NCBI GenBank assembly: GCA_051251855.1
Contig: JBPOGI010000007.1
Coordinates: 64,001-128,000 of the forward strand
From: Roseibacillus sp.
Lineage (GTDB): Bacteria > Verrucomicrobiota > Verrucomicrobiia > Verrucomicrobiales > Akkermansiaceae
Direction: 5' to 3'
DNA length: 64,000 nt
The translations under genes were made by a program, and so were the position numbers. Below are positions 1-64,000 of this stretch, in pieces. Numbering within the stretch: the stretch's first letter is position 1; each line of letters begins with the position of its first letter. The notes below the pieces were generated by a model. The model made no database searches, was not told the origin of the DNA, and worked only from the letters and a program-made list of their open reading frames with translations.

Positions 1-374
1 ATCATCACCGTGATCTCGGGCGCCGAAATCGTTCGTTCATCGACACTCTCATCAGTGCCACGCTTCAGGTCCCTGTTTTTCTGTCCCCGCAACCAATCAA
101 TGGCCACATTCCGAATCACGACTGCCAACCAACTGCGAAACTTGGAATCTTCCGATTGCTTTTGGTAAGTGCCGAGTCTCTGCCAGAGTTTCAGAAACAC
201 CTGCTGCCTCACATCATCGATATCGGGCTCTCGAAATCACATATTCCTCAATACGGCGTCGATGAAAGGCTCGTAAAACTGAAGAAACTCATTCCAGACG
301 TCATGCTCCGAAGAGGTCGTCACCCGCTAAATCATCGACGGCTGGGTGAGCATGGTGGAATGGTTTGTTGCCAT
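1..374 (-). pseudogene. ECF-type RNA polymerase sigma-70 factor, 5' part, with two in-frame stops; continues beyond window start
   Basis: Manual translation from ATG 374: MATNHSTMLTQPSMI*RVTTSSEHDVWNEFLQFYEPFIDAVLRNM*FREPDIDDVRQQVFLKLWQRLGTY...SKFRSWLAVVIRNVAIDWLR. This is an ECF region-2 signature (DDxxQxxFxxxW, FxxWLxxxxRNxxxD). TAG at 329-327, TGA at 239-237. Confidence 0.8.
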
Positions 375-669
375 CTTTTGTCTTTAGAAGGAAAAGAGTT
401 AGTAAAGCCTAAATACAGCTCTGTGATGAGAGGTTTATCACCCTAAGATAATGAAGGTTATTCCAGTTCAACTCTCCTGAAAAGTCCCACCTCATTGAAT
501 TCGACCTCAGCACCCTCACTCATTGAATCAGTCCCTTCGCAGCCTTCTCCTAAGACCATTTCAAAAAAAGGAAACAAGCTCATTCTCAAAAAGCGACTCC
601 GAACCAACCCTTTTATTGGGTAGGAGAATCTATTGAAAATCCCCCTCATCTCTGCCAGCTTCCGCCCAC

Positions 670-2166
670 ATGAAAGGAATTTGCTATCTCGTCGGCGCTG
701 GCCCCGGAGACATCGGTTTGACCACCATCAAGGCCAAGGAATGCATCGAGACCTGTGACGTCCTCGTTTACGACGCCCTGAGCAGCGCCGAACTCCTCAA
801 TTGGACCAAACCCGGCTGCGAAAAAATCTTTGCGGGCAAGCGCGCTAAGGACCACGCCATCCCCCAGGACCAAATCAATGACCTCATCGTGAAAAAGTCC
901 CTCGAAGGAAAATCCGTCTGTCGACTCAAAGGTGGCGACCCCATGATTTTCGGACGCGGCGGCGAGGAAGCAGCCGAACTCGCTGAGGCCGGCGTCCCCT
1001 TCGAGATCGTGCCTGGAATATCCTCCACCATCGGCGGCCCCGCCTACGCCGGCATCCCCGTCACCCACCGCGCCCACAATACCCAACTCACCATCTTCAC
1101 CGGGCACGAAGACCCGACTAAGGACGAGTCCTCCTTCGACTACGACCAACTCGCCAAAGCACCCGGCACTAAAGTCTTTGTGATGGGAGTGGCTCGCTTA
1201 CGCGAAATCACCACCAAGTTCATCGAACACGGCGCTGCACCTGACACCCCCATAGCCCTCACGCGCTGGGCCACTACTGGTCGGCACCGTACCATCACCG
1301 GCACTCTCACCGACATCGCCGATACCGCCGAGCGCGAAAACTTCAAGTCCCCCGCCGTCGCCGTCATCGGCACCGTCGTTAACGAGCGCGAGAAGATCAA
1401 CTGGTTCGAGAGTCGCCCTCTCTTTGGCAAGCGCATCGTCGTCACCCGCACCCGTGAGCAAGCGGGCAAGCTCTCCAAGCAGCTCAGCAACCTTGGTGCG
1501 GATGTGATCGAGCTTCCTACCATCCGTATAGAGAACCCTGACGACACCCTCGATTTCGCCGAATCTGTTCGCGACGCTCATACCTACGACTGGCTCGTCT
1601 TCACCAGCCCCAACGGAGTCGAACGCTTCTTCGAAGGCTTCTACGCCATCTACAAAGATGCTCGCAGTCTCGGCGGACCCAAAATCGCCGCCATCGGGCC
1701 CGCCACCGTTGCAAAGATCAACGAATATCGTTTCACCGTCGATCTCGTGCCCGACAAGCACGTCGCCGAGGGTCTTCTTGATGCCTTCAAAGACCAATTC
1801 GTTGATAGCCAGACCATCCTCTGGGTCAAAGCCGACGAAACCCGCATGGTTATCGCCGACGGCCTGAATGCTCTCAACGCAATCGTCGACATCTGCGTCG
1901 CCTACAAAACCGTCCCCGAAACCGAGGACCCCACGGGCGCACGCGAGATTCTTGAAAAAGAAGGTGCCGACTTCATCACCTTCACCAGTGGCAGTACTGC
2001 CGAGCACTTCTTTGCAATGGGGATTCCCCTCCCCGAACACTGCAAGCTCGCCTCCATCGGTCCCGTCACGAGCAAAACCCTCACCACACTCGGGCACACT
2101 CCTCACATCGAAGCCAAGTCTCACGACATCCCTGGACTCGTCGAAGCGATCCTCGAATCCGAGTAA
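670..2166 (+). CDS. cobA/hemD: Bifunctional uroporphyrinogen-III C-methyltransferase / uroporphyrinogen-III synthase
   Basis: YLVGAGPGD, RLKGGDPMIFGRGGEE, GIPVTHR motifs; HemD half begins PLFGKRIVVTR and contains FTSPNGV. Confidence 0.95.
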   Translation: MKGICYLVGAGPGDIGLTTIKAKECIETCDVLVYDALSSAELLNWTKPGCEKIFAGKRAKDHAIPQDQINDLIVKKSLEGKSVCRLKGGDPMIFGRGGEEAAELAEAGVPFEIVPGISSTIGGPAYAGIPVTHRAHNTQLTIFTGHEDPTKDESSFDYDQLAKAPGTKVFVMGVARLREITTKFIEHGAAPDTPIALTRWATTGRHRTITGTLTDIADTAERENFKSPAVAVIGTVVNEREKINWFESRPLFGKRIVVTRTREQAGKLSKQLSNLGADVIELPTIRIENPDDTLDFAESVRDAHTYDWLVFTSPNGVERFFEGFYAIYKDARSLGGPKIAAIGPATVAKINEYRFTVDLVPDKHVAEGLLDAFKDQFVDSQTILWVKADETRMVIADGLNALNAIVDICVAYKTVPETEDPTGAREILEKEGADFITFTSGSTAEHFFAMGIPLPEHCKLASIGPVTSKTLTTLGHTPHIEAKSHDIPGLVEAILESE

Positions 2167-2174
2167 AGCTCAAC

Positions 2175-2264
2175 TGGAGGGGCGGCCTTTACTGCCGCCC
2201 GATTCGTTGCAGGCGGCAATAAAAGCCGCCTCTCCATTCCTATGACGAATCAAGTCGTCAATCC
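2175..2264. repeat. REP-like inverted doublet (GGAG type) plus second palindrome, between convergent genes; may also terminate transcription
   Basis: TGGAGGGGCGGCCTTTACTGCCGCCC (2175-2200), inverted copy AGGCGGCAATAAAAGCCGCCTCTCCA (2211-2236), then ATGACGAATCAAGTCGTCAATCC; both units recur at 23404-23464. Confidence 0.7.
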
Positions 2265-2909
2265 TCAAGCTTCGTAGTCGCTCAAGTTGTCCGCAATATG
2301 CACTGCATGGTCGCCAATTCTCTCTAGCGAACGCGCCACAAACATGAGGTGAATCAACTCCTTGTAGTTCTCAGGGTTCCCCTCAATCGCCGAAGTGTAA
2401 GTCTTACGCGCCTTCTTATAGAGCTTATCGATCTCATTATCCTCCTCTCCCAACTCAGAAACCATATCCGGGTTGTTGTCGCTATAAGCTACGATGGCCT
2501 GCCCCAAGGCTTGATCCGCCTTCAAGTAAATCGGCTCCAAAAGGTTCACCTCTGCCACCTCAGCAATCGCCAAAATTTTGGGAGCCCTCTTCGCAATCTT
2601 TACCACATGGCTAGAAATACGTTCAAGGTTCGCGGCTACCTTCATCGAAGCGAGAACAAAACGCAGGTCCGAAGCCACGGGCTGAAAGCGAACAATCACA
2701 TTCATGGAATCCTCATCGATACGTGATGCTAAAGAAGTCATTTCATCCTGACTCGCCAATACCTCCGCGACCTTATCCAACTCTCGCTTGAGGAGAGCGT
2801 CGATGGAAAGATGTAAATTCGTGCGGCAAAGGACTCCCAGTTCAAGGACATCCTCTTTCAATCCGGTGAGAGCTTCATCAAAGCTCGCTAAAATGTGTTT
2901 ACCTGGCAT
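2265..2909 (-). CDS. phoU: Phosphate signalling complex protein PhoU
   Basis: QPVASDLR, LERISSH and LERIGDHAVHIA repeats; downstream of pstB. Confidence 0.93.
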   Translation of the reverse strand: MPGKHILASFDEALTGLKEDVLELGVLCRTNLHLSIDALLKRELDKVAEVLASQDEMTSLASRIDEDSMNVIVRFQPVASDLRFVLASMKVAANLERISSHVVKIAKRAPKILAIAEVAEVNLLEPIYLKADQALGQAIVAYSDNNPDMVSELGEEDNEIDKLYKKARKTYTSAIEGNPENYKELIHLMFVARSLERIGDHAVHIADNLSDYEA

Positions 2910-2993
2910 AAGAAAAAATTGGGGTGCTTCTATTTGTCAGAAACAACTTCGATAGTTTGAGCCTACTACAGAGTCGGTGACTTCGCATTATTT

Positions 2994-3824
2994 TTATCCA
3001 AAGCGGCCACTGATGTAATCTTCCGTTTGCTTCTGCTGAGGAGTACTAAAGAGGCTCGCAGTGGTATCATACTCGATCAACTTACCGAGATAGAAGAAGG
3101 CTGTATTATCCGAAATACGCGACGCCTGCTGCATACTGTGAGTCACAATCACGATGGTGTAGTCCTCTCGGAGTTCCATAATGAGCTCCTCCACCTTGGC
3201 AGTCGCAATTGGATCGAGCGCAGAACAAGGCTCATCCATCAAGATAACATGAGGCTGCACCGCAATCGCACGCGCAATACAAAGACGCTGCTGCTGACCA
3301 CCCGAGAGACCAAAAGCACTGGTATTCAGTCTATCTTTCACTTCATCCCACAAAGCCGCCCCTTTCAGGCTCCGCTCTACAATCGCTTCTAACTCTTTCT
3401 TATCCCGAATACCTTGGATACGCGGGCCATACGAGACGTTCTCGAAAATCGACTTCGGGAAGGGATTATACTTTTGAAACACCATCCCTACCTGCTTGCG
3501 CAACTCAATAACATCCACCTCAGGAGAATGAATCTCCTGCCCCATAATCTTAATCTCACCGCTCGTCACTTTCGCAGTATCGATGAGGTCGTTCATGCGA
3601 TTGAAACAACGAAGAAAGGTCGACTTACCACAACCCGAGGGCCCGATAAATGCCGTTACCTGCTTCTCGGGAATATCGAGGGTGATGTGATCCAGGGTGT
3701 TGGTCTTGCCGTGGTCGTAACTGAAACTGAGGTCGGAGACCTCGATCATCGTCTTTCCCTCCACCGCGCCAATGACGGCTTCGTCAGGCATCTCTTCTCC
3801 TAAAACTTCGGTTTCTTGATTCAT
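2994..3824 (-). CDS. pstB: Phosphate ABC transporter ATP-binding protein
   Basis: [33 protein letters not shown]-terminal [10 protein letters not shown]. Confidence 0.97.
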
Positions 3825-3830
3825 CTCGAA

Positions 3831-5474
3831 CTACCACTTTAATTTACTGCGCATACGGATACGCAACCATACGGAAAGCCCTGCAAAGGACATCACAAAA
3901 AGCATAAAGACCAACACCGCCCCATCCTGCATCGGACGGGTGTATTCCGATTGCGGAATGCGAGCCGCCACCGTGTAAATATGATAGGGCAGCGCCTGCA
4001 CTGACTGCGACATAAACTCGAAGAACCAACCTAACCCCGCGCGATTGATCCCTTCCCAAGGCAAAAGCGAACGCTCGGCCAGGGCCGCCGTGAACATAAT
4101 GGGCGCCGTCTCTCCCGCAACCCTCGTAATTCCCAAAACCGAGGCCGTCAGAATCCCCGGCATCGCGTAGGGCAAGACTGCAGTTCGAATCGACTGCCAT
4201 TTCGTCGCCCCCAGAGCCAGAGAAGCCTCGCGATACCCTTTCGGAACCGCCCGCAAGGATTCCTCGCAGGCTGTGATAATCACCGGTAACACCATCACCG
4301 CGAGCGTGAAGCCACCCGCCAACATGCAAGTCCCCCACCCCTCAAAACTGAGATACCAACGACCATTCCAAACCGCCTTGGAGCGATTCGCATTGGCGAG
4401 GCGAATCCCGTCCTTAATAGGTTCACCCTTCACCACCAAAATATCACGTTCAATTTGCTGGCGAACCGAAGGCTCCGAAAAAGAGGGCCACAACGGCACT
4501 CGAATCGCATCACGCACCGCCACCACATTCGTGACCTTGGGAGCGAGAAAGACAAAGAGCATCAATCCAAAAAGCCCGAAGACAATCGAAGGAACACCCG
4601 CCAAGTTTAAAATCGCGAGACGAACCACGCCCAAAAAGGAGCCCTGCTTCGCGTACTCACTGAGATAGACACTGGCCGCAACCCCCACGAAGAGAGCCAC
4701 AACCATACAAATAATCACTAACAAAGCAGTGCCTATTAAGGGACCTAGTACCCCGCCAGCAGAGTAGGAATGAGTCTCCTCATCCACATCCTTCAATGCT
4801 TCGGGATTCAGGCCCTTGATTTTGAAAGAGATGGAAGAAGGCATTTCCAAAGCCGCTTTCTCAGCAAGGGAAAACCGCTTACGAGGATCGGAAACGGTCA
4901 CTGCCTGAGGATCGCGAATCGTCAAGTTGGCCGCAGCCGTTTGAAAGGATTCAAAGTCCACCGTGTCCATCATTCCTGCCAAAGCCTTTTTTACCTCAAT
5001 CGTCACCTCCCCATTTGGGTAACGCTTCAAGTAGTCGAACTTGGCTCCGGTCACTCCTTCCAAATCTCGCACCGACCCCAATGGGATACGATAGTCGCCC
5101 TCAGGAACGGCAAAAGTGGTGCGCTCTCGCTCGACCTCAAAGTTCTCTACGTTCGTGAATTTCGCCTGCGGATTCGAACGCTCCAAACGAGCAAAATCAG
5201 CCGGTGCTAACTCCAAGGGAGTATCGGCCGCAATCTTGAGCACAAAAAGAGTCTCCGGACTCTCGGTAATGAAGCTGGAACCATACTTCATCAACACCGG
5301 CACCCCGCGAACCGCGATGGTGCCGAAAATAATTCCCGCAATGAGAAGCACGAACCACGTCGAAGACCAAAGAACAGCTCGCTGAACCTTCTCCACTTTT
5401 TGCAAAGAACTCTCACGCGCTCCAAAAGGGTTGGAGGCGTTCGCTTTCTGTAGGGCTGTTTTCTTTTCCTTCAT
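3831..5474 (-). CDS. pstA: Phosphate ABC transporter permease PstA with large insertions
   Basis: [34 protein letters not shown]; start set at ATG 5474, overlapping the pstC stop (ATGA). Confidence 0.93.
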
Positions 5475-7438
5475 GATTTGCTCCCGTAGCGTTTCAGAAT
5501 TTGTTGAGCGATTGAGTTCAAACCTAACGAAATCGTAAAGAGCACCATTCCGACCATAAAGAGCGCGCGCCAATGGAGAGAGCCTTGCTCTACTTCACCG
5601 GTCTCCTGCGCAATGATTCCCGTCATGGTGTGGGTAGGCTGAGCAATAATTCCCAATCCTTCCGCAAACTCGGGCATCGCAATCTTATTACCCGCCACCA
5701 AGAGCACCACCATGGTCTCACCAATAATGCGTCCAAATCCGAGCAAAACAGCTGCAATAATTCCCGAAAGCGCGGTCGGCACAATCACTTTTAGAATCGT
5801 CTGCAAGCGCGTGCTCCCCAATGCCAAAGAAGCATCACGATAGGCCTTGGGCACGTTGTTAAGCGCATCCTCTGCTAGCGTGAAAATGGTAGGAATAGAC
5901 ATGAAGGCCAGTAGCAACCCCGCGTTGAGGGCATTGAGACGCTCCTGCATCGGGAAGCCGGGAATCCAAGACAAAAACTCTAACTGACTGAAGTCCCGCA
6001 GAAAATCACCCAGCACCACAATTCCGAAGAATCCTAACACGATTGAAGGAATGGCCTGAATGAACTCGATCGTTGGCTTGATGAGGTTCTGCTCGCGAGG
6101 CCCCGCGATCTGATTCACGTAAATCGCGGAAGCCACCGAAAAAGGAACCGCGATAAAGATCGCAATCAGCGCAATCATGCACGAACCAGAAAACAAAGGC
6201 ATGAGACCATAGACATCGTTCCAGCTCGAGTTCGTCACCCACTCAGTTCCCAGGAAAAAGGTGGTCACCGAGTGCCACATCCCAATCTCATTCTTGTGAG
6301 ACCAATCCGCCGCTTGCTGGCCAAGATGCGCAAACTGCTTCTCAAACTTGGCCTCGACCTCCGGCAGCCCTGCCAAAATCTCATTCGAACTCTTGGCTGC
6401 CACTTGCTTGGGAAACTTTTGAACCAACTCTCGAGTCTGCGCGAAAAGCTGCTTTCGAACAGCGACATGCTCATCGCGTTTGGCATAGACAGCCTCGGTC
6501 ATCGCATCTGGGTCCGGCTCGGAGAGTTCAATAGCCGCCGCCCGAGCCAACATATCTGCTTTCTTGGCGGCGTCATCCGTCAAGCTCGCCCCGTCTTCGA
6601 GCGCCTTCTTGCGTCGAGGAGCCGTCTGCGACTTCTCCACCTCTTTCCGGTTGTCCGCCGTAGTAGACCGCAGGCCACTCCAAAGTTCTTCGAGCGGACT
6701 CTGCGCCGCCACCAACTCCCTCACCGCAGCTCCAAATTCGGCATACTTTTCCGCAGCTGCCCCCTGCTTCGATTCAATGGTCTCTTCCAGCTCCGCCAAC
6801 CACGGCGACTCCTCGCCCGCCAACGTTCGCACCACACTGCGCCTCGCATCAGCGAAATCCGCGGCCGCAGGCTTGACCTTGTTGCGCTCTAAATCATCCA
6901 AGAAAGTAGCCTCCCCCGCCTTCTTCACCGCCTCTTGATAAGCCTTTTTCGCCAGCTTGACTTCCGCCAAAGCCGCATCCAGCGCCTCTCCGCCCACAAA
7001 CTCCATCACCCCTGCTTTTTCCTCTGCTTTTTTGAGCGCCCGTTTCTCATCCTCCACCTTCTCCCGAATCAAGCCCTTCAGCTCCTGCACCACCTCCAAC
7101 AACGCCAACTCCCCTTCAGCGGCTTCCCGAATCTGCAGATTATAAGCCTGGGTCGCTTGCGAGGTGATTTTTCGATGAGCTTTGAGCTCCGCATCCATAT
7201 AACCTACATACTCCTGCCCCGTATTTCGATAGGCCCGAAGTTCCTCCAAATGCCGGGGAAAAAAGAAAAACGCCTCCTTCGCCAAAAAGGCCGAAATGAG
7301 AATCAAGACCACGATCGCCACCATCGCATTTCCGCCAAAGAAATAGCGGATTAGATCCTGCAGGCCCTTGCCTAGGATATTAAAGCCCGCTTTTTTGCGG
7401 AAGGCCTTCGCCTCACCTGTCACGGTGGTTTTTGACAT
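5471..7438 (-). CDS. pstC: Phosphate ABC transporter permease PstC with long extracytoplasmic helical insertion
   Basis: [32 protein letters not shown] motifs. Confidence 0.93.
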
Positions 7439-7577
7439 CGGAGTTTTGAGGTAGTCTGGACGCTTGCGAGTTGTAAAGAACGGACTCTTGGGTTCAGACC
7501 TGCGAGACTAGAAGACCGTTCGAAATCTTTCAAATCGGAAGGAGAATCGAATTCTACTTCCCCTCTCTTAATAAATG

Positions 7578-7610
7578 AAAAAGGCGCCGGCTCTTACCTA
7601 CCAGCGCCTC
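7578..7610 (-). terminator. Stem-loop after pstS (terminator or mRNA stabiliser)
   Basis: Minus strand GAGGCGCTGG...CCGGCGCC followed by TTTTT. Confidence 0.55.
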
Positions 7611-7631
7611 TGAGATTTTATTTAAGCGATT

Positions 7632-8444
7632 CTACTTCTTAGCGGAAACGAATCCCACCTTTTCAATCACCTTTTGGGCAGTATCGTCGGTCTTTACCCA
7701 ATTCAAAAACTTCGCAACTTCACCGTCAGGCTCTCCCACAGTGTAGAAGTAAAGATTGCGCGAGAGTGGGTATTCCTCTGGAGATTCCAAGGCCTTGCCC
7801 TCTACCAACACAGGAGCCAATCCATCATTCTTCGCATACGCCAAGCCAACGTATCCGATGCCATTAGGGTTCTTGCCAACTTCAGAAGCAATGGCCTCGT
7901 TTCCAGCCATCTTCTGAGTAGAGGAACCATAGTCCCGCTTATTCATCGCTAACTCTTGGAAGCTCTTGTAGGTGCCGGAAGAAGTATTGCGGGTGTAGAC
8001 CGAAATGGCACCTTTCTTCCCTCCAAGCTCACTCCAATCGGTGATCTCTCCCGTGAAAACGCCTTCTATCTGCTTCTTCGTGAGGTCTTTAACAGAATTC
8101 CCTTCGTTAACCACGACCGCAATCATATCGATCCCAGCCACATGCTCGATAAGCTCCTTACCCTTCGCGGTAAAGGAGTCCTTTTCTCCATCTTTAGAGC
8201 CACGCGAGCTCATCCCAATGTCGGCGGTTCCTTCCAATAAAGAGGTGAAGGCAGTAGAAGAGCCCTCGGCCGCAATCTCAAATTCGGTCGCATTCCCCAT
8301 CGCTTTGTAAACAGCGGTCAATTGAGGAACCATCTTAGCGCCAAGGGTATCTGAGCCCTTAATTACGATTTTCGATTGCCCCAAAGCGACTCCGCTTAGG
8401 AGAACTCCAGTGGCGAGGGTAGCAATAACAGTTTTTACTTTCAT
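7632..8444 (-). CDS. pstS: Phosphate ABC transporter substrate-binding protein
   Basis: Signal peptide, IKGSDT, GSSTA, ADIGMSSR, RNTSSGT, YPLSRNLYFY. Confidence 0.95.
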   Translation of the reverse strand: MKVKTVIATLATGVLLSGVALGQSKIVIKGSDTLGAKMVPQLTAVYKAMGNATEFEIAAEGSSTAFTSLLEGTADIGMSSRGSKDGEKDSFTAKGKELIEHVAGIDMIAVVVNEGNSVKDLTKKQIEGVFTGEITDWSELGGKKGAISVYTRNTSSGTYKSFQELAMNKRDYGSSTQKMAGNEAIASEVGKNPNGIGYVGLAYAKNDGLAPVLVEGKALESPEEYPLSRNLYFYTVGEPDGEVAKFLNWVKTDDTAQKVIEKVGFVSAKK

Positions 8445-8537
8445 AGTGTTGCAATTGTGGGTTCAGCCCGCAGCGATGAGCTGGTCCTGAACACGGGTCC
8501 AAAATGACGACTTCCTCTGGTCATGCGCATTCTTTTG

Positions 8538-8620
8538 TGTGACAGAATTGTCACAATAATCCGTCCTTGCTCTGTCAATTCACCTGCAATAAAGCCCTTT
8601 GTGACGATTTGGTAACAATT
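8538..8620. promoter_or_regulatory. Pho-box-like repeats between divergent pstS and porin genes
   Basis: TGTGACAGAATTGTCACA (8538-8555) and TGTGACGATTTGGTAACAA (8600-8618), each with GT(C/G/A)AC half-sites 11 bp apart; also CTGTCAA at 8572. Confidence 0.6.
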
Positions 8621-8675
8621 GTCTAGGAACCGGACCGCAATTCAACCGGCGAGGTGGCTCCGAAAAACACAGACC

Positions 8676-9920
8676 ATGCAACATACAAACAACATCAAGA
8701 CAGTGGGTCTTTTGGCCCTAGGTTTGAGCGGCTTCGCCTCGGCAGGCGATAGCTACAGCCCCATTGCTAACACTCCCGTCATGCAAGAAGAAGCCTCCTC
8801 CACCGGATGGTGCGACGGGCTTAAGTCCATCGGCAAGCTCTATAAGAATTCCGAGAACCCACTCATTCAAGAGTTCAGCGTCTTTGGTCGTCTTCAGTAT
8901 CAGGGAGCATGGGTCAATGGAGAAGACGAGAACGGTGACGATTTCGATGACTCCTATGACGAGTTCCGCCGCGTCCGGATCGGAGCCAAAGGAAAATTTC
9001 TGCAGTACTTTGACTTCAAAGCGAACATCAACCTCTTGAGCGACGGCCGCCCGTCTGGAAACGATCTCGATTGGGGAGTTGAAAACTTTGACGAAGCCCT
9101 GATTGGCTTCGACATCAAAAAGGCTTTCGGCATCGACCAACTTGACAAGCTTCACCTCAGCTACGGCCGGCACAAGTTTGCCATTTCTCACGAGGCCGTT
9201 GAGTCCTCCAAAAACATCGTGACCGTCGAGCGCTCGGCAATCTCCAACAAAGTCTACGGTTCAGATCGCCCCACCGGCTTCAAACTGAAAGCAGCGCAGG
9301 GACCTTGGAGTGCTCTCCTCGGAATCTACTCCACAGAAGTGAATGACAAGTTCATCGCGGATTGGGGCGGTTCTGTCGCGTATCAAGCAAGCTTGGGCTA
9401 TCAAGTCTCCGACGAGTTGAGCCTGCTCGCTGACTTCGCCTATAACGATGGTGATGTCTCCGGCACGGCCTGGGGATATAAGTGGGCCACTTCCTTAAGT
9501 GCTGTTTACGAGTCCGGACGATTTGGACTCGTGACTGACTTCATCTACGGTGACAACGGAGATGTAAACGACGGTCAAAATGTCGATCGCCAGGACAGTT
9601 TCTGGGGTGTGGTCGTCATTCCTCACTACTGGCTGGTCGAGGATCGTCTCCAAGCGGTTGCCCGCTATCAGTATCAAGGGTCTGATGGCTCCGAAGGCAT
9701 TCGCCTCAACAGCCGCTACGTGCGTCGTAACGATGACACCGGAGCGGCAATCAACAGCGGCCGCGGTGATTCTCACCACAGCATCTACGCTGGCCTCAAC
9801 TACTATCTCTGCGACAACAACGCCAAGTTTATGGCCGGTGTCGAATACGACAGCCTCGACACTCCCGACGGAGACGTGAGCGCGACCACATTCTGGCTTG
9901 CTTTCCGCACCTATTTTTAG
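8676..9920 (+). CDS. Phosphate-selective porin (OprO/OprP family)
   Basis: Signal peptide, EFRRVRIG, TVERSAI, beta-strand pattern, C-terminal Phe; divergent from pstS. Confidence 0.85.
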   Translation: MQHTNNIKTVGLLALGLSGFASAGDSYSPIANTPVMQEEASSTGWCDGLKSIGKLYKNSENPLIQEFSVFGRLQYQGAWVNGEDENGDDFDDSYDEFRRVRIGAKGKFLQYFDFKANINLLSDGRPSGNDLDWGVENFDEALIGFDIKKAFGIDQLDKLHLSYGRHKFAISHEAVESSKNIVTVERSAISNKVYGSDRPTGFKLKAAQGPWSALLGIYSTEVNDKFIADWGGSVAYQASLGYQVSDELSLLADFAYNDGDVSGTAWGYKWATSLSAVYESGRFGLVTDFIYGDNGDVNDGQNVDRQDSFWGVVVIPHYWLVEDRLQAVARYQYQGSDGSEGIRLNSRYVRRNDDTGAAINSGRGDSHHSIYAGLNYYLCDNNAKFMAGVEYDSLDTPDGDVSATTFWLAFRTYF

Positions 9921-9942
9921 GCCGACCAACTCCCTTCTATTT

Positions 9943-9977
9943 AAAAAAGGCCTTCAGGAAACTGAAGGTCTTTTTTT
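9943..9977 (+). terminator. Rho-independent terminator
   Basis: AAAAAAGGCCTTCAG-GAAA-CTGAAGGTCTTTTTTT. Confidence 0.85.
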
Positions 9978-10090
9978 GTAATCAATCAGCGCGAACCCTG
10001 AAGCTACCAGTCCAAAAACTCGCGCAATTTTCCCGATGGTAGAACCTCCCACACTGTGTTCAACTTTATGCACATCGCTCTTCCCCTCTG

Positions 10091-11896
10091 ATGAAATATC
10101 TCAATCTTCTCCTACTCACCTTCTTCCTCGCCGTGGCTTCCCTTGCCCAAGGAAGAACCGAACTCCAAAACACCCCTAGCGGCTGGCAAATGACTGTGGA
10201 TGGCGAGCCCTTCTACGTCAAAGGCTTCACCTGGTCCCACACCCCCGTCGGAATGAAATACGATTACAACCTCTTCGCGGAAGAAGAGCCCGTCATCAAG
10301 GCCGCCCTCAAGCGTGACCTCACCCTCATTCGCGATGCTGGAGGGAACACTCTCCGCCATATTTATCCTCCTGTCTGGATGAAATACATGCACGAAACTT
10401 ACGGCATGCACTTCATCGCCAACGACTACTGCGGCCGCTACGGCCTCACCATCGACGGCAAGTTCATCGCCAACACCGACTACTCCGATCCCAAGACGCG
10501 CGAGTTCATCAAGCAAACTTGGCGCGACCTCGTCACCAAGAACAAAGATGTCCCCGGCCTCCTCGCCTACGCCCTTGGCAACGAAAACAACTACGGTCTC
10601 GAGTGGATCTCAGCCGCAGTGGAAAACCTTCCCGAAGGCGAGCGCCAAACCGCCAAAGCACGCCACCTCTACTCCCTATTCAACGAAATCGCTCTCGAGG
10701 TCAAAGCCCTCGACCCCGACCACCCCGTCGGCATCGTCAATGGCGACCTGCAATACCTCGACCTCATCGCCGAACTCTGTCCCGACATCGACTTCCTCGG
10801 CGTCAACGCCTATCGCGGCGAAACCTTCTCCGACCTCTTCACCAAGGTCAAAGCCACCCTCAACAAGCCCGTCATCCTCATGGAAACCGGATGCGACGCC
10901 TACCACGCCGTGAAAGAGAAAGAAGAACAAACCTCTCAAGCGCTCATGGTGCACGACAACTGGATCGACCTCTACCGCAACACCCTGATGAACGGCGGTA
11001 GCGGCAACTGCCTGGGTGGACTTCACTTTCAATGGGCCGACGAGTGGTGGAAGCACGGTCAAGAATACGGCCTCAACGACCACGACACCACCGGCAGCTG
11101 GCACCACGCCGAATACACTCACGACGCCGCCGCCAAACAGAACATGAACGAAGAATGGTTCGGCGTCTGCGCCATCAGCGACCGAGCTCTCAATGGCGTT
11201 CACCTCATCCGCCCTCGCGCCTCCTACTTCGCCCTCAAAGACCTTTGGAAACAAAACCCCTACACTATTGGAACCAAAAAACTGCAAGCACTCACCTTCA
11301 ACGCACCCGCCGCCACCCAGCAAGCCAACGCAGCCACAAAAGAATTCGAAAGCCAACTCTCCAGCGCCGAGACACCCTACCATCAATCCCCCAACGCCAA
11401 GCTCCCCGCCCCCATCTACCTCGAAGGCAACACCGAAGCCTTCTGGGCCGCCTCCGGAGTGATGCCCGAGAAAAGCTTTCTCACCGTCAACCCGAACAGC
11501 ACCGAGAACCCACACTCCGGCGAAACCTGCCTCGAGTTCCGATACACCTCCGGCGGCGACTGGTCCGGCCTGCAATTTCAACACCCCGCTGGCGACTGGG
11601 AGAACAACAGCCCCGGCGGATACAATCTCAACGGAGCCACCACCCTCAAGCTCTGGGCCCGCGGCCACCAAGGCGGGGAAAAGCTCGCCCTCAGTATGGG
11701 CGGAGGCCTCACCGGGCTCTACCCCAACACCTGCCAAGCCGACCTCGGCACCATCGAGCTCACCACCAAGTGGAAACAATTCACCTTCCCCCTCGAAGGC
11801 AAAGACCTGCGCCGCATCAAGAACCCCCTCACCATCGTCCTCAGCGGCACCGGCTTCCCCTACCGCGCCTACCTCGACGACATCGTCTTCGAGTAA
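10091..11896 (+). CDS. Secreted clan GH-A glycoside hydrolase (GH2-TIM-barrel-like) with C-terminal CBM-like domain
   Basis: Signal peptide; VDGEPFYVKG, LGNENNY (acid/base), ILMETG (nucleophile), FQWADEWWK; C-terminal NPHSG...LKLWARG...YLDDIVFE. Confidence 0.8.
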   Translation: MKYLNLLLLTFFLAVASLAQGRTELQNTPSGWQMTVDGEPFYVKGFTWSHTPVGMKYDYNLFAEEEPVIKAALKRDLTLIRDAGGNTLRHIYPPVWMKYMHETYGMHFIANDYCGRYGLTIDGKFIANTDYSDPKTREFIKQTWRDLVTKNKDVPGLLAYALGNENNYGLEWISAAVENLPEGERQTAKARHLYSLFNEIALEVKALDPDHPVGIVNGDLQYLDLIAELCPDIDFLGVNAYRGETFSDLFTKVKATLNKPVILMETGCDAYHAVKEKEEQTSQALMVHDNWIDLYRNTLMNGGSGNCLGGLHFQWADEWWKHGQEYGLNDHDTTGSWHHAEYTHDAAAKQNMNEEWFGVCAISDRALNGVHLIRPRASYFALKDLWKQNPYTIGTKKLQALTFNAPAATQQANAATKEFESQLSSAETPYHQSPNAKLPAPIYLEGNTEAFWAASGVMPEKSFLTVNPNSTENPHSGETCLEFRYTSGGDWSGLQFQHPAGDWENNSPGGYNLNGATTLKLWARGHQGGEKLALSMGGGLTGLYPNTCQADLGTIELTTKWKQFTFPLEGKDLRRIKNPLTIVLSGTGFPYRAYLDDIVFE

Positions 11897-11911
11897 GATT
11901 GAAGGCAAGCT

Positions 11912-12988
11912 TTAGCCTCTTTTAGCTCGCACCTTTCGAGCACCCTTCTTCATCACTTGTGGAAGAAACGGCGAAGTCATCGCCCTCAGTAGAGCACTAT
12001 AATCGAGACCAAAGGACACCTCAGACCCCACTTTTAGCAGCCGACAATCGCCACTCACCTCAACGACGAGATGGTCGCTACTAGCTGCTAGAATCTTCAT
12101 CCCTCGCGGCGGAGTCAATCCATCCGGATCCACATCCTGCCTCCCTATCGCCAGAATCGCTTGTCGAATCGAACCTCGATTAAGACTGGAAATCACCTCC
12201 CCAAAAGCACTTTGCGCAATCTCACCCCACGGTTGTGAAGGCTTATTTTTCAACTCAATCACTTCCGCCACTAGGGTAATCGCCGAAGTATGGAGCCCCT
12301 TAATCACTGTGCGATGCAGAGGCTCACACCCCAAAAGCAGCGCCTCTCCCAAACGGAGATTATTCACCCGCCCCACCTTTTCGCCACTCAGTGCCCAATC
12401 CAGATTCGCCGAATTCCCTCCCGAAACCGTATGAACTATGGGCCCAAAGGCATCGTCTATCGAGTCTGCCAGCGCCGAAAGCTGTGCCATATTTTTGCCA
12501 TCGGGCGAGACCCCGCTCCGGCACGCCAGATTCGCCCCAATCCCCATAAAGGCCACATTCGAGAACCCCAAGACTTGCCGCACCACTCTTTCCAAGTTCA
12601 CCGGCATAATTCCCTCTCGAAGGTCACCTAGCTCCACCATCAGAACTACCCCATGAATACAATCGATTCTCTTCGCCGCCTCTGACAGCTTACGAATCAC
12701 CTCAATCTCCGTATTCAAGCTCACATTCGTCAGCGCCACTACTTGCTCCACCTGACTCAACATCGGAGTGCGAATCAAAGTCATCGCCGCAGGCGTCTTG
12801 GCGGCCCTCATCCTCTGAATATTTTCGATCCGCGAGTCCCCCATGCCTCCGACTCCTGCCCGCAACCAAGTGCGCGCAATCTCAGGCGCGCCCAAGGTCG
12901 CCTTCGTCACACCCGTCACCGAAATCCCACGCTTGCGCAGGCGCGACACCAAGGTCAAAGCATTGTGATAAATCTTGTCGAGGTCCAC
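11912..12988 (-). CDS. Alanine/ornithine racemase family PLP-dependent enzyme
   Basis: GVTKA (PLP Lys), DSRIENI, MVELGDLREG, SGGNSA, NLRLGE, ASSDH; conserved-looking APRLE lies just upstream of the GTG start. Confidence 0.85.
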   Translation of the reverse strand: MDLDKIYHNALTLVSRLRKRGISVTGVTKATLGAPEIARTWLRAGVGGMGDSRIENIQRMRAAKTPAAMTLIRTPMLSQVEQVVALTNVSLNTEIEVIRKLSEAAKRIDCIHGVVLMVELGDLREGIMPVNLERVVRQVLGFSNVAFMGIGANLACRSGVSPDGKNMAQLSALADSIDDAFGPIVHTVSGGNSANLDWALSGEKVGRVNNLRLGEALLLGCEPLHRTVIKGLHTSAITLVAEVIELKNKPSQPWGEIAQSAFGEVISSLNRGSIRQAILAIGRQDVDPDGLTPPRGMKILAASSDHLVVEVSGDCRLLKVGSEVSFGLDYSALLRAMTSPFLPQVMKKGARKVRAKRG

Positions 12989-13014
12989 CTCAAGACGCGG
13001 AGCCGGCTGACGCT

Positions 13015-14199
13015 TTAAGTCGATACGGCGCCCCCGATCTGCGGGAAGGCGTTCATCACCATATCAACCAAACGCTCAGGAGAACGAGTCAACGCGTCGG
13101 TGGAGGGAATTCCAAATTCCTTCTCATATCCCTCAATCGCGTCCGTCACCTCACCATCGGTCATATTCTCATGATTGATGGTGAGCCCAATCACCTTCGT
13201 CTTTGCAAACAACTCAATGAGCTCAATTTCCGAATTCGGAGTCGGCATCGCCATGCCATCAAAATCGCAGCGATACTTCCGGCCCGGAGCATGTTGGAGA
13301 ATCACTCCCTGCGGACAACTCCCTCGTAGAATAAAGCTCGAAGTCGAATAGGCTGGGTGACTCAACGAACCTTGTCCTTCAATCAAAATGACATCGGGAC
13401 TCTCCTTTTCAAACGCTTCCACAATGGTGGCCTCCAATTCCCCCGCACAAAATTGCGACGGCACCGCATCCAGCGCCAAGCCATAGCGCGCCCCTTGAAT
13501 CAAGCCCGTCTGGCCCGTGCCAATGAGCACCGTCTTGAAACCACGATCCCTCAAAGCCGCGGCCAAGACCGTTGCCGTGGTTCGTTTCCCGATCGCGCAA
13601 TCTGTTCCCAGCACCGCAATCCGCGGGCAAGTCACTTTCGAAATCCCCCCACTAAACACCCGCAAATCCTTCTTATCGCGTGGCCTCCGCACATCACGAA
13701 TCACCACCCCGTGCTTTTCGGCAGCTTCCGCAAACTCAGGGTCATCATTGAGAAACTCATGAAGTCCATTCACAATGTTAATGCCATACGCAATCGCCCG
13801 CAGCAACACTCTCCGCTCTGCCTTCGAAAGCAACCCACTCGCCGGCGCGATTCCAAAAATCAAATGGTCTGGCGCACCACCCGCTTGCGCCAAAGCCGTC
13901 CCGAGGTCTCGATAGATCGCAATCCCGTTTTTCTTACCATCAAGGACTTCCCCCGCATCCTCTTCCGCCTTTTCGCTATCGATGATCGAAAGAATTTTAT
14001 ATTTCTCCGAATGCCGAACGAGACCATTCGCCGTCTTGCCGTCAATTCCACCAAAGTTCCCCTCACAGTAAACAATCGCGGTCTCCTGTGGAATGGCTTT
14101 CGAAACCGTAGGTTTGAAGCCCTCCTTGGGAGCAGCAGAAGAAGAGTCCATCGTTTCAAAGAAACCCGATGAAGACGGTCGTTTATTTTTAGTCGGCAT
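13015..14199 (-). CDS. DUF1611 (DgcN-like) protein
   Basis: GKTANGLVR, NGLHEFL, GTDCAIGKRTT, GTGQTG, IEGQGSLSHP; start taken at ATG 14199. Confidence 0.85.
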   Translation of the reverse strand: MPTKNKRPSSSGFFETMDSSSAAPKEGFKPTVSKAIPQETAIVYCEGNFGGIDGKTANGLVRHSEKYKILSIIDSEKAEEDAGEVLDGKKNGIAIYRDLGTALAQAGGAPDHLIFGIAPASGLLSKAERRVLLRAIAYGINIVNGLHEFLNDDPEFAEAAEKHGVVIRDVRRPRDKKDLRVFSGGISKVTCPRIAVLGTDCAIGKRTTATVLAAALRDRGFKTVLIGTGQTGLIQGARYGLALDAVPSQFCAGELEATIVEAFEKESPDVILIEGQGSLSHPAYSTSSFILRGSCPQGVILQHAPGRKYRCDFDGMAMPTPNSEIELIELFAKTKVIGLTINHENMTDGEVTDAIEGYEKEFGIPSTDALTRSPERLVDMVMNAFPQIGGAVST

Positions 14200-14568
14200 A
14201 GCAGTTTCACAAGCGAGCCTTGAAAGAAGCACCCCAACCTCAACCGCCAGAAGCAGCTGAAAATCAGCAAGTCGCACCCATCAAGAAAAGCAAGTAACCC
14301 AGCCTTGTAACACGGTTCTTCGCAGAAGATAGCATTACTTGGTCTTCTATCAGAACGAGACCCAAAAGTGATTGCGCAGAGATGATTCATTGAATGCTCC
14401 AGATTCTCTGTTTCTTGTGACTTCCATTGTGATCTCAGCACAACTACTTGAAATCACAGTCAAACAATTCCTCTTCCTTCGAGGTCCTCTCTATTGCTAG
14501 TAAATCCATCACCTCGTAAATCTTCTGGAAAAGGGGAAGGACACTCTCTATTTCTTCAGTGCAGTGTT

Positions 14569-17500
14569 ATGTTCTCTCATTTAAAAGCGTATCTTAGAAT
14601 ATTTTTCTTTTCATGGCTCACAGTCTTTGAACTCCATGCACAATTCGTCGTCACAAATACTGATGATAGTGGTGCCGGTTCTCTTCGCGCGGCCATCGCC
14701 TCAGGGAACAAGACGGTCACCTTTGATGAATCCTTGAATGGGACTGTCATTACGGTGCAATCGCCGCTTGTCCTCGATAATGAGATTACGATTACGGCTT
14801 CTTCTTTGCCTGATGGAATCCGCTTGAGTGGCAGTGGAGTGGGTCGAATTTTAGAAATCACTACCCTCTCTCCCTGCAACCTTCGGGGTCTGACTTTAGA
14901 ACAGGGTTTCAGCACTTCTGGAGCAGGGGCGGTCTTATGCGGGAGTGGAACCGTACCTTTCTTTGTGAATTGTATTTTCACAAATAATAGCACCTTGCAA
15001 TCGGGTGGCGCTGTTTATTGCGCTCAAGCGACTCCGACTTTTGAAAACTGCATCTTCCTTGGAAATAGCGCGGGCTCGACAGGCGGAGGTCTTACCAACC
15101 AAGACTCGGTTGTCACTTTGCGTAACTGCACCTTGACCCAAAACTCGAGCATCAATGGTGCCGCTGCGATTCATTCCACCACTGGGGGAAGCTCGATTAC
15201 GACCCTGAGAAATACCATTGTCTGGGATAATTCCGTGGGCGGTAACAGCTCGAATGCCAACGCTTCCATCAGCTTCGGAGGCGGAAATGTCGCTCGATTC
15301 CAATCTTCCATGCTGGCTAATTACAATGCGACAACGTTGGACAACAGCAATGTCGCATCAGGGAGCAACTTCTCTTCCGTCGATCCTCAGTTTCGATTGG
15401 AGACCTCGGACGATCTCCGTCTACTCCAGACTTCTCCCCTTCTCAATGGCGGAAACAATGCATGGGTGGACACGACAGGCCTCGACGTTTACAAACTGCC
15501 CAGACTCGTTGGCACTAATGTGGACCTTGGCGCAGCGGAAGCCCGTCGGCTCATCTACGTCGACATCGCCACCAATGGAGGGGAAACGGGCGACTCCTGG
15601 GCCGATGCCTTCACCTCTCTGCAAGAAGCGCTCTTCGACCAAAACGGCTCCGAAGCATTGGAAGTCTGGGTCGCGGAGGGCGTCTACTTGTCAAGCGACG
15701 GAGTCCCCAGCAACGCTCCTAACATCTTTACCATCACTGAGCATATTTCGATCTACGGGGGCTTCCCCTCAGGAGGAGGTGACGGCACTTTTGAAGAAAG
15801 AAACAACAAGCGGACCCCGAGCATTCTGACACGGGTCTTGAGTGCTGCAGAGCAAGCCGACCCATTTATTAGCAACGAATTTCGAGATCCCGATGTGATC
15901 GATATGGACGCTGAGAATGCTCCCGCAATTCTTGATGGCTTCACCATCACCGGCGGAAGATCAGAATGCTCGGGAGAGTGTATTGTGAGGAATTGCCATT
16001 TCACGGAGACAAAAGGGGTTGGTCTATTCGTCCTTCCCAACTATTCCCCGCCGCCTCCGGTGCTGATCGAAGATTGTGAATTCACCAAAATCGAGAGTAG
16101 AGGTTTGCCGAATGATCTAGGAGGCTTAGGTTCACCATTGGTTGGAGGCGCGCTCCGCATTCAAGAATTCAATCAGCAAGAAGCCTTCTCGATGGTCGTG
16201 AGACGTTGTTCATTCCGAGGAAACCTCTCTCGAACAGGCTCTCCCGGCATCAGCACGAGAATCACCTTCGATGAATCCCGCCTTGAAATTGAAGGCTGCG
16301 AGTTCACCGGAAACGTCGGCATTACCACCCCCAGTGCCATTGAATCGATTGGCTTTCATCAACTCTCCATCAGGAACTCAACTTTCCACGGGAATTCATC
16401 GGTCGCGGAAGAGGGTTCCCTTTTTCGACAAGAAGTGATCGTGGCCTCTCCTCCCTTTGGCCAGTCCCTCTTGTCCCGTGTTTCTCTCGCAGGATGCGTT
16501 GTTTCAGGAAATAACTTTCCCGGTAATATCTCGGTCTTCTACAAGCTGGATGGCGACCCTCAGAACATTCATATTGCAAATATGATTGAGGGGCTCTCCG
16601 CCTCATTTTTAAACAACCTCAGCATTTTCAATTCCGGTAATATTGATGAATCAGATCCGTTGTTCTTCCATCCCATCACTCCCGGAGACAGCCCCCAACT
16701 CACTGCCGATGTCCGTATCGCAGCCACCTCTCCCCTTCTCGACGGCTTAGCCTCCAACCCCAATAAGTTTGATCGCCAAGGCAACCCTCGGAATATCAAT
16801 GGCTCGCAAGACATCGGCGCCTACGAAGGGGGTAACATCATTCACGTGGATGCGGCAAGAGCTGGAGGAGATGGCTCAGGTTGGACTCAAGCGATGGTAG
16901 ACCTGCAGGATGCGCTAGACCTCGCCGAGACGCGGAGCGCTACGATTCCGGCCCAAGAAATCTGGGTAGCAGCGGGTGAATACCTTCCCGACGAAGGCTC
17001 TAGCCAGACGAACAACTTGAGAGACTCTACCTTCCATCTTCTTTCAGGAGTGAGGCTCCAAGGAGGCTACCCGAGCTTGGAATCAGGACTCCCTGCCGAC
17101 CGAGATTTCGTCGCCAATCGGACCACCCTTTCCGGAGATATCGATGGGGACGGATTGCTGGATGACAATTGCTATCACGTCGTCACCGCAACTGATACCG
17201 ACTGTTTGGCCAGCCTTGATGGCTTCACGGTGACGGGAGGAAATGCCAACTCGAGCTCAACTCGCGGACAAGGGGCTGGGTTATACATTGCGCAAAATGG
17301 AAGAGCTCACTTCGAAAGTTGTCAGTTTTTGGGGAACTCCGCTCGCTTTGGAGGCGGAGCCTTTGTGACTGCAGGCTCCTTTCCATCCTTCACCTCCTGT
17401 CTTTTTTCGGGGAATGCCGCGAGTAATGATGGAGGCGCTCTTGTCAGCGTCAGCAGCTCACTACCCGTCCTGACAAACTGCACTTTACAAGGAAACACCG

Positions 17501-20148
17501 CTCAAAGAGGAGGCGCACTCGCTCTCTTGTTAGGCTCGGTAGAGCTTTGCAATACCATCATCTGGAACAACGCCGCCGCCGATGATTCCCTGACGACAAA
17601 CGCTTCGCTCTTCATGATGCCAGGGGGAGAGGAACCGACATTTTCTCATTCGCTCATCGCGAATTGGAGCAAAAGCAGCCTCGACTCATCAGGAGGAAGT
17701 CCAGCTACCAACTTGGAGCCCGTTGACCCGTCGCTCCAAGCCTTAGTCGATCTCGGCGAAGTGCCAACTGACACGGGTGACTCTCGGTTGACCCTTTCTT
17801 CTCCACTCTTTAATCTCGGAAAGGTCTTTAGCGATCAGCCATTACTCGACGCCAACGGTCAGCCCCGCTTCCGGAATGGCACTCCTGAGCTTGGAGCCTT
17901 CGAGCAAGACTTCATCCTCATCTATGTCGACGATACCGCAGTTGCGGGTGCTAATAACGGCACGAGTTGGGAGAACGCCTACCTGTCCTTAGACAATGCC
18001 ATTGGGACTTCGCAGCAGAACCTAGAGGGACGTATTTTCTATCTCGTGGCTGAAGGGCAATACTCCGGAGGAGGCGGCCACAATCGAGAGAGTAGTGTCT
18101 TTGGTGGCTTCCCCAATGGCGGCAGTATCTTCACCGCTCGCTCACCTGAGGACTTCGAGACGATTATCAACTCTCGCTACCAAGTGAGCGCCGTGAATAG
18201 TTCGCCGTCAGTCACCCTTGATGGGTTGATTTTTGAAGACGAGAGGGTCAGCGCTGTTGCAACAGACTTAACCCTTAAAGACTGCACCTTTCGAGCGACT
18301 AGCCTAGCTGCATTCTCTCAGGATGAGCCAGGAGTAGACGGACAAGACTCAAACATCTCAATAAACGGTTGCCAATTTCTCAGTGAATTTGGAGCGACTC
18401 GGGTAGACCTTTCCAACCTCCCCGGTTCGAACGCTAGCTACCGCCTGACAATGAGCGACACTTTCTTTCAGCGCCCTTCGCTCAGAACTTCTGGTTCTAT
18501 TGCTTCCATTGACGTGTTAAATACGCGCTTTCAAGAGCAGGGAACTCCTATCAATTCTTTCCCAGGTATCGGCTTATTCTCCGATCTGGCGAGTTGTCTC
18601 ACCTCATTCATTGATTGCGCCTTCGATGCTCCTGGAGGCCTCACCTTGGCACCAGGAACTCTCACTATTCAGGATTCTGAATTTATCGACACCAGCTTTA
18701 CTCACAGCGGAAGTTCGACCATCACAAGCTCGTCCTTCGAAACCACCAATCCATCCATTCAACAATTCGTGTTCATCTCTCTCGGAGATACAGCCATTGG
18801 TGAGATCAAGGATTGTGAGTTCACGGTTCCACTGAGTCTCAGTATCGGGGCAGCCTCCTCGTCAAATCACGGCATCACGAACACCTCCTTCTCAGATATC
18901 ACAGAAACCGCCCTAACCATTCTCAATGGGACTGAGGATGAGGCCGCTGTCACTCTCGATAGCTGTGACTTTACAAACAACTCATCCGATCGAGGAGGTG
19001 CTCTGAGTGCCAATGGAGTGACCGCGGAAAATTGTCGTTTTCGTGCCAATGAAGCGGCTTCCTTTGGGGGTGCCGTGCACTTAACTGGCGGTGAAAGCGT
19101 CTTTACCTCCTGCCAATTTTCTGGGAATTCAGTGTCCCAGATTTCTACAAGCGGGCTGGGTGGTGGTGGCGCCTTCCGTGCACTTAATGCTGATGCTACT
19201 TTTACAAACTGCATCTTCTCTGGCAACGAATCGAATCACCCCAATCGCCAAGGCGGAGTCATGCGAACCGATGGCACCGGGAGCTTTGCTTTTATCAATT
19301 GCCTCTTTCAAGGCAACTCAGGCTTCTCGGCTGGGGCCATTTATCAGGATGACGACGGAGTCAATTTCCAGTTTAGTAACTGCGTTTCCTGGGAAAATTT
19401 CACCTTGGACGTTCCCGGAGGAGTTAATTCTCCACCGACGCCTGCAGACCCTCAGAGTTATTTTTATGGCTTTAGCCCGAACGTGGATCCCGACTTGGAA
19501 TTCTTGCACTGCATGATCGAACATTTCGATGGCAGCGAATTAGATTCTTTCCCGAACTCCAGCAACAACCTCAAGCCAAAGGATCCTCTTTTCGTGGGTT
19601 CCATTTTACCCGCAGCAGCCCCAACTACTGCAGGTAACTTTAGACTCACGCAAAACTCTCCCCTTTTGGATGTCGGCTTCAATGGCGCCAACTCGACCTC
19701 CGAAGACATTGCAGGCCTCGCTCGGGTATTCAATGGCATCATTGACATCGGCCCCTACGAGTTCGATCCCAACGCCCCCGTAAACGATTTCGCCAGCCTC
19801 TTCCCGGGCCTAGTTCCCAACGGGGACGCGAACCAAAATGGGCTCACTAACTTCGAGGATTACGCTTCGGGAGCCGATCCCACGCTACCCCACGATCCTG
19901 ACTTTCTACCCTGCTATCACTCCACCAGTGGCAACCTCACTTTCCGCTCTCGCAATGACGTGGTAGACTTCCTTCTCGTCCGCGAACAGTCGACAACTCT
20001 TCTCCAGGATTCGTGGGTTACCATGCAGGAGGGTGTTCACTATCAACTTATCAATGAGACTGATCTCGGTCTCTTCACTTCAGTAGAGATTCAGATTCTC
20101 TCGGCCGAGCCTAAGCTCTTCTTCCGACTGAATTACACCACTCCTTAG
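14569..20148 (+). CDS. Giant secreted parallel beta-helix repeat protein with four choice-of-anchor-Q-like modules
   Basis: Signal peptide then VVTNTDDSGAGSLRAAI; many FxxN/GGA(I/L/V) repeats; modules end DLGAAE, DIGAYE, ELGAFE, DIGPYE; C-terminal NGLTNFEDYASGADP...FFRL. Confidence 0.8.
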   Translation: MFSHLKAYLRIFFFSWLTVFELHAQFVVTNTDDSGAGSLRAAIASGNKTVTFDESLNGTVITVQSPLVLDNEITITASSLPDGIRLSGSGVGRILEITTLSPCNLRGLTLEQGFSTSGAGAVLCGSGTVPFFVNCIFTNNSTLQSGGAVYCAQATPTFENCIFLGNSAGSTGGGLTNQDSVVTLRNCTLTQNSSINGAAAIHSTTGGSSITTLRNTIVWDNSVGGNSSNANASISFGGGNVARFQSSMLANYNATTLDNSNVASGSNFSSVDPQFRLETSDDLRLLQTSPLLNGGNNAWVDTTGLDVYKLPRLVGTNVDLGAAEARRLIYVDIATNGGETGDSWADAFTSLQEALFDQNGSEALEVWVAEGVYLSSDGVPSNAPNIFTITEHISIYGGFPSGGGDGTFEERNNKRTPSILTRVLSAAEQADPFISNEFRDPDVIDMDAENAPAILDGFTITGGRSECSGECIVRNCHFTETKGVGLFVLPNYSPPPPVLIEDCEFTKIESRGLPNDLGGLGSPLVGGALRIQEFNQQEAFSMVVRRCSFRGNLSRTGSPGISTRITFDESRLEIEGCEFTGNVGITTPSAIESIGFHQLSIRNSTFHGNSSVAEEGSLFRQEVIVASPPFGQSLLSRVSLAGCVVSGNNFPGNISVFYKLDGDPQNIHIANMIEGLSASFLNNLSIFNSGNIDESDPLFFHPITPGDSPQLTADVRIAATSPLLDGLASNPNKFDRQGNPRNINGSQDIGAYEGGNIIHVDAARAGGDGSGWTQAMVDLQDALDLAETRSATIPAQEIWVAAGEYLPDEGSSQTNNLRDSTFHLLSGVRLQGGYPSLESGLPADRDFVANRTTLSGDIDGDGLLDDNCYHVVTATDTDCLASLDGFTVTGGNANSSSTRGQGAGLYIAQNGRAHFESCQFLGNSARFGGGAFVTAGSFPSFTSCLFSGNAASNDGGALVSVSSSLPVLTNCTLQGNTAQRGGALALLLGSVELCNTIIWNNAAADDSLTTNASLFMMPGGEEPTFSHSLIANWSKSSLDSSGGSPATNLEPVDPSLQALVDLGEVPTDTGDSRLTLSSPLFNLGKVFSDQPLLDANGQPRFRNGTPELGAFEQDFILIYVDDTAVAGANNGTSWENAYLSLDNAIGTSQQNLEGRIFYLVAEGQYSGGGGHNRESSVFGGFPNGGSIFTARSPEDFETIINSRYQVSAVNSSPSVTLDGLIFEDERVSAVATDLTLKDCTFRATSLAAFSQDEPGVDGQDSNISINGCQFLSEFGATRVDLSNLPGSNASYRLTMSDTFFQRPSLRTSGSIASIDVLNTRFQEQGTPINSFPGIGLFSDLASCLTSFIDCAFDAPGGLTLAPGTLTIQDSEFIDTSFTHSGSSTITSSSFETTNPSIQQFVFISLGDTAIGEIKDCEFTVPLSLSIGAASSSNHGITNTSFSDITETALTILNGTEDEAAVTLDSCDFTNNSSDRGGALSANGVTAENCRFRANEAASFGGAVHLTGGESVFTSCQFSGNSVSQISTSGLGGGGAFRALNADATFTNCIFSGNESNHPNRQGGVMRTDGTGSFAFINCLFQGNSGFSAGAIYQDDDGVNFQFSNCVSWENFTLDVPGGVNSPPTPADPQSYFYGFSPNVDPDLEFLHCMIEHFDGSELDSFPNSSNNLKPKDPLFVGSILPAAAPTTAGNFRLTQNSPLLDVGFNGANSTSEDIAGLARVFNGIIDIGPYEFDPNAPVNDFASLFPGLVPNGDANQNGLTNFEDYASGADPTLPHDPDFLPCYHSTSGNLTFRSRNDVVDFLLVREQSTTLLQDSWVTMQEGVHYQLINETDLGLFTSVEIQILSAEPKLFFRLNYTTP

Positions 20149-20210
20149 AAATCGTTCGGCCCTTCAATTTCGAGGGAGTACAAAATTCAAGACAACTCAC
20201 TGCCTATAAA

Positions 20211-20296
20211 TGGTACGCACGAGAGGACTCGAACCTCCACATCCAAAGGACACTGCCACCTGAAGACAGCGCGTCTACCAATTCCGCCACGTGCGC
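20211..20296 (-). tRNA. tRNA-Leu(CAG)
   Basis: GCGCACGTGGCGGAATTGGTAGACGCGCTGTCTT-CAG-GTGGCAGTG...GGTTCGAGTCCTCTCGTGCGTACCA; long variable arm, encoded CCA. Confidence 0.97.
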
Positions 20297-20446
20297 ACGT
20301 TGCTGGTAAGTGGCGACAAAATCATGATTGGGCGCGCAAATCAACCTGAAATCCACTCTGTCTGAAGAGATTTCTCAGAATCTCGCCTGTCGCACTTTTC
20401 TCTATCGATCCGTTCCCTTTCTCTTACCTTGGGCTACACAATTCTC

Positions 20447-23389
20447 ATGAAGAAAGCACTCCCGCTCATTTTTGCCATCGCCATCCTTGGTGCTGGCTTT
20501 CTCATCGTCTCCCAGAAACAACGAGAAGACCCCGAGGTTTCACCGAACTCTTCCGAAGAAAGGGCCGAAACGGAAACTCAAAAGACTTCCGAAGAGCCTG
20601 AGGAGAGTCCTGCCGAAGCCACCTTCGCGACCGCCCCCCGCGTTCCTTGGCCTCACGAGACCGGTGACATCCCCGCCAACGAGCGTGCCACTTTCGGCTC
20701 TCTCGAAAACGGCCTGCGCTACGTGATCATCCCCAACTCCGAGCCCCCGAAGCGCGTTTCGCTCCGTCTCCACATCGATGCCGGCTCTCTCCACGAAGCC
20801 GACGACCAACAAGGGGTCGCCCACTTCTTGGAGCACATGGTCTTTAACGGTTCCCGCAACTTCCCTGACCCCAAGGACCTCATTCCCCAGATGGAGCGCC
20901 TCGGAATCGCCTTCGGTGCCCACGCGAATGCTTACACTTCCTTCGACGAAACGGTCTACATGTTAGACCTCCCCAACCTCGCCGAGCCAACTCTCCAACT
21001 CGCCTTCACCGTGATGGGCGACTTCGCTGACGGGGCTCTTCTCAAAAGCGAAGAAATCGACAAGGAACGCGGTGTCATTCTTTCCGAGAAAAACTCCCGC
21101 GACTCGGTGCAAACCCGCCTCATGGAACAGCAATTTGAGATGCTCATGCCGGATTCGCTCATCACTCGCCGCTTCCCCATCGGCATTGAGGAAGTCATTA
21201 AAAACGCCGTTCGCGAGCGCTTTGTCAATTTCTACGAGAACTACTACGTTCCTCAAAAAATGACCTTCATCGTCGCCGGTGACATCGAAGTCGCAGCCAT
21301 GGAAGAACGCATCCAGAAGGCCTTCGCCTCCCTGAAAAACCCCGAAACTCCCGGTGCTGACCCCGACTTGGGCTCCATCCCTAGCGGCACCGGATTCCGC
21401 GCCGCCATTTTCTCAGACCCCGAGGTCGCTTCCGACGACCTCTCTCTGCTCCAACTGAATAAGGCCGAAGTGAAATCCGATTCCGTAGCCGTGCGCCTTG
21501 AAAAGCAGCCTCTCTCAGTCGCCCACGCCATGCTCAACCGCCGCTTCTCCATTCTCGCTAAGAAGGAAAATTCCCCTATTCAAAGCGGAAGCGCTTCCAA
21601 GGGCGTCTGGTTCCAAGCGATGGAATACGGTTCCATCGACATCACCGCCGCCGAAGACCGCTGGCAAGACGCCGTTCCTGTTCTTGAGCAAGAATTCCGT
21701 CGCGCTCTCGAATACGGCTTCAACCAATCCGAGTTCGACGAAATCAAAGCGAACCTTCTCAACGCTTACGAACAAGCGGTTGAACGTGAAGCCACTACCC
21801 AATCCCCCAACTTAGCCATGTCCGTCGTGCAAGGCATCAATGACCTCGGAGCGTTCTCCTCTCCTACCGAAAACCTTCGCATCGCTCAACTCGGACTCGA
21901 CAAGCTCACCCCCAAAGCCTGCCACCAAGCCTTCCAAGAGTTCTGGGACACCCCCGACCTTACTCTCGTCCTCACCACTTCCAAGGAAGAGGACGACACC
22001 AAGGACACCCTCCTCTCACTCTACGAACAAAGCAAAGGACAAGAGGTCAAGCAGATGATCGAAGAAGCCACCGCTGACTTTGCCTACACCCAATTCGGAA
22101 CCACAGGCTCCATCGAATCTGAGACCCGCGTCGAAGAACTCGACATCACCCAACTTGTTCTCTCCAACCAAGTGCGCGTCAACCTCAAGCGCACTGAGTT
22201 TGCCAAAAACTCCATCAGCTTAACAGCCCTCTTCGGCAGCGGCAAACAGACCATGCCCAAGGACAAGCCCGGTCTCGACCAACTCGCGGGAGCGCTCCTC
22301 AACGCCGGCGGCCTCGGCCAGCACTCCGAGGACGACCTCCAGCGCATCCTCGCTGGCATCAACGTAGGAGCGGGCTTCGGCATCTCCGATACCGCGCTGA
22401 GCCTTTCCGGCCGCACCACCCCCGACGACCTCGAACGCCAACTCCAGCTCATGTGCGCCTACCTCACCGACCCTGGTTTTCGCCAAGAGGCCATCCGCCA
22501 ATACCAAAAGGCTCTCCCCGACATGTATGACCAACTCAAGCACGACATGAGCGGCGCCCAAGCCAAGATGTCGCAATGGCTTTACAGCGATGACTCCCGC
22601 TTCACCATCCCCCCCCTCGAGCAGGCGCTCAGCTATAGCGAAAAGGACGTGAAGGACTGGCTTCTCCCCCAGATTGACAGTGACTACCTCGAACTCAGCA
22701 TCGTAGGCGACTTCGACCCTGAAGCTCTCAAAGCTGCACTCACCACCACCTTCGGAGCTCTCCCCGTGCGCCAAGCCACTCCTCAAGAATACCCCGAAGC
22801 CCTCACCATCCAATTCCCGTCGACACAACAGGAGAAAGTCTTCACCTACGAATCCAAGATTCCTAAAGCCGCAGCCATGGTCCTTTGGAAGACCCAGGGA
22901 ATGGGCGAAGAAATCTCCAAAGCACGCCGCTTCAACATCGTCGCCGACATTTTGAGCAATCGTATGCGTGAAAAAATCCGCGAAGAACTCGGTGCAACCT
23001 ACTCTCCTCAAGCCGCCTCCCAACCCTCGGATAGCTTCCCTGACTTTGGCTACCTCTTCGGATTCTCCATCGCGAAACCGGAAGACCTCGCCACCATCAA
23101 TGCCATCACTTTGGAACTCGGCGAAACCTTCAGCAAGGAAGGCGCCACCGCCGACGAACTCGAACGCGCCATCAACCCCGTCATCTCCCAGCTTGAACAA
23201 GTCGAAAGAGATAACGGATACTGGCTCGGAACTGTGATGTCTCGTTCCCAGTCAGAGCCCAAGCGTCTCGAGTGGGCCATCCAGCGCAACGACGACTACA
23301 AGTCTATCACCTTGGACGAAGTCAATCAACTCGCCGCCGAATACCTCCAGCCAGCCAATGCGATTCAGGTTGAACTCAAGCCAGAATAA
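20447..23389 (+). CDS. M16 family zinc protease (PqqL-like), N-terminally anchored
   Basis: LENGLRY, AHFLEHMVFNGS (HxxEH), NAYTSFDETVY, KERGVILSE, IREELGATYS. Confidence 0.93.
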   Translation: MKKALPLIFAIAILGAGFLIVSQKQREDPEVSPNSSEERAETETQKTSEEPEESPAEATFATAPRVPWPHETGDIPANERATFGSLENGLRYVIIPNSEPPKRVSLRLHIDAGSLHEADDQQGVAHFLEHMVFNGSRNFPDPKDLIPQMERLGIAFGAHANAYTSFDETVYMLDLPNLAEPTLQLAFTVMGDFADGALLKSEEIDKERGVILSEKNSRDSVQTRLMEQQFEMLMPDSLITRRFPIGIEEVIKNAVRERFVNFYENYYVPQKMTFIVAGDIEVAAMEERIQKAFASLKNPETPGADPDLGSIPSGTGFRAAIFSDPEVASDDLSLLQLNKAEVKSDSVAVRLEKQPLSVAHAMLNRRFSILAKKENSPIQSGSASKGVWFQAMEYGSIDITAAEDRWQDAVPVLEQEFRRALEYGFNQSEFDEIKANLLNAYEQAVEREATTQSPNLAMSVVQGINDLGAFSSPTENLRIAQLGLDKLTPKACHQAFQEFWDTPDLTLVLTTSKEEDDTKDTLLSLYEQSKGQEVKQMIEEATADFAYTQFGTTGSIESETRVEELDITQLVLSNQVRVNLKRTEFAKNSISLTALFGSGKQTMPKDKPGLDQLAGALLNAGGLGQHSEDDLQRILAGINVGAGFGISDTALSLSGRTTPDDLERQLQLMCAYLTDPGFRQEAIRQYQKALPDMYDQLKHDMSGAQAKMSQWLYSDDSRFTIPPLEQALSYSEKDVKDWLLPQIDSDYLELSIVGDFDPEALKAALTTTFGALPVRQATPQEYPEALTIQFPSTQQEKVFTYESKIPKAAAMVLWKTQGMGEEISKARRFNIVADILSNRMREKIREELGATYSPQAASQPSDSFPDFGYLFGFSIAKPEDLATINAITLELGETFSKEGATADELERAINPVISQLEQVERDNGYWLGTVMSRSQSEPKRLEWAIQRNDDYKSITLDEVNQLAAEYLQPANAIQVELKPE

Positions 23390-23403
23390 GTTCTTCAATT
23401 GAC

Positions 23404-23464
23404 CGGAGGGGCGGCTTTTATTGCCGCCCTTTTTGTTACGATGACGACTGAAGTTGTCACTCCC
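23404..23464. repeat. Second copy of composite GGAG-type REP unit
   Basis: CGGAGGGGCGGCTTTTATTGCCGCCC then ATGACGACTGAAGTTGTCACTCC; matches 2175-2264. Confidence 0.7.
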
Positions 23465-23520
23465 AGATTATCGAACCGTCAAGGAGGGGCAGCTTCGGTC
23501 GTCTAGTGCTGCAATCTTCA

Positions 23521-23601
23521 CGTAGCCGCTTTGGTGACAAAGCGGGCTGAACACTCCTTCTCGAGGCTCTCACCGCCCGAATTGTCACCAAATCAGCTAC
23601 G
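23521..23601. repeat. GTAG-type REP inverted doublet
   Basis: CGTAGCCGCTTTGGTGACAAAGCGGGC ... GCCCGAATTGTCACCAAATCAGCTACG (27-bp imperfect inverted repeat). Confidence 0.7.
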
Positions 23602-23680
23602 ATAAAAGCAGATCAAGAAATCTGAAAAACAACACCGACTCGCGCGATAAAATGAGCAGCGAAATCGAAAAAAGAGAAAA

Positions 23681-23756
23681 TGGAGCCGGCTAACGGATTC
23701 GAACCGTTGACCTACTGATTACAAATCAGTTGCTCTACCAACTGAGCTAAGCCGGC
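23681..23756 (-). tRNA. tRNA-Thr(TGT)
   Basis: GCCGGCTTAGCTCAGTTGGTAGAGCAACTGATT-TGT-AATCAGTAGGTCAACGGTTCGAATCCGTTAGCCGGCTCCA. Confidence 0.97.
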
Positions 23757-23899
23757 CATTCCCTTACGGGAATTCTCTTTCGAGGGCGCGGAGTATGCCT
23801 TTTCTCCCCTTCCACGCAAGACCAAAGAGAATCCAATTTGGCATTTTTCCGCCCGCACTCCTGACTCCGTTCTCGATAAATCCAGTCTCCCCAATTCAG

Positions 23900-24388
23900 C
23901 TAGTGAAAAGGAAACGAGCCCACACTCTTGGAGCCATCAGGTTTTTCGATCTCCAGCCACCACTGGCCACCTTCAGGGAGCGGATCCGGGGCTACCAAAT
24001 GAACATCGTAGTCATCATGTCCGGAAGCCCAGACGCCCTTGCCCACCGACGAAAGAGTACGGTCCTCGGTGCCAATCCAAGCTCGAAGCACGGTCGCTCC
24101 GCTATCATTATAGGGCAGTTTAATCACAAGGTGGCCTTCTTTCCCTGCTTCCACGACACCGTGCATTTGCGCGGCCTCAACAGTAGTCTCACCAATCGTC
24201 ACCTCGCCAATCGGCATTTCCTCTCCGTGATCATGGTCATGGGGATCTTCTTCCTTGGCAGCGGACTCTTCATGGCCCTCGCCTTCCGCATGGTCGTGAC
24301 CCGCATGAGGATCCGTGCTTGCGGGCTTACAACTCACGAGAAGAGCAGCGGTCATCATTATGGGAGCTAGGGCAGTGGTGGCTTTCAT
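23900..24388 (-). CDS. His-rich lipoprotein, probable metal-binding accessory of RND pump
   Basis: Lipobox LVSC; HAGHDHAEGEGH...HDHDH; overlaps the RND permease stop. Confidence 0.75.
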   Translation of the reverse strand: MKATTALAPIMMTAALLVSCKPASTDPHAGHDHAEGEGHEESAAKEEDPHDHDHGEEMPIGEVTIGETTVEAAQMHGVVEAGKEGHLVIKLPYNDSGATVLRAWIGTEDRTLSSVGKGVWASGHDDYDVHLVAPDPLPEGGQWWLEIEKPDGSKSVGSFPFH

Positions 24389-27300
24389 TTCGTTTTTCTT
24401 TCTTTTGTGTTGGTTTGAGATTTTTTTCCAGAGACTCGGTGGATGGCAGCATAACCTGCCGGCACTACAATCAAATTGAGGAAGGTGGACGACAGCAATC
24501 CTCCCAGAATGACCACTGAAAGAGGAGCGAGAATTTCGTTCCCCGGCTTGTCCCCTTTCAGGACGATGGGCACGACGGCCAGCGCAGCAGTGAGCGCCGT
24601 CATCAAAATCGGGATCAGACGCTCGCTGGAACCCTGAACAATCGCCTCATACATCGTCTTCCCCTCATGCGCCACCAGATGCTGATAATGATTGACTAAG
24701 AGAATTCCGTTGCGCACCGCGATTCCAAACAAAGTGATAAACCCAACCATACTGGCAATCGAAATCACTGGGGCAGTGTAATGCCCCCCTTGCCCAAAGA
24801 GCGCCATGATATTGCTCAACAATCCTGGTGACTCAGCCAAGAAGATGGCAACCACTCCTCCGATGAGCGCCAAAGGCAGATTCACCAAAACAAGCAGCGC
24901 CACTCGAAACGATCCCACCGCAAGTTGCAGCAGGAAAATCATAATAAACACCACCAGCCCGCTATAGATAAAGATGGTGCGACTCGCCGACTGCTGAGCC
25001 TCGAACTGCCCTCCGTAGCTGACGGTGAAACCATACTTTCCCACAATGGGATCCACGCGCTCGCGGACCTCACCCACCAAATGCCCTAGATTGTAACCTT
25101 CTTCCACGTTTAAGGTGATGACCGCCTTGCGCTGGGCATTCTCCCGCGCGATGAGATTGGACGTCATCTCCGGGCCGATGTCCGCCACCTCATGCAGGCG
25201 AACCAAAGCACCCCCCTGCCCGCGCAGAATCAGGTTTTCGAGGTCGCACACTTCGTCCCGCTCCGATTCATCGAGCCTCACCGCCAACTGATAGCGTTTG
25301 GTTCCTTCGTTAATCTCCGCCACCGTAATGCCAAAGACCGCATCGCGCACTTGTTGCGAAGCCGACTGGGGAGTGAGACCGTAGGCTGCTAAATCGGCAG
25401 GACGATAAATCACCGGCAACGACTGAATGAGAACCTCCCGACTCGCCGCAACATCCCGCGTCCCCGGGAGAGGCTTGAGCACGCCTTCAATCTCTTTCGC
25501 AATGATGCGCAGGGTGTCCAAGTCCTCGCCATAAACACTGATCGCAATTGCAGCTGGCGTCCCCGAGAGAATGTGGCTCAAGCGATGCTCGATGGGTTGC
25601 CCAATATTGGTCGTGATCCCGGGAACGCTCTCTAACACCTGACTCATCTCTTGGCGCACTTTCTCCTGCGAAAACCCTTCCCGCACAGTCACCTCGATAT
25701 CAGAATTACTCACCGGCTCAGCGTGCTCATCGCGCTCCGCTCGACCAGTCCGGCGAGTCACACTCTTCACTCCTTCAATCGCTAGCAGCTGTTTCTCGAC
25801 TCCACGAGCCATACGGTCACTCGCTTGCAGAGAAGTTCCCGGTGGCGCGAAAAGCCCCACCAAAAAGGTGCCTTCATTAAATTCAGGCAAAAACGAAGTC
25901 CCAAAAGTCGACCCCAACCAAGCCGCCATCCCGGTCGCCACCATCGCAGTAACCAAGACCAGCGCCTTGAACCGAACGGCTAGCCGCACCAACGGAGTGT
26001 AGAGCTTTTTCAAAGACCGAACCAAGAAAGGCTCACTCTTTTCCTTCGTTTTTTTCTGCCCATGCATCAAGTAGCGACACATGGCAGGCGTGACCGTGAG
26101 CGCCACCGCCAGCGAGGCGATAATGGAAACTCCAAACGCGATCCCCAGCGGACGGAAGAAGCGTCCTTCGATTCCCCCTAAAAACATGAGCGGTAAAAAG
26201 GCGAGCACGATGATGAGGGTAGCAAAGACCATCGCCGGTCGAATCTCATTACTGGCATCCAGAATCACGGTCAGTCGTGGCCGCTGCTCAGAGTCGGGCT
26301 TGGCCGCATTCTCATTGAGCCGTCGAAAGACGTTTTCAACATCGATGATGGCATCGTCGACGAGACTCCCCACTGCAATCGCAAGCCCGCCAAGCGTCAT
26401 GACGTTGACCGACATTTGCATCCATTCAAAAACTAACAACCCCACCGCCAACGAAAGAGGAATTGCGATAAGGGTGATGATGGTGGTGCGTACGTTGAGA
26501 AGAAACAGAATCAAAATCACCGCCACAATGATGGCCGCGTCGCGCAGGGCATGGACCACGTTTTCGACCGAGCGCTCGATGAACTCCGCTTGCCGAAAGA
26601 CATCGCGATTGATTTCCAATCCCTCCGGAAGAGACGACGCCAACTCATCGAGCATCACATCCACCGTCTCCGTCACCGCCAGAGTGTTGGTCCCGGGAGC
26701 CTTTTGCACTGTTAAGACCACCGCAGCCCTTCCCCCATCCGCTCCCGTTCCCCGCACCGGAGCTGGCGCGATACGAACGTCGGCCACTTGACTGATCGGA
26801 ACCGGAAAGTTGTCGTGATATTTGATAATCGTCCCCGCAACATCTTCCACTGACCGAACCCGACCCGTTTGCCGAATCGGAAGCTCCAGCGAGTCCACGT
26901 TCATCAAATAGCCTGCACTCAGCGTGCTATGCGAAGCCCCCGCCGCCTCCGCCACATCGGCCAAAGTCAAGTCGTAGAGTCTCAAGTCATCCTGCCTCAC
27001 ACTGACCTGATACTCCGGCAGCTCACCTCCAATGACTGACACCTGCGAGACCCCGGGAATAGCGAGCAGACGATTGCGCAAATCGAATTCAGCAAAGGAT
27101 CGAATCTCCATCTGACTCATCTCCCCCGCGGGTGAAGTCAGTGCCAGCAACATGATCTCCCCCGTGATGGAGGTGATGGGCGTCATCTCGGCATGAGCAT
27201 CGGGAGGCAACACCTCGCGCACCGCGTCCAGCCGTTCCGAGACCATCTGCCGAGCGGTAAAGATTTCCATATCCCAATCAAATTCGACGTAGGCAATGGA

Positions 27301-27570
27301 GAGACCAATCGCGCTCGAGGTCCGAACCCGTCGCACCCCCGGTATCCCATTCACCGCCGTCTCGATCGGAAAAGTCACGTATTGCTCGACCTCATCAGCG
27401 GCAAGGCCAGGTGACTCGGTCATGATCACCACCGTGGGCGCATTGAGTTCCGGAAAGACATCTACCGGAATGTGCTGCAAGCGGGCCAAAACAAAGGCCA
27501 GGAGCACCCCAGCCAGCACCAGCACCAGCGCGGCGTGATGGAGGGAAAATTGAATCAGTTTGCTCAGCAT
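24385..27570 (-). CDS. Heavy-metal efflux RND permease (CusA/CzcA family)
   Basis: PVDVFPEL, LGGLAIAVGSLVDDAIIDVEN, EGRFFRPL, RLIPILMTA. Confidence 0.95.
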   Translation of the reverse strand: MLSKLIQFSLHHAALVLVLAGVLLAFVLARLQHIPVDVFPELNAPTVVIMTESPGLAADEVEQYVTFPIETAVNGIPGVRRVRTSSAIGLSIAYVEFDWDMEIFTARQMVSERLDAVREVLPPDAHAEMTPITSITGEIMLLALTSPAGEMSQMEIRSFAEFDLRNRLLAIPGVSQVSVIGGELPEYQVSVRQDDLRLYDLTLADVAEAAGASHSTLSAGYLMNVDSLELPIRQTGRVRSVEDVAGTIIKYHDNFPVPISQVADVRIAPAPVRGTGADGGRAAVVLTVQKAPGTNTLAVTETVDVMLDELASSLPEGLEINRDVFRQAEFIERSVENVVHALRDAAIIVAVILILFLLNVRTTIITLIAIPLSLAVGLLVFEWMQMSVNVMTLGGLAIAVGSLVDDAIIDVENVFRRLNENAAKPDSEQRPRLTVILDASNEIRPAMVFATLIIVLAFLPLMFLGGIEGRFFRPLGIAFGVSIIASLAVALTVTPAMCRYLMHGQKKTKEKSEPFLVRSLKKLYTPLVRLAVRFKALVLVTAMVATGMAAWLGSTFGTSFLPEFNEGTFLVGLFAPPGTSLQASDRMARGVEKQLLAIEGVKSVTRRTGRAERDEHAEPVSNSDIEVTVREGFSQEKVRQEMSQVLESVPGITTNIGQPIEHRLSHILSGTPAAIAISVYGEDLDTLRIIAKEIEGVLKPLPGTRDVAASREVLIQSLPVIYRPADLAAYGLTPQSASQQVRDAVFGITVAEINEGTKRYQLAVRLDESERDEVCDLENLILRGQGGALVRLHEVADIGPEMTSNLIARENAQRKAVITLNVEEGYNLGHLVGEVRERVDPIVGKYGFTVSYGGQFEAQQSASRTIFIYSGLVVFIMIFLLQLAVGSFRVALLVLVNLPLALIGGVVAIFLAESPGLLSNIMALFGQGGHYTAPVISIASMVGFITLFGIAVRNGILLVNHYQHLVAHEGKTMYEAIVQGSSERLIPILMTALTAALAVVPIVLKGDKPGNEILAPLSVVILGGLLSSTFLNLIVVPAGYAAIHRVSGKKSQTNTKERKTK

Positions 27571-27582
27571 GGTGGTATCGAA

Positions 27583-28839
27583 TTATTCCGCGTGAAAGGT
27601 TCCATCGGCATGAAAGTGCCCCCCTTTTTGGCTACTACCAGATTGTGAGGTCGCCAACTTCAACTCATAAGCACCATCGAAAACCACTTCATCCTGAGGG
27701 CCGAGACCGCTCTTCACTTCCACCCAACGACCATCATCAACACCCAGGTCGGCTTCCACTCGAATGGCCTTGTTAGCGTTCAGGGGATCCCTTTGGAAAA
27801 AGACATGCGTGATGCCATCCTTGACCACCGCCGAGCGCGGAATCGCCAACACCACCCCCTCGGTGGACTCAGTGGCCACTTCCAGAAAGGCGGAGACTCC
27901 TGCCTTGGCCCAAGGAGCGGTCTCGGTTGGGATAGCGTAGATAGTGGTGGTCCGAGTAGCGGGGTCGGAGCTCAGCCCGAGAGTGAGACTGGCTTCGAGA
28001 GACTCATTGATACTCGCCCCCCGAGCCTGCGGAGGAACGATTCGAACCAGTTGACCCTGTTCAAAGAGCGGCAAGTCACTTTGCAAGGCCAGCGCTCGGA
28101 AACGAATCATCTGTGGGTCAATGGTAGTCAGAAGCAAATCCCCCTCTGGAACAAAAGCGCCATTGGTGACTGCGAGCGACTGCACCACCGCAGCGCGAGT
28201 TGCTCGAATCTCGATCCAATCATCGTTCGAACTCCCCACATCGCCTTCTCCAGGCTTGGATGAACTCTGAAAACTCTCGAACTGCGAAGCCGCCTTCTGC
28301 GCCACCCTCAACTCGGCTTCTTGCCGAGATACCTCTGCGGCGAGAGCGCCGACTTCAGCTTCCAATTCTGCCCGCTTGAATCCTGCTGCCTGCAACTTCC
28401 GGAGCCGTTCGGCACTCGATTGCGCCTTCGCCTTCGTCTCCAGCAGAGCGGCCTGAGCCAGCTCAATCTTCGCCTGCAACTGCAGCCCTGCCGTCGAACG
28501 GAAGCGATAAAGAACGGCCCCTTCCTGAACGACATCGAACTGACCGACCCGGAACTCTACCGTGCCCGGGAGCATGGCGCGAAACTCCTGACTCGCCCGC
28601 GGCTGGAGCTCAAAGGAACCCGGAACCCGAATCGTGGTCGCCACCTCGCGACGCTCTACTTTGGCAAAAGTAATGCCGAGATTGCTTCGCACCAAAGCCG
28701 GGATTTCTACCCGATTGGTCGGGGTCTCAGCCTCACCCTCGTCATGATGATCTTCATGCGCAGGCTCGCTCGGTCCCTCACACCCCATCAGCAAAAGAAG
28801 AAGGGCAAAGAGAGGAATAAATTTTCGAATTCTGTTCAT
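27583..28839 (-). CDS. RND membrane-fusion (periplasmic adaptor) lipoprotein
   Basis: Lipobox LMGC, His-rich N-terminus, LAIPRSAVV, VEVKSGL, C-terminal GHFHADGTFH. Confidence 0.9.
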   Translation of the reverse strand: MNRIRKFIPLFALLLLLMGCEGPSEPAHEDHHDEGEAETPTNRVEIPALVRSNLGITFAKVERREVATTIRVPGSFELQPRASQEFRAMLPGTVEFRVGQFDVVQEGAVLYRFRSTAGLQLQAKIELAQAALLETKAKAQSSAERLRKLQAAGFKRAELEAEVGALAAEVSRQEAELRVAQKAASQFESFQSSSKPGEGDVGSSNDDWIEIRATRAAVVQSLAVTNGAFVPEGDLLLTTIDPQMIRFRALALQSDLPLFEQGQLVRIVPPQARGASINESLEASLTLGLSSDPATRTTTIYAIPTETAPWAKAGVSAFLEVATESTEGVVLAIPRSAVVKDGITHVFFQRDPLNANKAIRVEADLGVDDGRWVEVKSGLGPQDEVVFDGAYELKLATSQSGSSQKGGHFHADGTFHAE

Positions 28840-28863
28840 TTTTTAAAAAGTGGGTGGGTAATT

Positions 28864-30231
28864 CTAGAGCCCTTGGAGCAGGCGATACTCGGTCTGAACC
28901 TGAGCGAGGTCCCGGTGTATTGAGATGAGATCGAGTTTCACTTCATGCGCTCGCACAAGGCTTTCTAACAAAACCAAACTACTCCCCTCGCCCAGCGCAA
29001 CGAGATTCCAAGCATCCCCAATCTGCCGGTCAACGAGCGGCACCAAGGTCTGCTCGAGGTTGGATCGACGAGCCTTGATTCCTCTCGCTTTTGCATTCAG
29101 CGAAGCAAGGCGACCGACCATGCGTTCGTATCCGGTTTCGTAGGCAGCGCGGGCCAGCTCACGTTCGGCGCGAGCAGTGGCAATGCCTCCTTTGTTCGAA
29201 TTGAGAATCGGAACAGGAATCCCTGACAGGAGACCGATTCGGGACTGCCCTTCTTCCCGCTCAAGCGCGGGACCAATGGTGAGGTCGGGATACTGTTTAC
29301 GAATTTCGCGCAGCAGGGTCTTTTCCGCCACTTCATACTCTGCCGAAAGACGAAGCATCGTGGGGTGCGAGTCACTGGGCTTTCCGCTCTCGCAAGAGTC
29401 TTCAAAAGAAGCAGAGGGCACCAGCTCAACCTGAGCCCCAGGGGAAAGCCCCATCAGCGCTCGCAGATTCTGCCCACTTTCCTCTAGCTCTCCTTGCAAT
29501 CGCGCCAGCTCTCCACGGCGTTGCTCTTGCTCGATATGAAAGAGCTTTGACTCGGTTTGAGGCATTTCCCCCACCTCGGCCAGCTTCGAAGTACCCACCA
29601 CAATCGGTTCGAGCTGGGCCATGAGGCCTTTCGTTTCTTCGAGTTCGAGCCCTACTGCCGTCCATCGCAACCATTCTTCGCGGAGGTCATGGAGAACCTT
29701 TTGCTCCGTCTCCGCAATCTTGGCGAGCTCCGCTTGGGAAACCGCTTTCGCCCGAGACCGCTCAACCTCCAAACGGCCAGAAACTGGCAATGTTAAGGAG
29801 AGCGAGGAGCTCAAAAGCCAAGGACTCGGCACGCTCTCGGTGACTCGCAGAACATCGAAGCCCAACTGCGGGTCGTCCCAAAGACCCGCGTGCTCAGCAG
29901 TGGCGAGAGCCACTCCCGCATGTGCACGCGCCAATCGCAAATCAGGATGATAGAGCAAAGCAACGGTCTCCCCTTCAGCGAGAGAGAGACCGTTTCCGGA
30001 ATCAAATTTCCCGCCACGCGACGAGCCTTTGGAGAGCTTTCTCGCGAAAGAGCGAACGTCCTCATTGGAAGAAGAGCGGGCTCGCCAAGACTCAGCATGA
30101 GAGGCCAAGTCGAGAGGCTGCGACTGATAACTTTGGCATCCTGTTAGGACAACCATCGCCAGCGCGCACCCAAGAACATTGGCGGCGTAAAATTGATTTT
30201 TGAACAAGAAGAGATTGGGAACCGATTGCAT
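28864..30231 (-). CDS. TolC/CzcC-family outer-membrane efflux protein
   Basis: Lipobox LTGC, HPDLRLARA, QYPDLTIGP, PVPILNSNKG; start uncertain. Confidence 0.85.
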   Translation of the reverse strand: MQSVPNLFLFKNQFYAANVLGCALAMVVLTGCQSYQSQPLDLASHAESWRARSSSNEDVRSFARKLSKGSSRGGKFDSGNGLSLAEGETVALLYHPDLRLARAHAGVALATAEHAGLWDDPQLGFDVLRVTESVPSPWLLSSSLSLTLPVSGRLEVERSRAKAVSQAELAKIAETEQKVLHDLREEWLRWTAVGLELEETKGLMAQLEPIVVGTSKLAEVGEMPQTESKLFHIEQEQRRGELARLQGELEESGQNLRALMGLSPGAQVELVPSASFEDSCESGKPSDSHPTMLRLSAEYEVAEKTLLREIRKQYPDLTIGPALEREEGQSRIGLLSGIPVPILNSNKGGIATARAERELARAAYETGYERMVGRLASLNAKARGIKARRSNLEQTLVPLVDRQIGDAWNLVALGEGSSLVLLESLVRAHEVKLDLISIHRDLAQVQTEYRLLQGL

Positions 30232-30427
30232 AAGCGAGATGCGGGAAAACAGATAGAACCTGAAAAAAATAGACTCATCGATGGCACTGTCCCCATTCAC
30301 TAGGGATGAGAATAACCAAAAACTCTTGAGAAGATTTCGTACACCTTCCGCAGATCGAATTGAGTCAATGAATCACGGAAAGAGAATGGCTCAACGAAAT
30401 CGTGAGGCCTTCTTTCCGAATAAGTTT

Positions 30428-30859
30428 TCAAGCCTGTTGAGGCGGCTTGGTAATCTCGAGATAAGGTTCCTCGGGAGAGGGCTCGCACTTCGAATGAATA
30501 CGACCCTCGGGCTTGGAGTCAGGCCGAAGAGCGAAAGGTTCCGATACTGGCTGGGCAAAGTCCAGGTTCAGCGTGATGACGTGGTGATGAGGTGCAGGCT
30601 CGTTTCCTGAGGGCGAATCCGGCTTTTCGCTCGGGGTGTCCTTCGAATCAGAATGAACGTCGTGTGAATGAGAATGGCCGTGATGACAGTCATCCGAGTG
30701 ATGCGTAGAGTGAAACTCTTCCCCGGGGAAATAGTGACAAGGCTCCCCTTCGAAAGCATGAGTATGCTCGATTTCAATACCCACTGACCCGAAGACGTAC
30801 ACGGGCGCGAAGCAGGAGAGCACCAGCAACGCAACCAGCCTTCTCATTAGGGTCGTCAT
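30428..30859 (-). CDS. Exported His-rich small protein upstream of efflux operon
   Basis: Hydrophobic signal; HSTHHSDDCHHGHSHSHDVH, PHHHV; C-terminal KPPQQA. Confidence 0.7.
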   Translation of the reverse strand: MTTLMRRLVALLVLSCFAPVYVFGSVGIEIEHTHAFEGEPCHYFPGEEFHSTHHSDDCHHGHSHSHDVHSDSKDTPSEKPDSPSGNEPAPHHHVITLNLDFAQPVSEPFALRPDSKPEGRIHSKCEPSPEEPYLEITKPPQQA

Positions 30860-30993
30860 CTCGTAAAAGACTACGAACTTCGCCCCTTCGGTCAATCATG
30901 AACTCAGTATGAGCTCGCGCCACGCATTGATTCAAAGAGAGGCCTTGAGGTTGACCAACCTAACGATAGCAGGCATGGCTCCAGTCCGCCCGA

Positions 30994-31683
30994 GTGAAAC
31001 CATCCAACCAATCCAACCCTCTCCACGAAGCTCTTCGACTCGGCTGGGGCGGAGCCAAATCCAACCTCATCCCCGGGGCGGTGCTCTGGCTCATTGGACT
31101 CGCGCTTGTCGTCTCCTACTACCAACTCGACTCCGTGGCCATCGCTTTTGACCACATCGGTATTTGGAAAGACAACTTCTCCCCCTGGTTTGCAATGCTT
31201 TCGACAGGAATCTTCGGAAGCCTAGTTCCTTGGCTAGTCGGAGCCTTGTTTTTGCCGCAGGAGAAGAAACAACCGTTTCGCCGCGTGCCCTTTCTCTTTC
31301 TCTTTTGGGCCATTCATGGCTGGCAAGTGGACAAACTCTACGAACTCCAGTCGGTTGTCTTCGGAAGCGACCTCAAAACCTCCACCATCATATTCAAAAC
31401 CCTCGTCGATCAGTTTCTCTGGAGCCCCTTCCTAGCCACCCCACAGGTGCTTCTTTTTTACCTCTTCAGTGAACACGACCACTCGTTCCGTCATTTCAAG
31501 CAGGCTTTGCAGCGAAAAAATTTCCTGCAACGACTAATTCCCCTCCTTCTAACGAACTGGGTGGTGTGGATTCCCTCGGTGGCTCTCATCTACCTCTTCC
31601 CGCTCCCCTTGCAGCTCCCTTTGATGAACATCATCCTCGCGATCTGGTGTTTGATTCTCAGCTTCTTTGCAAAGAACGGGTGA
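30994..31683 (+). CDS. Membrane protein, Mpv17/PMP22-like
   Basis: Several TM segments; KTLVDQFLWSP and NWVVWIP...P.PLQ motifs. Confidence 0.65.
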   Translation: MKPSNQSNPLHEALRLGWGGAKSNLIPGAVLWLIGLALVVSYYQLDSVAIAFDHIGIWKDNFSPWFAMLSTGIFGSLVPWLVGALFLPQEKKQPFRRVPFLFLFWAIHGWQVDKLYELQSVVFGSDLKTSTIIFKTLVDQFLWSPFLATPQVLLFYLFSEHDHSFRHFKQALQRKNFLQRLIPLLLTNWVVWIPSVALIYLFPLPLQLPLMNIILAIWCLILSFFAKNG

Positions 31684-31880
31684 GACTTCACGCAGCACGG
31701 AACGCGGGTCTTTAGCCACTACCTCCTCCTGCAAAAACCTCTGCAAAAACCTCTGCGACCACTCCGCGACCTCTGTGGCTCTGCGTCCAAATCGAATTCC
31801 CCTCGCGCCCCACTTTAGGAAATCATCACACGATTGGGTATTCTCCCCTCCCTCTCATCCCGTTAAAACCCTCCCAACAA

Positions 31881-32528
31881 ATGACCGAACTCTACCTCAT
31901 CCGCCACGGCGAAACCGAATGGAACCGCTCCGGCCTCTGGCAAGGACTACAAGACTCTCCCCTCACTGAAAACGGTATCGAACAGGCCCAATGCCTTGGC
32001 CAGCGCTTTGCCGCCGAAAAAATTAAGTTCGACGCCATCTACACCTCCGACCTCGGTCGCTCGCACAACACCTGCAAATATCTCTGCGAGCCCATTGGCC
32101 AACTCGACGATATTCAAATCGACAAAGGCCTTCGCGAGCGCGCCCTCGGTCACCTGCAGGGACTCACCTTTGACGAAATCCGAGAGCAACATCCCGAAGA
32201 CGCCGAACTCCACGAATCCGGCGACCCTCACTTTGCACCCGGTGATGGCGAATCCTGGGCCGACACCTTTGCTCGTTCCTGCAAAGCACTTCGCACCATC
32301 GCACGCCGTCATGACGGCCAAAAAGTCCTCGCTGTTTCGCACGGCGGGGTATTGGGAATGGCCCTCCGCGATGCACTCGGTCTCAACCTTCTGCCTCCAC
32401 GCCGTTTCCAACTCCCTAACACCGCGCTCAACATCTTCAACTACGCCGACCACAACTGGACCCTCCGGACGTGGGGAGACACCTCCCATCTCAAGCACGT
32501 CACCGTCCTCGATGAAGTCGTGAAATGA
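31881..32528 (+). CDS. Histidine phosphatase (phosphoglycerate mutase family)
   Basis: LIRHGETEWN, SDLGR, GES, VSHGG. Confidence 0.93.
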   Translation: MTELYLIRHGETEWNRSGLWQGLQDSPLTENGIEQAQCLGQRFAAEKIKFDAIYTSDLGRSHNTCKYLCEPIGQLDDIQIDKGLRERALGHLQGLTFDEIREQHPEDAELHESGDPHFAPGDGESWADTFARSCKALRTIARRHDGQKVLAVSHGGVLGMALRDALGLNLLPPRRFQLPNTALNIFNYADHNWTLRTWGDTSHLKHVTVLDEVVK

Positions 32529-34186
32529 TTCGCTCCATCTCCAGCAAGAATAAATCCTCAAAGAATCCACCGGGATGCTTCGCTATCGGTTGGTGCCTCT
32601 TTAGCAGTATCTTCATCATTGCTGGTCTGGGCATCAGTATCCATCAAGCCAAGCTCTGGACCTGGAAAAAGGCCCCCTGCGAGATTCTCGAATTTCAGAT
32701 CCACGATCACCCCAACAAGGACGAACCTTTTACCCCAGAAGTTCGCTTTCGATTTCCACATCAAGGCCAAGAATTTTTCGGAACCAAGATCGAGCCCTCC
32801 AAGACCGAGTATTCGAAGTACGAAGTACTCGTCGAAATCGAACGCAAGGCACAAGAAAAAGGAATATGCTTTTATGACCCTAACCATCCTGAAGACGCCA
32901 TTCTCAAGCGCAGCACAGGTGGGGTTTGGGGAGGTCTCGCCTTTGCCGTGTTTGGCAGTTTCTTTTTCCTCATCGGAGTCGGAATGTTCCGCGAGAAAAA
33001 GAATGCTCCAAAAGCACTCTCCTCCAAAAGCAGCAGCGGGCAGCTCAAAGAAAGCGGATTCTTAGGCTTTGGTTTCTTCGGCCTCTTTACCCTCGTAGGA
33101 GTCGGAGTTTTCCTCGGACTGGTTCTTCCCACCGCTAAAAAATACCTCGCCGCCAAAACATGGGAACCTGTCAACGCTACCGTCATCTGGAGCAAGGTTC
33201 GTTCACACTCCTCCGATGACGGCACCACATACAGCCCCGACGTCTTCTATCGCTACCGATTCCAAGGAGAGGACTTTCGTTCTAACAACTTCTCACTCAT
33301 GTCCGGCAGCTCCAGCGGATACGATCGCAAGAAAGAGATTGTCGCCGCCCATCCACCTGGCCACACCTTCACCTGCTACGTCAACCCCAACGAACCCTGG
33401 CAAGCCGTCGTCCAAGCCAAACTCGGATGGTGGGCCCTCTTCGGTCTCTTCCCCCTCCCCTTTCTAGCGGTAGGACTTGGTGGTCTCTGGTGGATGCTCA
33501 AAGGCTCAAAATCTAACAAATCACCCAATCTGCCGATTCGCTCGGGCATCAAAGGGTCTTCCCCTCAACTTCCAAAGAAGCCGAAGTCAGGCAATCGTTG
33601 GGGCAAATTCCTTGGACACCTCTTTTTTGCCCTCTTCTGGTGCGGAATTGTCAGCGTCTTCCTCACCTTCGCTTGGAAAGACTGGGCCAAGGGGGATCCC
33701 GAGTGGTTCCTCATTATCTTCATGATTCCTTTCGTCCTGGTGGGTCTCTTCCTTCTTGGAACATTGCCTCACAGCTTTCTCGCCATCTTCTCCCCTCGCT
33801 TCGACCTCGACTTTCGGGACCCTGAACTGAAGCCTGGTCTCGCCACCAAATTTCGCTGGAAACAAAGTGGCGGCAGTGGCCAGCTCACCGAAATGACGAT
33901 CACGCTTGAGGGACGCGAAGAAGCGACTTATCAGCGAGGCACAGATCGCGCGACGGCGACTTCGCTTTTCTATCAGAAGGAAATTTTTAAGTCTTCTCAT
34001 CTCCCCGAGATGATTGCCAACGAGTGCGACCTTATCTTCCCTGCCGACACCCTTCCGAGCTTCGAAGGCGAACATAACAAAATCTGCTGGTGTCTCCGCA
34101 TGAACGCAGCGGTCAAAGCACGGCCCGATGTCCGCGAGGAAATCGAGATCACCCTTCAACCTCTCACCGAAAACGACTTCCGATGA
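32525..34186 (+). CDS. Membrane protein with two DUF3592-like domains and C-terminal arrestin-like domain
   Basis: Two W...C/V...Y(D/V)(P/N)..P..A modules flanked by TM helices; C-terminal PADTLPSFEGEHNKICW. Confidence 0.75.
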   Translation: MIRSISSKNKSSKNPPGCFAIGWCLFSSIFIIAGLGISIHQAKLWTWKKAPCEILEFQIHDHPNKDEPFTPEVRFRFPHQGQEFFGTKIEPSKTEYSKYEVLVEIERKAQEKGICFYDPNHPEDAILKRSTGGVWGGLAFAVFGSFFFLIGVGMFREKKNAPKALSSKSSSGQLKESGFLGFGFFGLFTLVGVGVFLGLVLPTAKKYLAAKTWEPVNATVIWSKVRSHSSDDGTTYSPDVFYRYRFQGEDFRSNNFSLMSGSSSGYDRKKEIVAAHPPGHTFTCYVNPNEPWQAVVQAKLGWWALFGLFPLPFLAVGLGGLWWMLKGSKSNKSPNLPIRSGIKGSSPQLPKKPKSGNRWGKFLGHLFFALFWCGIVSVFLTFAWKDWAKGDPEWFLIIFMIPFVLVGLFLLGTLPHSFLAIFSPRFDLDFRDPELKPGLATKFRWKQSGGSGQLTEMTITLEGREEATYQRGTDRATATSLFYQKEIFKSSHLPEMIANECDLIFPADTLPSFEGEHNKICWCLRMNAAVKARPDVREEIEITLQPLTENDFR

Positions 34187-34620
34187 GCACCTCAACCTCA
34201 GGGATCGAGATTGAGCTCGACCACTTTCACCACCAGCCCTTCCAAGAACTGAAAGGCAAAGTCCGTATCACGACACCAACCCCGCCCGAAGGTATGGAGC
34301 TCCGGGTCTTTTGGTTCACTCGAGGGCGTGGCGACGAAGAAGCCTCCATCATTCATCGTCTCAAACTCGAAACCGCCCAAGCGCTCACGAACTTCTCATG
34401 GAAACTTCCCGCTGCCCCCTACAGCTTCGCCGGCAAGCTCATCACCCTCGCTTGGGCTATCGAAGTTGTGGATGAAAACGAGCAATCCCTCGACCTTGTG
34501 CCCTTCCTCCTCTCCCCGAGTGGCGAAGAGGTTCAACTGGAAGCCATTCCTGACAACTCGCGCGCAGGAAAGCTCAAAGAAAAACTCGAGAAGAAATTCG
34601 GGCCACCGAGGAGCCAGTGA
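34183..34620 (+). CDS. Small hypothetical protein, arrestin-N/SpoOM-like fold suspected
   Basis: ATGA overlap with upstream gene; LKGKVRI, ELRVFWFTRGRG, LPAAPYSFAGKLITLAWAIEV. Confidence 0.65.
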   Translation: MSTSTSGIEIELDHFHHQPFQELKGKVRITTPTPPEGMELRVFWFTRGRGDEEASIIHRLKLETAQALTNFSWKLPAAPYSFAGKLITLAWAIEVVDENEQSLDLVPFLLSPSGEEVQLEAIPDNSRAGKLKEKLEKKFGPPRSQ

Positions 34621-35261
34621 AAGCTCACCTCAACCCCTTCGCTCCCGACCGGGTGCAGCGGCTCCTTCCCTTTGACCCTGAACTCATCGAGACCACTTGG
34701 GAACAACTTGAAACTCGCTGGGAAAACCTTCATCGGCGAGCGGTCATTACCGGCCCTCACGGCAGCGGAAAGACCACCTTCCTCAACACCTTTGCCGAGC
34801 GCCTCGCTGACACCTATCACGTCGAAACCCTCTTCTTTCACCGTGACGAGCACCGCCTCTCTCCCCAGCAAAGGAAACAAATCACTCGGCTCAAAGCCCC
34901 CTCTCGCACCATTCTCCTCGTCGATGGTGAAGGCCACCTCACTTTGCGCGAACGCCATTGGTTGCGCCACCAAAGCCAAGAGATGGCAGGCTACCTTGTC
35001 GCGCGCCATCACCGCTGCACCCTCCCCACTCTGCTTTCTCTCAGCGTGACCCCAAAACTTGCCCATCAACTCCTCGAACAGATTCACCCGGCAGAAGCCA
35101 CTCGTCGCGCAAACGATCTCCCCCAACTTCTTCGAAAAAAGAGCGGGAACCTACGCGAACTCTGGCTTAGCTTTTATGACAACTATGCGAGCCAAGACTC
35201 TCCTCCCTCTTCTGTTCCTCCTAACCCTGACCTGCAGCGGAGCCAAGCTCGCTCCCGGTGA
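34617..35261 (+). CDS. Small P-loop ATPase (AAA+/Hda-like)
   Basis: Walker A GPHGSGKTT, Walker B ILLVDG, C-terminal GNLREL; GTGA overlap. Confidence 0.75.
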   Translation: MKAHLNPFAPDRVQRLLPFDPELIETTWEQLETRWENLHRRAVITGPHGSGKTTFLNTFAERLADTYHVETLFFHRDEHRLSPQQRKQITRLKAPSRTILLVDGEGHLTLRERHWLRHQSQEMAGYLVARHHRCTLPTLLSLSVTPKLAHQLLEQIHPAEATRRANDLPQLLRKKSGNLRELWLSFYDNYASQDSPPSSVPPNPDLQRSQARSR

Positions 35262-36480
35262 GCCCCTGCCCTCCCTCACTCTCCCCACCGCCAGAGAGCA
35301 CAAGCCTCTCAGCACCGACTCCTTTCTCGGAAAGAAGACCCTCGTTCACATCTTTGCTTCCTGGTGAGCAGGCTGCCGTAAGCACGTGCCCGGGTGGCAC
35401 AACCAAACGAAAGACCTCGTAACAGAAGGCAAATTGCAAGTATTCGGCATCGCACCCGAACAATACGGCGATCGTATGGCTCTCTTTCTTCAATGGAAGA
35501 ACCTCGAATTCCCCGTCCTGATGGATCCCTTAAATGTGCTCAATGTCTCTGCCGTCCCCATCACTCTTCTCGTCGATGAGTCCGGAGTGATTCGCTACCG
35601 CAATCCCAAGCCTAGAGATCTAAAAGTCTTTTTAGACAAAGAATACCCCGAAACCGCAAGAGTCATCACTCCCGCTTCTCCTCTCGGACAAGAGCAGGCG
35701 CTGCGGGCGCTTCAAAATCGAGACACAGCCGAAATCGAGAGAGCTGCTACCATGTTGGCCTTACTCTCGACTTCGAATAAAAATCCTGAATTCACTTTTC
35801 AATCCGGCGTTCTTGCTCGCTGGCTCTTTGACAACGGAGGCGATCCCGAGAATTTTCAAACTGCGGTCCACCTCTGGAGCGACGCCCTTGCTCATCGCCC
35901 CGGTCAATACATCTGGCGCCGAAGAATCCAGCAATACGGTCCTCGCCTTGATAAGCCCTACCCATTCTACAACTGGGTCATCGAAGCTCGCAAAGACCTG
36001 CAAGCCGCTGGAAAAACGCCTCACCCGCTCCAAGTCGAACCATCAGGCTCGGAAGTGGCAGCCCCGCGCAAGAAAGGCGAACAAGGAAAAGAGTCCCCCA
36101 ACTTCCCCGACCCTAACAACAAGCTCCCCCACGAAAACGCCCTCCTCGAAATCACAACCACTACCATCCCGCATACCGACGCCCCCGAGAAGGGACGCCT
36201 CCACCTCCTGCTCACTCCTACCGAGAACGGGCATTGGTCCAGCGATGCTCAAAAGGTCGAGCTCTGGTTTCGTCCCGAAGAAGGCTCCCCCATCTTTCTC
36301 ACCAGCGAGGCCACTTCCCTCCCGGCTAATCTCGAGACCAGCAGCCTCCCCCGAGTCCTCGAAGGAGATTTCTCTCTTCCACAAAACTCCGCTGGGAAGC
36401 TGGTTCTCTTCTACTCCCTTTGCGAAACCGAGAATGCTGTTTGCCGCTTTCTCAAAACGGAATGGAAATTTCATCAGTAA
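35185..36480 (+). CDS. Probable selenoprotein: exported TlpA/AhpC-TSA-like thioredoxin-fold protein with UxxC site and long C-terminal extension
   Basis: ORFs 35059-35367 and 35386-36480 are in one frame, separated only by TGA 35365-35367, giving GKKTLVHIFASW-U-AGCRKHVP; cis-Pro loop SAVPITLLVDESGVIRY follows; SECIS-like hairpin downstream. Confidence 0.85.
35368..35400 (+). promoter_or_regulatory. Candidate bacterial SECIS element
   Basis: GTGCC-CGGGT-GGCAC hairpin (35386-35400); G-containing loop begins 24 nt after the UGA. Confidence 0.6.
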
Positions 36481-36555
36481 GCCCCTCCCGTTTATTGCAG
36501 GAACAAGAATGTCCCTGCTCCTTTGACTCAGCTGCCTTTTTCGTTAGTCTCCGGC

Positions 36556-36984
36556 ATGGCTAACGAACTCGTCAAAATACCCCGTCAGCGCGAGGTATCT
36601 CCTTGCCCGTGCAACAAGGAGAAGAGCTACGACCAATGCTGCATGCCCTTTCACTATGGCCGCGCCATGCCCGAGACGGCGGAACAACTGATGCGGTCAC
36701 GCTACACCGCCTTTTTCTTCCGACTCGTCGACTACCTCGTTTCCACCACTCACCCCGACAAGCGCGAGAAAGACCTCGCTCGCGAACTCGACAAAACCAT
36801 CTGGAATCCCAGTTGGCGAAAGCTCCAAGTCATTTCCCAATCGAAAGGCGGCAAAGAGGATAAAACCGGCAAAGTCGAATTCATTGCCACCTTTTCACTC
36901 GATGGCGAAAAACGCGAACTCCACGAAAAATCCCGCTTCCGCCGCTACAAAGGCAAGTGGATGTATGTAGATGGGAAAGGATAA
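36556..36984 (+). CDS. ychJ: YchJ family protein (SEC-C motif + NTF2-like)
   Basis: CPC...Y..CC, TAEQLMRSRYTAF, GKVEFIA, LHEKSRF...WMYVDG. Confidence 0.9.
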   Translation: MANELVKIPRQREVSPCPCNKEKSYDQCCMPFHYGRAMPETAEQLMRSRYTAFFFRLVDYLVSTTHPDKREKDLARELDKTIWNPSWRKLQVISQSKGGKEDKTGKVEFIATFSLDGEKRELHEKSRFRRYKGKWMYVDGKG

Positions 36985-36989
36985 CGAAA

Positions 36990-37595
36990 ATGAGCCTACA
37001 AGAAGAGTGGAACACACTATGCACCTCGTTGAATCTCGACGGCCTGCACTCTTGGACGAAGATCGAAGAATCCTACAGCAAGAACCAACTGGCTTATCAT
37101 AACCTCACTCATATCGCTGACTGTTTGAGCAAATTTCGAGCCTCACAACATCTTGCCCAAGACCCCGCTGCAATCGAACTCGCCATTTGGTTTCACGATA
37201 TCGTTTACGATCCCAAGGCCTCGGACAACGAGGAACAAAGTGCCCGCAGAGCTGAAAGCTTCCTATTGGATTCTCCTCTAACCACAAGGGTTACCGAACT
37301 CATTCTCGATACCAGCCACCGTCAGGAAGCAGAGACCTCCGACGGCAAGCTCATTTGTGATATCGACCTGAGTATTTTGGGGAGTGACCCAAAGAGCTAC
37401 CGTTCTTATGCAGATGCCATTCGAGAAGAATACTCTTGGGTAAATTCGACCGATTACATGCTCGGGCGCAGCCAAGTCTTAGAGAACTTTCTCAATCGAA
37501 AGAGAATCTTCGCTCTTCCCTACTTTGAAGAAAAATACGAACAGCAAGCACGATTGAACTTATCAGAAGAGTTAGAATCACTGACTAGTTGCTAG
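36990..37595 (+). CDS. Predicted HD-superfamily metal-dependent phosphohydrolase (COG4339-like)
   Basis: YHNLTHI, AIWFHDIVYDP, NEEQSA, DIDLSILG, IREEY. Confidence 0.85.
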   Translation: MSLQEEWNTLCTSLNLDGLHSWTKIEESYSKNQLAYHNLTHIADCLSKFRASQHLAQDPAAIELAIWFHDIVYDPKASDNEEQSARRAESFLLDSPLTTRVTELILDTSHRQEAETSDGKLICDIDLSILGSDPKSYRSYADAIREEYSWVNSTDYMLGRSQVLENFLNRKRIFALPYFEEKYEQQARLNLSEELESLTSC

Positions 37596-40500
37596 AAACC
37601 TCAACCCCCAGCTCCTGAAAGGCGGTGTTTTCCTTGGGATTTTTGGCTGGAGAGACCTGCCAGACGATCCACCGGAACTCCCCAAGAGATTCTCCCTTCG
37701 GAGCTCGCAATGAAAGTGCACTAAACGCTTCCAAGGATTCTTTTCCGCTCTTCAAAACTCCCAAAGGCACGAACCGTTCCGCGTTGGTGAGGTCCCAGCC
37801 TGGGTCTTTCTCATCTGCACTCCCATAGAGACGAACTGACTGATGTCCACGTCGTCCCCCTTCGTTGTGAGACCAACTCGTCATCGCCGAAATACTCTTC
37901 TTCTTCCCGAGGTCTAGTTTGTAGGCACCATCTGTGATCCCATTCCCAAAGACTGGTCCGTATCCTTCCTCCAAGCGACCATCGGTAAGAACCTTCGGCG
38001 AGTCATTGCTTGTCTTCTGATTCGTCATCACTGTTCCCTTCGACTTCTTAGGGACCAACTGATTGAACTCAGAAGCATTCGCGGCGGTCTCAAAAAACAC
38101 GCCCTCACCTAGATTCTTCGTCGTCGCCTTCTTTTCTTCGACGGTCTTCAACTCTTCCACAATGAGCGAACCTTGCATCACCCGCCAGTGACCGGGGAAG
38201 GTGCAGATGTAGGGATAGACTCCCGGTTCAGTGGGAGCTTCGAAAACCAGCTCCTGCTCCTGCTTGGTGGAAAGAAGCTTCGACGCTTGCAGGATTTTTG
38301 CACTCTCAGGGAGATACTCTTTTTCAGCGCCATCCGCTTGGCCAGCTAGCTTGTCCGCCAACGCCCCCATCTCCTCAACGCTTCCGGGAGCAATAAGCAC
38401 CCAGTTGTGCGGCATGATATCGGGGTTTTCAAAAATGAGACGCACCTTACTCCCCGGGGTTACTCGAACTTCCTTGGGAGCAAACTGAAGCCCTGCCGCC
38501 GCCTGCACCCGAACCACGTTCCCTCGCTCAGCCACCATCTCTTCGTATTCCTCAGCAAAGCCCTCCAGCTCATCAAAGCTCTTTGAATACTGAACTCCAG
38601 CGACCTCCTGCCCAACCGGATCATAGAGATAGGCCGGTGGCATGGTCTTGGTTTTGCGACGTCCACTCTTGAGTAAAATCTCAATCGTATTCAGCCCCTT
38701 CTCCAGCTCGACATTGACTTGCTGGTCACCGCTCCAAAGCGAGTCCTGACTAAAAACGAGGCGATCGTTCAGACGAATATCAATCGACATGTGCTTAATC
38801 GCAATGATGGCTGTTGTGGGTTCATCAGCTTGAACAAAAGTTCGGAAGAGCCCCACCCCCGGCAGAGGCTTGCCTTCGGTCGCTAGCTCTGTGGGAACCG
38901 CATCCCCCTTCTCTCCCAGAAACAACCAATGCGTCATCCGTGAGTTCTTATCAACTTCGAGAACCGGAACGCTGCGCCCCTTGAGAGGTTCAATACCAAG
39001 GTCAAGATAACTGAGAGAACTTTCCACATCCTTTGTGAGCGGTTTCAGGTTGGCGAGAACCGTCTCCACCTCCGGATAATTGGGCCGCAAGTGAGCGACG
39101 GCATCAATGACTTCAATTTGAACTCTGGGATTCGTCTCGGTTTCAACAAAAGACAAAAGGCCCACCAAGTCGGGCAATTCATCTGCCTGAATTCGAATCG
39201 CTTGCACGGCCGCTCCTCGGTAAAGGGCCAACTTGGATCGAAGCAAAACCTTCAGGAGGTCTGGCTGAACTACCCCAAGGCCTTCCCCCACAAAAATGGT
39301 CTCGAGCACAGCCTGCTCATAGTTCTCATCCTCTTTATCAAAGGCCGCCAACCAATCATTAACCGCGCCCATCCCTTGCGAACCCTGCTTTCGCAACTCA
39401 ATTCGGGCATGCTTCCTCACTAGGTCCTGAGGGTGCACGAGAAGAGAACAAAGCGCTTTGAGCGAAGCTCCTTCAATCTGCGGCCAATCCTTGGCGAGTG
39501 ACCCTTTCGAATACACCACTCTCCAAATACGACCAAAATCATGGTCCCAATGAGGACTCCGCATTGGGTGCTGGGCGTGCCCAATAATGGGGCTACAAAA
39601 ATCGGAAATGTAGAGCGCCCCATCCATCCCAAACTCCAAGTCCGCTGGACGAAACGCCGCGTTGGGAGAAGAAACAATAGTCAAAGGATCCTTTTTCCGA
39701 TTGAACCCGTTTTTAGATTCGAAAGCAGTCAAGGTCACGGCATAGCGGCCAAGAAGAGCCGCCGAGGCCATCCCTTGCTGATAGCGCTCGGGGAAGTTCG
39801 GACTTGAGACAATGGTCAGTCCCGAGCCCTTTCCGTAGGTTGCAATGTTCGCGTAGCCAAAGGGATGATAACCACCCAGAGGAGTCCAAATCAGCGCGGT
39901 GCCATCATAGGCATGGCCATCGCCATAGTTCTGAAAGATTCCACCCCAACGATTAAAGGTCACCTTCCATGGATTGGGCGTGGTGTGCTGCCACTCGGTG
40001 ACAATTCCGCCATCCTTCATATCGAGCCGATAAGTGGTGGCATCGATTCCGCGATGAACCCCCATGGGCGTTTCTAACTGTGAACGATGAAAGACCCCGT
40101 CGCAGAAGATGACATCGCCAAAAGGGTCCGTCGTGATCATTCCGCCATGGTGAGAATCCGTCACGTCAATCCCGCGCAGCAATTCCACCTGAGTATCGGC
40201 TCGATCATCGCCGTCGGTATCCTTCATCAACCAAAGACGAGGCTGCTCCGAAACGATGACCCCGTCGCGATGAAAAGCCACCCCATCCAAAGCATCGAGA
40301 CCATCCATAAAGGTCGTGATCTTATCCGCTCGCCCATCTTTATCGGTATCTTCTAGAATTACGATTCGATCGGGTGGCGTGAGACCCGGCACAGTGTGAG
40401 GAAAAGAAGGCATCGTCACCACCCACAGGCGGCCACGCGCATCAAAAGAAATCTGAACCGGATTGCGCAGCTCAGGGAACTGCTCTTCCGAAGCAAAAAG

Positions 40501-41538
40501 GTTCACTTCAAAATCATCCGCGACAGTGAACTCCGCCATCGCCTCACTGGGTGGCTTAATGATTCCAGTGCGTGCGCCATCGTCTTTGCCCTTTCTCGGG
40601 GGGAGCGGAGGCAAGGAAGGCTTCTCGATATCAGCAAAATTCAGCGTCGAATCCTTGGCCATGCGATGCACCACTTCTTCGGTGAGACGAATCATCTCAT
40701 GATAGCGAGGCATCTCTTCATTATACTCCTTCGAGCGAGCACGGACTCCGAAGTAAACCACCGCATTCTTCGGTCTCACCACTTCAGCGACACGCTTGTG
40801 CTTCGCGGCCACGGCGAGTTTCAACTCCTCAATACGACTCTTATCCATCTCTTGAGTAGCGGAACCAACCAGCGCCTCGGCAATGACCCGAGCCACGTGA
40901 TGATTCCCCAAGTCACTCAAGTGAATGCCATTGTTCGTCAAGGGAGCTTCCAACTCTTGATATCTCTTTTGAGTCGCCGAAAAGAGATCCACGAACTCGG
41001 CCCCTCGTTCCTTGGCCAATTGCGCGATCGCTTGGCTATACATTCCAACCTCAGCTTGACGTTCAGCCGAAGCCCCCTCAATCGCAATCGGCGAAAGCAA
41101 AACAAACCGCGCATTGGGATGAAGATGAGAAAGCTGGTCGAGATGCACTCCATATTGCGCTCGAAAATCCTCCAAACCCTCCTCGCCCCCAAAAGACTCA
41201 TTCAAACCGTAGCCCAACACGATGGTGTCGGAAGGCCACTCTTGTAGCAAATTCTTCATGTGCTTGGCATAGCCCTCAAGACGAAGTCGATGGCCCACCT
41301 CATCACCGGTCCACGCCAAGCTACGGACCTTCAACCCAGCCTCGGGAGCAGCGAGCTGTAAACGCGCTTCCAATTCTCCATGCTCCAAGAGCCGCTCGAT
41401 CATGGAGTTGCCATAGAAGAGAATACTGTTCTTCCCCGAGGAATCAGCGGCCTTTGCAAGGACCGAGGTTAGGAGAAAAAGACAAGTCGCCAGGCAATAC
41501 GATCGAGCCGTGGAGGTGAGTCGAGAAAGGTTGTCCAT
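37585..41538 (-). CDS. PVC-type membrane-bound dehydrogenase-like protein: SGNH + beta-propeller + HEAT + cupredoxin + C-terminal beta-sandwich
   Basis: FYGNS/GLNES/NGIHL (SGNH-like); FEVNLFASE..FPEL.NP..ISFDARGRLWV, LEDTDKDGRAD, FRPAD; PHNWV and YICTFPGHWRVM (type-1 Cu); start uncertain. Confidence 0.85.
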   Translation of the reverse strand: MDNLSRLTSTARSYCLATCLFLLTSVLAKAADSSGKNSILFYGNSMIERLLEHGELEARLQLAAPEAGLKVRSLAWTGDEVGHRLRLEGYAKHMKNLLQEWPSDTIVLGYGLNESFGGEEGLEDFRAQYGVHLDQLSHLHPNARFVLLSPIAIEGASAERQAEVGMYSQAIAQLAKERGAEFVDLFSATQKRYQELEAPLTNNGIHLSDLGNHHVARVIAEALVGSATQEMDKSRIEELKLAVAAKHKRVAEVVRPKNAVVYFGVRARSKEYNEEMPRYHEMIRLTEEVVHRMAKDSTLNFADIEKPSLPPLPPRKGKDDGARTGIIKPPSEAMAEFTVADDFEVNLFASEEQFPELRNPVQISFDARGRLWVVTMPSFPHTVPGLTPPDRIVILEDTDKDGRADKITTFMDGLDALDGVAFHRDGVIVSEQPRLWLMKDTDGDDRADTQVELLRGIDVTDSHHGGMITTDPFGDVIFCDGVFHRSQLETPMGVHRGIDATTYRLDMKDGGIVTEWQHTTPNPWKVTFNRWGGIFQNYGDGHAYDGTALIWTPLGGYHPFGYANIATYGKGSGLTIVSSPNFPERYQQGMASAALLGRYAVTLTAFESKNGFNRKKDPLTIVSSPNAAFRPADLEFGMDGALYISDFCSPIIGHAQHPMRSPHWDHDFGRIWRVVYSKGSLAKDWPQIEGASLKALCSLLVHPQDLVRKHARIELRKQGSQGMGAVNDWLAAFDKEDENYEQAVLETIFVGEGLGVVQPDLLKVLLRSKLALYRGAAVQAIRIQADELPDLVGLLSFVETETNPRVQIEVIDAVAHLRPNYPEVETVLANLKPLTKDVESSLSYLDLGIEPLKGRSVPVLEVDKNSRMTHWLFLGEKGDAVPTELATEGKPLPGVGLFRTFVQADEPTTAIIAIKHMSIDIRLNDRLVFSQDSLWSGDQQVNVELEKGLNTIEILLKSGRRKTKTMPPAYLYDPVGQEVAGVQYSKSFDELEGFAEEYEEMVAERGNVVRVQAAAGLQFAPKEVRVTPGSKVRLIFENPDIMPHNWVLIAPGSVEEMGALADKLAGQADGAEKEYLPESAKILQASKLLSTKQEQELVFEAPTEPGVYPYICTFPGHWRVMQGSLIVEELKTVEEKKATTKNLGEGVFFETAANASEFNQLVPKKSKGTVMTNQKTSNDSPKVLTDGRLEEGYGPVFGNGITDGAYKLDLGKKKSISAMTSWSHNEGGRRGHQSVRLYGSADEKDPGWDLTNAERFVPLGVLKSGKESLEAFSALSLRAPKGESLGEFRWIVWQVSPAKNPKENTAFQELGVEVSSN

Positions 41539-41611
41539 GTTGAGTAGAGAGCTACGAAGAAACTCAGGCGAGTTTTCCACTTTATCCTCCATCAACAAGA
41601 AAAAGGAACCT

Positions 41612-42370
41612 CTACTGACCCAGCTTGGCCACATAGACCGTGCTTCGGCTCTCGCAATCTTGAATAGGATTGTCAAAGGTCACAATGTGCGCTTCCGCAG
41701 TAGCAAAAACTTCCCGCAAGGCCGTTAGAAATGCCTCATCTGGGGCATCATCAGACCACAGCCCAAAGACGCCTCCCGCCTTCAACTTGTTGGCCATCTT
41801 TCTCAGACCCTCTGGCTCATAAAACGTGGCATGGCGTTCATGCAAAAGCTTGGTAGGAGAATGGTCAATATCGAGGAGCACAGCATCAAACCGCTTTTCG
41901 GCCTCACCCGGTGCAAAGTGCTCGGCACCCTCATCAGCTAGCGCGAGTTCAAAGAAATCTCCATGCACAAAATGGCAACGCTCGTCATCGCTCAGCTCTT
42001 TTCCGAGAGGAACCAAACCACGCTGATGCCAATCAATCACCGGCGCGAGGTAGTCAACCACGTAACAAGATTTCACCGCAGAATACGCAAGAGCAGCCTG
42101 CGCGGTAAAACCCAGTCCCAAGCCACCGACCACCACATCTAGAGAAGGCTCACCTTCTAAAGTATCCGAAACCGCAGCCAAACCTAAGTCCGACAACGCC
42201 TCCTCCACCACTGTGAAGAGACTCGACATTAAAAAAGCATCGCCCAGAACAACCTCGTGCACCTCAAGGTGGTCGAGCGACGGAACGGTGCGTCGACGAA
42301 GGCTCAACAAACCCAACGGAGTCTGCTGGCTATCGAGGTGCTCGAAGACCGGTGGGCGAAACTCAGGCAA
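41612..42370 (-). CDS. Spermidine synthase-like SAM-dependent methyltransferase
   Basis: FLMSS, VVGGLGLGFTA, FDAVLLDIDHSP, GGVFGLWS. Confidence 0.85.
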   Translation of the reverse strand: MPEFRPPVFEHLDSQQTPLGLLSLRRRTVPSLDHLEVHEVVLGDAFLMSSLFTVVEEALSDLGLAAVSDTLEGEPSLDVVVGGLGLGFTAQAALAYSAVKSCYVVDYLAPVIDWHQRGLVPLGKELSDDERCHFVHGDFFELALADEGAEHFAPGEAEKRFDAVLLDIDHSPTKLLHERHATFYEPEGLRKMANKLKAGGVFGLWSDDAPDEAFLTALREVFATAEAHIVTFDNPIQDCESRSTVYVAKLGQ

Positions 42371-43766
42371 CGCTTTCCTCCCCTTCTGCTATTTCCATAT
42401 CACTCAAACGACGGAGGTGAACTTGGCCCACACGGCGCCCATCGGTACTCGTCACTTTGGCCTCGTAGCCTTCAATGCGGACCGTTTCACCCGGCTCAGG
42501 CATACGCCCCATTTGCTGAGTGATATAACCTCCAATGGTCGTTACCTCACTGGCATCGAGATCGAAATTCTCCAAAATGGTTTCCAACTCATTGACCCCA
42601 ATCGCCCCCTCCACCACAAATTCGTTCTCGTTCACCCGAGTATAGCCCGCTTCCTCGTTGTCGAACTCGTCCTGAATATCCCCCACCAATTCTTCCATGA
42701 TGTTATCCATGAAAATCAAACCCGCCGAGTCCCCATACTCATCGACCACCAAGGCGAGGTGCGCCTTCTCCTTCAGAAAGAACTCGAGCAACCCATCCAA
42801 AGGCATGGTCTCCGGAACCACCTTCAGCTCCCGCTTGATCTTCAGCAAATCTGGGGACTCGTCGCGAACCAACTTGAGAATATCTTTGATGTGAATCAAT
42901 CCCACCGTGTTATCAAAGTGACCTCTCACCAGCGGAAATCGGGTATGCTTGGTGCGCACCGCAATCGCGAGGTTGTCCTCGAAAGACTTTTCTAGGTCCA
43001 AGGCCACCGCTTCACTACGAGGGAGCATCACCTCTTTCACACTGAGGTCATTCAACTCCAGAGCGTTGATGAGGATCTGTTTTTCGGTCTTGGTCACCTC
43101 CTCGGACTCACCACTTTCATGCACCAGCAGAGCGAGTTCCTCAGAACTATGCACTTCACTCTCATCGGCAGGGTCGAGGCGGAAAATCCACTTAAGCAGC
43201 TTGTTAGAAGTTCCCTGTAAGAAATAGATGGCAAACCACGAAACGGTGTAAAACCAACTCAAAGGTTTCGCCAAAACGAGGGTCGACTCCAAAGGCTTTC
43301 GAATCGCCACCGACTTGGGAAGAAGCTCACCAACCACCACGTGAAGGAAGGTGAAGGAAACCAGCGCCACGATGAAGGAGGTAATTCCAATCAAGTGGAC
43401 AGGAAACCAAGAAATATTCCCCAAGGTCGGGGCCACAAGACTGGCTACAAACGGTTCCGCAACAAATCCCAAAGAAAGCGACGCCAACGTAATGCCCAAC
43501 TGATTCGCGGAAAGATAGCCATCGAGATTACCGACCACCTTCTCTGCGGTAGCATAGGCTTTCCCTTTCAACTTACCTGCCGCTTCAACCTGACTAGGCC
43601 GAACTTTAACGATCGCAAATTCCGAAGCGACAAAGAAGGCATTCGCCAACAAGAGGAGGATACTTAAAAAAATGGACCACAGAGCCTCAGGAATAGTGGG
43701 ATAATGATCCGACACCTCCATTGACGCCGAAGCGAGGACTAATCCTAAATCGTAAATCCCACTCAC
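42363..43766 (-). CDS. CNNM/CorC-HlyC family (DUF21-CBS-CorC) transporter-associated protein
   Basis: NAFFVASEFA, QLGITLASL, GELLPKS, HTRFP, VVDEYG, EELVGDIQDEFD. Confidence 0.92.
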   Translation of the reverse strand: MSGIYDLGLVLASASMEVSDHYPTIPEALWSIFLSILLLLANAFFVASEFAIVKVRPSQVEAAGKLKGKAYATAEKVVGNLDGYLSANQLGITLASLSLGFVAEPFVASLVAPTLGNISWFPVHLIGITSFIVALVSFTFLHVVVGELLPKSVAIRKPLESTLVLAKPLSWFYTVSWFAIYFLQGTSNKLLKWIFRLDPADESEVHSSEELALLVHESGESEEVTKTEKQILINALELNDLSVKEVMLPRSEAVALDLEKSFEDNLAIAVRTKHTRFPLVRGHFDNTVGLIHIKDILKLVRDESPDLLKIKRELKVVPETMPLDGLLEFFLKEKAHLALVVDEYGDSAGLIFMDNIMEELVGDIQDEFDNEEAGYTRVNENEFVVEGAIGVNELETILENFDLDASEVTTIGGYITQQMGRMPEPGETVRIEGYEAKVTSTDGRRVGQVHLRRLSDMEIAEGEESVA

Positions 43767-44023
43767 AGCTTCTCAAACACCCCTTCGTCGCGCTTCTGCA
43801 GCACAGTGAAGCCAGCCTTCTTGGCATCGACGGGAGAAAACGGCTTGATGATGGTCGGCGAATTGACACGACTAATCACCTTACGGACAGGATTCTTGCA
43901 GGAGAGGCAAAACTCGAGCGGGGGCCGATCAACAGGTCTCCGCAACTCAAACCCTTTCGAACAGATGCGACAACTTCGCTCCGGATTATCCGGTTCTTCA
44001 GAAAGGTATTCGTAAATAGGCAT
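43763..44023 (-). CDS. FmdB family zinc-ribbon protein
   Basis: MPIYEY, CxxC...FE...CxxC. Confidence 0.85.
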   Translation of the reverse strand: MPIYEYLSEEPDNPERSCRICSKGFELRRPVDRPPLEFCLSCKNPVRKVISRVNSPTIIKPFSPVDAKKAGFTVLQKRDEGVFEKL

Positions 44024-44085
44024 TCGGGGGCGGAAGGGGCGGGTTGTTTACGACCCCCTTCCCTAAATCTCGACGGAGATTACCA

Positions 44086-44355
44086 CTACCAGCTCGACTT
44101 TGTCACGCCGGGAATCATCCCTGCGGAAGCAAACTCGCGGAAGGTAATCCGAGACATTTTGAAGCGACGCAAATAGGCGCGGCGACGTCCGGTAATCACA
44201 CAACGATTCACAAGACGAGTCGGACTCGCATCGCGAGGAAGCATAGAAAGACCAATGTAGTCTTTCTCCTTCTTCAGTTGGTGACGGAGATCAGCATAGC
44301 GGGCGACAGTCTTCGCCTTGCGTTCGTTTCTAGCTTTCCAGCATTTTCTTGCCAT
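44086..44355 (-). CDS. rpsN: 30S ribosomal protein S14 (89 aa, lacking full Zn-ribbon)
   Basis: [34 protein letters not shown]. Confidence 0.97.
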
Positions 44356-44488
44356 GGGGGCGGAGGGAATAAGCTTTTCAGCGAGGTTTTCAAGAGGTTT
44401 TTACGAAGATCGTGCGGTTTTTTTCCCGAAAATATCCTCAAGCCCTCTCAACAACATCAAAATCATCCCGAAAAGCGCACTCTACTCC

Positions 44489-44857
44489 CTATTTTTTGAG
44501 TCGAATACGAATGGGACCTTTCGCCGTGGATGCATCCACCACCTTGCTTTTTTGAAGAATCTCAGCCTTCCCAGCCGCCACCAATCGGCGTGCCGCCATC
44601 CGGACCGCCTCCATTTGACCTCTCCACTCATCCTCACCGTATCGCAGTCGGGCCAATTCGCTGGGACAGATCGTTTTCGAGGTCCCACGCTCTCGCAAAA
44701 ACCGCACAAGTTCTTCTTCTAATACTCGATCCTCTTCCGTCAGCCCCCTCTTTCGGCAAGCTCCCGAGCAATACTTCACCTCCTCCCAGCAATCGGCCCA
44801 AGCCTTCCGCCACTCCATTCGACGGCCACAAAGCTGGCAGCACTTTTTCTCGAGCAC
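44489..44857 (-). CDS. DUF2256 + DUF3253 domain protein
   Basis: C..CGR..EWRKAW...WEEVKYCS.ACR; KTICPSELAR, WR..ME.VRMAARRL, KGPIRIR; start uncertain. Confidence 0.8.
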   Translation of the reverse strand: MLEKKCCQLCGRRMEWRKAWADCWEEVKYCSGACRKRGLTEEDRVLEEELVRFLRERGTSKTICPSELARLRYGEDEWRGQMEAVRMAARRLVAAGKAEILQKSKVVDASTAKGPIRIRLKK

Positions 44858-44942
44858 CAAGAAAGATGGCCCCTGCCAACTATTTCGCAAGTCAGCTCGC
44901 ACTTGGCTTGAAAAAATAGCACCAATAACAAACGCTCCCAGC

Positions 44943-45362
44943 ATGTCTGAAAGCTACCCTTGCTCACCCCGTGTCGAAATTGATGGTCTCCCCTATTTTC
45001 AACGCATGGTCGAAAAAATCCGCCTCCACGCCGCCGGAGACCTACATCCCGAGCTCCATGATAACCTTGGCCATGGCATGGACCTCTGGATTTGCCAATT
45101 TCTCGGAGTGAATTATTCGGATCTCAAAGAAGTGGTCCTTTCTGGTGCCTCCGACCAAGAAGCACTCGCTCACGCAAAGGCAAACGGCACCCAGCGCGCT
45201 GACTACGAACTCGCGTGGTTTCGCTCCTATATCCTTAACCGAGGATTCCGCGATGATTTCGCTGAAAAGCTCACCTCGCGTATCGAAGAATCGGGCTTTC
45301 AAGACAAGAAGGGCATTCTTTCCTTCTGCGACTACATCGATGCCGACGAGGGACGTCTCTAG
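44943..45362 (+). CDS. DUF5069-like protein
   Basis: SPR...GL.YF.RM..KIRL...G.L; C-terminal IDADEGR. Confidence 0.7.
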   Translation: MSESYPCSPRVEIDGLPYFQRMVEKIRLHAAGDLHPELHDNLGHGMDLWICQFLGVNYSDLKEVVLSGASDQEALAHAKANGTQRADYELAWFRSYILNRGFRDDFAEKLTSRIEESGFQDKKGILSFCDYIDADEGRL

Positions 45363-45461
45363 CGCAAAAACTCAGGACTACCTTTCTTTCAGGTTTCGTG
45401 TTATTTTTAAGTCCGAGCGATGCGTCTTCCGCATCGACTTGCAGACTCCCCCTTCCTCCCG

Positions 45462-46853
45462 ATGCTTCTCGCCGATGCTCCCGAAACCGTCACCCCGCCG
45501 CCGACGTGGCAGGCGCCGTGGCTGCGGGCCCTCTTCTGGCTCTTCATGCTTTCCTTCGCTTTCGACTACAAAGCCGAAGTCCCCTCCTCCATTTCTTCCC
45601 TCGTTCAATTCGGATTTCTTGGCCTTGCCGCTTCAGTCACCGCATTGATGATGCTCATCGGACTTCCCTTTCTTTTGGTTCGCCCTGGTGGCTGGCTGCT
45701 GGCTATTTGGGGAGTCTTTCTCACATACATGGTTGGTAATGCTCTGATGCAAGGAGTGCCCCCCGGACGCTTCATGCGAACAGGTCTCCCCTTCTTCCTT
45801 TCCTTCGCCGCCATGCTCAATGCCCACGTAGCTGCTGGCTCGGGGGTGCGCCTTGCCCATCTTGCCACTCCTATTTTTATCACTGCGATCATCAATATTG
45901 TTTGGCGAATCGTCTACGGACTCTTGTTCACCTCCTCCACGCTGGAAACCGCCCGCGCTGAAATCCTCAGTCCTGCCCTCAGTTGGTCAGCAGCCTTTAT
46001 TGGATGCTCTATTCTTCTCCGCAGCAAATTTCATTGGACGATGCTCCTTGCCGCGGCCGCCCTCTTCACCGCGATGCTACTTTCCATCACCCGATCGCTC
46101 CTATTCCCCATGGCCGCCTCGGCCTTCGCTTGCTCTCTCTTTTTCGCCTTCGGCCTTCGTTGGGGAGCGTTTCAAATTCAGGACTTATTCAAACGGGTCT
46201 GGCCCATTTTCATCGCTGGTGGCGCCGCCCTTCTTCTTGTTGCCGGACTCTTCCTCGCCTTCCCTCATACTCTCGACCGCTGGCAGGAGAGACTTTTCAG
46301 TCCGACCTCGGACCGGAACATGGCCTCCGACCCCTCCCTACTTACTCGCCAGGCCGAAGCCAAGGCCATTTTCGACATCCTCGATCGCGACCCTCTTCGC
46401 TACGTCAATGGCATGGGAGTGGGCGCTTCTTTCTACTGGGATCACGACTACTTTCCGGAACTATACCAAGTCTATGATCCCGACGAGCTTGAAGAAATGT
46501 CTTCGGATATTTGGTATGCGGGACACTCAATTTGGACTTACTCTCTTTTCTCAGGAGGGTTCATTGCCCTCACCGCCTTCATTGGATTGTTCGTTGGCAC
46601 CATTGCCTTTAGTATTTCCAGCGCAGCAGCCAACGCCAGCTCCCCAGGACCAGACTATTGGCTACTCTTTTTACCAGCAGTAGCCTCCATCTGTATCCTT
46701 TCGGAATCAGCGACCTCCAACCCCTTCGATGAGCGCCTACTCGGCATGATCTTTGGCGCGACCTTCAGCTTTTCCCAAGCAGGATTTGTGCGCGCTCACC
46801 AGCTACGCAACGCCGGCTCTAACACGACGAAACCGCGAGCCCCTATTCTTTAA
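45462..46853 (+). CDS. Polytopic membrane protein, O-antigen ligase/polymerase-like
   Basis: About 11-12 hydrophobic segments; LSITRS, S...R..E, GMGVG, GHSIW (Wzy_C-like loop). Confidence 0.6.
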   Translation: MLLADAPETVTPPPTWQAPWLRALFWLFMLSFAFDYKAEVPSSISSLVQFGFLGLAASVTALMMLIGLPFLLVRPGGWLLAIWGVFLTYMVGNALMQGVPPGRFMRTGLPFFLSFAAMLNAHVAAGSGVRLAHLATPIFITAIINIVWRIVYGLLFTSSTLETARAEILSPALSWSAAFIGCSILLRSKFHWTMLLAAAALFTAMLLSITRSLLFPMAASAFACSLFFAFGLRWGAFQIQDLFKRVWPIFIAGGAALLLVAGLFLAFPHTLDRWQERLFSPTSDRNMASDPSLLTRQAEAKAIFDILDRDPLRYVNGMGVGASFYWDHDYFPELYQVYDPDELEEMSSDIWYAGHSIWTYSLFSGGFIALTAFIGLFVGTIAFSISSAAANASSPGPDYWLLFLPAVASICILSESATSNPFDERLLGMIFGATFSFSQAGFVRAHQLRNAGSNTTKPRAPIL

Positions 46854-46892
46854 GGGAGGACTCGAGCGTAGCGTTCTGGAAACAGAATTTCG

Positions 46893-48290
46893 CTAAATCC
46901 GCTCGATAGCGACGAGCGTAATATCGTCGATTTGCGGAGAACCATCAGCAAAGTCATTTAACTCCTTGGGGAGCTCAGTGACGACTCCTTCGGCTCCATC
47001 GAGAGCTAACTTGGCAAAGCGCTCTAACAAGCGCTCTTTACCAAACTCCTGCCCCTTGCCATTTTCCGCCTCATTGACTCCATCGGTGTAGAAGAGAATG
47101 ACGTCACCCGACTCCAACTTCACCACCATCTCTTTGAGAACACGCTCAAAAACAGGCCCCTTGTCAATCCCGAGCGCCAAGCCGCCGGGTTTCAATTTCT
47201 CGACCTGACCCGTGCTCTTCCGAAAAAGAAGAGGAGCATCATGACCCGCACGTGCCAAGGTCACTTTCCCACTCCCGTTTTCTAACACCGCATAGGCCGC
47301 GCTCACGAACATGTCCTCCCGCATATCGATAAAGACCTGCGCATTGAGAGCCTTCAACGTTTCCGCCGGCCCCTCTGCGACAACTGCGTGCGCACGCAGC
47401 GCACTGCGACAACTCGCCATCACCAAGCCTGCAGCGACACCTTTACCCGAGACATCAGCGATGACCACCCCGTGCCTTTCTTCCGGCAAATTCACGAAGT
47501 CAAAATAGTCCCCACTAATCAAGCGAGCAGCAGAATTGGTTCCCCTCACCCGGTAACCCGGCCAGTCTGGAGTTTTGCTTGGTAAGAGAATTTTCTGAAC
47601 TTCTTGAGCCGTCCGGAGCTCATCATCCATCCGCCGCTTCTCTTGCACCTCTTTGTGCAAAAGAGCATTCCCAAGCCCAAAGGCCGATTGCTCCGCCGCG
47701 GACCGAAAGACATCCCAATCATTGTTCGAAAAGCTCCCTTCCTTTCGCACCGCAGACAGCACCGCAAATACCTTTCCCGCATGAGAGAGTGGCACCCCAA
47801 AAAAGTGACTTACCCCTTCAGGCATTTCTCGCCCTCCCTGACTCCATCGCACTCCTGATGGATGTTCCGCCACATAGCTCAAGAACTCGCCTTCACGCTT
47901 TACTCGGCCCAATCGAAGCCATTTTCTGATCTCGGCATCCCCTTCCGACTTCATCTCCTTCGGCACCGTGATCAAGGCCGGACATCGTTTCGAAAGATGC
48001 CCTGGAGACAACTCATCGCCATCAAGTAAATATAGAGCTACTCCATCTGCAGCGACCACCTCCTCAATCCCTTCGACAATGGTCTTGTAGAGATGAGCCA
48101 GCGAGCGCTCTTGCTCGATTGACTCTCCCAAATGATGAAGAAAATCGAACATGCGGTGCTCTTCGGCATCAAGGGCCGCCAACTCACTTTCTCGAATACG
48201 GAGACGCTTCCTAACAGCTAGAAAGCGCCAGCCCAAGATGAAGGCTACAGCTAACAGACCAAAAATTATCCACCACTCCTTCTCGGTCAT
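46893..48290 (-). CDS. GAF-containing PP2C phosphatase (RsbU/SpoIIE family)
   Basis: AQEVQKILLP, SGDYFD, IADVSGKG, AGH, YTDGVNEA, DDITL. Confidence 0.92.
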   Translation of the reverse strand: MTEKEWWIIFGLLAVAFILGWRFLAVRKRLRIRESELAALDAEEHRMFDFLHHLGESIEQERSLAHLYKTIVEGIEEVVAADGVALYLLDGDELSPGHLSKRCPALITVPKEMKSEGDAEIRKWLRLGRVKREGEFLSYVAEHPSGVRWSQGGREMPEGVSHFFGVPLSHAGKVFAVLSAVRKEGSFSNNDWDVFRSAAEQSAFGLGNALLHKEVQEKRRMDDELRTAQEVQKILLPSKTPDWPGYRVRGTNSAARLISGDYFDFVNLPEERHGVVIADVSGKGVAAGLVMASCRSALRAHAVVAEGPAETLKALNAQVFIDMREDMFVSAAYAVLENGSGKVTLARAGHDAPLLFRKSTGQVEKLKPGGLALGIDKGPVFERVLKEMVVKLESGDVILFYTDGVNEAENGKGQEFGKERLLERFAKLALDGAEGVVTELPKELNDFADGSPQIDDITLVAIERI

Positions 48291-48309
48291 CGCAAAGGGG
48301 GCTTTTCAG

Positions 48310-48858
48310 CTAACCTGCTTTCGTCGCAGAACATTCTTTTTCTAACACTTCCAAAACCCCCTCAAACTTTTTGTTGTTGCGATCATCCACTTCACACAAC
48401 TTACGGTGGGCTTCCAAAACTTCTTCAGCTGCTGCTGCTCCATTCGATTTCCCATCCCAATCGGTCAACCCATCACGGACGTCGTCAATCTGCTCACTCC
48501 AAGAGGAGGTGCCGTCTTCTTCCTCCATCTCCAAAATTGCATCCAACCCCAAATCAACCAGCGAGTCGCGATTTCTCTCCGAAAGCCCCACCACCAAAAG
48601 TCGTCCCTCGCGCTCCATCAGGCGCCCAGCCAATCCCGCCAAAGTACCCATGAAGGTTGAATCCATCGCTGGGCAGGTTAGCAAATCAACCACCACCTCT
48701 TTGCAGTCCTTCAACTCAAGGCAAACTTCCACGTAATGTTTCAGGCGGGGGCTACTCATAAAGTTTCCCTTGCCCTGAACTCGGACCCATTTGGAGTCCT
48801 CAACCTCACCAACCGCTATGGAGTCTGTTTTTGTCACTCGAATCAATGTCTTCGACAC
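48310..48858 (-). CDS. STAS-domain anti-sigma factor antagonist
   Basis: VRVQGKG, VVVDL..C..MDSTFMG (phosphorylatable Ser), LGLD; start uncertain. Confidence 0.85.
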   Translation of the reverse strand: MSKTLIRVTKTDSIAVGEVEDSKWVRVQGKGNFMSSPRLKHYVEVCLELKDCKEVVVDLLTCPAMDSTFMGTLAGLAGRLMEREGRLLVVGLSERNRDSLVDLGLDAILEMEEEDGTSSWSEQIDDVRDGLTDWDGKSNGAAAAEEVLEAHRKLCEVDDRNNKKFEGVLEVLEKECSATKAG

Positions 48859-49026
48859 CGGAGAACCAACTTCCGAAAGATAACTAACCTTTGTCCAATC
48901 GTCAATGAAACCCGAACCGACGGACATTCTTTTTCCCGAAAGGACTCTTGGAACACCTTGCGCTGTCATCTCAGAGAATGGGACGCTCAAACACGAAAGT
49001 TTATTCGTGCAGGCTCCGCGCGCACC

Positions 49027-49479
49027 CTACTCCCAGAGAAATGACTTCTTTTCCGCCAAGTCTTGGCCGTTCTGGGAGAGTAACATACGCCATGCCAGCA
49101 CCCGCCCGCCCTTAAGATAGGTATCCCCCGCGATCGAGAACTCGACGACACCGGTTCCCTTGGTTGCCGCCACCGTCTGCACCAACTCGTGCACGCGACT
49201 CCCCGTCGAGGCCTGCCGATACTGAAAACGCACCTTTGCTGGCCCCCCAGCCGGATTCGCCCGCCAGCGAACCGAGTAATACTGCCCCTTTCGCTTTTCG
49301 CGGTCGATCTGCTCAACAGCACCATAGAGACGCTTCTGCGACTCACCCCGAACAAGTAAATCATCGCTCCAACTAGGATTGACATCCTTCACCGTGAACT
49401 GCTTTACCACCAAAGGCTCACGTGGACCACAACTCGCCAAAACCAATGCCAAGAATCCCAGCATCACAATCACTCTCAT
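49027..49479 (-). CDS. Hypothetical lipoprotein
   Basis: Lipobox LASC; same orientation as STAS/RsbU. Confidence 0.65.
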   Translation of the reverse strand: MRVIVMLGFLALVLASCGPREPLVVKQFTVKDVNPSWSDDLLVRGESQKRLYGAVEQIDREKRKGQYYSVRWRANPAGGPAKVRFQYRQASTGSRVHELVQTVAATKGTGVVEFSIAGDTYLKGGRVLAWRMLLSQNGQDLAEKKSFLWE

Positions 49480-49534
49480 GGCGCAATCTTTCTTCCCAAT
49501 TGCCATTTCCTCAATTACTGATTGGGGCATCACC

Positions 49535-50038
49535 ATGATGCCTCCTGCCATCCGCGAAAAACTCGACGCGTTCATTCGCGCCAAAGGTCTCCGTCAGACC
49601 GCGCAGCGTGACGCCATCGTGGAGCTTATTTTCGCCTCCGACGAGCACTTCACCGCCGAGGAACTTTTCGAGCGCTTTCGCAAACAAGGCTCTTCCGCCT
49701 CCCGAGCCACCCTCTATCGCACCCTTTCACTTCTCACCGAAGCCGACCTGCTTCACGAGATCGACTTGGGAGACGGCCAAACGACTTACGACCCCAACTT
49801 TCTCGACCGGCCCACCCACAACCACCTCGTTTGCATCGATTGCGGGAAAGTACTCGAGTTCGAAGACGATCACCTCGAAGTCCTCAACGATTGCCTCACC
49901 CGCCGTCTCGGTTTCCGCCCCGTCAAACAATCCCTCCGTATCGAAGCTTCCTGCGACCAGCTCCGAGCCAAGGGCCAATGCCCCAACCTCATCCAAGCAC
50001 GCCTCGAAGGCAAACGACTCCCCAATCGTAAAAAGTGA
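49535..50038 (+). CDS. Fur family transcriptional regulator
   Basis: GLRQTAQR, HFTAEEL, SRATLYRTL, HNHLVCIDCG. Confidence 0.92.
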   Translation: MMPPAIREKLDAFIRAKGLRQTAQRDAIVELIFASDEHFTAEELFERFRKQGSSASRATLYRTLSLLTEADLLHEIDLGDGQTTYDPNFLDRPTHNHLVCIDCGKVLEFEDDHLEVLNDCLTRRLGFRPVKQSLRIEASCDQLRAKGQCPNLIQARLEGKRLPNRKK

Positions 50039-50048
50039 AAGCCCGTCA

Positions 50049-50263
50049 TTTTGAAGTGCTGAAGCTTGCTTCCACTCTCATCGTCGTCACTTCATCCACA
50101 ACACGCAGAAAAGGAGCCCCTTGCGGCTCCAAACTTTCGGCCTTCCTCACTCTACTGCCCGCTCTTCTTCCTTAGTCGAGCAAGTAAGCTTTGCCCTTCT
50201 CGTGCACAGCCATCAACTCATACTTCTTCCCCAAAGCGGCAGCAAGCGGCACGCACTCCAAAA
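50049..50263. repeat. Degenerate GGAGTGC-type REP inverted doublet
   Basis: TTTTGAAGTGCTGAAGCTTGCTTCCACT ... AAAGCGGCAGCAAGCGGCACGCACTCCAAAA. Confidence 0.5.
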
Positions 50264-50315
50264 CATCTCCCCTCGCAATCCCTAAAAGTGAGGCTTAGAG
50301 TCCGTCGCAAGCTCC

Positions 50316-51533
50316 ATGCGTCGTCATCTTCCACTCATCCTTGTCCTCGCCGTTTTCGCAATCGGTCTCGGCTTCATTCTGACCAACAGAAAGCAGCCCC
50401 TAGCCCCACCGGAACCTACCCCGCCACCTGTCCTCTCCACCGGACCCGCCCTCTCGAATCTGGCTACCGCCCCTGATTGGGCCGAAATCGAAGCGTTCCA
50501 CGACACCCTCACCCGCGAGCTATTTCAGACCAGCCTCACCAAAGTTTCAGCCCTTCCCGACTCTTGGCAGTCCACTATTACCATCGAAGAGGATTCCGCT
50601 TGGGTACGCCATCATGGGGGCCCCGATTCAGGAGAATCAAAAATCACCTTTGCCACCGAACTTTCCCCACTCGCGCCTCTCCCTCCCCTCAACCAACTCC
50701 ACATCGCCATCGACCCCGGACACATCGGCGGCGAATTCGCCCTTCTCGAACAACGTAACTTCCAACCTTTCGAAGACGACCCTGACCAAATCCCCGTCCG
50801 CGAAGGCGAGCTCACCCTTGCCACAGCCAAACATCTCAAACCCTTACTCGAAAAACTCGGAGCCAAAGTGACCCTTGTTCGCGAGACAAACGCCCCCGTC
50901 ACTAACCAACGCCCGGAAGACTTTCTCCCCGACTTCCCCGATCGGCTCACCGCCGAAAAAGTCTTCTACCGTACCGCCGAAATCCGCGCCCGAGCCGACC
51001 TCGTAAATAACCTTATCCAACCCGACCTCGTCCTCTGCCTTCACTACAACGCCGACGGTTGGGCCGATCCAGAAAACCCATGGGCCAGCCGCAACCACTT
51101 TCATCTCCTCATGCATGGCGCCTACATGCCAGGCGAAGTCGCCCTCGACGACCAACGCTTCGAAATGCTTCGTCACCTCTACACCCAATCTACCCAACGC
51201 GCTCTCCCCCTCGCCAAAATCATCTCCGACGTCTTCCTTCGCGAGACTGACCTCGTCCCCTATCACTATATTTCTACAGCCCCTGCACTGCGCGTCGATC
51301 CCACCCGTCCCATCTACGCTCGTAACCTCCTCGCCAATCGCCTCTATCAAGCCCCCACTATCTTCCTTGAACCCTACGTCATGAACCATCGCGACACCTA
51401 TGACCGCGTGCAACTCGGCGACTACTCCGGCTTCCGAGAGTTCAAAGGCCAAAACCGCCGTTCCCTAGTGCAAGAATACGCCCACACCCTCGCCTCCGGC
51501 ATCGCCGAGTACTTCCTCAACCCAACTCCCTAA
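50316..51533 (+). CDS. N-acetylmuramoyl-L-alanine amidase (Amidase_3-like)
   Basis: IAIDPGH, EGEL, LGAKVTLVR, CLHYNA, IFLEP. Confidence 0.85.
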   Translation: MRRHLPLILVLAVFAIGLGFILTNRKQPLAPPEPTPPPVLSTGPALSNLATAPDWAEIEAFHDTLTRELFQTSLTKVSALPDSWQSTITIEEDSAWVRHHGGPDSGESKITFATELSPLAPLPPLNQLHIAIDPGHIGGEFALLEQRNFQPFEDDPDQIPVREGELTLATAKHLKPLLEKLGAKVTLVRETNAPVTNQRPEDFLPDFPDRLTAEKVFYRTAEIRARADLVNNLIQPDLVLCLHYNADGWADPENPWASRNHFHLLMHGAYMPGEVALDDQRFEMLRHLYTQSTQRALPLAKIISDVFLRETDLVPYHYISTAPALRVDPTRPIYARNLLANRLYQAPTIFLEPYVMNHRDTYDRVQLGDYSGFREFKGQNRRSLVQEYAHTLASGIAEYFLNPTP

Positions 51534-51543
51534 CAGCTCTTTC

Positions 51544-52383
51544 ATGTCCCGCCATCTCCTTATCGCTGGAAACGGATACCTCGGCCAAGCGGTATCCGAA
51601 CAATCCCGCGCACACAACTTTAAGGTCACCACTCTTTCCAAATCAGGACAAGACTCCGACTACGCCATCGACTTCACCGACCCCCAAGCACTGCAAGACC
51701 TCGCCGAAAAAATCACCCCTCCTACCCACATTCTCGCCAGTGCCTCCTCCGGTCGCGGTGGTCCCGAAGCTTACCGCCGGGTCTTCATCGACGGCACCAC
51801 CCGACTCCTTCAAGCCTTCCCCCACGCTCACCTCACCTTCATTTCCTCCACCTCCGTCTACCGTCAAACCGACGGCAGCACCGTAGACGAAGCCAGTGAA
51901 CTCGCTGGCGAGACCGCTACCTCCGCCATTCTTCGCCAAGCCGAAAAAATCACTCTTGCTGCCGACGGCACCGCTCTCCGCCTCTCCGGAATCTACGGCC
52001 CCTATCGCAGCATCATCCTCAAGAAATTTCTCCAAGACCAAGCCACCCTCGAAGAAACCACTGATGGGCTCGGCATCCGCATTCTTAACCAAATTCACCG
52101 TGATGACGCAGCTCGCGCCATCATCCACCTCATCACCAACAACCAAACCGGCCTCTTCAACGTCACCGACAACCAACCCACCAGCCAGTTAGAAACCTAC
52201 CAACAACTCTCTCAAAAACTCTCCAAGCCCCTTCCCCCAGTCGCCCCTCCCAATCCCAACTCCAAACGCGGTTGGACCCACAAAGCCATCTCCAACGCCA
52301 AACTCCGCACCACCGACTGGACCCCATCCTATCCCGACTTTCTCTCCGCCATCGACGACCTCCTTCCCACTATCGAATTATGA
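51544..52383 (+). CDS. NAD-dependent epimerase/dehydratase (atypical SDR)
   Basis: IAGNGYLG, ISSTSVY, LRLSGIYGP, IHRDD. Confidence 0.88.
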   Translation: MSRHLLIAGNGYLGQAVSEQSRAHNFKVTTLSKSGQDSDYAIDFTDPQALQDLAEKITPPTHILASASSGRGGPEAYRRVFIDGTTRLLQAFPHAHLTFISSTSVYRQTDGSTVDEASELAGETATSAILRQAEKITLAADGTALRLSGIYGPYRSIILKKFLQDQATLEETTDGLGIRILNQIHRDDAARAIIHLITNNQTGLFNVTDNQPTSQLETYQQLSQKLSKPLPPVAPPNPNSKRGWTHKAISNAKLRTTDWTPSYPDFLSAIDDLLPTIEL

Positions 52384-53522
52384 CCGTCAAGACTCTCCTG
52401 CAAGACCTCGTCCGCATCCCCTCAATCAATCCCGACGCCGTTCCGAACTCCCCCTTTTCTGGCGAAGCCAAAATGGCGGCCCATCTCGCCCCTCTCCTCA
52501 CCTCTTGGGGCTTCAACGTCACCCTCGACGAAGTCCTCCCCAATCGCCCCAACCTCATCGCTCGCGCACCCGGCCCTGACAACCGGCCCCGCATCCTTCT
52601 TGGCCCTCACCTCGACACCGTCGCCGTCGACGGCATGACCATCGAACCTTTCTCCGCCGAAGAGCGAGACGGAAAAATCTGGGGCCGTGGAACCTCCGAC
52701 ACCAAAGGTCCCATGTCCTCCATGCTCACCGCCCTCTTCCAAAACAAAGACCTCCTCGCCACCCTACCCGTCGCAGTCGACTTCGTCGCCTTCATGGGCG
52801 AAGAATCTCATCAACCCGGCGCCAAACACTTCGCGCAACATCACGCCGCCGACTACGAATTCGCCCTCGTTGGCGAACCCACCTCCCTCAACTTCGTACA
52901 CACTACCAAAGGCTCCCTCTGGGCCACCGTCGCAACCACAGGCAAAGCCACCCACGCCTCCCAACCTCATCTCGGCGAAAATGCCATTCTCAAGCTCACC
53001 GCCTCCCTCGACCTCCTCAATCGCAAGCTCACCAACCGCCTCGCCACCTATACCCACCCCATCCTCGGACACTCCACCCTCAACATCGGCACCATCGCTG
53101 GCGGCAGTAGCACTAATATAGTCCCCGACCACGCCCAAGCGACCCTCGACATTCGCTTCACCCCCGACCTCCAGCAAGACGGTGGAGCCAAAAACCTACT
53201 ACAAGAACTCATCACCCAACATCGCCTTCCCCTCACCATCACCCAAGCCAGCGAAGCTCCGCCGATGGACGTCAGCGCCGACAATCCTTGGCTCAAAAAA
53301 CTCGCTGCCACTCAGGCCGGTAGCGAAGTCGGCCACCTCGTCGGCGCCCCATGGTTCTCCGATGCCGCCCACCTCAACGACGCTGGTCTCCCCGCCGTCT
53401 GCATCGGCCCCGGCTCCATAGACCAGGCCCACACCGCAAATGAGTTCATCAAAATTTCCGACCTCGAATACGGAGTCCAATTCTTTACTCATCTTATCCA
53501 AGGCCTCAGAGATGAAAAATAA
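52380..53522 (+). CDS. M20 family metallopeptidase / ArgE-DapE-like deacylase
   Basis: HLDTV, GRGTSDTKG, GEE, GEPT, GKATHAS, GPGSIDQAHTANE. Confidence 0.9.
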   Translation: MTVKTLLQDLVRIPSINPDAVPNSPFSGEAKMAAHLAPLLTSWGFNVTLDEVLPNRPNLIARAPGPDNRPRILLGPHLDTVAVDGMTIEPFSAEERDGKIWGRGTSDTKGPMSSMLTALFQNKDLLATLPVAVDFVAFMGEESHQPGAKHFAQHHAADYEFALVGEPTSLNFVHTTKGSLWATVATTGKATHASQPHLGENAILKLTASLDLLNRKLTNRLATYTHPILGHSTLNIGTIAGGSSTNIVPDHAQATLDIRFTPDLQQDGGAKNLLQELITQHRLPLTITQASEAPPMDVSADNPWLKKLAATQAGSEVGHLVGAPWFSDAAHLNDAGLPAVCIGPGSIDQAHTANEFIKISDLEYGVQFFTHLIQGLRDEK

Positions 53523-53585
53523 TCATCCTGCACCAGCGCATCTCCGTCTTGCATCCTCCCCACTTGGCTCTAAATTACCAAAGTC

Positions 53586-54056
53586 ATGAAAAATACACTG
53601 CTTTGCGCCTTCGCTGGTCTCGCCCTCTTCGCTGCTCCCAACCTCGGAGCACACTGCCAAGTCCCTTGCGGAATCTATGACGACAACAACGTCATTCAAT
53701 CCATGCACACCGATTGGATCACCATCGAGAAGGCAAGCAAGACCATCTTGGAGCTACAAAAGGACCCATCTGCCAACGCACACCAACTCACTCGCTGGGT
53801 CACTAACAAAGAGTCCCACGCCCAGGCCATTCAAGAAAAAGTCCTCAACTACTTCCTCGCCCAACGCCTCAAGCCCACCACCGTCGATGCAGAGGCTCCC
53901 GCCTACATCGAGAAACTCACTCTCTGCCACAAGGTCATCGTCACCGCAATGAAGTGCAAGCAGTCAACCGACCCCGAAGCCGTCGCAGAGCTTCACAACC
54001 TTCTCCACGAATTCGAAACTCAGTTCGGCACCAAAGAAGAAAAAGCCGCCGAATAA
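53586..54056 (+). CDS. sodN: Nickel superoxide dismutase precursor with signal peptide
   Basis: Ni-hook HCQVPCGIY directly after ...NLGA cleavage site; RWVTNKESHA, YFLAQR. Confidence 0.92.
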   Translation: MKNTLLCAFAGLALFAAPNLGAHCQVPCGIYDDNNVIQSMHTDWITIEKASKTILELQKDPSANAHQLTRWVTNKESHAQAIQEKVLNYFLAQRLKPTTVDAEAPAYIEKLTLCHKVIVTAMKCKQSTDPEAVAELHNLLHEFETQFGTKEEKAAE

Positions 54057-54083
54057 CGACCAACTTCCATACCCTTTCAAAAG

Positions 54084-54118
54084 AAAACGAGCCCTTCAAT
54101 CGAAGGGCTCGTTTTTTT
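54084..54118 (+). terminator. Rho-independent terminator
   Basis: AAAACGAGCCCTTC-AATC-GAAGGGCTCGTTTTTTT. Confidence 0.85.
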
Positions 54119-54143
54119 GAGGGAAATGGAGACTCAAGGCGTC

Positions 54144-54273
54144 GGTAGGGTCGTTTTGATCAAGCGACAGTAAATCACCGGAAGAAGGCCAAGACACCAG
54201 CAAACAAAGAGCGCGAATGGCGCTTTACGAAGTCAGCCAACATTCGCAACCCATTTATCAAACGGTCCCTACC
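54144..54273. repeat. GTAG-type REP inverted doublet (degenerate)
   Basis: GGTAGGGTCGTTTTGATCAA ... TTTATCAAACGGTCCCTACC. Confidence 0.5.
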
Positions 54274-54280
54274 ATCGAGA

Positions 54281-55603
54281 CTAGTCGAGCGAATAAGCGG
54301 TCTCGCCGTGCTCCTCTTGGTCCAGGCCATTTTGCTCCGCTTCTTCAGAAACACGGAGTCCAGTCACCGCGCGAACAATAAAGACAATGACAACGGTCGC
54401 GACTATTGACCAACCAATCGTGATTGCAAGTGACTGCACTTGAACGACCAACTGGCTTCCAATGTTGAACTCGCCGCCCACGCCACCGAACATTTGATGT
54501 CCGAGAACTGCCGCAAGCAAAGTCCCCAAAATACCACCCACTCCGTGAACAGCGAAGACATCGAGAGAATCGTCAATCTTGAGGCCATTACGAACAATTC
54601 CACACATGAAGTAACAAATCACCCCCGCGAGGAAGCCGAGCAAGATCGCTCCCATCGGCCCCACCACTCCAGAGGCGGGAGTAATGGTCGCCATTCCTGC
54701 GATCATACCGGTTACGATACCCACCAATCCGGATTTACCAGTCTTGATTTTCTCAACCACAGCCCAAGTGAGCGCTGCCGTCGAAGCGGAGAGATGGGTC
54801 ACGAGCATCGTCATTCCTGCCGAACCATTGGCCTGCAGCTGACTACCGGCATTGAATCCAAACCAGCCCACCCAAAGCATGGAAGCACCGATCATGACCA
54901 TGCCGGGATTGTGTGGAGGCTGCAACTTGCTCGGGAACCCTTTGCGAGCACCTAACATTTTCGCCAAAACCAAAGCCGAAACACCGGCCGTTGCATGAAC
55001 CACAATTCCCCCCGCAAGGTCAATTGCGCCCCAGGCAAGCATGATTCCGTTGTCAGCCCAAACCCAGTGCACCGCAGGTGCATAGACAATCACCAACCAC
55101 AGCGCCGAGAAAAGCATCACTGCCGAAAACTTCATCCGCTCCACAAAAGCACCCACAATAAGACCAGGAGTAATGATCGCGAAGGTCATCTGGAACATCA
55201 CGAATACCGTCTCAGGGATATCCCCTAAACCGCCCATCGAGTTGACCCCAACCCCTTTCAAAAAGGCTTTATTGAGATCCCCAATCCAAGCATTACCACC
55301 ACTGAAGGCCAAGCTGTAGCCCACCGCCACCCAAACCAGCGACGCCAAACAAGCGACCGCAAAGCAGTGCATCAAAACGGAGAGCACGTTCTTCGACCGC
55401 ACCAACCCGCCATAGAAAAGCGCGAGTCCAGGCAAGGTCATAAAGAGCACCAAAACGGTCGCCGTAATCATCCAAGCAGTGTTCCCACTATCAAGAACCG
55501 AGGCCTCCCCTTCTTGGCCGAAGGCGGTTCCCACTCCTGCAAGCAGAAGAAACAGTGCTAGCCCAACCGGTCGATGTCGATGAATGAAATTCATAAGAGG
55601 CAT
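54281..55603 (-). CDS. amtB: Ammonium transporter (AmtB-like)
   Basis: PGLALFYGGLVR.KN, FQMTFAIIT, DLAGGIVVH, LWVGWFGFNAGS, DDSLDVFAVHG. Confidence 0.95.
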   Translation of the reverse strand: MPLMNFIHRHRPVGLALFLLLAGVGTAFGQEGEASVLDSGNTAWMITATVLVLFMTLPGLALFYGGLVRSKNVLSVLMHCFAVACLASLVWVAVGYSLAFSGGNAWIGDLNKAFLKGVGVNSMGGLGDIPETVFVMFQMTFAIITPGLIVGAFVERMKFSAVMLFSALWLVIVYAPAVHWVWADNGIMLAWGAIDLAGGIVVHATAGVSALVLAKMLGARKGFPSKLQPPHNPGMVMIGASMLWVGWFGFNAGSQLQANGSAGMTMLVTHLSASTAALTWAVVEKIKTGKSGLVGIVTGMIAGMATITPASGVVGPMGAILLGFLAGVICYFMCGIVRNGLKIDDSLDVFAVHGVGGILGTLLAAVLGHQMFGGVGGEFNIGSQLVVQVQSLAITIGWSIVATVVIVFIVRAVTGLRVSEEAEQNGLDQEEHGETAYSLD

Positions 55604-55688
55604 GAATTAGTAGCTAAAATCATTTTGATGGCAACCAAGGAGAGCCCCCAATGACTCGATCTCAATACTTTAAGACACCGAAACAAAG

Positions 55689-55705
55689 TTGGCACGCCCT
55701 CTGCT
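55689..55705 (+). promoter_or_regulatory. Sigma-54 (-24/-12) promoter of second amt gene
   Basis: TTGGCACGCCCTCTGCT = GG-N10-GC, ending 39 nt before the ATG. Confidence 0.7.
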
Positions 55706-55744
55706 TTTGATTGCCCGACTCATACAATCCAGTCAAGAAACAAC

Positions 55745-57100
55745 ATGATATCACCAAAATCAAAACTCCCATGGCTCCTCGCTCCTTTTGCGTTAGCGAC
55801 AACAGCCTTCGGTCAGGAAAAAGATGCTGATTATGTGGCACTTATCGAAGCCCAAGGCGACGCAGCCTATGCCTTCGATTTCTTCACAACCTCTATGCTT
55901 TGGACATGTATCGCTGCCGCGATGGTGTTCATTATGCACCTAGGTTTTGCCACTCTTGAAGCAGGCCTTACCCAGAAGAAGAACACCGTTAACATTCTTT
56001 TTAAGAACGTCTGGATTATCAGCATCGGTCTCCTGACTTATGCTGCAATGGGTTTCAACACTCACTACCCTGTCGATAGTTGGCAGATTCCTGGCATTCT
56101 TGGCATCAACGGCCCCATCTCTGGGTTGACTGGTGGTGACAACGACACCTTCACCTATGGAGGCACTGCTCTCGCCATGACCGCTTATGGTGACTTCATC
56201 TTCCAAGCCATGTTCGCAGCAACTGCAGCGACCATCGTTTCAGGTGCGGTTGCTGAGCGCGTCAAGCTCGGAGCCTTCATGATTTATTCCACCATTTTGG
56301 TGGCTGTCGGTTACACTGTTGCTGGTTCTTGGCACTGGGGTGGCGGATTCCTCAGCTCTCTCGGAGGCGAAGACGGCACTGCCTTCTACGACTTCGCTGG
56401 TTCTACTGTCGTTCACGGATTTGGTGGCGCAGCGGCACTCGCAGCTGTTATCATTCTTGGACCACGCAACGGAAAATATACTGCGAATGGCATCAAGCCT
56501 ATCCTCGGACACTCCATGCCTTTGGCTGCAGTGGGCGTATTCCTTCTCTTCTTCGGATGGTTTGGCTTCAACGGTGGTTCAGTCCTCTCTGCGAATCCTG
56601 GACCTCTCGGTCTTGTCTTCACTACCACTGCTTTGGCAGCGGCTGCGGGCGGAGTTGCCTCCATTCTCGTTTCCATGATTGTTCTCAAGAAGCCTGACCT
56701 CTCTATGGCACTCAACGGTCTCCTCGCAGGATTGGTCTCCATTACTGCAGGTGCTGATTCGGTTGGACCTTGGTTCGCCGTCCTCATGGGTGCTGTCGGT
56801 GGAGTCATCGTGGTATTCTCCATCCTCTTCTTCGACAAAATCAAGATTGATGACCCAGTGGGTGCCATTTCGGTTCACGGTGTCGTCGGTATTTGGGGAA
56901 CACTTGCGGTGGCCTTCTTCGGAGGTGCGAGCTTTGTCTCACAGCTCATCGGAGTCGTCAGCGTCTACTCATTCGCCTTCATCTTCTCCTTCGCCCTCTT
57001 CTTCATCATCAAGCTCATCATGGGCGTTCGCGTCAGCGAGGAAGAAGAAGCAGAAGGTCTCGACGTTGCAGAGCACGGAGTTCCTGCATATACCGACTAG
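55745..57100 (+). CDS. amt: Ammonium transporter (second, divergent clade)
   Basis: MHLGFATLEAG, FQAMFAATAATIVSGAVAER, DFAGSTVVH, GWFGFNGGS, DDPVGAISVHG. Confidence 0.95.
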   Translation: MISPKSKLPWLLAPFALATTAFGQEKDADYVALIEAQGDAAYAFDFFTTSMLWTCIAAAMVFIMHLGFATLEAGLTQKKNTVNILFKNVWIISIGLLTYAAMGFNTHYPVDSWQIPGILGINGPISGLTGGDNDTFTYGGTALAMTAYGDFIFQAMFAATAATIVSGAVAERVKLGAFMIYSTILVAVGYTVAGSWHWGGGFLSSLGGEDGTAFYDFAGSTVVHGFGGAAALAAVIILGPRNGKYTANGIKPILGHSMPLAAVGVFLLFFGWFGFNGGSVLSANPGPLGLVFTTTALAAAAGGVASILVSMIVLKKPDLSMALNGLLAGLVSITAGADSVGPWFAVLMGAVGGVIVVFSILFFDKIKIDDPVGAISVHGVVGIWGTLAVAFFGGASFVSQLIGVVSVYSFAFIFSFALFFIIKLIMGVRVSEEEEAEGLDVAEHGVPAYTD

Positions 57101-57127
57101 TCTCACTAAATTTCACTTAGTTCATAC

Positions 57128-57161
57128 AAGAAAGCGACCGGGTAACCGGTCGCTTTTTCTT
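57128..57161 (+). terminator. Rho-independent terminator
   Basis: AAGAAAGCGACCGG-GTAA-CCGGTCGCTTTTTCTT. Confidence 0.85.
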
Positions 57162-57194
57162 TGCCCCCTGCTCTCTTTCCCTTATCTCACTTAT

Positions 57195-57938
57195 ATCCAC
57201 CTTCTCATCGACAACTCCAACACCCGCACCAAGTTCGCACTCGCCAACGGCTCAGAACTCCTCGACTGGCGCGCAGTGATTCCAACCACCGAACTTTCGC
57301 CAGAGTCCATTCAGCAGAACCTCCCCTCTCAGACCATCTCCCGTGCGACCATCTGTTCCGTCGTCCCCGAGAAAGCGGCCCTCCTTGCGGAGACCCTTTC
57401 ACTCGCCGGCATCCCCTCTCATCAGGTCAGCCATCTCAGCAAACTCCCCATCACTGTTGACTACCCCCATCCTCATCAAATTGGTCCCGATCGACTTGCA
57501 AACGCCGCCGCCATCGCCCCCCTGAAAAAATCGGCCATCGTGATCGACTTTGGCACCGCAGTCACCTTTGACGTCGTCTCTGCAACAAACAGCGGCACCT
57601 ATCTCGGTGGAGTCATCGCCCCCGGACTGGGAGCCCTCTGTAGTGATCTCCACCAACGCACCGCCCTTCTTCCCCGCATCGACTTAGCAGAACCCGCCAG
57701 CGCTATCGGCAAGTCAACCGAACACGCCATGCAAGTCGGCGCCGTTATTGGCTACCGAGGACTCATTCGCGAAATCCTATCTGCCCTTGCGAAAGAACTC
57801 CCCGAATCCCCCTCTATCCACGCCACCGGAGGCGACGCCGCACTCATAGCCTCCGGAATGCCTGAAATCAAAAATGTGAATTCAAATCTCACCCTGTTAG
57901 GCATTCAAAGAATCGGAGACCTGAACGAGGCAAAATAA
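57195..57938 (+). CDS. coaX: Type III pantothenate kinase; no canonical start codon (ATC at 57195 proposed)
   Basis: LLIDNSNTRTK, CSVVP, IGPDRLANA, VIDFGTAVTFD, YLGGVIAPG, ATGGDA. Confidence 0.85.
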   Translation: MHLLIDNSNTRTKFALANGSELLDWRAVIPTTELSPESIQQNLPSQTISRATICSVVPEKAALLAETLSLAGIPSHQVSHLSKLPITVDYPHPHQIGPDRLANAAAIAPLKKSAIVIDFGTAVTFDVVSATNSGTYLGGVIAPGLGALCSDLHQRTALLPRIDLAEPASAIGKSTEHAMQVGAVIGYRGLIREILSALAKELPESPSIHATGGDAALIASGMPEIKNVNSNLTLLGIQRIGDLNEAK

Positions 57939-57983
57939 GAAGCACTACTTGCACACCACAATATCATCTGCCTAACGTTCGCA

Positions 57984-58418
57984 ATGGGTTTTGGCATTGC
58001 TTACAGCAGTCAGGCACTCACTGACTTTGACGACGAAACTCTTTTGGAGCTCGCCGACAATTCAGCTGCTAAAAATGAAAAGTCGGGAATCAGCGGTTAT
58101 CTCTACTATCGCAACGGACTCTTTTTGCAGTATCTCGAGGGCGAGCAACAAAATGTCGAAAACTTGATGGCTAGAATCGCCATCGATCCTCGCCATAACG
58201 TCCTCTCAACCGTTCCCCTAGCCATCGGATCCAAACGTATCTTTCCTCACTGGTATATGCGCTTTCTTGGGAGCAATCTTCCCCACAACAACGCCCCTAC
58301 CCTCGAAGACGAACTCATTTTTATTCTGGAAACGACCGCCAAGGAGCACTACAGCAACGATGAAGTCGCCGATGCGATTTTACACGTGACCCAGCGTATC
58401 GCTCGCCTCGACTGGTAA
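57984..58418 (+). CDS. Short BLUF-domain blue-light photoreceptor
   Basis: AYSSQA, KN...ISGYL, FLQYLEG, DPRH, F..WYM. Confidence 0.9.
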   Translation: MGFGIAYSSQALTDFDDETLLELADNSAAKNEKSGISGYLYYRNGLFLQYLEGEQQNVENLMARIAIDPRHNVLSTVPLAIGSKRIFPHWYMRFLGSNLPHNNAPTLEDELIFILETTAKEHYSNDEVADAILHVTQRIARLDW

Positions 58419-58445
58419 ACCCAACCCGCGTTTCACCTCAACCTC

Positions 58446-59768
58446 ATGCCCTCTCTTCGAAAGACCGCCACCTCGGTGGCTTCCCGCCTCATCGAAGCGG
58501 GTCATGAAGCCCTCTTCGCAGGAGGCTGTGTCCGCGATCAACTCCTCAAGCAGCGCCCCAAGGACTTCGATATCGCCACTTCCGCCACTCCCGAGCAAGT
58601 GCAAGCCCTCTTCGAAAACACCAACGCCGTGGGTGCCCACTTCGGCGTGATTCTCGTCAAAGAAAACGGACATCACCTCGAGATCGCCACCTTTCGCCAC
58701 GACGGATCCTACCACGACGGCCGCCGCCCCGAATCCGTCACTTTCACCACCGCCAAGGAGGATGCCCGCCGCCGCGACTTCACCATCAATGGCCTCTTCC
58801 AAAACCCCCTCACTGACGAGATTCTCGACTACGTCGACGGCCAAGAGGACCTCTCTAACAAAGTCCTTCGCGCCATCGGAGATCCCAACGTCCGTTTTCA
58901 AGAAGACGCCCTCCGCCTCCTCCGTGCCGTTCGCTTTGCAGTGAAAACTAATTTCACCATCGAAGAAGACACTTGGCAGGCAATACAGAGCAACGCCGAG
59001 CTCTTAGATAAAATTTCTCCCGAACGTATCCGCGACGAATTCTCTCGTATCATCGCTCATCCTCGGCGCGCCCTTGGGCTCCAACTTCTCCTCGATTCCG
59101 GCCTCTTGCAACGCTTTCTCCCCGAAGCCCTCCCTCTTGTCGGTTGCGAACAGCCTCCCCAGTGGCACCCCGAAGGAGACGTCTACACTCACACCAAGAT
59201 TGCCCTCGATCTCCTCCCCGACGACGCGCCCCTTGAGCTCTGCCTCGGGGTTCTCCTTCACGATATCGGCAAACCTCCGACCTATACTTGGGACGAGAAA
59301 GATCAACGCATTCGCTTCTCTGGCCATGATGCCGTCGGCGCCGAAATGGCCGAAGAAATCCTGCGCAGGCTTCGCTACTCCAACGACACCATCGCCAACG
59401 TTAAGGAGATGGTCGCGCGGCACATGCAATTCATGAACGTACAGGACATGCGCGCGGCGAAACTCAAGCGCTTCATGGCGCGCCCTACTTTCCCTTTAGA
59501 GCTCCAACTCCACCAAGTCGATTGCGCCTCCTCCAACGGCTTCACCGACAACTTCGATTTTCTTAGCGAAAAGGTCGAAGAGTTCGCCAACGAGCCCATC
59601 ATTCCTCCTCCTCTCGTCACCGGAAAGGACCTCATTACAAGGGGTCTTGAGCCCGGGCCCATGTTTCGGGAAATCCTCGATGAGATTCAAAATCAACAGC
59701 TTGAAGGGACAATCAAAGACCGCGATGATGCTTTAAGGTTGATTCCTAACCTTTTACGACGACAGTAA
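58446..59768 (+). CDS. CCA-type tRNA nucleotidyltransferase with HD domain
   Basis: AGGCVRD, KDFDIAT, DARRRDFTIN, EDALRLLRAVRF, HPEGDVYTHT, LLHDIGKP. Confidence 0.92.
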   Translation: MPSLRKTATSVASRLIEAGHEALFAGGCVRDQLLKQRPKDFDIATSATPEQVQALFENTNAVGAHFGVILVKENGHHLEIATFRHDGSYHDGRRPESVTFTTAKEDARRRDFTINGLFQNPLTDEILDYVDGQEDLSNKVLRAIGDPNVRFQEDALRLLRAVRFAVKTNFTIEEDTWQAIQSNAELLDKISPERIRDEFSRIIAHPRRALGLQLLLDSGLLQRFLPEALPLVGCEQPPQWHPEGDVYTHTKIALDLLPDDAPLELCLGVLLHDIGKPPTYTWDEKDQRIRFSGHDAVGAEMAEEILRRLRYSNDTIANVKEMVARHMQFMNVQDMRAAKLKRFMARPTFPLELQLHQVDCASSNGFTDNFDFLSEKVEEFANEPIIPPPLVTGKDLITRGLEPGPMFREILDEIQNQQLEGTIKDRDDALRLIPNLLRRQ

Positions 59769-59844
59769 TTTCTCACTTGGGATTTTTAGCATCTACATAA
59801 CCCCCCTCTTATGCTAAAGGCTTCTTAAGTATTATCCAAAACCC

Positions 59845-60741
59845 ATGAAAACCTTACTCCCTATCTTCTTATTGCTCCCTTCTCTGGCGGTCGCGCAGTC
59901 AGACATTGACAGCTTCTCTGCCGCAACCAATGACCGCTTCGCCAACGATCCGTCATTTATAGGCTCTGCCTTCGATTTCTCAGGTATCGGCCGGACCACC
60001 CAAAACAATGGCCGATGGGCAACCCTCATTGCAGATAACGTCTATATCACAGCCAACCACTTCCGAGCTTCGGGAGCTGTCACGTTCTACGAACAGGACA
60101 ACACTACCTCCCACGTGCGCTCGTTTGCCGGAGGAATGAGGATTGGCTCTACCGATTTCTATCTCGGCTATTTTGCCACACCCCTTCCAACTACGATCGC
60201 GCGCTATGATTTCACCACCATCCCCATCAACACTCCCGAATTCCCAGTCCCACTTCCCGGCCCGGAATTCGCCTACACCGTAGGTTTGACCCCATCGACG
60301 GGTGGATACGCCAACAACGACCTCACGAACATGGCGGTAGGTGAAAATCGCGTCGAGTATTACCAAGCCGACTCCGACCTCACTAATGGGGCAGGAACCG
60401 TGATTGCAACGACCGACTCCGTCTACACGATTCAGAATGAGCCCACCGACCCTGGATTCACCTACGAGACCCACGAATCTGCAGCCAATGGAGGCGACTC
60501 TGGTTCTCCTCTCCTCGTCGTCGATGGCGGAGAACTCGTTCTCTGGGGTGTTGCCGGTGGAGAAGGAAGTATCAACCTTGCTGGAGGAACTCGTGATCTG
60601 TCCGTATACTCCTACACCGGCAACTACGCCACCGAGATTCAGGACTTTATCGACATCAACCTCGTCCCCATCCCTGAGCCCTCCACGATTCTTCTTCTGG
60701 GACTCTCAGGACTTTCCTTCCTCACGCGCCGACGCTCTTAA
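59845..60741 (+). CDS. PEP-CTERM exported trypsin-like serine protease
   Basis: Signal peptide; ITANH, TDFYL, GGDSGSPL; C-terminal IPEPST-TM-RRRS. Confidence 0.8.
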   Translation: MKTLLPIFLLLPSLAVAQSDIDSFSAATNDRFANDPSFIGSAFDFSGIGRTTQNNGRWATLIADNVYITANHFRASGAVTFYEQDNTTSHVRSFAGGMRIGSTDFYLGYFATPLPTTIARYDFTTIPINTPEFPVPLPGPEFAYTVGLTPSTGGYANNDLTNMAVGENRVEYYQADSDLTNGAGTVIATTDSVYTIQNEPTDPGFTYETHESAANGGDSGSPLLVVDGGELVLWGVAGGEGSINLAGGTRDLSVYSYTGNYATEIQDFIDINLVPIPEPSTILLLGLSGLSFLTRRRS

Positions 60742-62070
60742 GAAAAGGTAGTCAAAGACTCCCTCAGCAGTCGCGACTTTACCTAATTGAGGGCCGATCA
60801 ATATCGGTTGCTCTTCCACACTCACGGAATCACGCCCGTGCGAGCCCTTGACCAGACTGGCATCAAGGGGAATCACATCCAAAAGCCCACGCAGCCCTAA
60901 TTTTTTCTTTGCTAGGAACCCCGCAATCTTAAGCTTCGCAAATCTCAGTTCGGGATCCACGAAAAGTTCCGCAGGGTCATATCCCGGCTTGCGGTGAATA
61001 TCAATCGTGCGCGCAAAGTCCGGCGCGAGCGCATCGTCGAACCAGTAATAGTAGCTAAACCACGCATCAGCCTCAGACATAGCCACCAAGTCCCCTCCCC
61101 GTTCTCCTCCAACCCCTTCCCAGCCCTCTCGAACTTCTTCCACGCCGTCCGTCTTTTCAAGCAGCGAACGCACCTCCCCCTTCAGGGACTGGTCGTTCAA
61201 ATAGACATGAGCCACCTGATGGTCCACCACCGCAAAGACCTTGCTGGCACCACAGTCCAGCTGCTCCAAACCGAGTTCATCCTTAATCGTAATCCACCCT
61301 TGCTCGCGAAAAAGCCGATTCAGGTGCACCACTCGTTTCACCTCTGAGATCCCGTATTCAGAGAGAACGACTACCTCCACACCCCGCCCCTCAAGAAAAG
61401 GAATCAAGTCAGAAAGCAGCGTGTCGGTCGCCTTCATTTCTTCTACTGACTCAGCTGCTTTCGGACCATATTTTTGCAGGCTGTAGTCAAGATGCGGGAG
61501 ATAGACCAAATTCAGATCCGGGCTCTCCCGCTCCTCAATCCACTTTGCCGAATTTGCAATCCAACGCGACGACTCGATCCCTGCCCGAGGCCCCCAAAAA
61601 GCAGGAAAAGGAAAATTCCCCAGCGCCTTCTTCACCTCTTCACGCAAATCAAACGGCTGCGCATAAACATCAAAGACCTTACGCCCATCAGCAGGATACA
61701 TCGGACGAGGAGTCATCGAAAACTCAGCACTTGAATACATGTTATACCACCAAAACCACTTCGCACATCGATAGCCAGGATTCTCGCGACGCAAGCGCTC
61801 CCAGAGTTTCTCTCCCTTAACGAGGTGATTACTCTGCTTCCAAAACTTCACCTCCGCAGCCTCACGGTCGTACCACCCATTCCCGACAATCCCGTGCTCA
61901 TCAACCGACTTCCCCGTGAGATAGCTCGATTGAGCCGTGCAAGTTACCGCCGGAAATACAGGCTTAAACGACGCTCGCTCCCGCCCCTCGGCCCACGACC
62001 TTAGAAACGGCATCTCCTGCAGCTCGCGCTCGCAAAGGCCTACCACATTGAGAACAGCCAATCGTTTCAT
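60706..62070 (-). CDS. Alkaline phosphatase/NPP family protein (EboF-like)
   Basis: FPAVTCTAQS, HGIVGNGWY, YLPHLDY, SEYGI, DIHRKPGYDP, KGSHG. Confidence 0.88.
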   Translation of the reverse strand: MKRLAVLNVVGLCERELQEMPFLRSWAEGRERASFKPVFPAVTCTAQSSYLTGKSVDEHGIVGNGWYDREAAEVKFWKQSNHLVKGEKLWERLRRENPGYRCAKWFWWYNMYSSAEFSMTPRPMYPADGRKVFDVYAQPFDLREEVKKALGNFPFPAFWGPRAGIESSRWIANSAKWIEERESPDLNLVYLPHLDYSLQKYGPKAAESVEEMKATDTLLSDLIPFLEGRGVEVVVLSEYGISEVKRVVHLNRLFREQGWITIKDELGLEQLDCGASKVFAVVDHQVAHVYLNDQSLKGEVRSLLEKTDGVEEVREGWEGVGGERGGDLVAMSEADAWFSYYYWFDDALAPDFARTIDIHRKPGYDPAELFVDPELRFAKLKIAGFLAKKKLGLRGLLDVIPLDASLVKGSHGRDSVSVEEQPILIGPQLGKVATAEGVFDYLFLRASAREEGKS

Positions 62071-62076
62071 GAGTAT

Positions 62077-63234
62077 CTAAACCAAACTACAGGCCCGCTC
62101 CTTCAACTCCACAATACACTCTTCCAAAGCCTCCTCGCACATCTCATGCACCTCCACTCCTTGGCCGGGACTCCTCAACAGTAAAATAGTCAACTGCCCA
62201 CCCAAATGCTCGCGAAACTCTTCCAGCCCTTCGAAAACTTCCCGACGACCGCTTACATTTCGGGACTCATAAAATTCACTCCATAAGGGCAAGCCCATTT
62301 TCTCCAAGAGAGATAAGACTCGTTCACCATCGGCCATCGAGAGCAGCCCTTTTTTCACCGAGTAAAGGCAATCCAGAGCCAAACCGATTGACACTGCACG
62401 AGCATGACTGAGCTCAAAGTCACTGATTTGTTCCAGCTTATGAGCGGCCCAGTGACCAAAGTCCAAAGGCCGACTGCTGCCTGATTCAAACGGATCCCCG
62501 CCCTGCGCGATGTGGCTCGCATGCAATACCGCCGAGCGCTCTACTGCTTTTTCCAAAGCGGCTTCATCAAGCATTACTAGCTCATCGAGATGAGTTTCTA
62601 ACCAAGAGAAAAATTCCCCATCCTTCACCAACGCTACCTTTACAGCCTCCACCAGTCCATCAAGCCGAACATCAGCTGGCTGAGTGTGCAGAAAATTAAA
62701 ATCGTTCACCACGGCAAAAGGCACCGCAAAGGCTCCCATAAAGTTCTTCTTTCCGTATTTGTTGATACCCGATTTCACCCCCACACCGCTATCGTCCTGC
62801 GAAAGAGTTGTTGTCGGAAAACGAACCAACCTCACCCCACGATGGACCGTTGTCGCAGCATAGCCAATCGCATCTAAGAAGGCTCCACCTCCGATAACAA
62901 AAACGAAAGAATGCCGATCAATACCCGCTCCAGCGATGGCATCACAAGCCTTTTGGTAGACGCTATCGTCTCGCTTGCACTCCTCACCTCCCGGTAAAAC
63001 CAGTAAGCCTCGGAAATCTGTTCTCGGCAGCGTGTTTAGCTTCAGTTCCACCTGAGTGGCCAACTCAGGGAAGACTTCCCTGACTCCTTCTTCGAGAAAC
63101 ACGAAAATCCGGCTCGTCTTTTGGGTTTGCTCACCCAGCAACTCTTCCAAAGTCCTGTTCCCCTCCCCAAAGACGTCCCTCTCGAACACCACTCGGTGCT
63201 CAAAGGTGATCGGAATCTTAAAATCATACCTCAT
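62077..63234 (-). CDS. 3-dehydroquinate synthase-like sugar-phosphate cyclase (EboD-like)
   Basis: PGGEECK, IDRHS, GGGAFLD, PTTTLSQDDSGVGVK, GDPFE.GSSRPLDFGHWAAHKLE, GLEEFREHLGG. Confidence 0.88.
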   Translation of the reverse strand: MRYDFKIPITFEHRVVFERDVFGEGNRTLEELLGEQTQKTSRIFVFLEEGVREVFPELATQVELKLNTLPRTDFRGLLVLPGGEECKRDDSVYQKACDAIAGAGIDRHSFVFVIGGGAFLDAIGYAATTVHRGVRLVRFPTTTLSQDDSGVGVKSGINKYGKKNFMGAFAVPFAVVNDFNFLHTQPADVRLDGLVEAVKVALVKDGEFFSWLETHLDELVMLDEAALEKAVERSAVLHASHIAQGGDPFESGSSRPLDFGHWAAHKLEQISDFELSHARAVSIGLALDCLYSVKKGLLSMADGERVLSLLEKMGLPLWSEFYESRNVSGRREVFEGLEEFREHLGGQLTILLLRSPGQGVEVHEMCEEALEECIVELKERACSLV

Positions 63235-63338
63235 TTCGTGCTCTGTAAACTAACCCTCCTACGGAAGCTCGCCAATGAATCTTCGACTTGATTTCACTTT
63301 CGTCCCCGCTTTCTCGGAACTCCAAAGATGCCACATCC

Positions 63339-63941
63339 CTATGGCGTAGGCGTGAATACAGGGCTCGATGCCGACGGAGCCGCAGTGACAGCAAAGACAA
63401 TGAGGGCCACATAGGCGATAATTCCCAAAATCGATAAGACAGTCGCGATGTAGCCAAGAATCAGACCCGTTGTCGCCATTCCTTCACCCGATTGCGGAGT
63501 GGGCGACTCTCGGAACTGTTTTCGGGCCATATGACCACAGATGATAGCTGGAATCCCTGTGAGAAGGCCTGAGCAGAGCACAATACTCAAAATCCCGAGA
63601 ATCATACTCACCAATGCCATCGTATTCTGCTGCACCGGCGCGATCAATTGCGGCGCTGGCTGTGACAATTGACTGACTGCGGGTGCCACATAAGGGTCCG
63701 ACGAATTCGTCGCGACAGCGCTGGCAGCACTACTACTTTCAGCCGAACTCCCTTGACTACCCTCACCAGAAACAGGAACCGGCTCACGCAACTCAAGCAC
63801 CTCTCCCAACGGAGACCACTGCGCCATTCCCTCCCGCCACACAAGCGTTCCATTGGAGAGATCCCCACTTTTCAACCGAGAACGAATATCGTCAGCCTCC
63901 ACAGGACCATGCTGCTCACCATCTTTCGCGTAAAACCACAT
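63339..63941 (-). CDS. GYF_2 (DUF4339) + DUF4190 membrane protein
   Basis: WFY..DG.Q.GP, TLVWREGM.QW; ALVSMILGILS...AIICGH.A..Q...GEGMA..GLILG. Confidence 0.85.
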   Translation of the reverse strand: MWFYAKDGEQHGPVEADDIRSRLKSGDLSNGTLVWREGMAQWSPLGEVLELREPVPVSGEGSQGSSAESSSAASAVATNSSDPYVAPAVSQLSQPAPQLIAPVQQNTMALVSMILGILSIVLCSGLLTGIPAIICGHMARKQFRESPTPQSGEGMATTGLILGYIATVLSILGIIAYVALIVFAVTAAPSASSPVFTPTP

Positions 63942-64000
63942 ACCCCTGCTATGCCAGAACTCCCCCAATAAATCCAGCGTAGAGAGCGGCTCCAATCAAA

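Follow-up and report, generated by a model that had tools for sequence, protein, structure and literature searches.

Selenoproteins that combine a thioredoxin fold with a UxxC motif have been known as a class since 2005, and against that background the locus described here is a solid finding, not a startling one. The 'Prx-like thiol:disulfide oxidoreductase' selenoproteins (PF00578, UxxC) were predicted by Zhang et al. 2005 and appear in the table of a 2026 review (PMC13188914), and the protein described here fits this class in both its PF00578 domain and its UxxC motif; a difference is that the available parts of the two sources (PMC13188914, PMC1088965) speak of some Cys homologs for the class and do not mention any extension of TPR or DsbD_N type. 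The available text of the review (PMC13188914) makes no mention of tetratricopeptides, and its sole mention of DsbD concerns another family, TsoB. Among curated NCBIfam models the best match is NF041054 ('ResA-like WAxxUGC motif-containing protein'), which models a ResA-like selenoprotein; the match reaches 46.4 bits where 300 are required, spans only the thioredoxin domain (residues 27-144), and the motif is SW-U-AGC as against WAxxUGC. Judged by score and motif, our protein is not a member of NF041054, and its family appears to be missing among the curated NCBIfam models.

The closest described proteins of known type are ResA, CcmG (DsbE) and TlpA (PF08534, PF00578), with which the protein shares fold, topology and predicted export, an active site of the W-x-x-x-C type where helix 1 begins, and an invariant Pro in V124-P125, which we take to be the cis-Pro position of the thioredoxin fold. 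Unlike these proteins, it has a predicted Sec for the first Cys and is fused to an extension of about 280 residues with TPR-like and DsbD_N-like parts. The canonical C-x-x-C of TlpA/ResA/CcmG is thus absent, and U-x-x-C, the Sec variant of the motif, is present in 80 of 80 related loci. CcmG and the N-terminal domain of DsbD (nDsbD) are themselves a redox pair of a thioredoxin fold and an Ig fold.

The gene lies in a stretch of 64,000 nucleotides, analysed as a whole and referred to here as the window. The initial annotation had described two same-frame ORFs split by a single TGA at the first-Cys position of a thioredoxin-type active site, with recognisable segments on either side, and the sequence and the ORF list bear out each of these points. 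ORF 35059..35367 terminates in ...VHIFASW, and ORF 35386..36480, encoding 364 aa from a GTG start (MPGWH...), continues in the same frame; the DNA around the break reads TTT GCT TCC TGG TGA GCA GGC TGC CGT AAG CAC GTG CCC GGG TGG CAC, which places the TGA within W-U-A-G-C-R. Translation through the TGA from the ATG at 35185 yields 431 residues, with U61 as the sole non-standard step, an N-terminus of MRAKTLLPLLFLLTLTCSGAKLAPGEPLPSLTLP, and VPITLLVDESGVIRY in the downstream part. The gene is whole, and its features are collected in Table 1. A scan of 34900-36700 identified no promoter-like site on the + strand and no terminator-like site.

Table 1. Features of the predicted selenoprotein gene, in window coordinates.
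Feature	Position	Strand	Details or basis
Whole predicted selenoprotein gene	35185..36480	+	431 codons and TAA stop, one in-frame TGA
Predicted signal peptide, residues ~1-20	35185..35244	+	MRAK + LLPLLFLLTLT, read from sequence
ResA/CcmG/TlpA-type thioredoxin-fold domain, residues 24-150	35254..35634	+	Pfam, Foldseek
Predicted Sec codon TGA (U61)	35365..35367	+	First position of W-U-A-G-C-R active site
Cys64 codon TGC	35374..35376	+	Resolving Cys of U-x-x-C motif
SECIS-like hairpin	35385..35401	+	Stem 35386-35390 / 35396-35400, loop CGGGU 35391-35395
TPR-like helical middle, residues 167-237	35683..35895	+	Model helices, TPR Pfam matches of homologs
Nearly invariant motif QYIWRRRIQQYGPRLDKPYPFYNW, residues 241-264	35905..35976	+	Columns of alignments A1 and A2
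C-terminal Ig-like beta-sandwich, probable remote DsbD_N (DsbD-alpha) relative, residues 315-431	36127..36477	+	Model, hhalign
Cys413, first Cys of C-x6-C pair	36421..36423	+	Nearly invariant; aligns with first redox Cys of DsbD_N
Cys420, second Cys of C-x6-C pair	36442..36444	+	Invariant in A2 and A3

If the TGA were a true stop, the locus would encode an exported peptide of 60 residues together with an independent TPR protein of 364 residues initiated at GTG 35386, and gene callers and public annotation do yield exactly these pieces, with a GTG available 18 nt past the TGA. However, that GTG is the Val codon of the hairpin stem considered below, the 364-residue product would be left without the signal peptide and half of the first domain, and the stop would interrupt one thioredoxin fold after strand 1 and before the helix of the active site. 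AlphaFold2 models the read-through protein as a single body (mean pLDDT 91.6, pTM 0.89), and the match to ResA/CcmG spans the break. Pfam identifies AhpC-TSA (5.6e-10) and Redoxin (4.7e-9), both over their cut-offs (39.7 bits against a gathering score of 26, and 36.6 against 26.6), and the best Foldseek matches are ResA, DsbE, CcmG, StoA and SdbA (TM on the target 0.64-0.77), with a probability of 1.00 to ResA, DsbE and CcmG. The domain folds as assigned, with U61 at the catalytic redox position, opening the U-x-x-C motif of a ResA/CcmG-like fold.

The predicted signal peptide is the sole low-confidence part of the model (pLDDT 54-58), and in the orthologs the N-terminus is always basic and then hydrophobic. 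A lipoprotein attached through Cys17 within this peptide was considered and rejected; orthologs are without that Cys, and the preceding T-L-T is unlike a lipobox. The middle region forms four helices in the model (167-177, 181-198, 201-216 and 222-237), many homologs carry precomputed TPR Pfam matches, and TPR families are also assigned to the nearest clusters in the ESM Atlas, which returned nothing beyond the family's own TPR-labelled 'hypothetical protein' clusters. The Arg-rich motif that follows (QYIWRRRIQQYGPRLDKPYPFYNW, RRR...K) is as conserved as the active site. The TPR-like middle, the DsbD_N-like C-terminal domain with its Cys pair, and the size of the family had not featured in the initial annotation.

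We compared the locus with the best 80 of 478 relatives in species genomes. All 80 loci, at 35-60% identity, have a TGA at the aligned site and keep the frame and the W-x-A-G-C context, which argues further against a true stop, a reading that we regard as highly improbable. The active site is W*AGCR, W*VGCR or W*QGCR, with GC after the variable residue in every locus, and none of the 80 has TGG, TGC or TGT at the Sec site. Among other genomes, each of the seven with a match covering the site has exactly one TGA, at FASW*AGCR (38-60% identity). The question raised initially, whether homologs have TGA or Cys at this position, is thereby answered as TGA, and never Cys or Trp, in 80/80 loci and 7/7 genomes.

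This conservation bears equally on the proposal that the TGA is a nonsense mutation in a pseudogene or an error of assembly, for which the bare stop codon speaks and nothing else. An identical codon at an identical site recurs in loci that, by their record titles, come from at least four phyla (Verrucomicrobiota, Acidobacteriota, Planctomycetota and Poribacteria), and the frame past the TGA is open and conserved. The window sequence is identical in contigs of two sequencing runs, one at a word depth of 1916, these runs being a possible source of the window DNA, and in two other studies, relatives' contigs spanning 35361-35404 show no alternative letter at the TGA position. The possibility of an assembly error, which the initial annotation had itself entertained, thus finds no counterpart in these contigs, and mutation or error is in our estimation scarcely credible.

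In bacteria, the SECIS element is a hairpin close to the UGA on its 3' side, and its apical loop contains a G. The candidate hairpin here (GTGCC-CGGGT-GGCAC at 35386-35400) begins its stem 18 nt 3' of the TGA, inside the coding sequence, and the apical-loop G (column 28) is invariant. RNAalifold recovers the hairpin unprompted from 81 sequences with a consensus of six pairs, the sixth, outer pair (35385/35401) being C-A in the window and C-G in most relatives. Hairpin cells are paired in 96.5% of cases, as against 17.7-60.6% with the partner column slid. Pair 21-37 is CG in 48, UA in 8 and UG in 8 sequences, and pair 24-34 is GC in 75, GU in 4 and AU in 1; double changes occur in two of the six pairs, such that covariation is modest. 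Because the stem overlaps the conserved peptide VPGWH, conservation of the hairpin is partly driven by the protein. The Val codon in the 5' arm, however, is GTG in 78 of 79 genes, as against 37.7% (965/2563) of the other Val codons of those genes, and from this codon bias a synonymous site in the stem is under constraint. The presence of the TGA in all 80 loci, together with the GTG bias, argues that the TGA is more than chance, and both TGA and hairpin are under selection. The isolated fold of 35355-35430 is not more stable than shuffled sequences (z = -0.15), so that the case for the hairpin rests on comparison and not on thermodynamic stability. An Rfam search of 35250-35550 (E <= 10) gave chance-level matches to unrelated families and no family fit.

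A further possibility is that an altered genetic code or near-cognate read-through places Trp, Gly or Cys at the UGA, and a recoded organism would likewise show a frame open across the TGA. But TGA terminates 35 of 78 orthologous genes and 9 of the 42 long open frames of the window, and so retains its function as a stop codon in these organisms. The genome (95.4% complete) also contains the whole Sec machinery, with selA (376.5 bits), selB (331.1 bits, cut-off 242), selD (375.9 bits) and selC, the tRNA-Sec gene (63.9 bits, anticodon TCA), all scoring over curated cut-offs; the selD gene has its own in-frame TGA at SSCAG*ASK, such that selD is itself Sec-encoding. Given that the codon takes the place of a catalytic Cys and has a conserved hairpin after it, and that no ortholog has a Trp or Cys codon at the site, decoding as an amino acid other than Sec is very unlikely. 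Three further genes of this genome with an in-frame TGA have a hairpin 15-21 nt past the UGA.

We conclude that 35185-36480 is, with high probability, one gene for an exported 431-residue selenoprotein in which the TGA is read as Sec. The initial annotation had arrived at the same product and at an organism that uses selenocysteine, and had pointed to the hairpin after the TGA, to a search for selA, selB, selC and selD, and to a comparison of the hairpin with those of other UGA genes; on each count the sel genes, the Sec-type SelD, the conserved TGA, the compensatory changes in the hairpin and the three additional genes agree with it. The UGA at 35365-35367 would be decoded by SelA, SelB, SelD and tRNA-Sec, guided by the hairpin downstream.

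Database records of the family are mostly truncated. The best 120 homologs are all 263-407 aa long, 13 aligned homologs start at or just past the TGA, mostly with (V/M)PGWH, and 144 of the 150 best cluster representatives start at profile position 64 or later. One long record (P0004, 407 aa, 93% coverage) was considered as a Cys form and rejected, its active-site stretch being read in another frame. The names 'TlpA family protein disulfide reductase', 'thioredoxin family protein', 'TPR repeat protein' and 'hypothetical protein' mask the family. The gene was absent from 400 other genomes (E <= 1e-20); this sample is dominated by other genera (28 genomes are of one genus, for example) and the result therefore says little on the range of the family. 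A collection-wide scan did recover the gene, and at least 478 species-level genome stretches carry the family. By record title, its carriers include the cultured strains Roseibacillus persicicus KCTC 12988 and Oceaniferula spumae NT6N.

Relatives that have lost the TGA are informative as to the role of Sec. CxxC occurs in none of 28 full-length TGA-less forms, whose residue 61 is Ser in 21 cases, Asp in 3 and Cys in 4, the last four reading CxxS. Both C-terminal Cys residues are gone in 25 of the 28 and both are kept in just one, and the Arg-rich motif has decayed in Sec-less forms. Six adjacent truncated forms, presumed from their start points and not from DNA to be Sec forms, retain the two Cys and the Arg motif without exception, and one Sec-bearing ortholog (L067) is without the first C-terminal Cys. 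A quick tree has three changes of Sec label, at least two of them forced by well-supported branches. These comparisons suggest that Sec loss was accompanied by loss of the C-terminal Cys pair in at least two to three separate events. No CxxC counterpart was found among the relatives examined (the 80 loci, the database forms and the 28 TGA-less forms), and Cys apparently cannot stand in for Sec in this thioredoxin-fold family.

The C-terminal domain is modelled with confidence (pLDDT 92.2) and resembles the N-terminal domain of DsbD and ScsB (PF11412) in having an Ig-like sandwich whose last hairpin bears two Cys. Profile-profile comparison by hhalign with 31 DsbD_N domains gave a probability of 79.8% (E 1.5e-5), with both Cys and a (H)W-N-(N/P) stretch aligned, and a score of 35.5 as against 8.5-14.5 for reversed and ten shuffled controls. 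In VIA-align, DsbD-alpha is at rank 3 (1jpe_A, Z 7.5; 2k0r, Z 6.9), with many unrelated Ig-like folds tied at Z 7-8. Pfam PF11412 has no match on the protein (E <= 0.1), and a six-frame search of the genome with it (E <= 10) misses the locus and finds two others. A PDB sequence search with the domain profile returned nothing under E 0.1, and Foldseek gave generic Ig-like matches, with DsbD-alpha outside the top 50. Taken from profile and model, the domain is probably related to DsbD_N, remotely. The Cys spacing is C-x6-C, as against C-x2 to C-x4 in DsbD_N domains of the same bacterial order, and unlike DsbD, the protein has no DsbD transmembrane domain and carries the Ig domain at its C-terminus, fused to its presumed partner. 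The genome encodes a separate DsbD homolog, with DsbD_N and DsbD_TM in one 718-codon frame.

These features suggest a mechanism. Sec61 and Cys64 would form the U-x-x-C active site of the thioredoxin-fold domain, and the protein may act as a periplasmic disulfide (selenylsulfide) reductase. Electrons could pass intramolecularly between the C413/C420 pair and the Sec/Cys site, as they do between nDsbD and CcmG or cDsbD, with reducing power supplied by the membrane DsbD homolog encoded elsewhere. We give an internal two-centre relay roughly even chances. A selenoprotein with no DsbD-fed relay is the other candidate, in which the Sec site would act alone on a small oxidant or on an oxyanion bound by the Arg motif (peroxidase, sulfoxide reductase and selenite/arsenate-type reductase activities being examples), or would serve as an oxidase or isomerase, with the Cys pair structural or the Ig domain a binding module. 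Several observations are consistent with this: AhpC-TSA/Redoxin families include peroxidases, the RRR...K motif decays along with the active site, and the DsbD_N homology is remote, with its fold match tied with unrelated Ig folds. There is also no conserved operon partner, the most widespread neighbour family within 1.5 kb on either side being present in just 7 of 79 loci, and gene context thus indicates neither partner nor substrate. Yet the structural neighbours ResA, CcmG, DsbE, StoA and SdbA are reductases, the redox Cys residues of DsbD_N line up with C413 and C420, and the repeated loss of the pair along with Sec is not predicted by a purely structural disulfide; we consider action of the Sec site alone rather unlikely.

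For the family, the two-centre relay leads to a broader and more tentative proposal, which we consider less likely than not: that it is obligately selenium-dependent and that one exported polypeptide unites a Sec-thioredoxin centre with a DsbD-alpha-like Cys pair as a self-contained periplasmic relay, with an invariant Arg-rich pocket for a specific substrate. On this view the family would extend over hundreds of mostly marine species, among them Verrucomicrobiota, Acidobacteriota, Planctomycetota and others, with no CxxC counterpart among the relatives examined and no place among curated NCBIfam models. Since public databases store the family nearly always cut at the TGA, a curated model would mend many records. 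Loss of Sec appears to lead to decay of the whole redox apparatus in the family. The family may also represent the DsbD-alpha/CcmG electron hand-off in fused form. The protein adds a predicted exported selenoenzyme to marine Verrucomicrobiota, Acidobacteriota and Planctomycetota, and if the family is indeed an obligate selenium-dependent relay, the envelope redox chemistry of these groups would depend on selenium supply.

A single in-frame TGA interrupts an otherwise open frame of 432 codons, and standard ORF calling splits the gene there into a piece ending ...VHIFASW and a piece of 364 aa with a GTG start. When the TGA is read as selenocysteine (U61), the product has 431 residues, W-U-A-G-C-R occupying positions 60–65, with a basic and hydrophobic N-terminus and VPITLLVDESGVIRY downstream. 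The initial annotation had proposed a hidden selenoprotein from two same-frame ORFs parted by one TGA, an active-site W-U-A-G-C-R behind an exported-type N-terminus, and a hairpin following it, and the sequence and ORF list bear out each of these elements. An ORF of 214 aa containing a P-loop-like GPHGSGKT stretch lies upstream and runs 77 nt over the start codon in a different frame. No conserved neighbour gene was found when the neighbourhoods on both sides were compared across loci; neither the downstream 153-aa ORF, with a C-x-C...C-C stretch (CPCNKEKSYDQCC), nor the 1363-aa ORF on the opposite strand recurs beside the gene elsewhere.

Coordinates of the selenoprotein gene, its surroundings and other in-frame TGA codons of the genome (window positions unless a contig is named)
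Feature	Position	Strand	Context
Selenoprotein gene	35185-36480	+	
In-frame TGA (U61)	35365-35367	+	
ORF call, first piece	35059-35367	+	
ORF call, second piece	35386-36480	+	
Palindrome GTGCC-CGGGT-GGCAC	35386-35400	+	
Most nucleotide-conserved stretch of the family	35345-35400		
Upstream ORF	34617-35261	+	
Downstream ORF	36523-36984	+	
Opposite-strand ORF	37585-41676	-	
selD in-frame TGA	contig C7, 93151 (outside the window)	+	SSCAG*ASK
Second candidate selenoprotein, TGA	contig C8, 303832 (outside the window)	+	FFYPEADTPG*IKQC
Third candidate selenoprotein, TGA	contig C1, 1177446 (outside the window)	-	VLASWPSH*QACNAG

The full selenocysteine machinery is present in the source genome (4.96 Mb in 13 contigs, estimated completeness 95.4%), as a search for selA, selB, selC and selD revealed. 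The matches are selA (376.5 bits), selB (331.1 bits, cut-off 242), selD (375.9 bits) and a tRNA-Sec (63.9 bits, gathering score 47), which ARAGORN reports as tRNA-SeC with anticodon TCA. SelD is itself Sec-encoding, with one in-frame TGA, which lies in the N-terminal Gly-rich loop. TGA is still a stop in this organism, because 9 of the 42 stop-to-stop frames of at least 250 codons in the window terminate in it. Two further candidates were seen: an exported peroxiredoxin-like ORF on contig C8 with a T-x-x-U pattern and an 8-pair hairpin from 18 nt past the UGA, and an exported thioredoxin-like ORF on contig C1 with U-x-x-C, a hairpin after the UGA, and a frame terminated by another TGA.

The TGA is conserved among relatives. 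Forty relatives' genomes were compared, and in all seven with a match spanning the site (38–60% identity) there is exactly one TGA, always as FASW*AGCR; an eighth copy is interrupted by a contig end. Across 185,579 species, each represented by one genome, a scan gave 541 pattern matches, 478 of them encoding a relative, and in the best 80 of these the aligned codon, checked for TGA versus Cys, is TGA in 80/80 loci, within W*AGCR or, in a few, W*VGCR or W*QGCR. Record titles of these 80 name Verrucomicrobiota, Acidobacteriota (including Vicinamibacteria and 'Marinacidobacterales'), Planctomycetota (including Phycisphaerae) and Poribacteria. For 78, a complete frame beginning with a signal-peptide-like segment could be defined; these end in TGA (35), TAG (23) or TAA (20), so the internal TGA does not reflect a general use of this codon as sense. 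One 'Marinacidobacterales' genome has two copies (L081 and L086), of which L081 stops early at 392 aa, before the C-terminal Cys pair (C413/C420), and locus L067 keeps the TGA and lacks the first of these cysteines.

Contigs from two sequencing runs equal the window sequence, one at a word depth of 1916, and are possibly the source of this DNA; they are not independent. Relatives' short contigs from two other studies stack on the most conserved stretch, with no alternative letter at the TGA. In runs X5 and X7, unrelated marine metagenomes, other organisms' short contigs match the window just around the TGA and hairpin, at a depth of about 15 compared with 0–6 elsewhere in the gene. This stretch could be used as a probe for the family.

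The predicted hairpin 3' of the UGA, with its loop G, is likewise retained in relatives. Given a gap-free alignment of 81 sequences from the TGA to +60, RNAalifold, unprompted, returned a single helix pairing columns 21–26 with 32–37 around a loop at 27–31, in which neither the G at column 28 nor the U at column 31 varies. Standard pairs occupy 96.5% of cells (80 distinct rows) compared with 17.7–60.6% when the 3' partner is slid by 1–3 columns; pair 21–37 is CG in 48, UA in 8 and UG in 8, and pair 24–34 is GC in 75, GU in 4 and AU in 1. The covariation score exceeds those of all 500 shuffles, a control that can be inflated by relatedness. Protein conservation contributes to stem conservation, as the stem encodes V-P-G-W-H; 78 of 79 genes use GTG for its Val, compared with 37.7% (965/2563) at other Val codons of the same genes, the sole GTA exception has TAC as its pairing partner, and 3'-arm substitutions of His to Tyr or Arg retain pairing via wobble. 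In the window the outer pair is C-A, leaving five pairs and a CGGGU loop. Folded alone, the region is no more stable than its shuffles, and Rfam gave no match to it. A hairpin beginning 15–21 nt past the UGA also occurs in selD and in two further genes of this genome with an in-frame TGA.

The family is widespread and is systematically mis-split in databases. A search of 5.8 billion proteins (8000 scored) gave 1533 matches at E <= 1e-10, the best 120 of which are 263–407 aa long and cover 57–93% of the query, mostly 83–84%; the 13 of these that were aligned start at or just past the TGA; (V/M)PGWH is the starting point of most, GCR that of one. They are named 'TlpA family protein disulfide reductase', 'thioredoxin family protein', 'TPR repeat protein' or 'hypothetical protein'. 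When 1.84 billion cluster representatives were searched in full with HMMER, 445 matched at E <= 1e-30, and 144 of the best 150 do not start before profile position 64. The family is absent from the NCBIfam models, of which the best match, NF041054 (WAxxUGC), reaches 46.4 bits where its cut-off is 300.

The other six of these 150 are full-length, and a search seeded with one of them gave more. Among 28 full-length forms without TGA, position 61 is Ser (21), Asp (3) or Cys (4); CxxC occurs in none of them, and the four with Cys have CxxS. Both C-terminal cysteines are lost in 25, one is kept in two, and both are kept in one (P0270, CxxS), and the Arg-rich motif is decayed; six truncated neighbours, presumed Sec-bearing, retain both cysteines and the motif. 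In a quick maximum-likelihood tree (48 rows), for which the Sec label of database fragments was inferred from their start position, three label changes are required, at least two forced by well-supported branches, and a large Sec-less clade lies within the Sec forms, P0270 branching at the base of this clade. Source names in this clade (P0225, P0262–P0293 and others) are mostly Planctomycetota/Phycisphaerae. With SxxC, DxxS or CxxS replacing UxxC, the Cys pair gone and the motif decayed, this clade may represent an offshoot that is redox-dead or monothiol, and P0270 looks like an intermediate. Of the evidence here, this repeated joint loss speaks most strongly for Sec61, the Cys pair and the Arg-rich motif acting as one unit.

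Pfam assigns AhpC-TSA (5.6e-10) and Redoxin (4.7e-9) to residues 24–144 and detects no domain beyond them. An AlphaFold2 model (41-row alignment) has a mean pLDDT of 91.6 and pTM of 0.89, the signal peptide being the sole low-confidence part, and its top Foldseek PDB matches are ResA, DsbE, CcmG, StoA, SdbA and similar envelope reductases. Residues 167–237 are helical, with precomputed TPR matches on homologs and nearest Atlas clusters, and residues 241–264, the Arg-rich motif (QYIWRRRIQQYGPRLDKPYPFYNW), are near-invariant across phyla. Residues 315–431 form a beta-sandwich (domain model pLDDT 92.2) for which Foldseek gave just generic Ig-like matches; an all-against-all structural search ranked DsbD-alpha 1jpe_A third (Z 7.5) and gave Z 6.9 for Neisseria nDsbD, a level that many unrelated sandwiches share. 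Relaxing the threshold to E <= 10 brings no match of the Pfam DsbD_N model to the locus. A profile-profile comparison against 31 DsbD_N domains, drawn from this genome and its order, gave a probability of 79.8% (E 1.5e-5, score 35.5, 95 columns), with both cysteines and an HW-N-N stretch in the same columns, compared with scores of 11.6 for the reversed alignment and 8.5–14.5 for ten column shuffles. From the structural ranks, the missing Pfam match and the profile-profile match, we therefore treat the C-terminal domain as a probable remote DsbD-alpha relative and not a PF11412 member.

UxxC thioredoxin-fold selenoproteins are a long-known class: the Sargasso Sea paper has a 'Prx-like' family with UxxC (PMC1088965), and a table in a 2026 review has a 'Prx-like thiol:disulfide oxidoreductase' (PF00578, UxxC) and a 'UGC-containing TlpA' family (PMC13188914). 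The searched text of that review has no mention of 'tetratricopeptide', 'Planctomycet' or 'Acidobacteri', and its sole mention of 'DsbD' relates to another family; supplements may list members. A literature search on selenoprotein, TlpA and DsbD found no paper on a Sec-thioredoxin/TPR-like/DsbD_N-like architecture.

With Sec machinery in the genome, TGA in 80/80 loci and a paired hairpin, the initial selenoprotein reading was right and, judged from sequence, the gene is a genuine selenoprotein gene; its family is a distinct fused variant of the known UxxC thioredoxin-fold class. The gene is whole and Sec-encoding, its product exported with a ResA/CcmG-like catalytic domain. A DsbD homolog, with DsbD_N and DsbD_TM in a single 718-codon frame, is encoded elsewhere in the genome. 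The protein would plausibly act as a periplasmic reductase, in which electrons would be exchanged between the DsbD-alpha-like Cys pair and the U-x-x-C centre and would be supplied by the membrane DsbD homolog.
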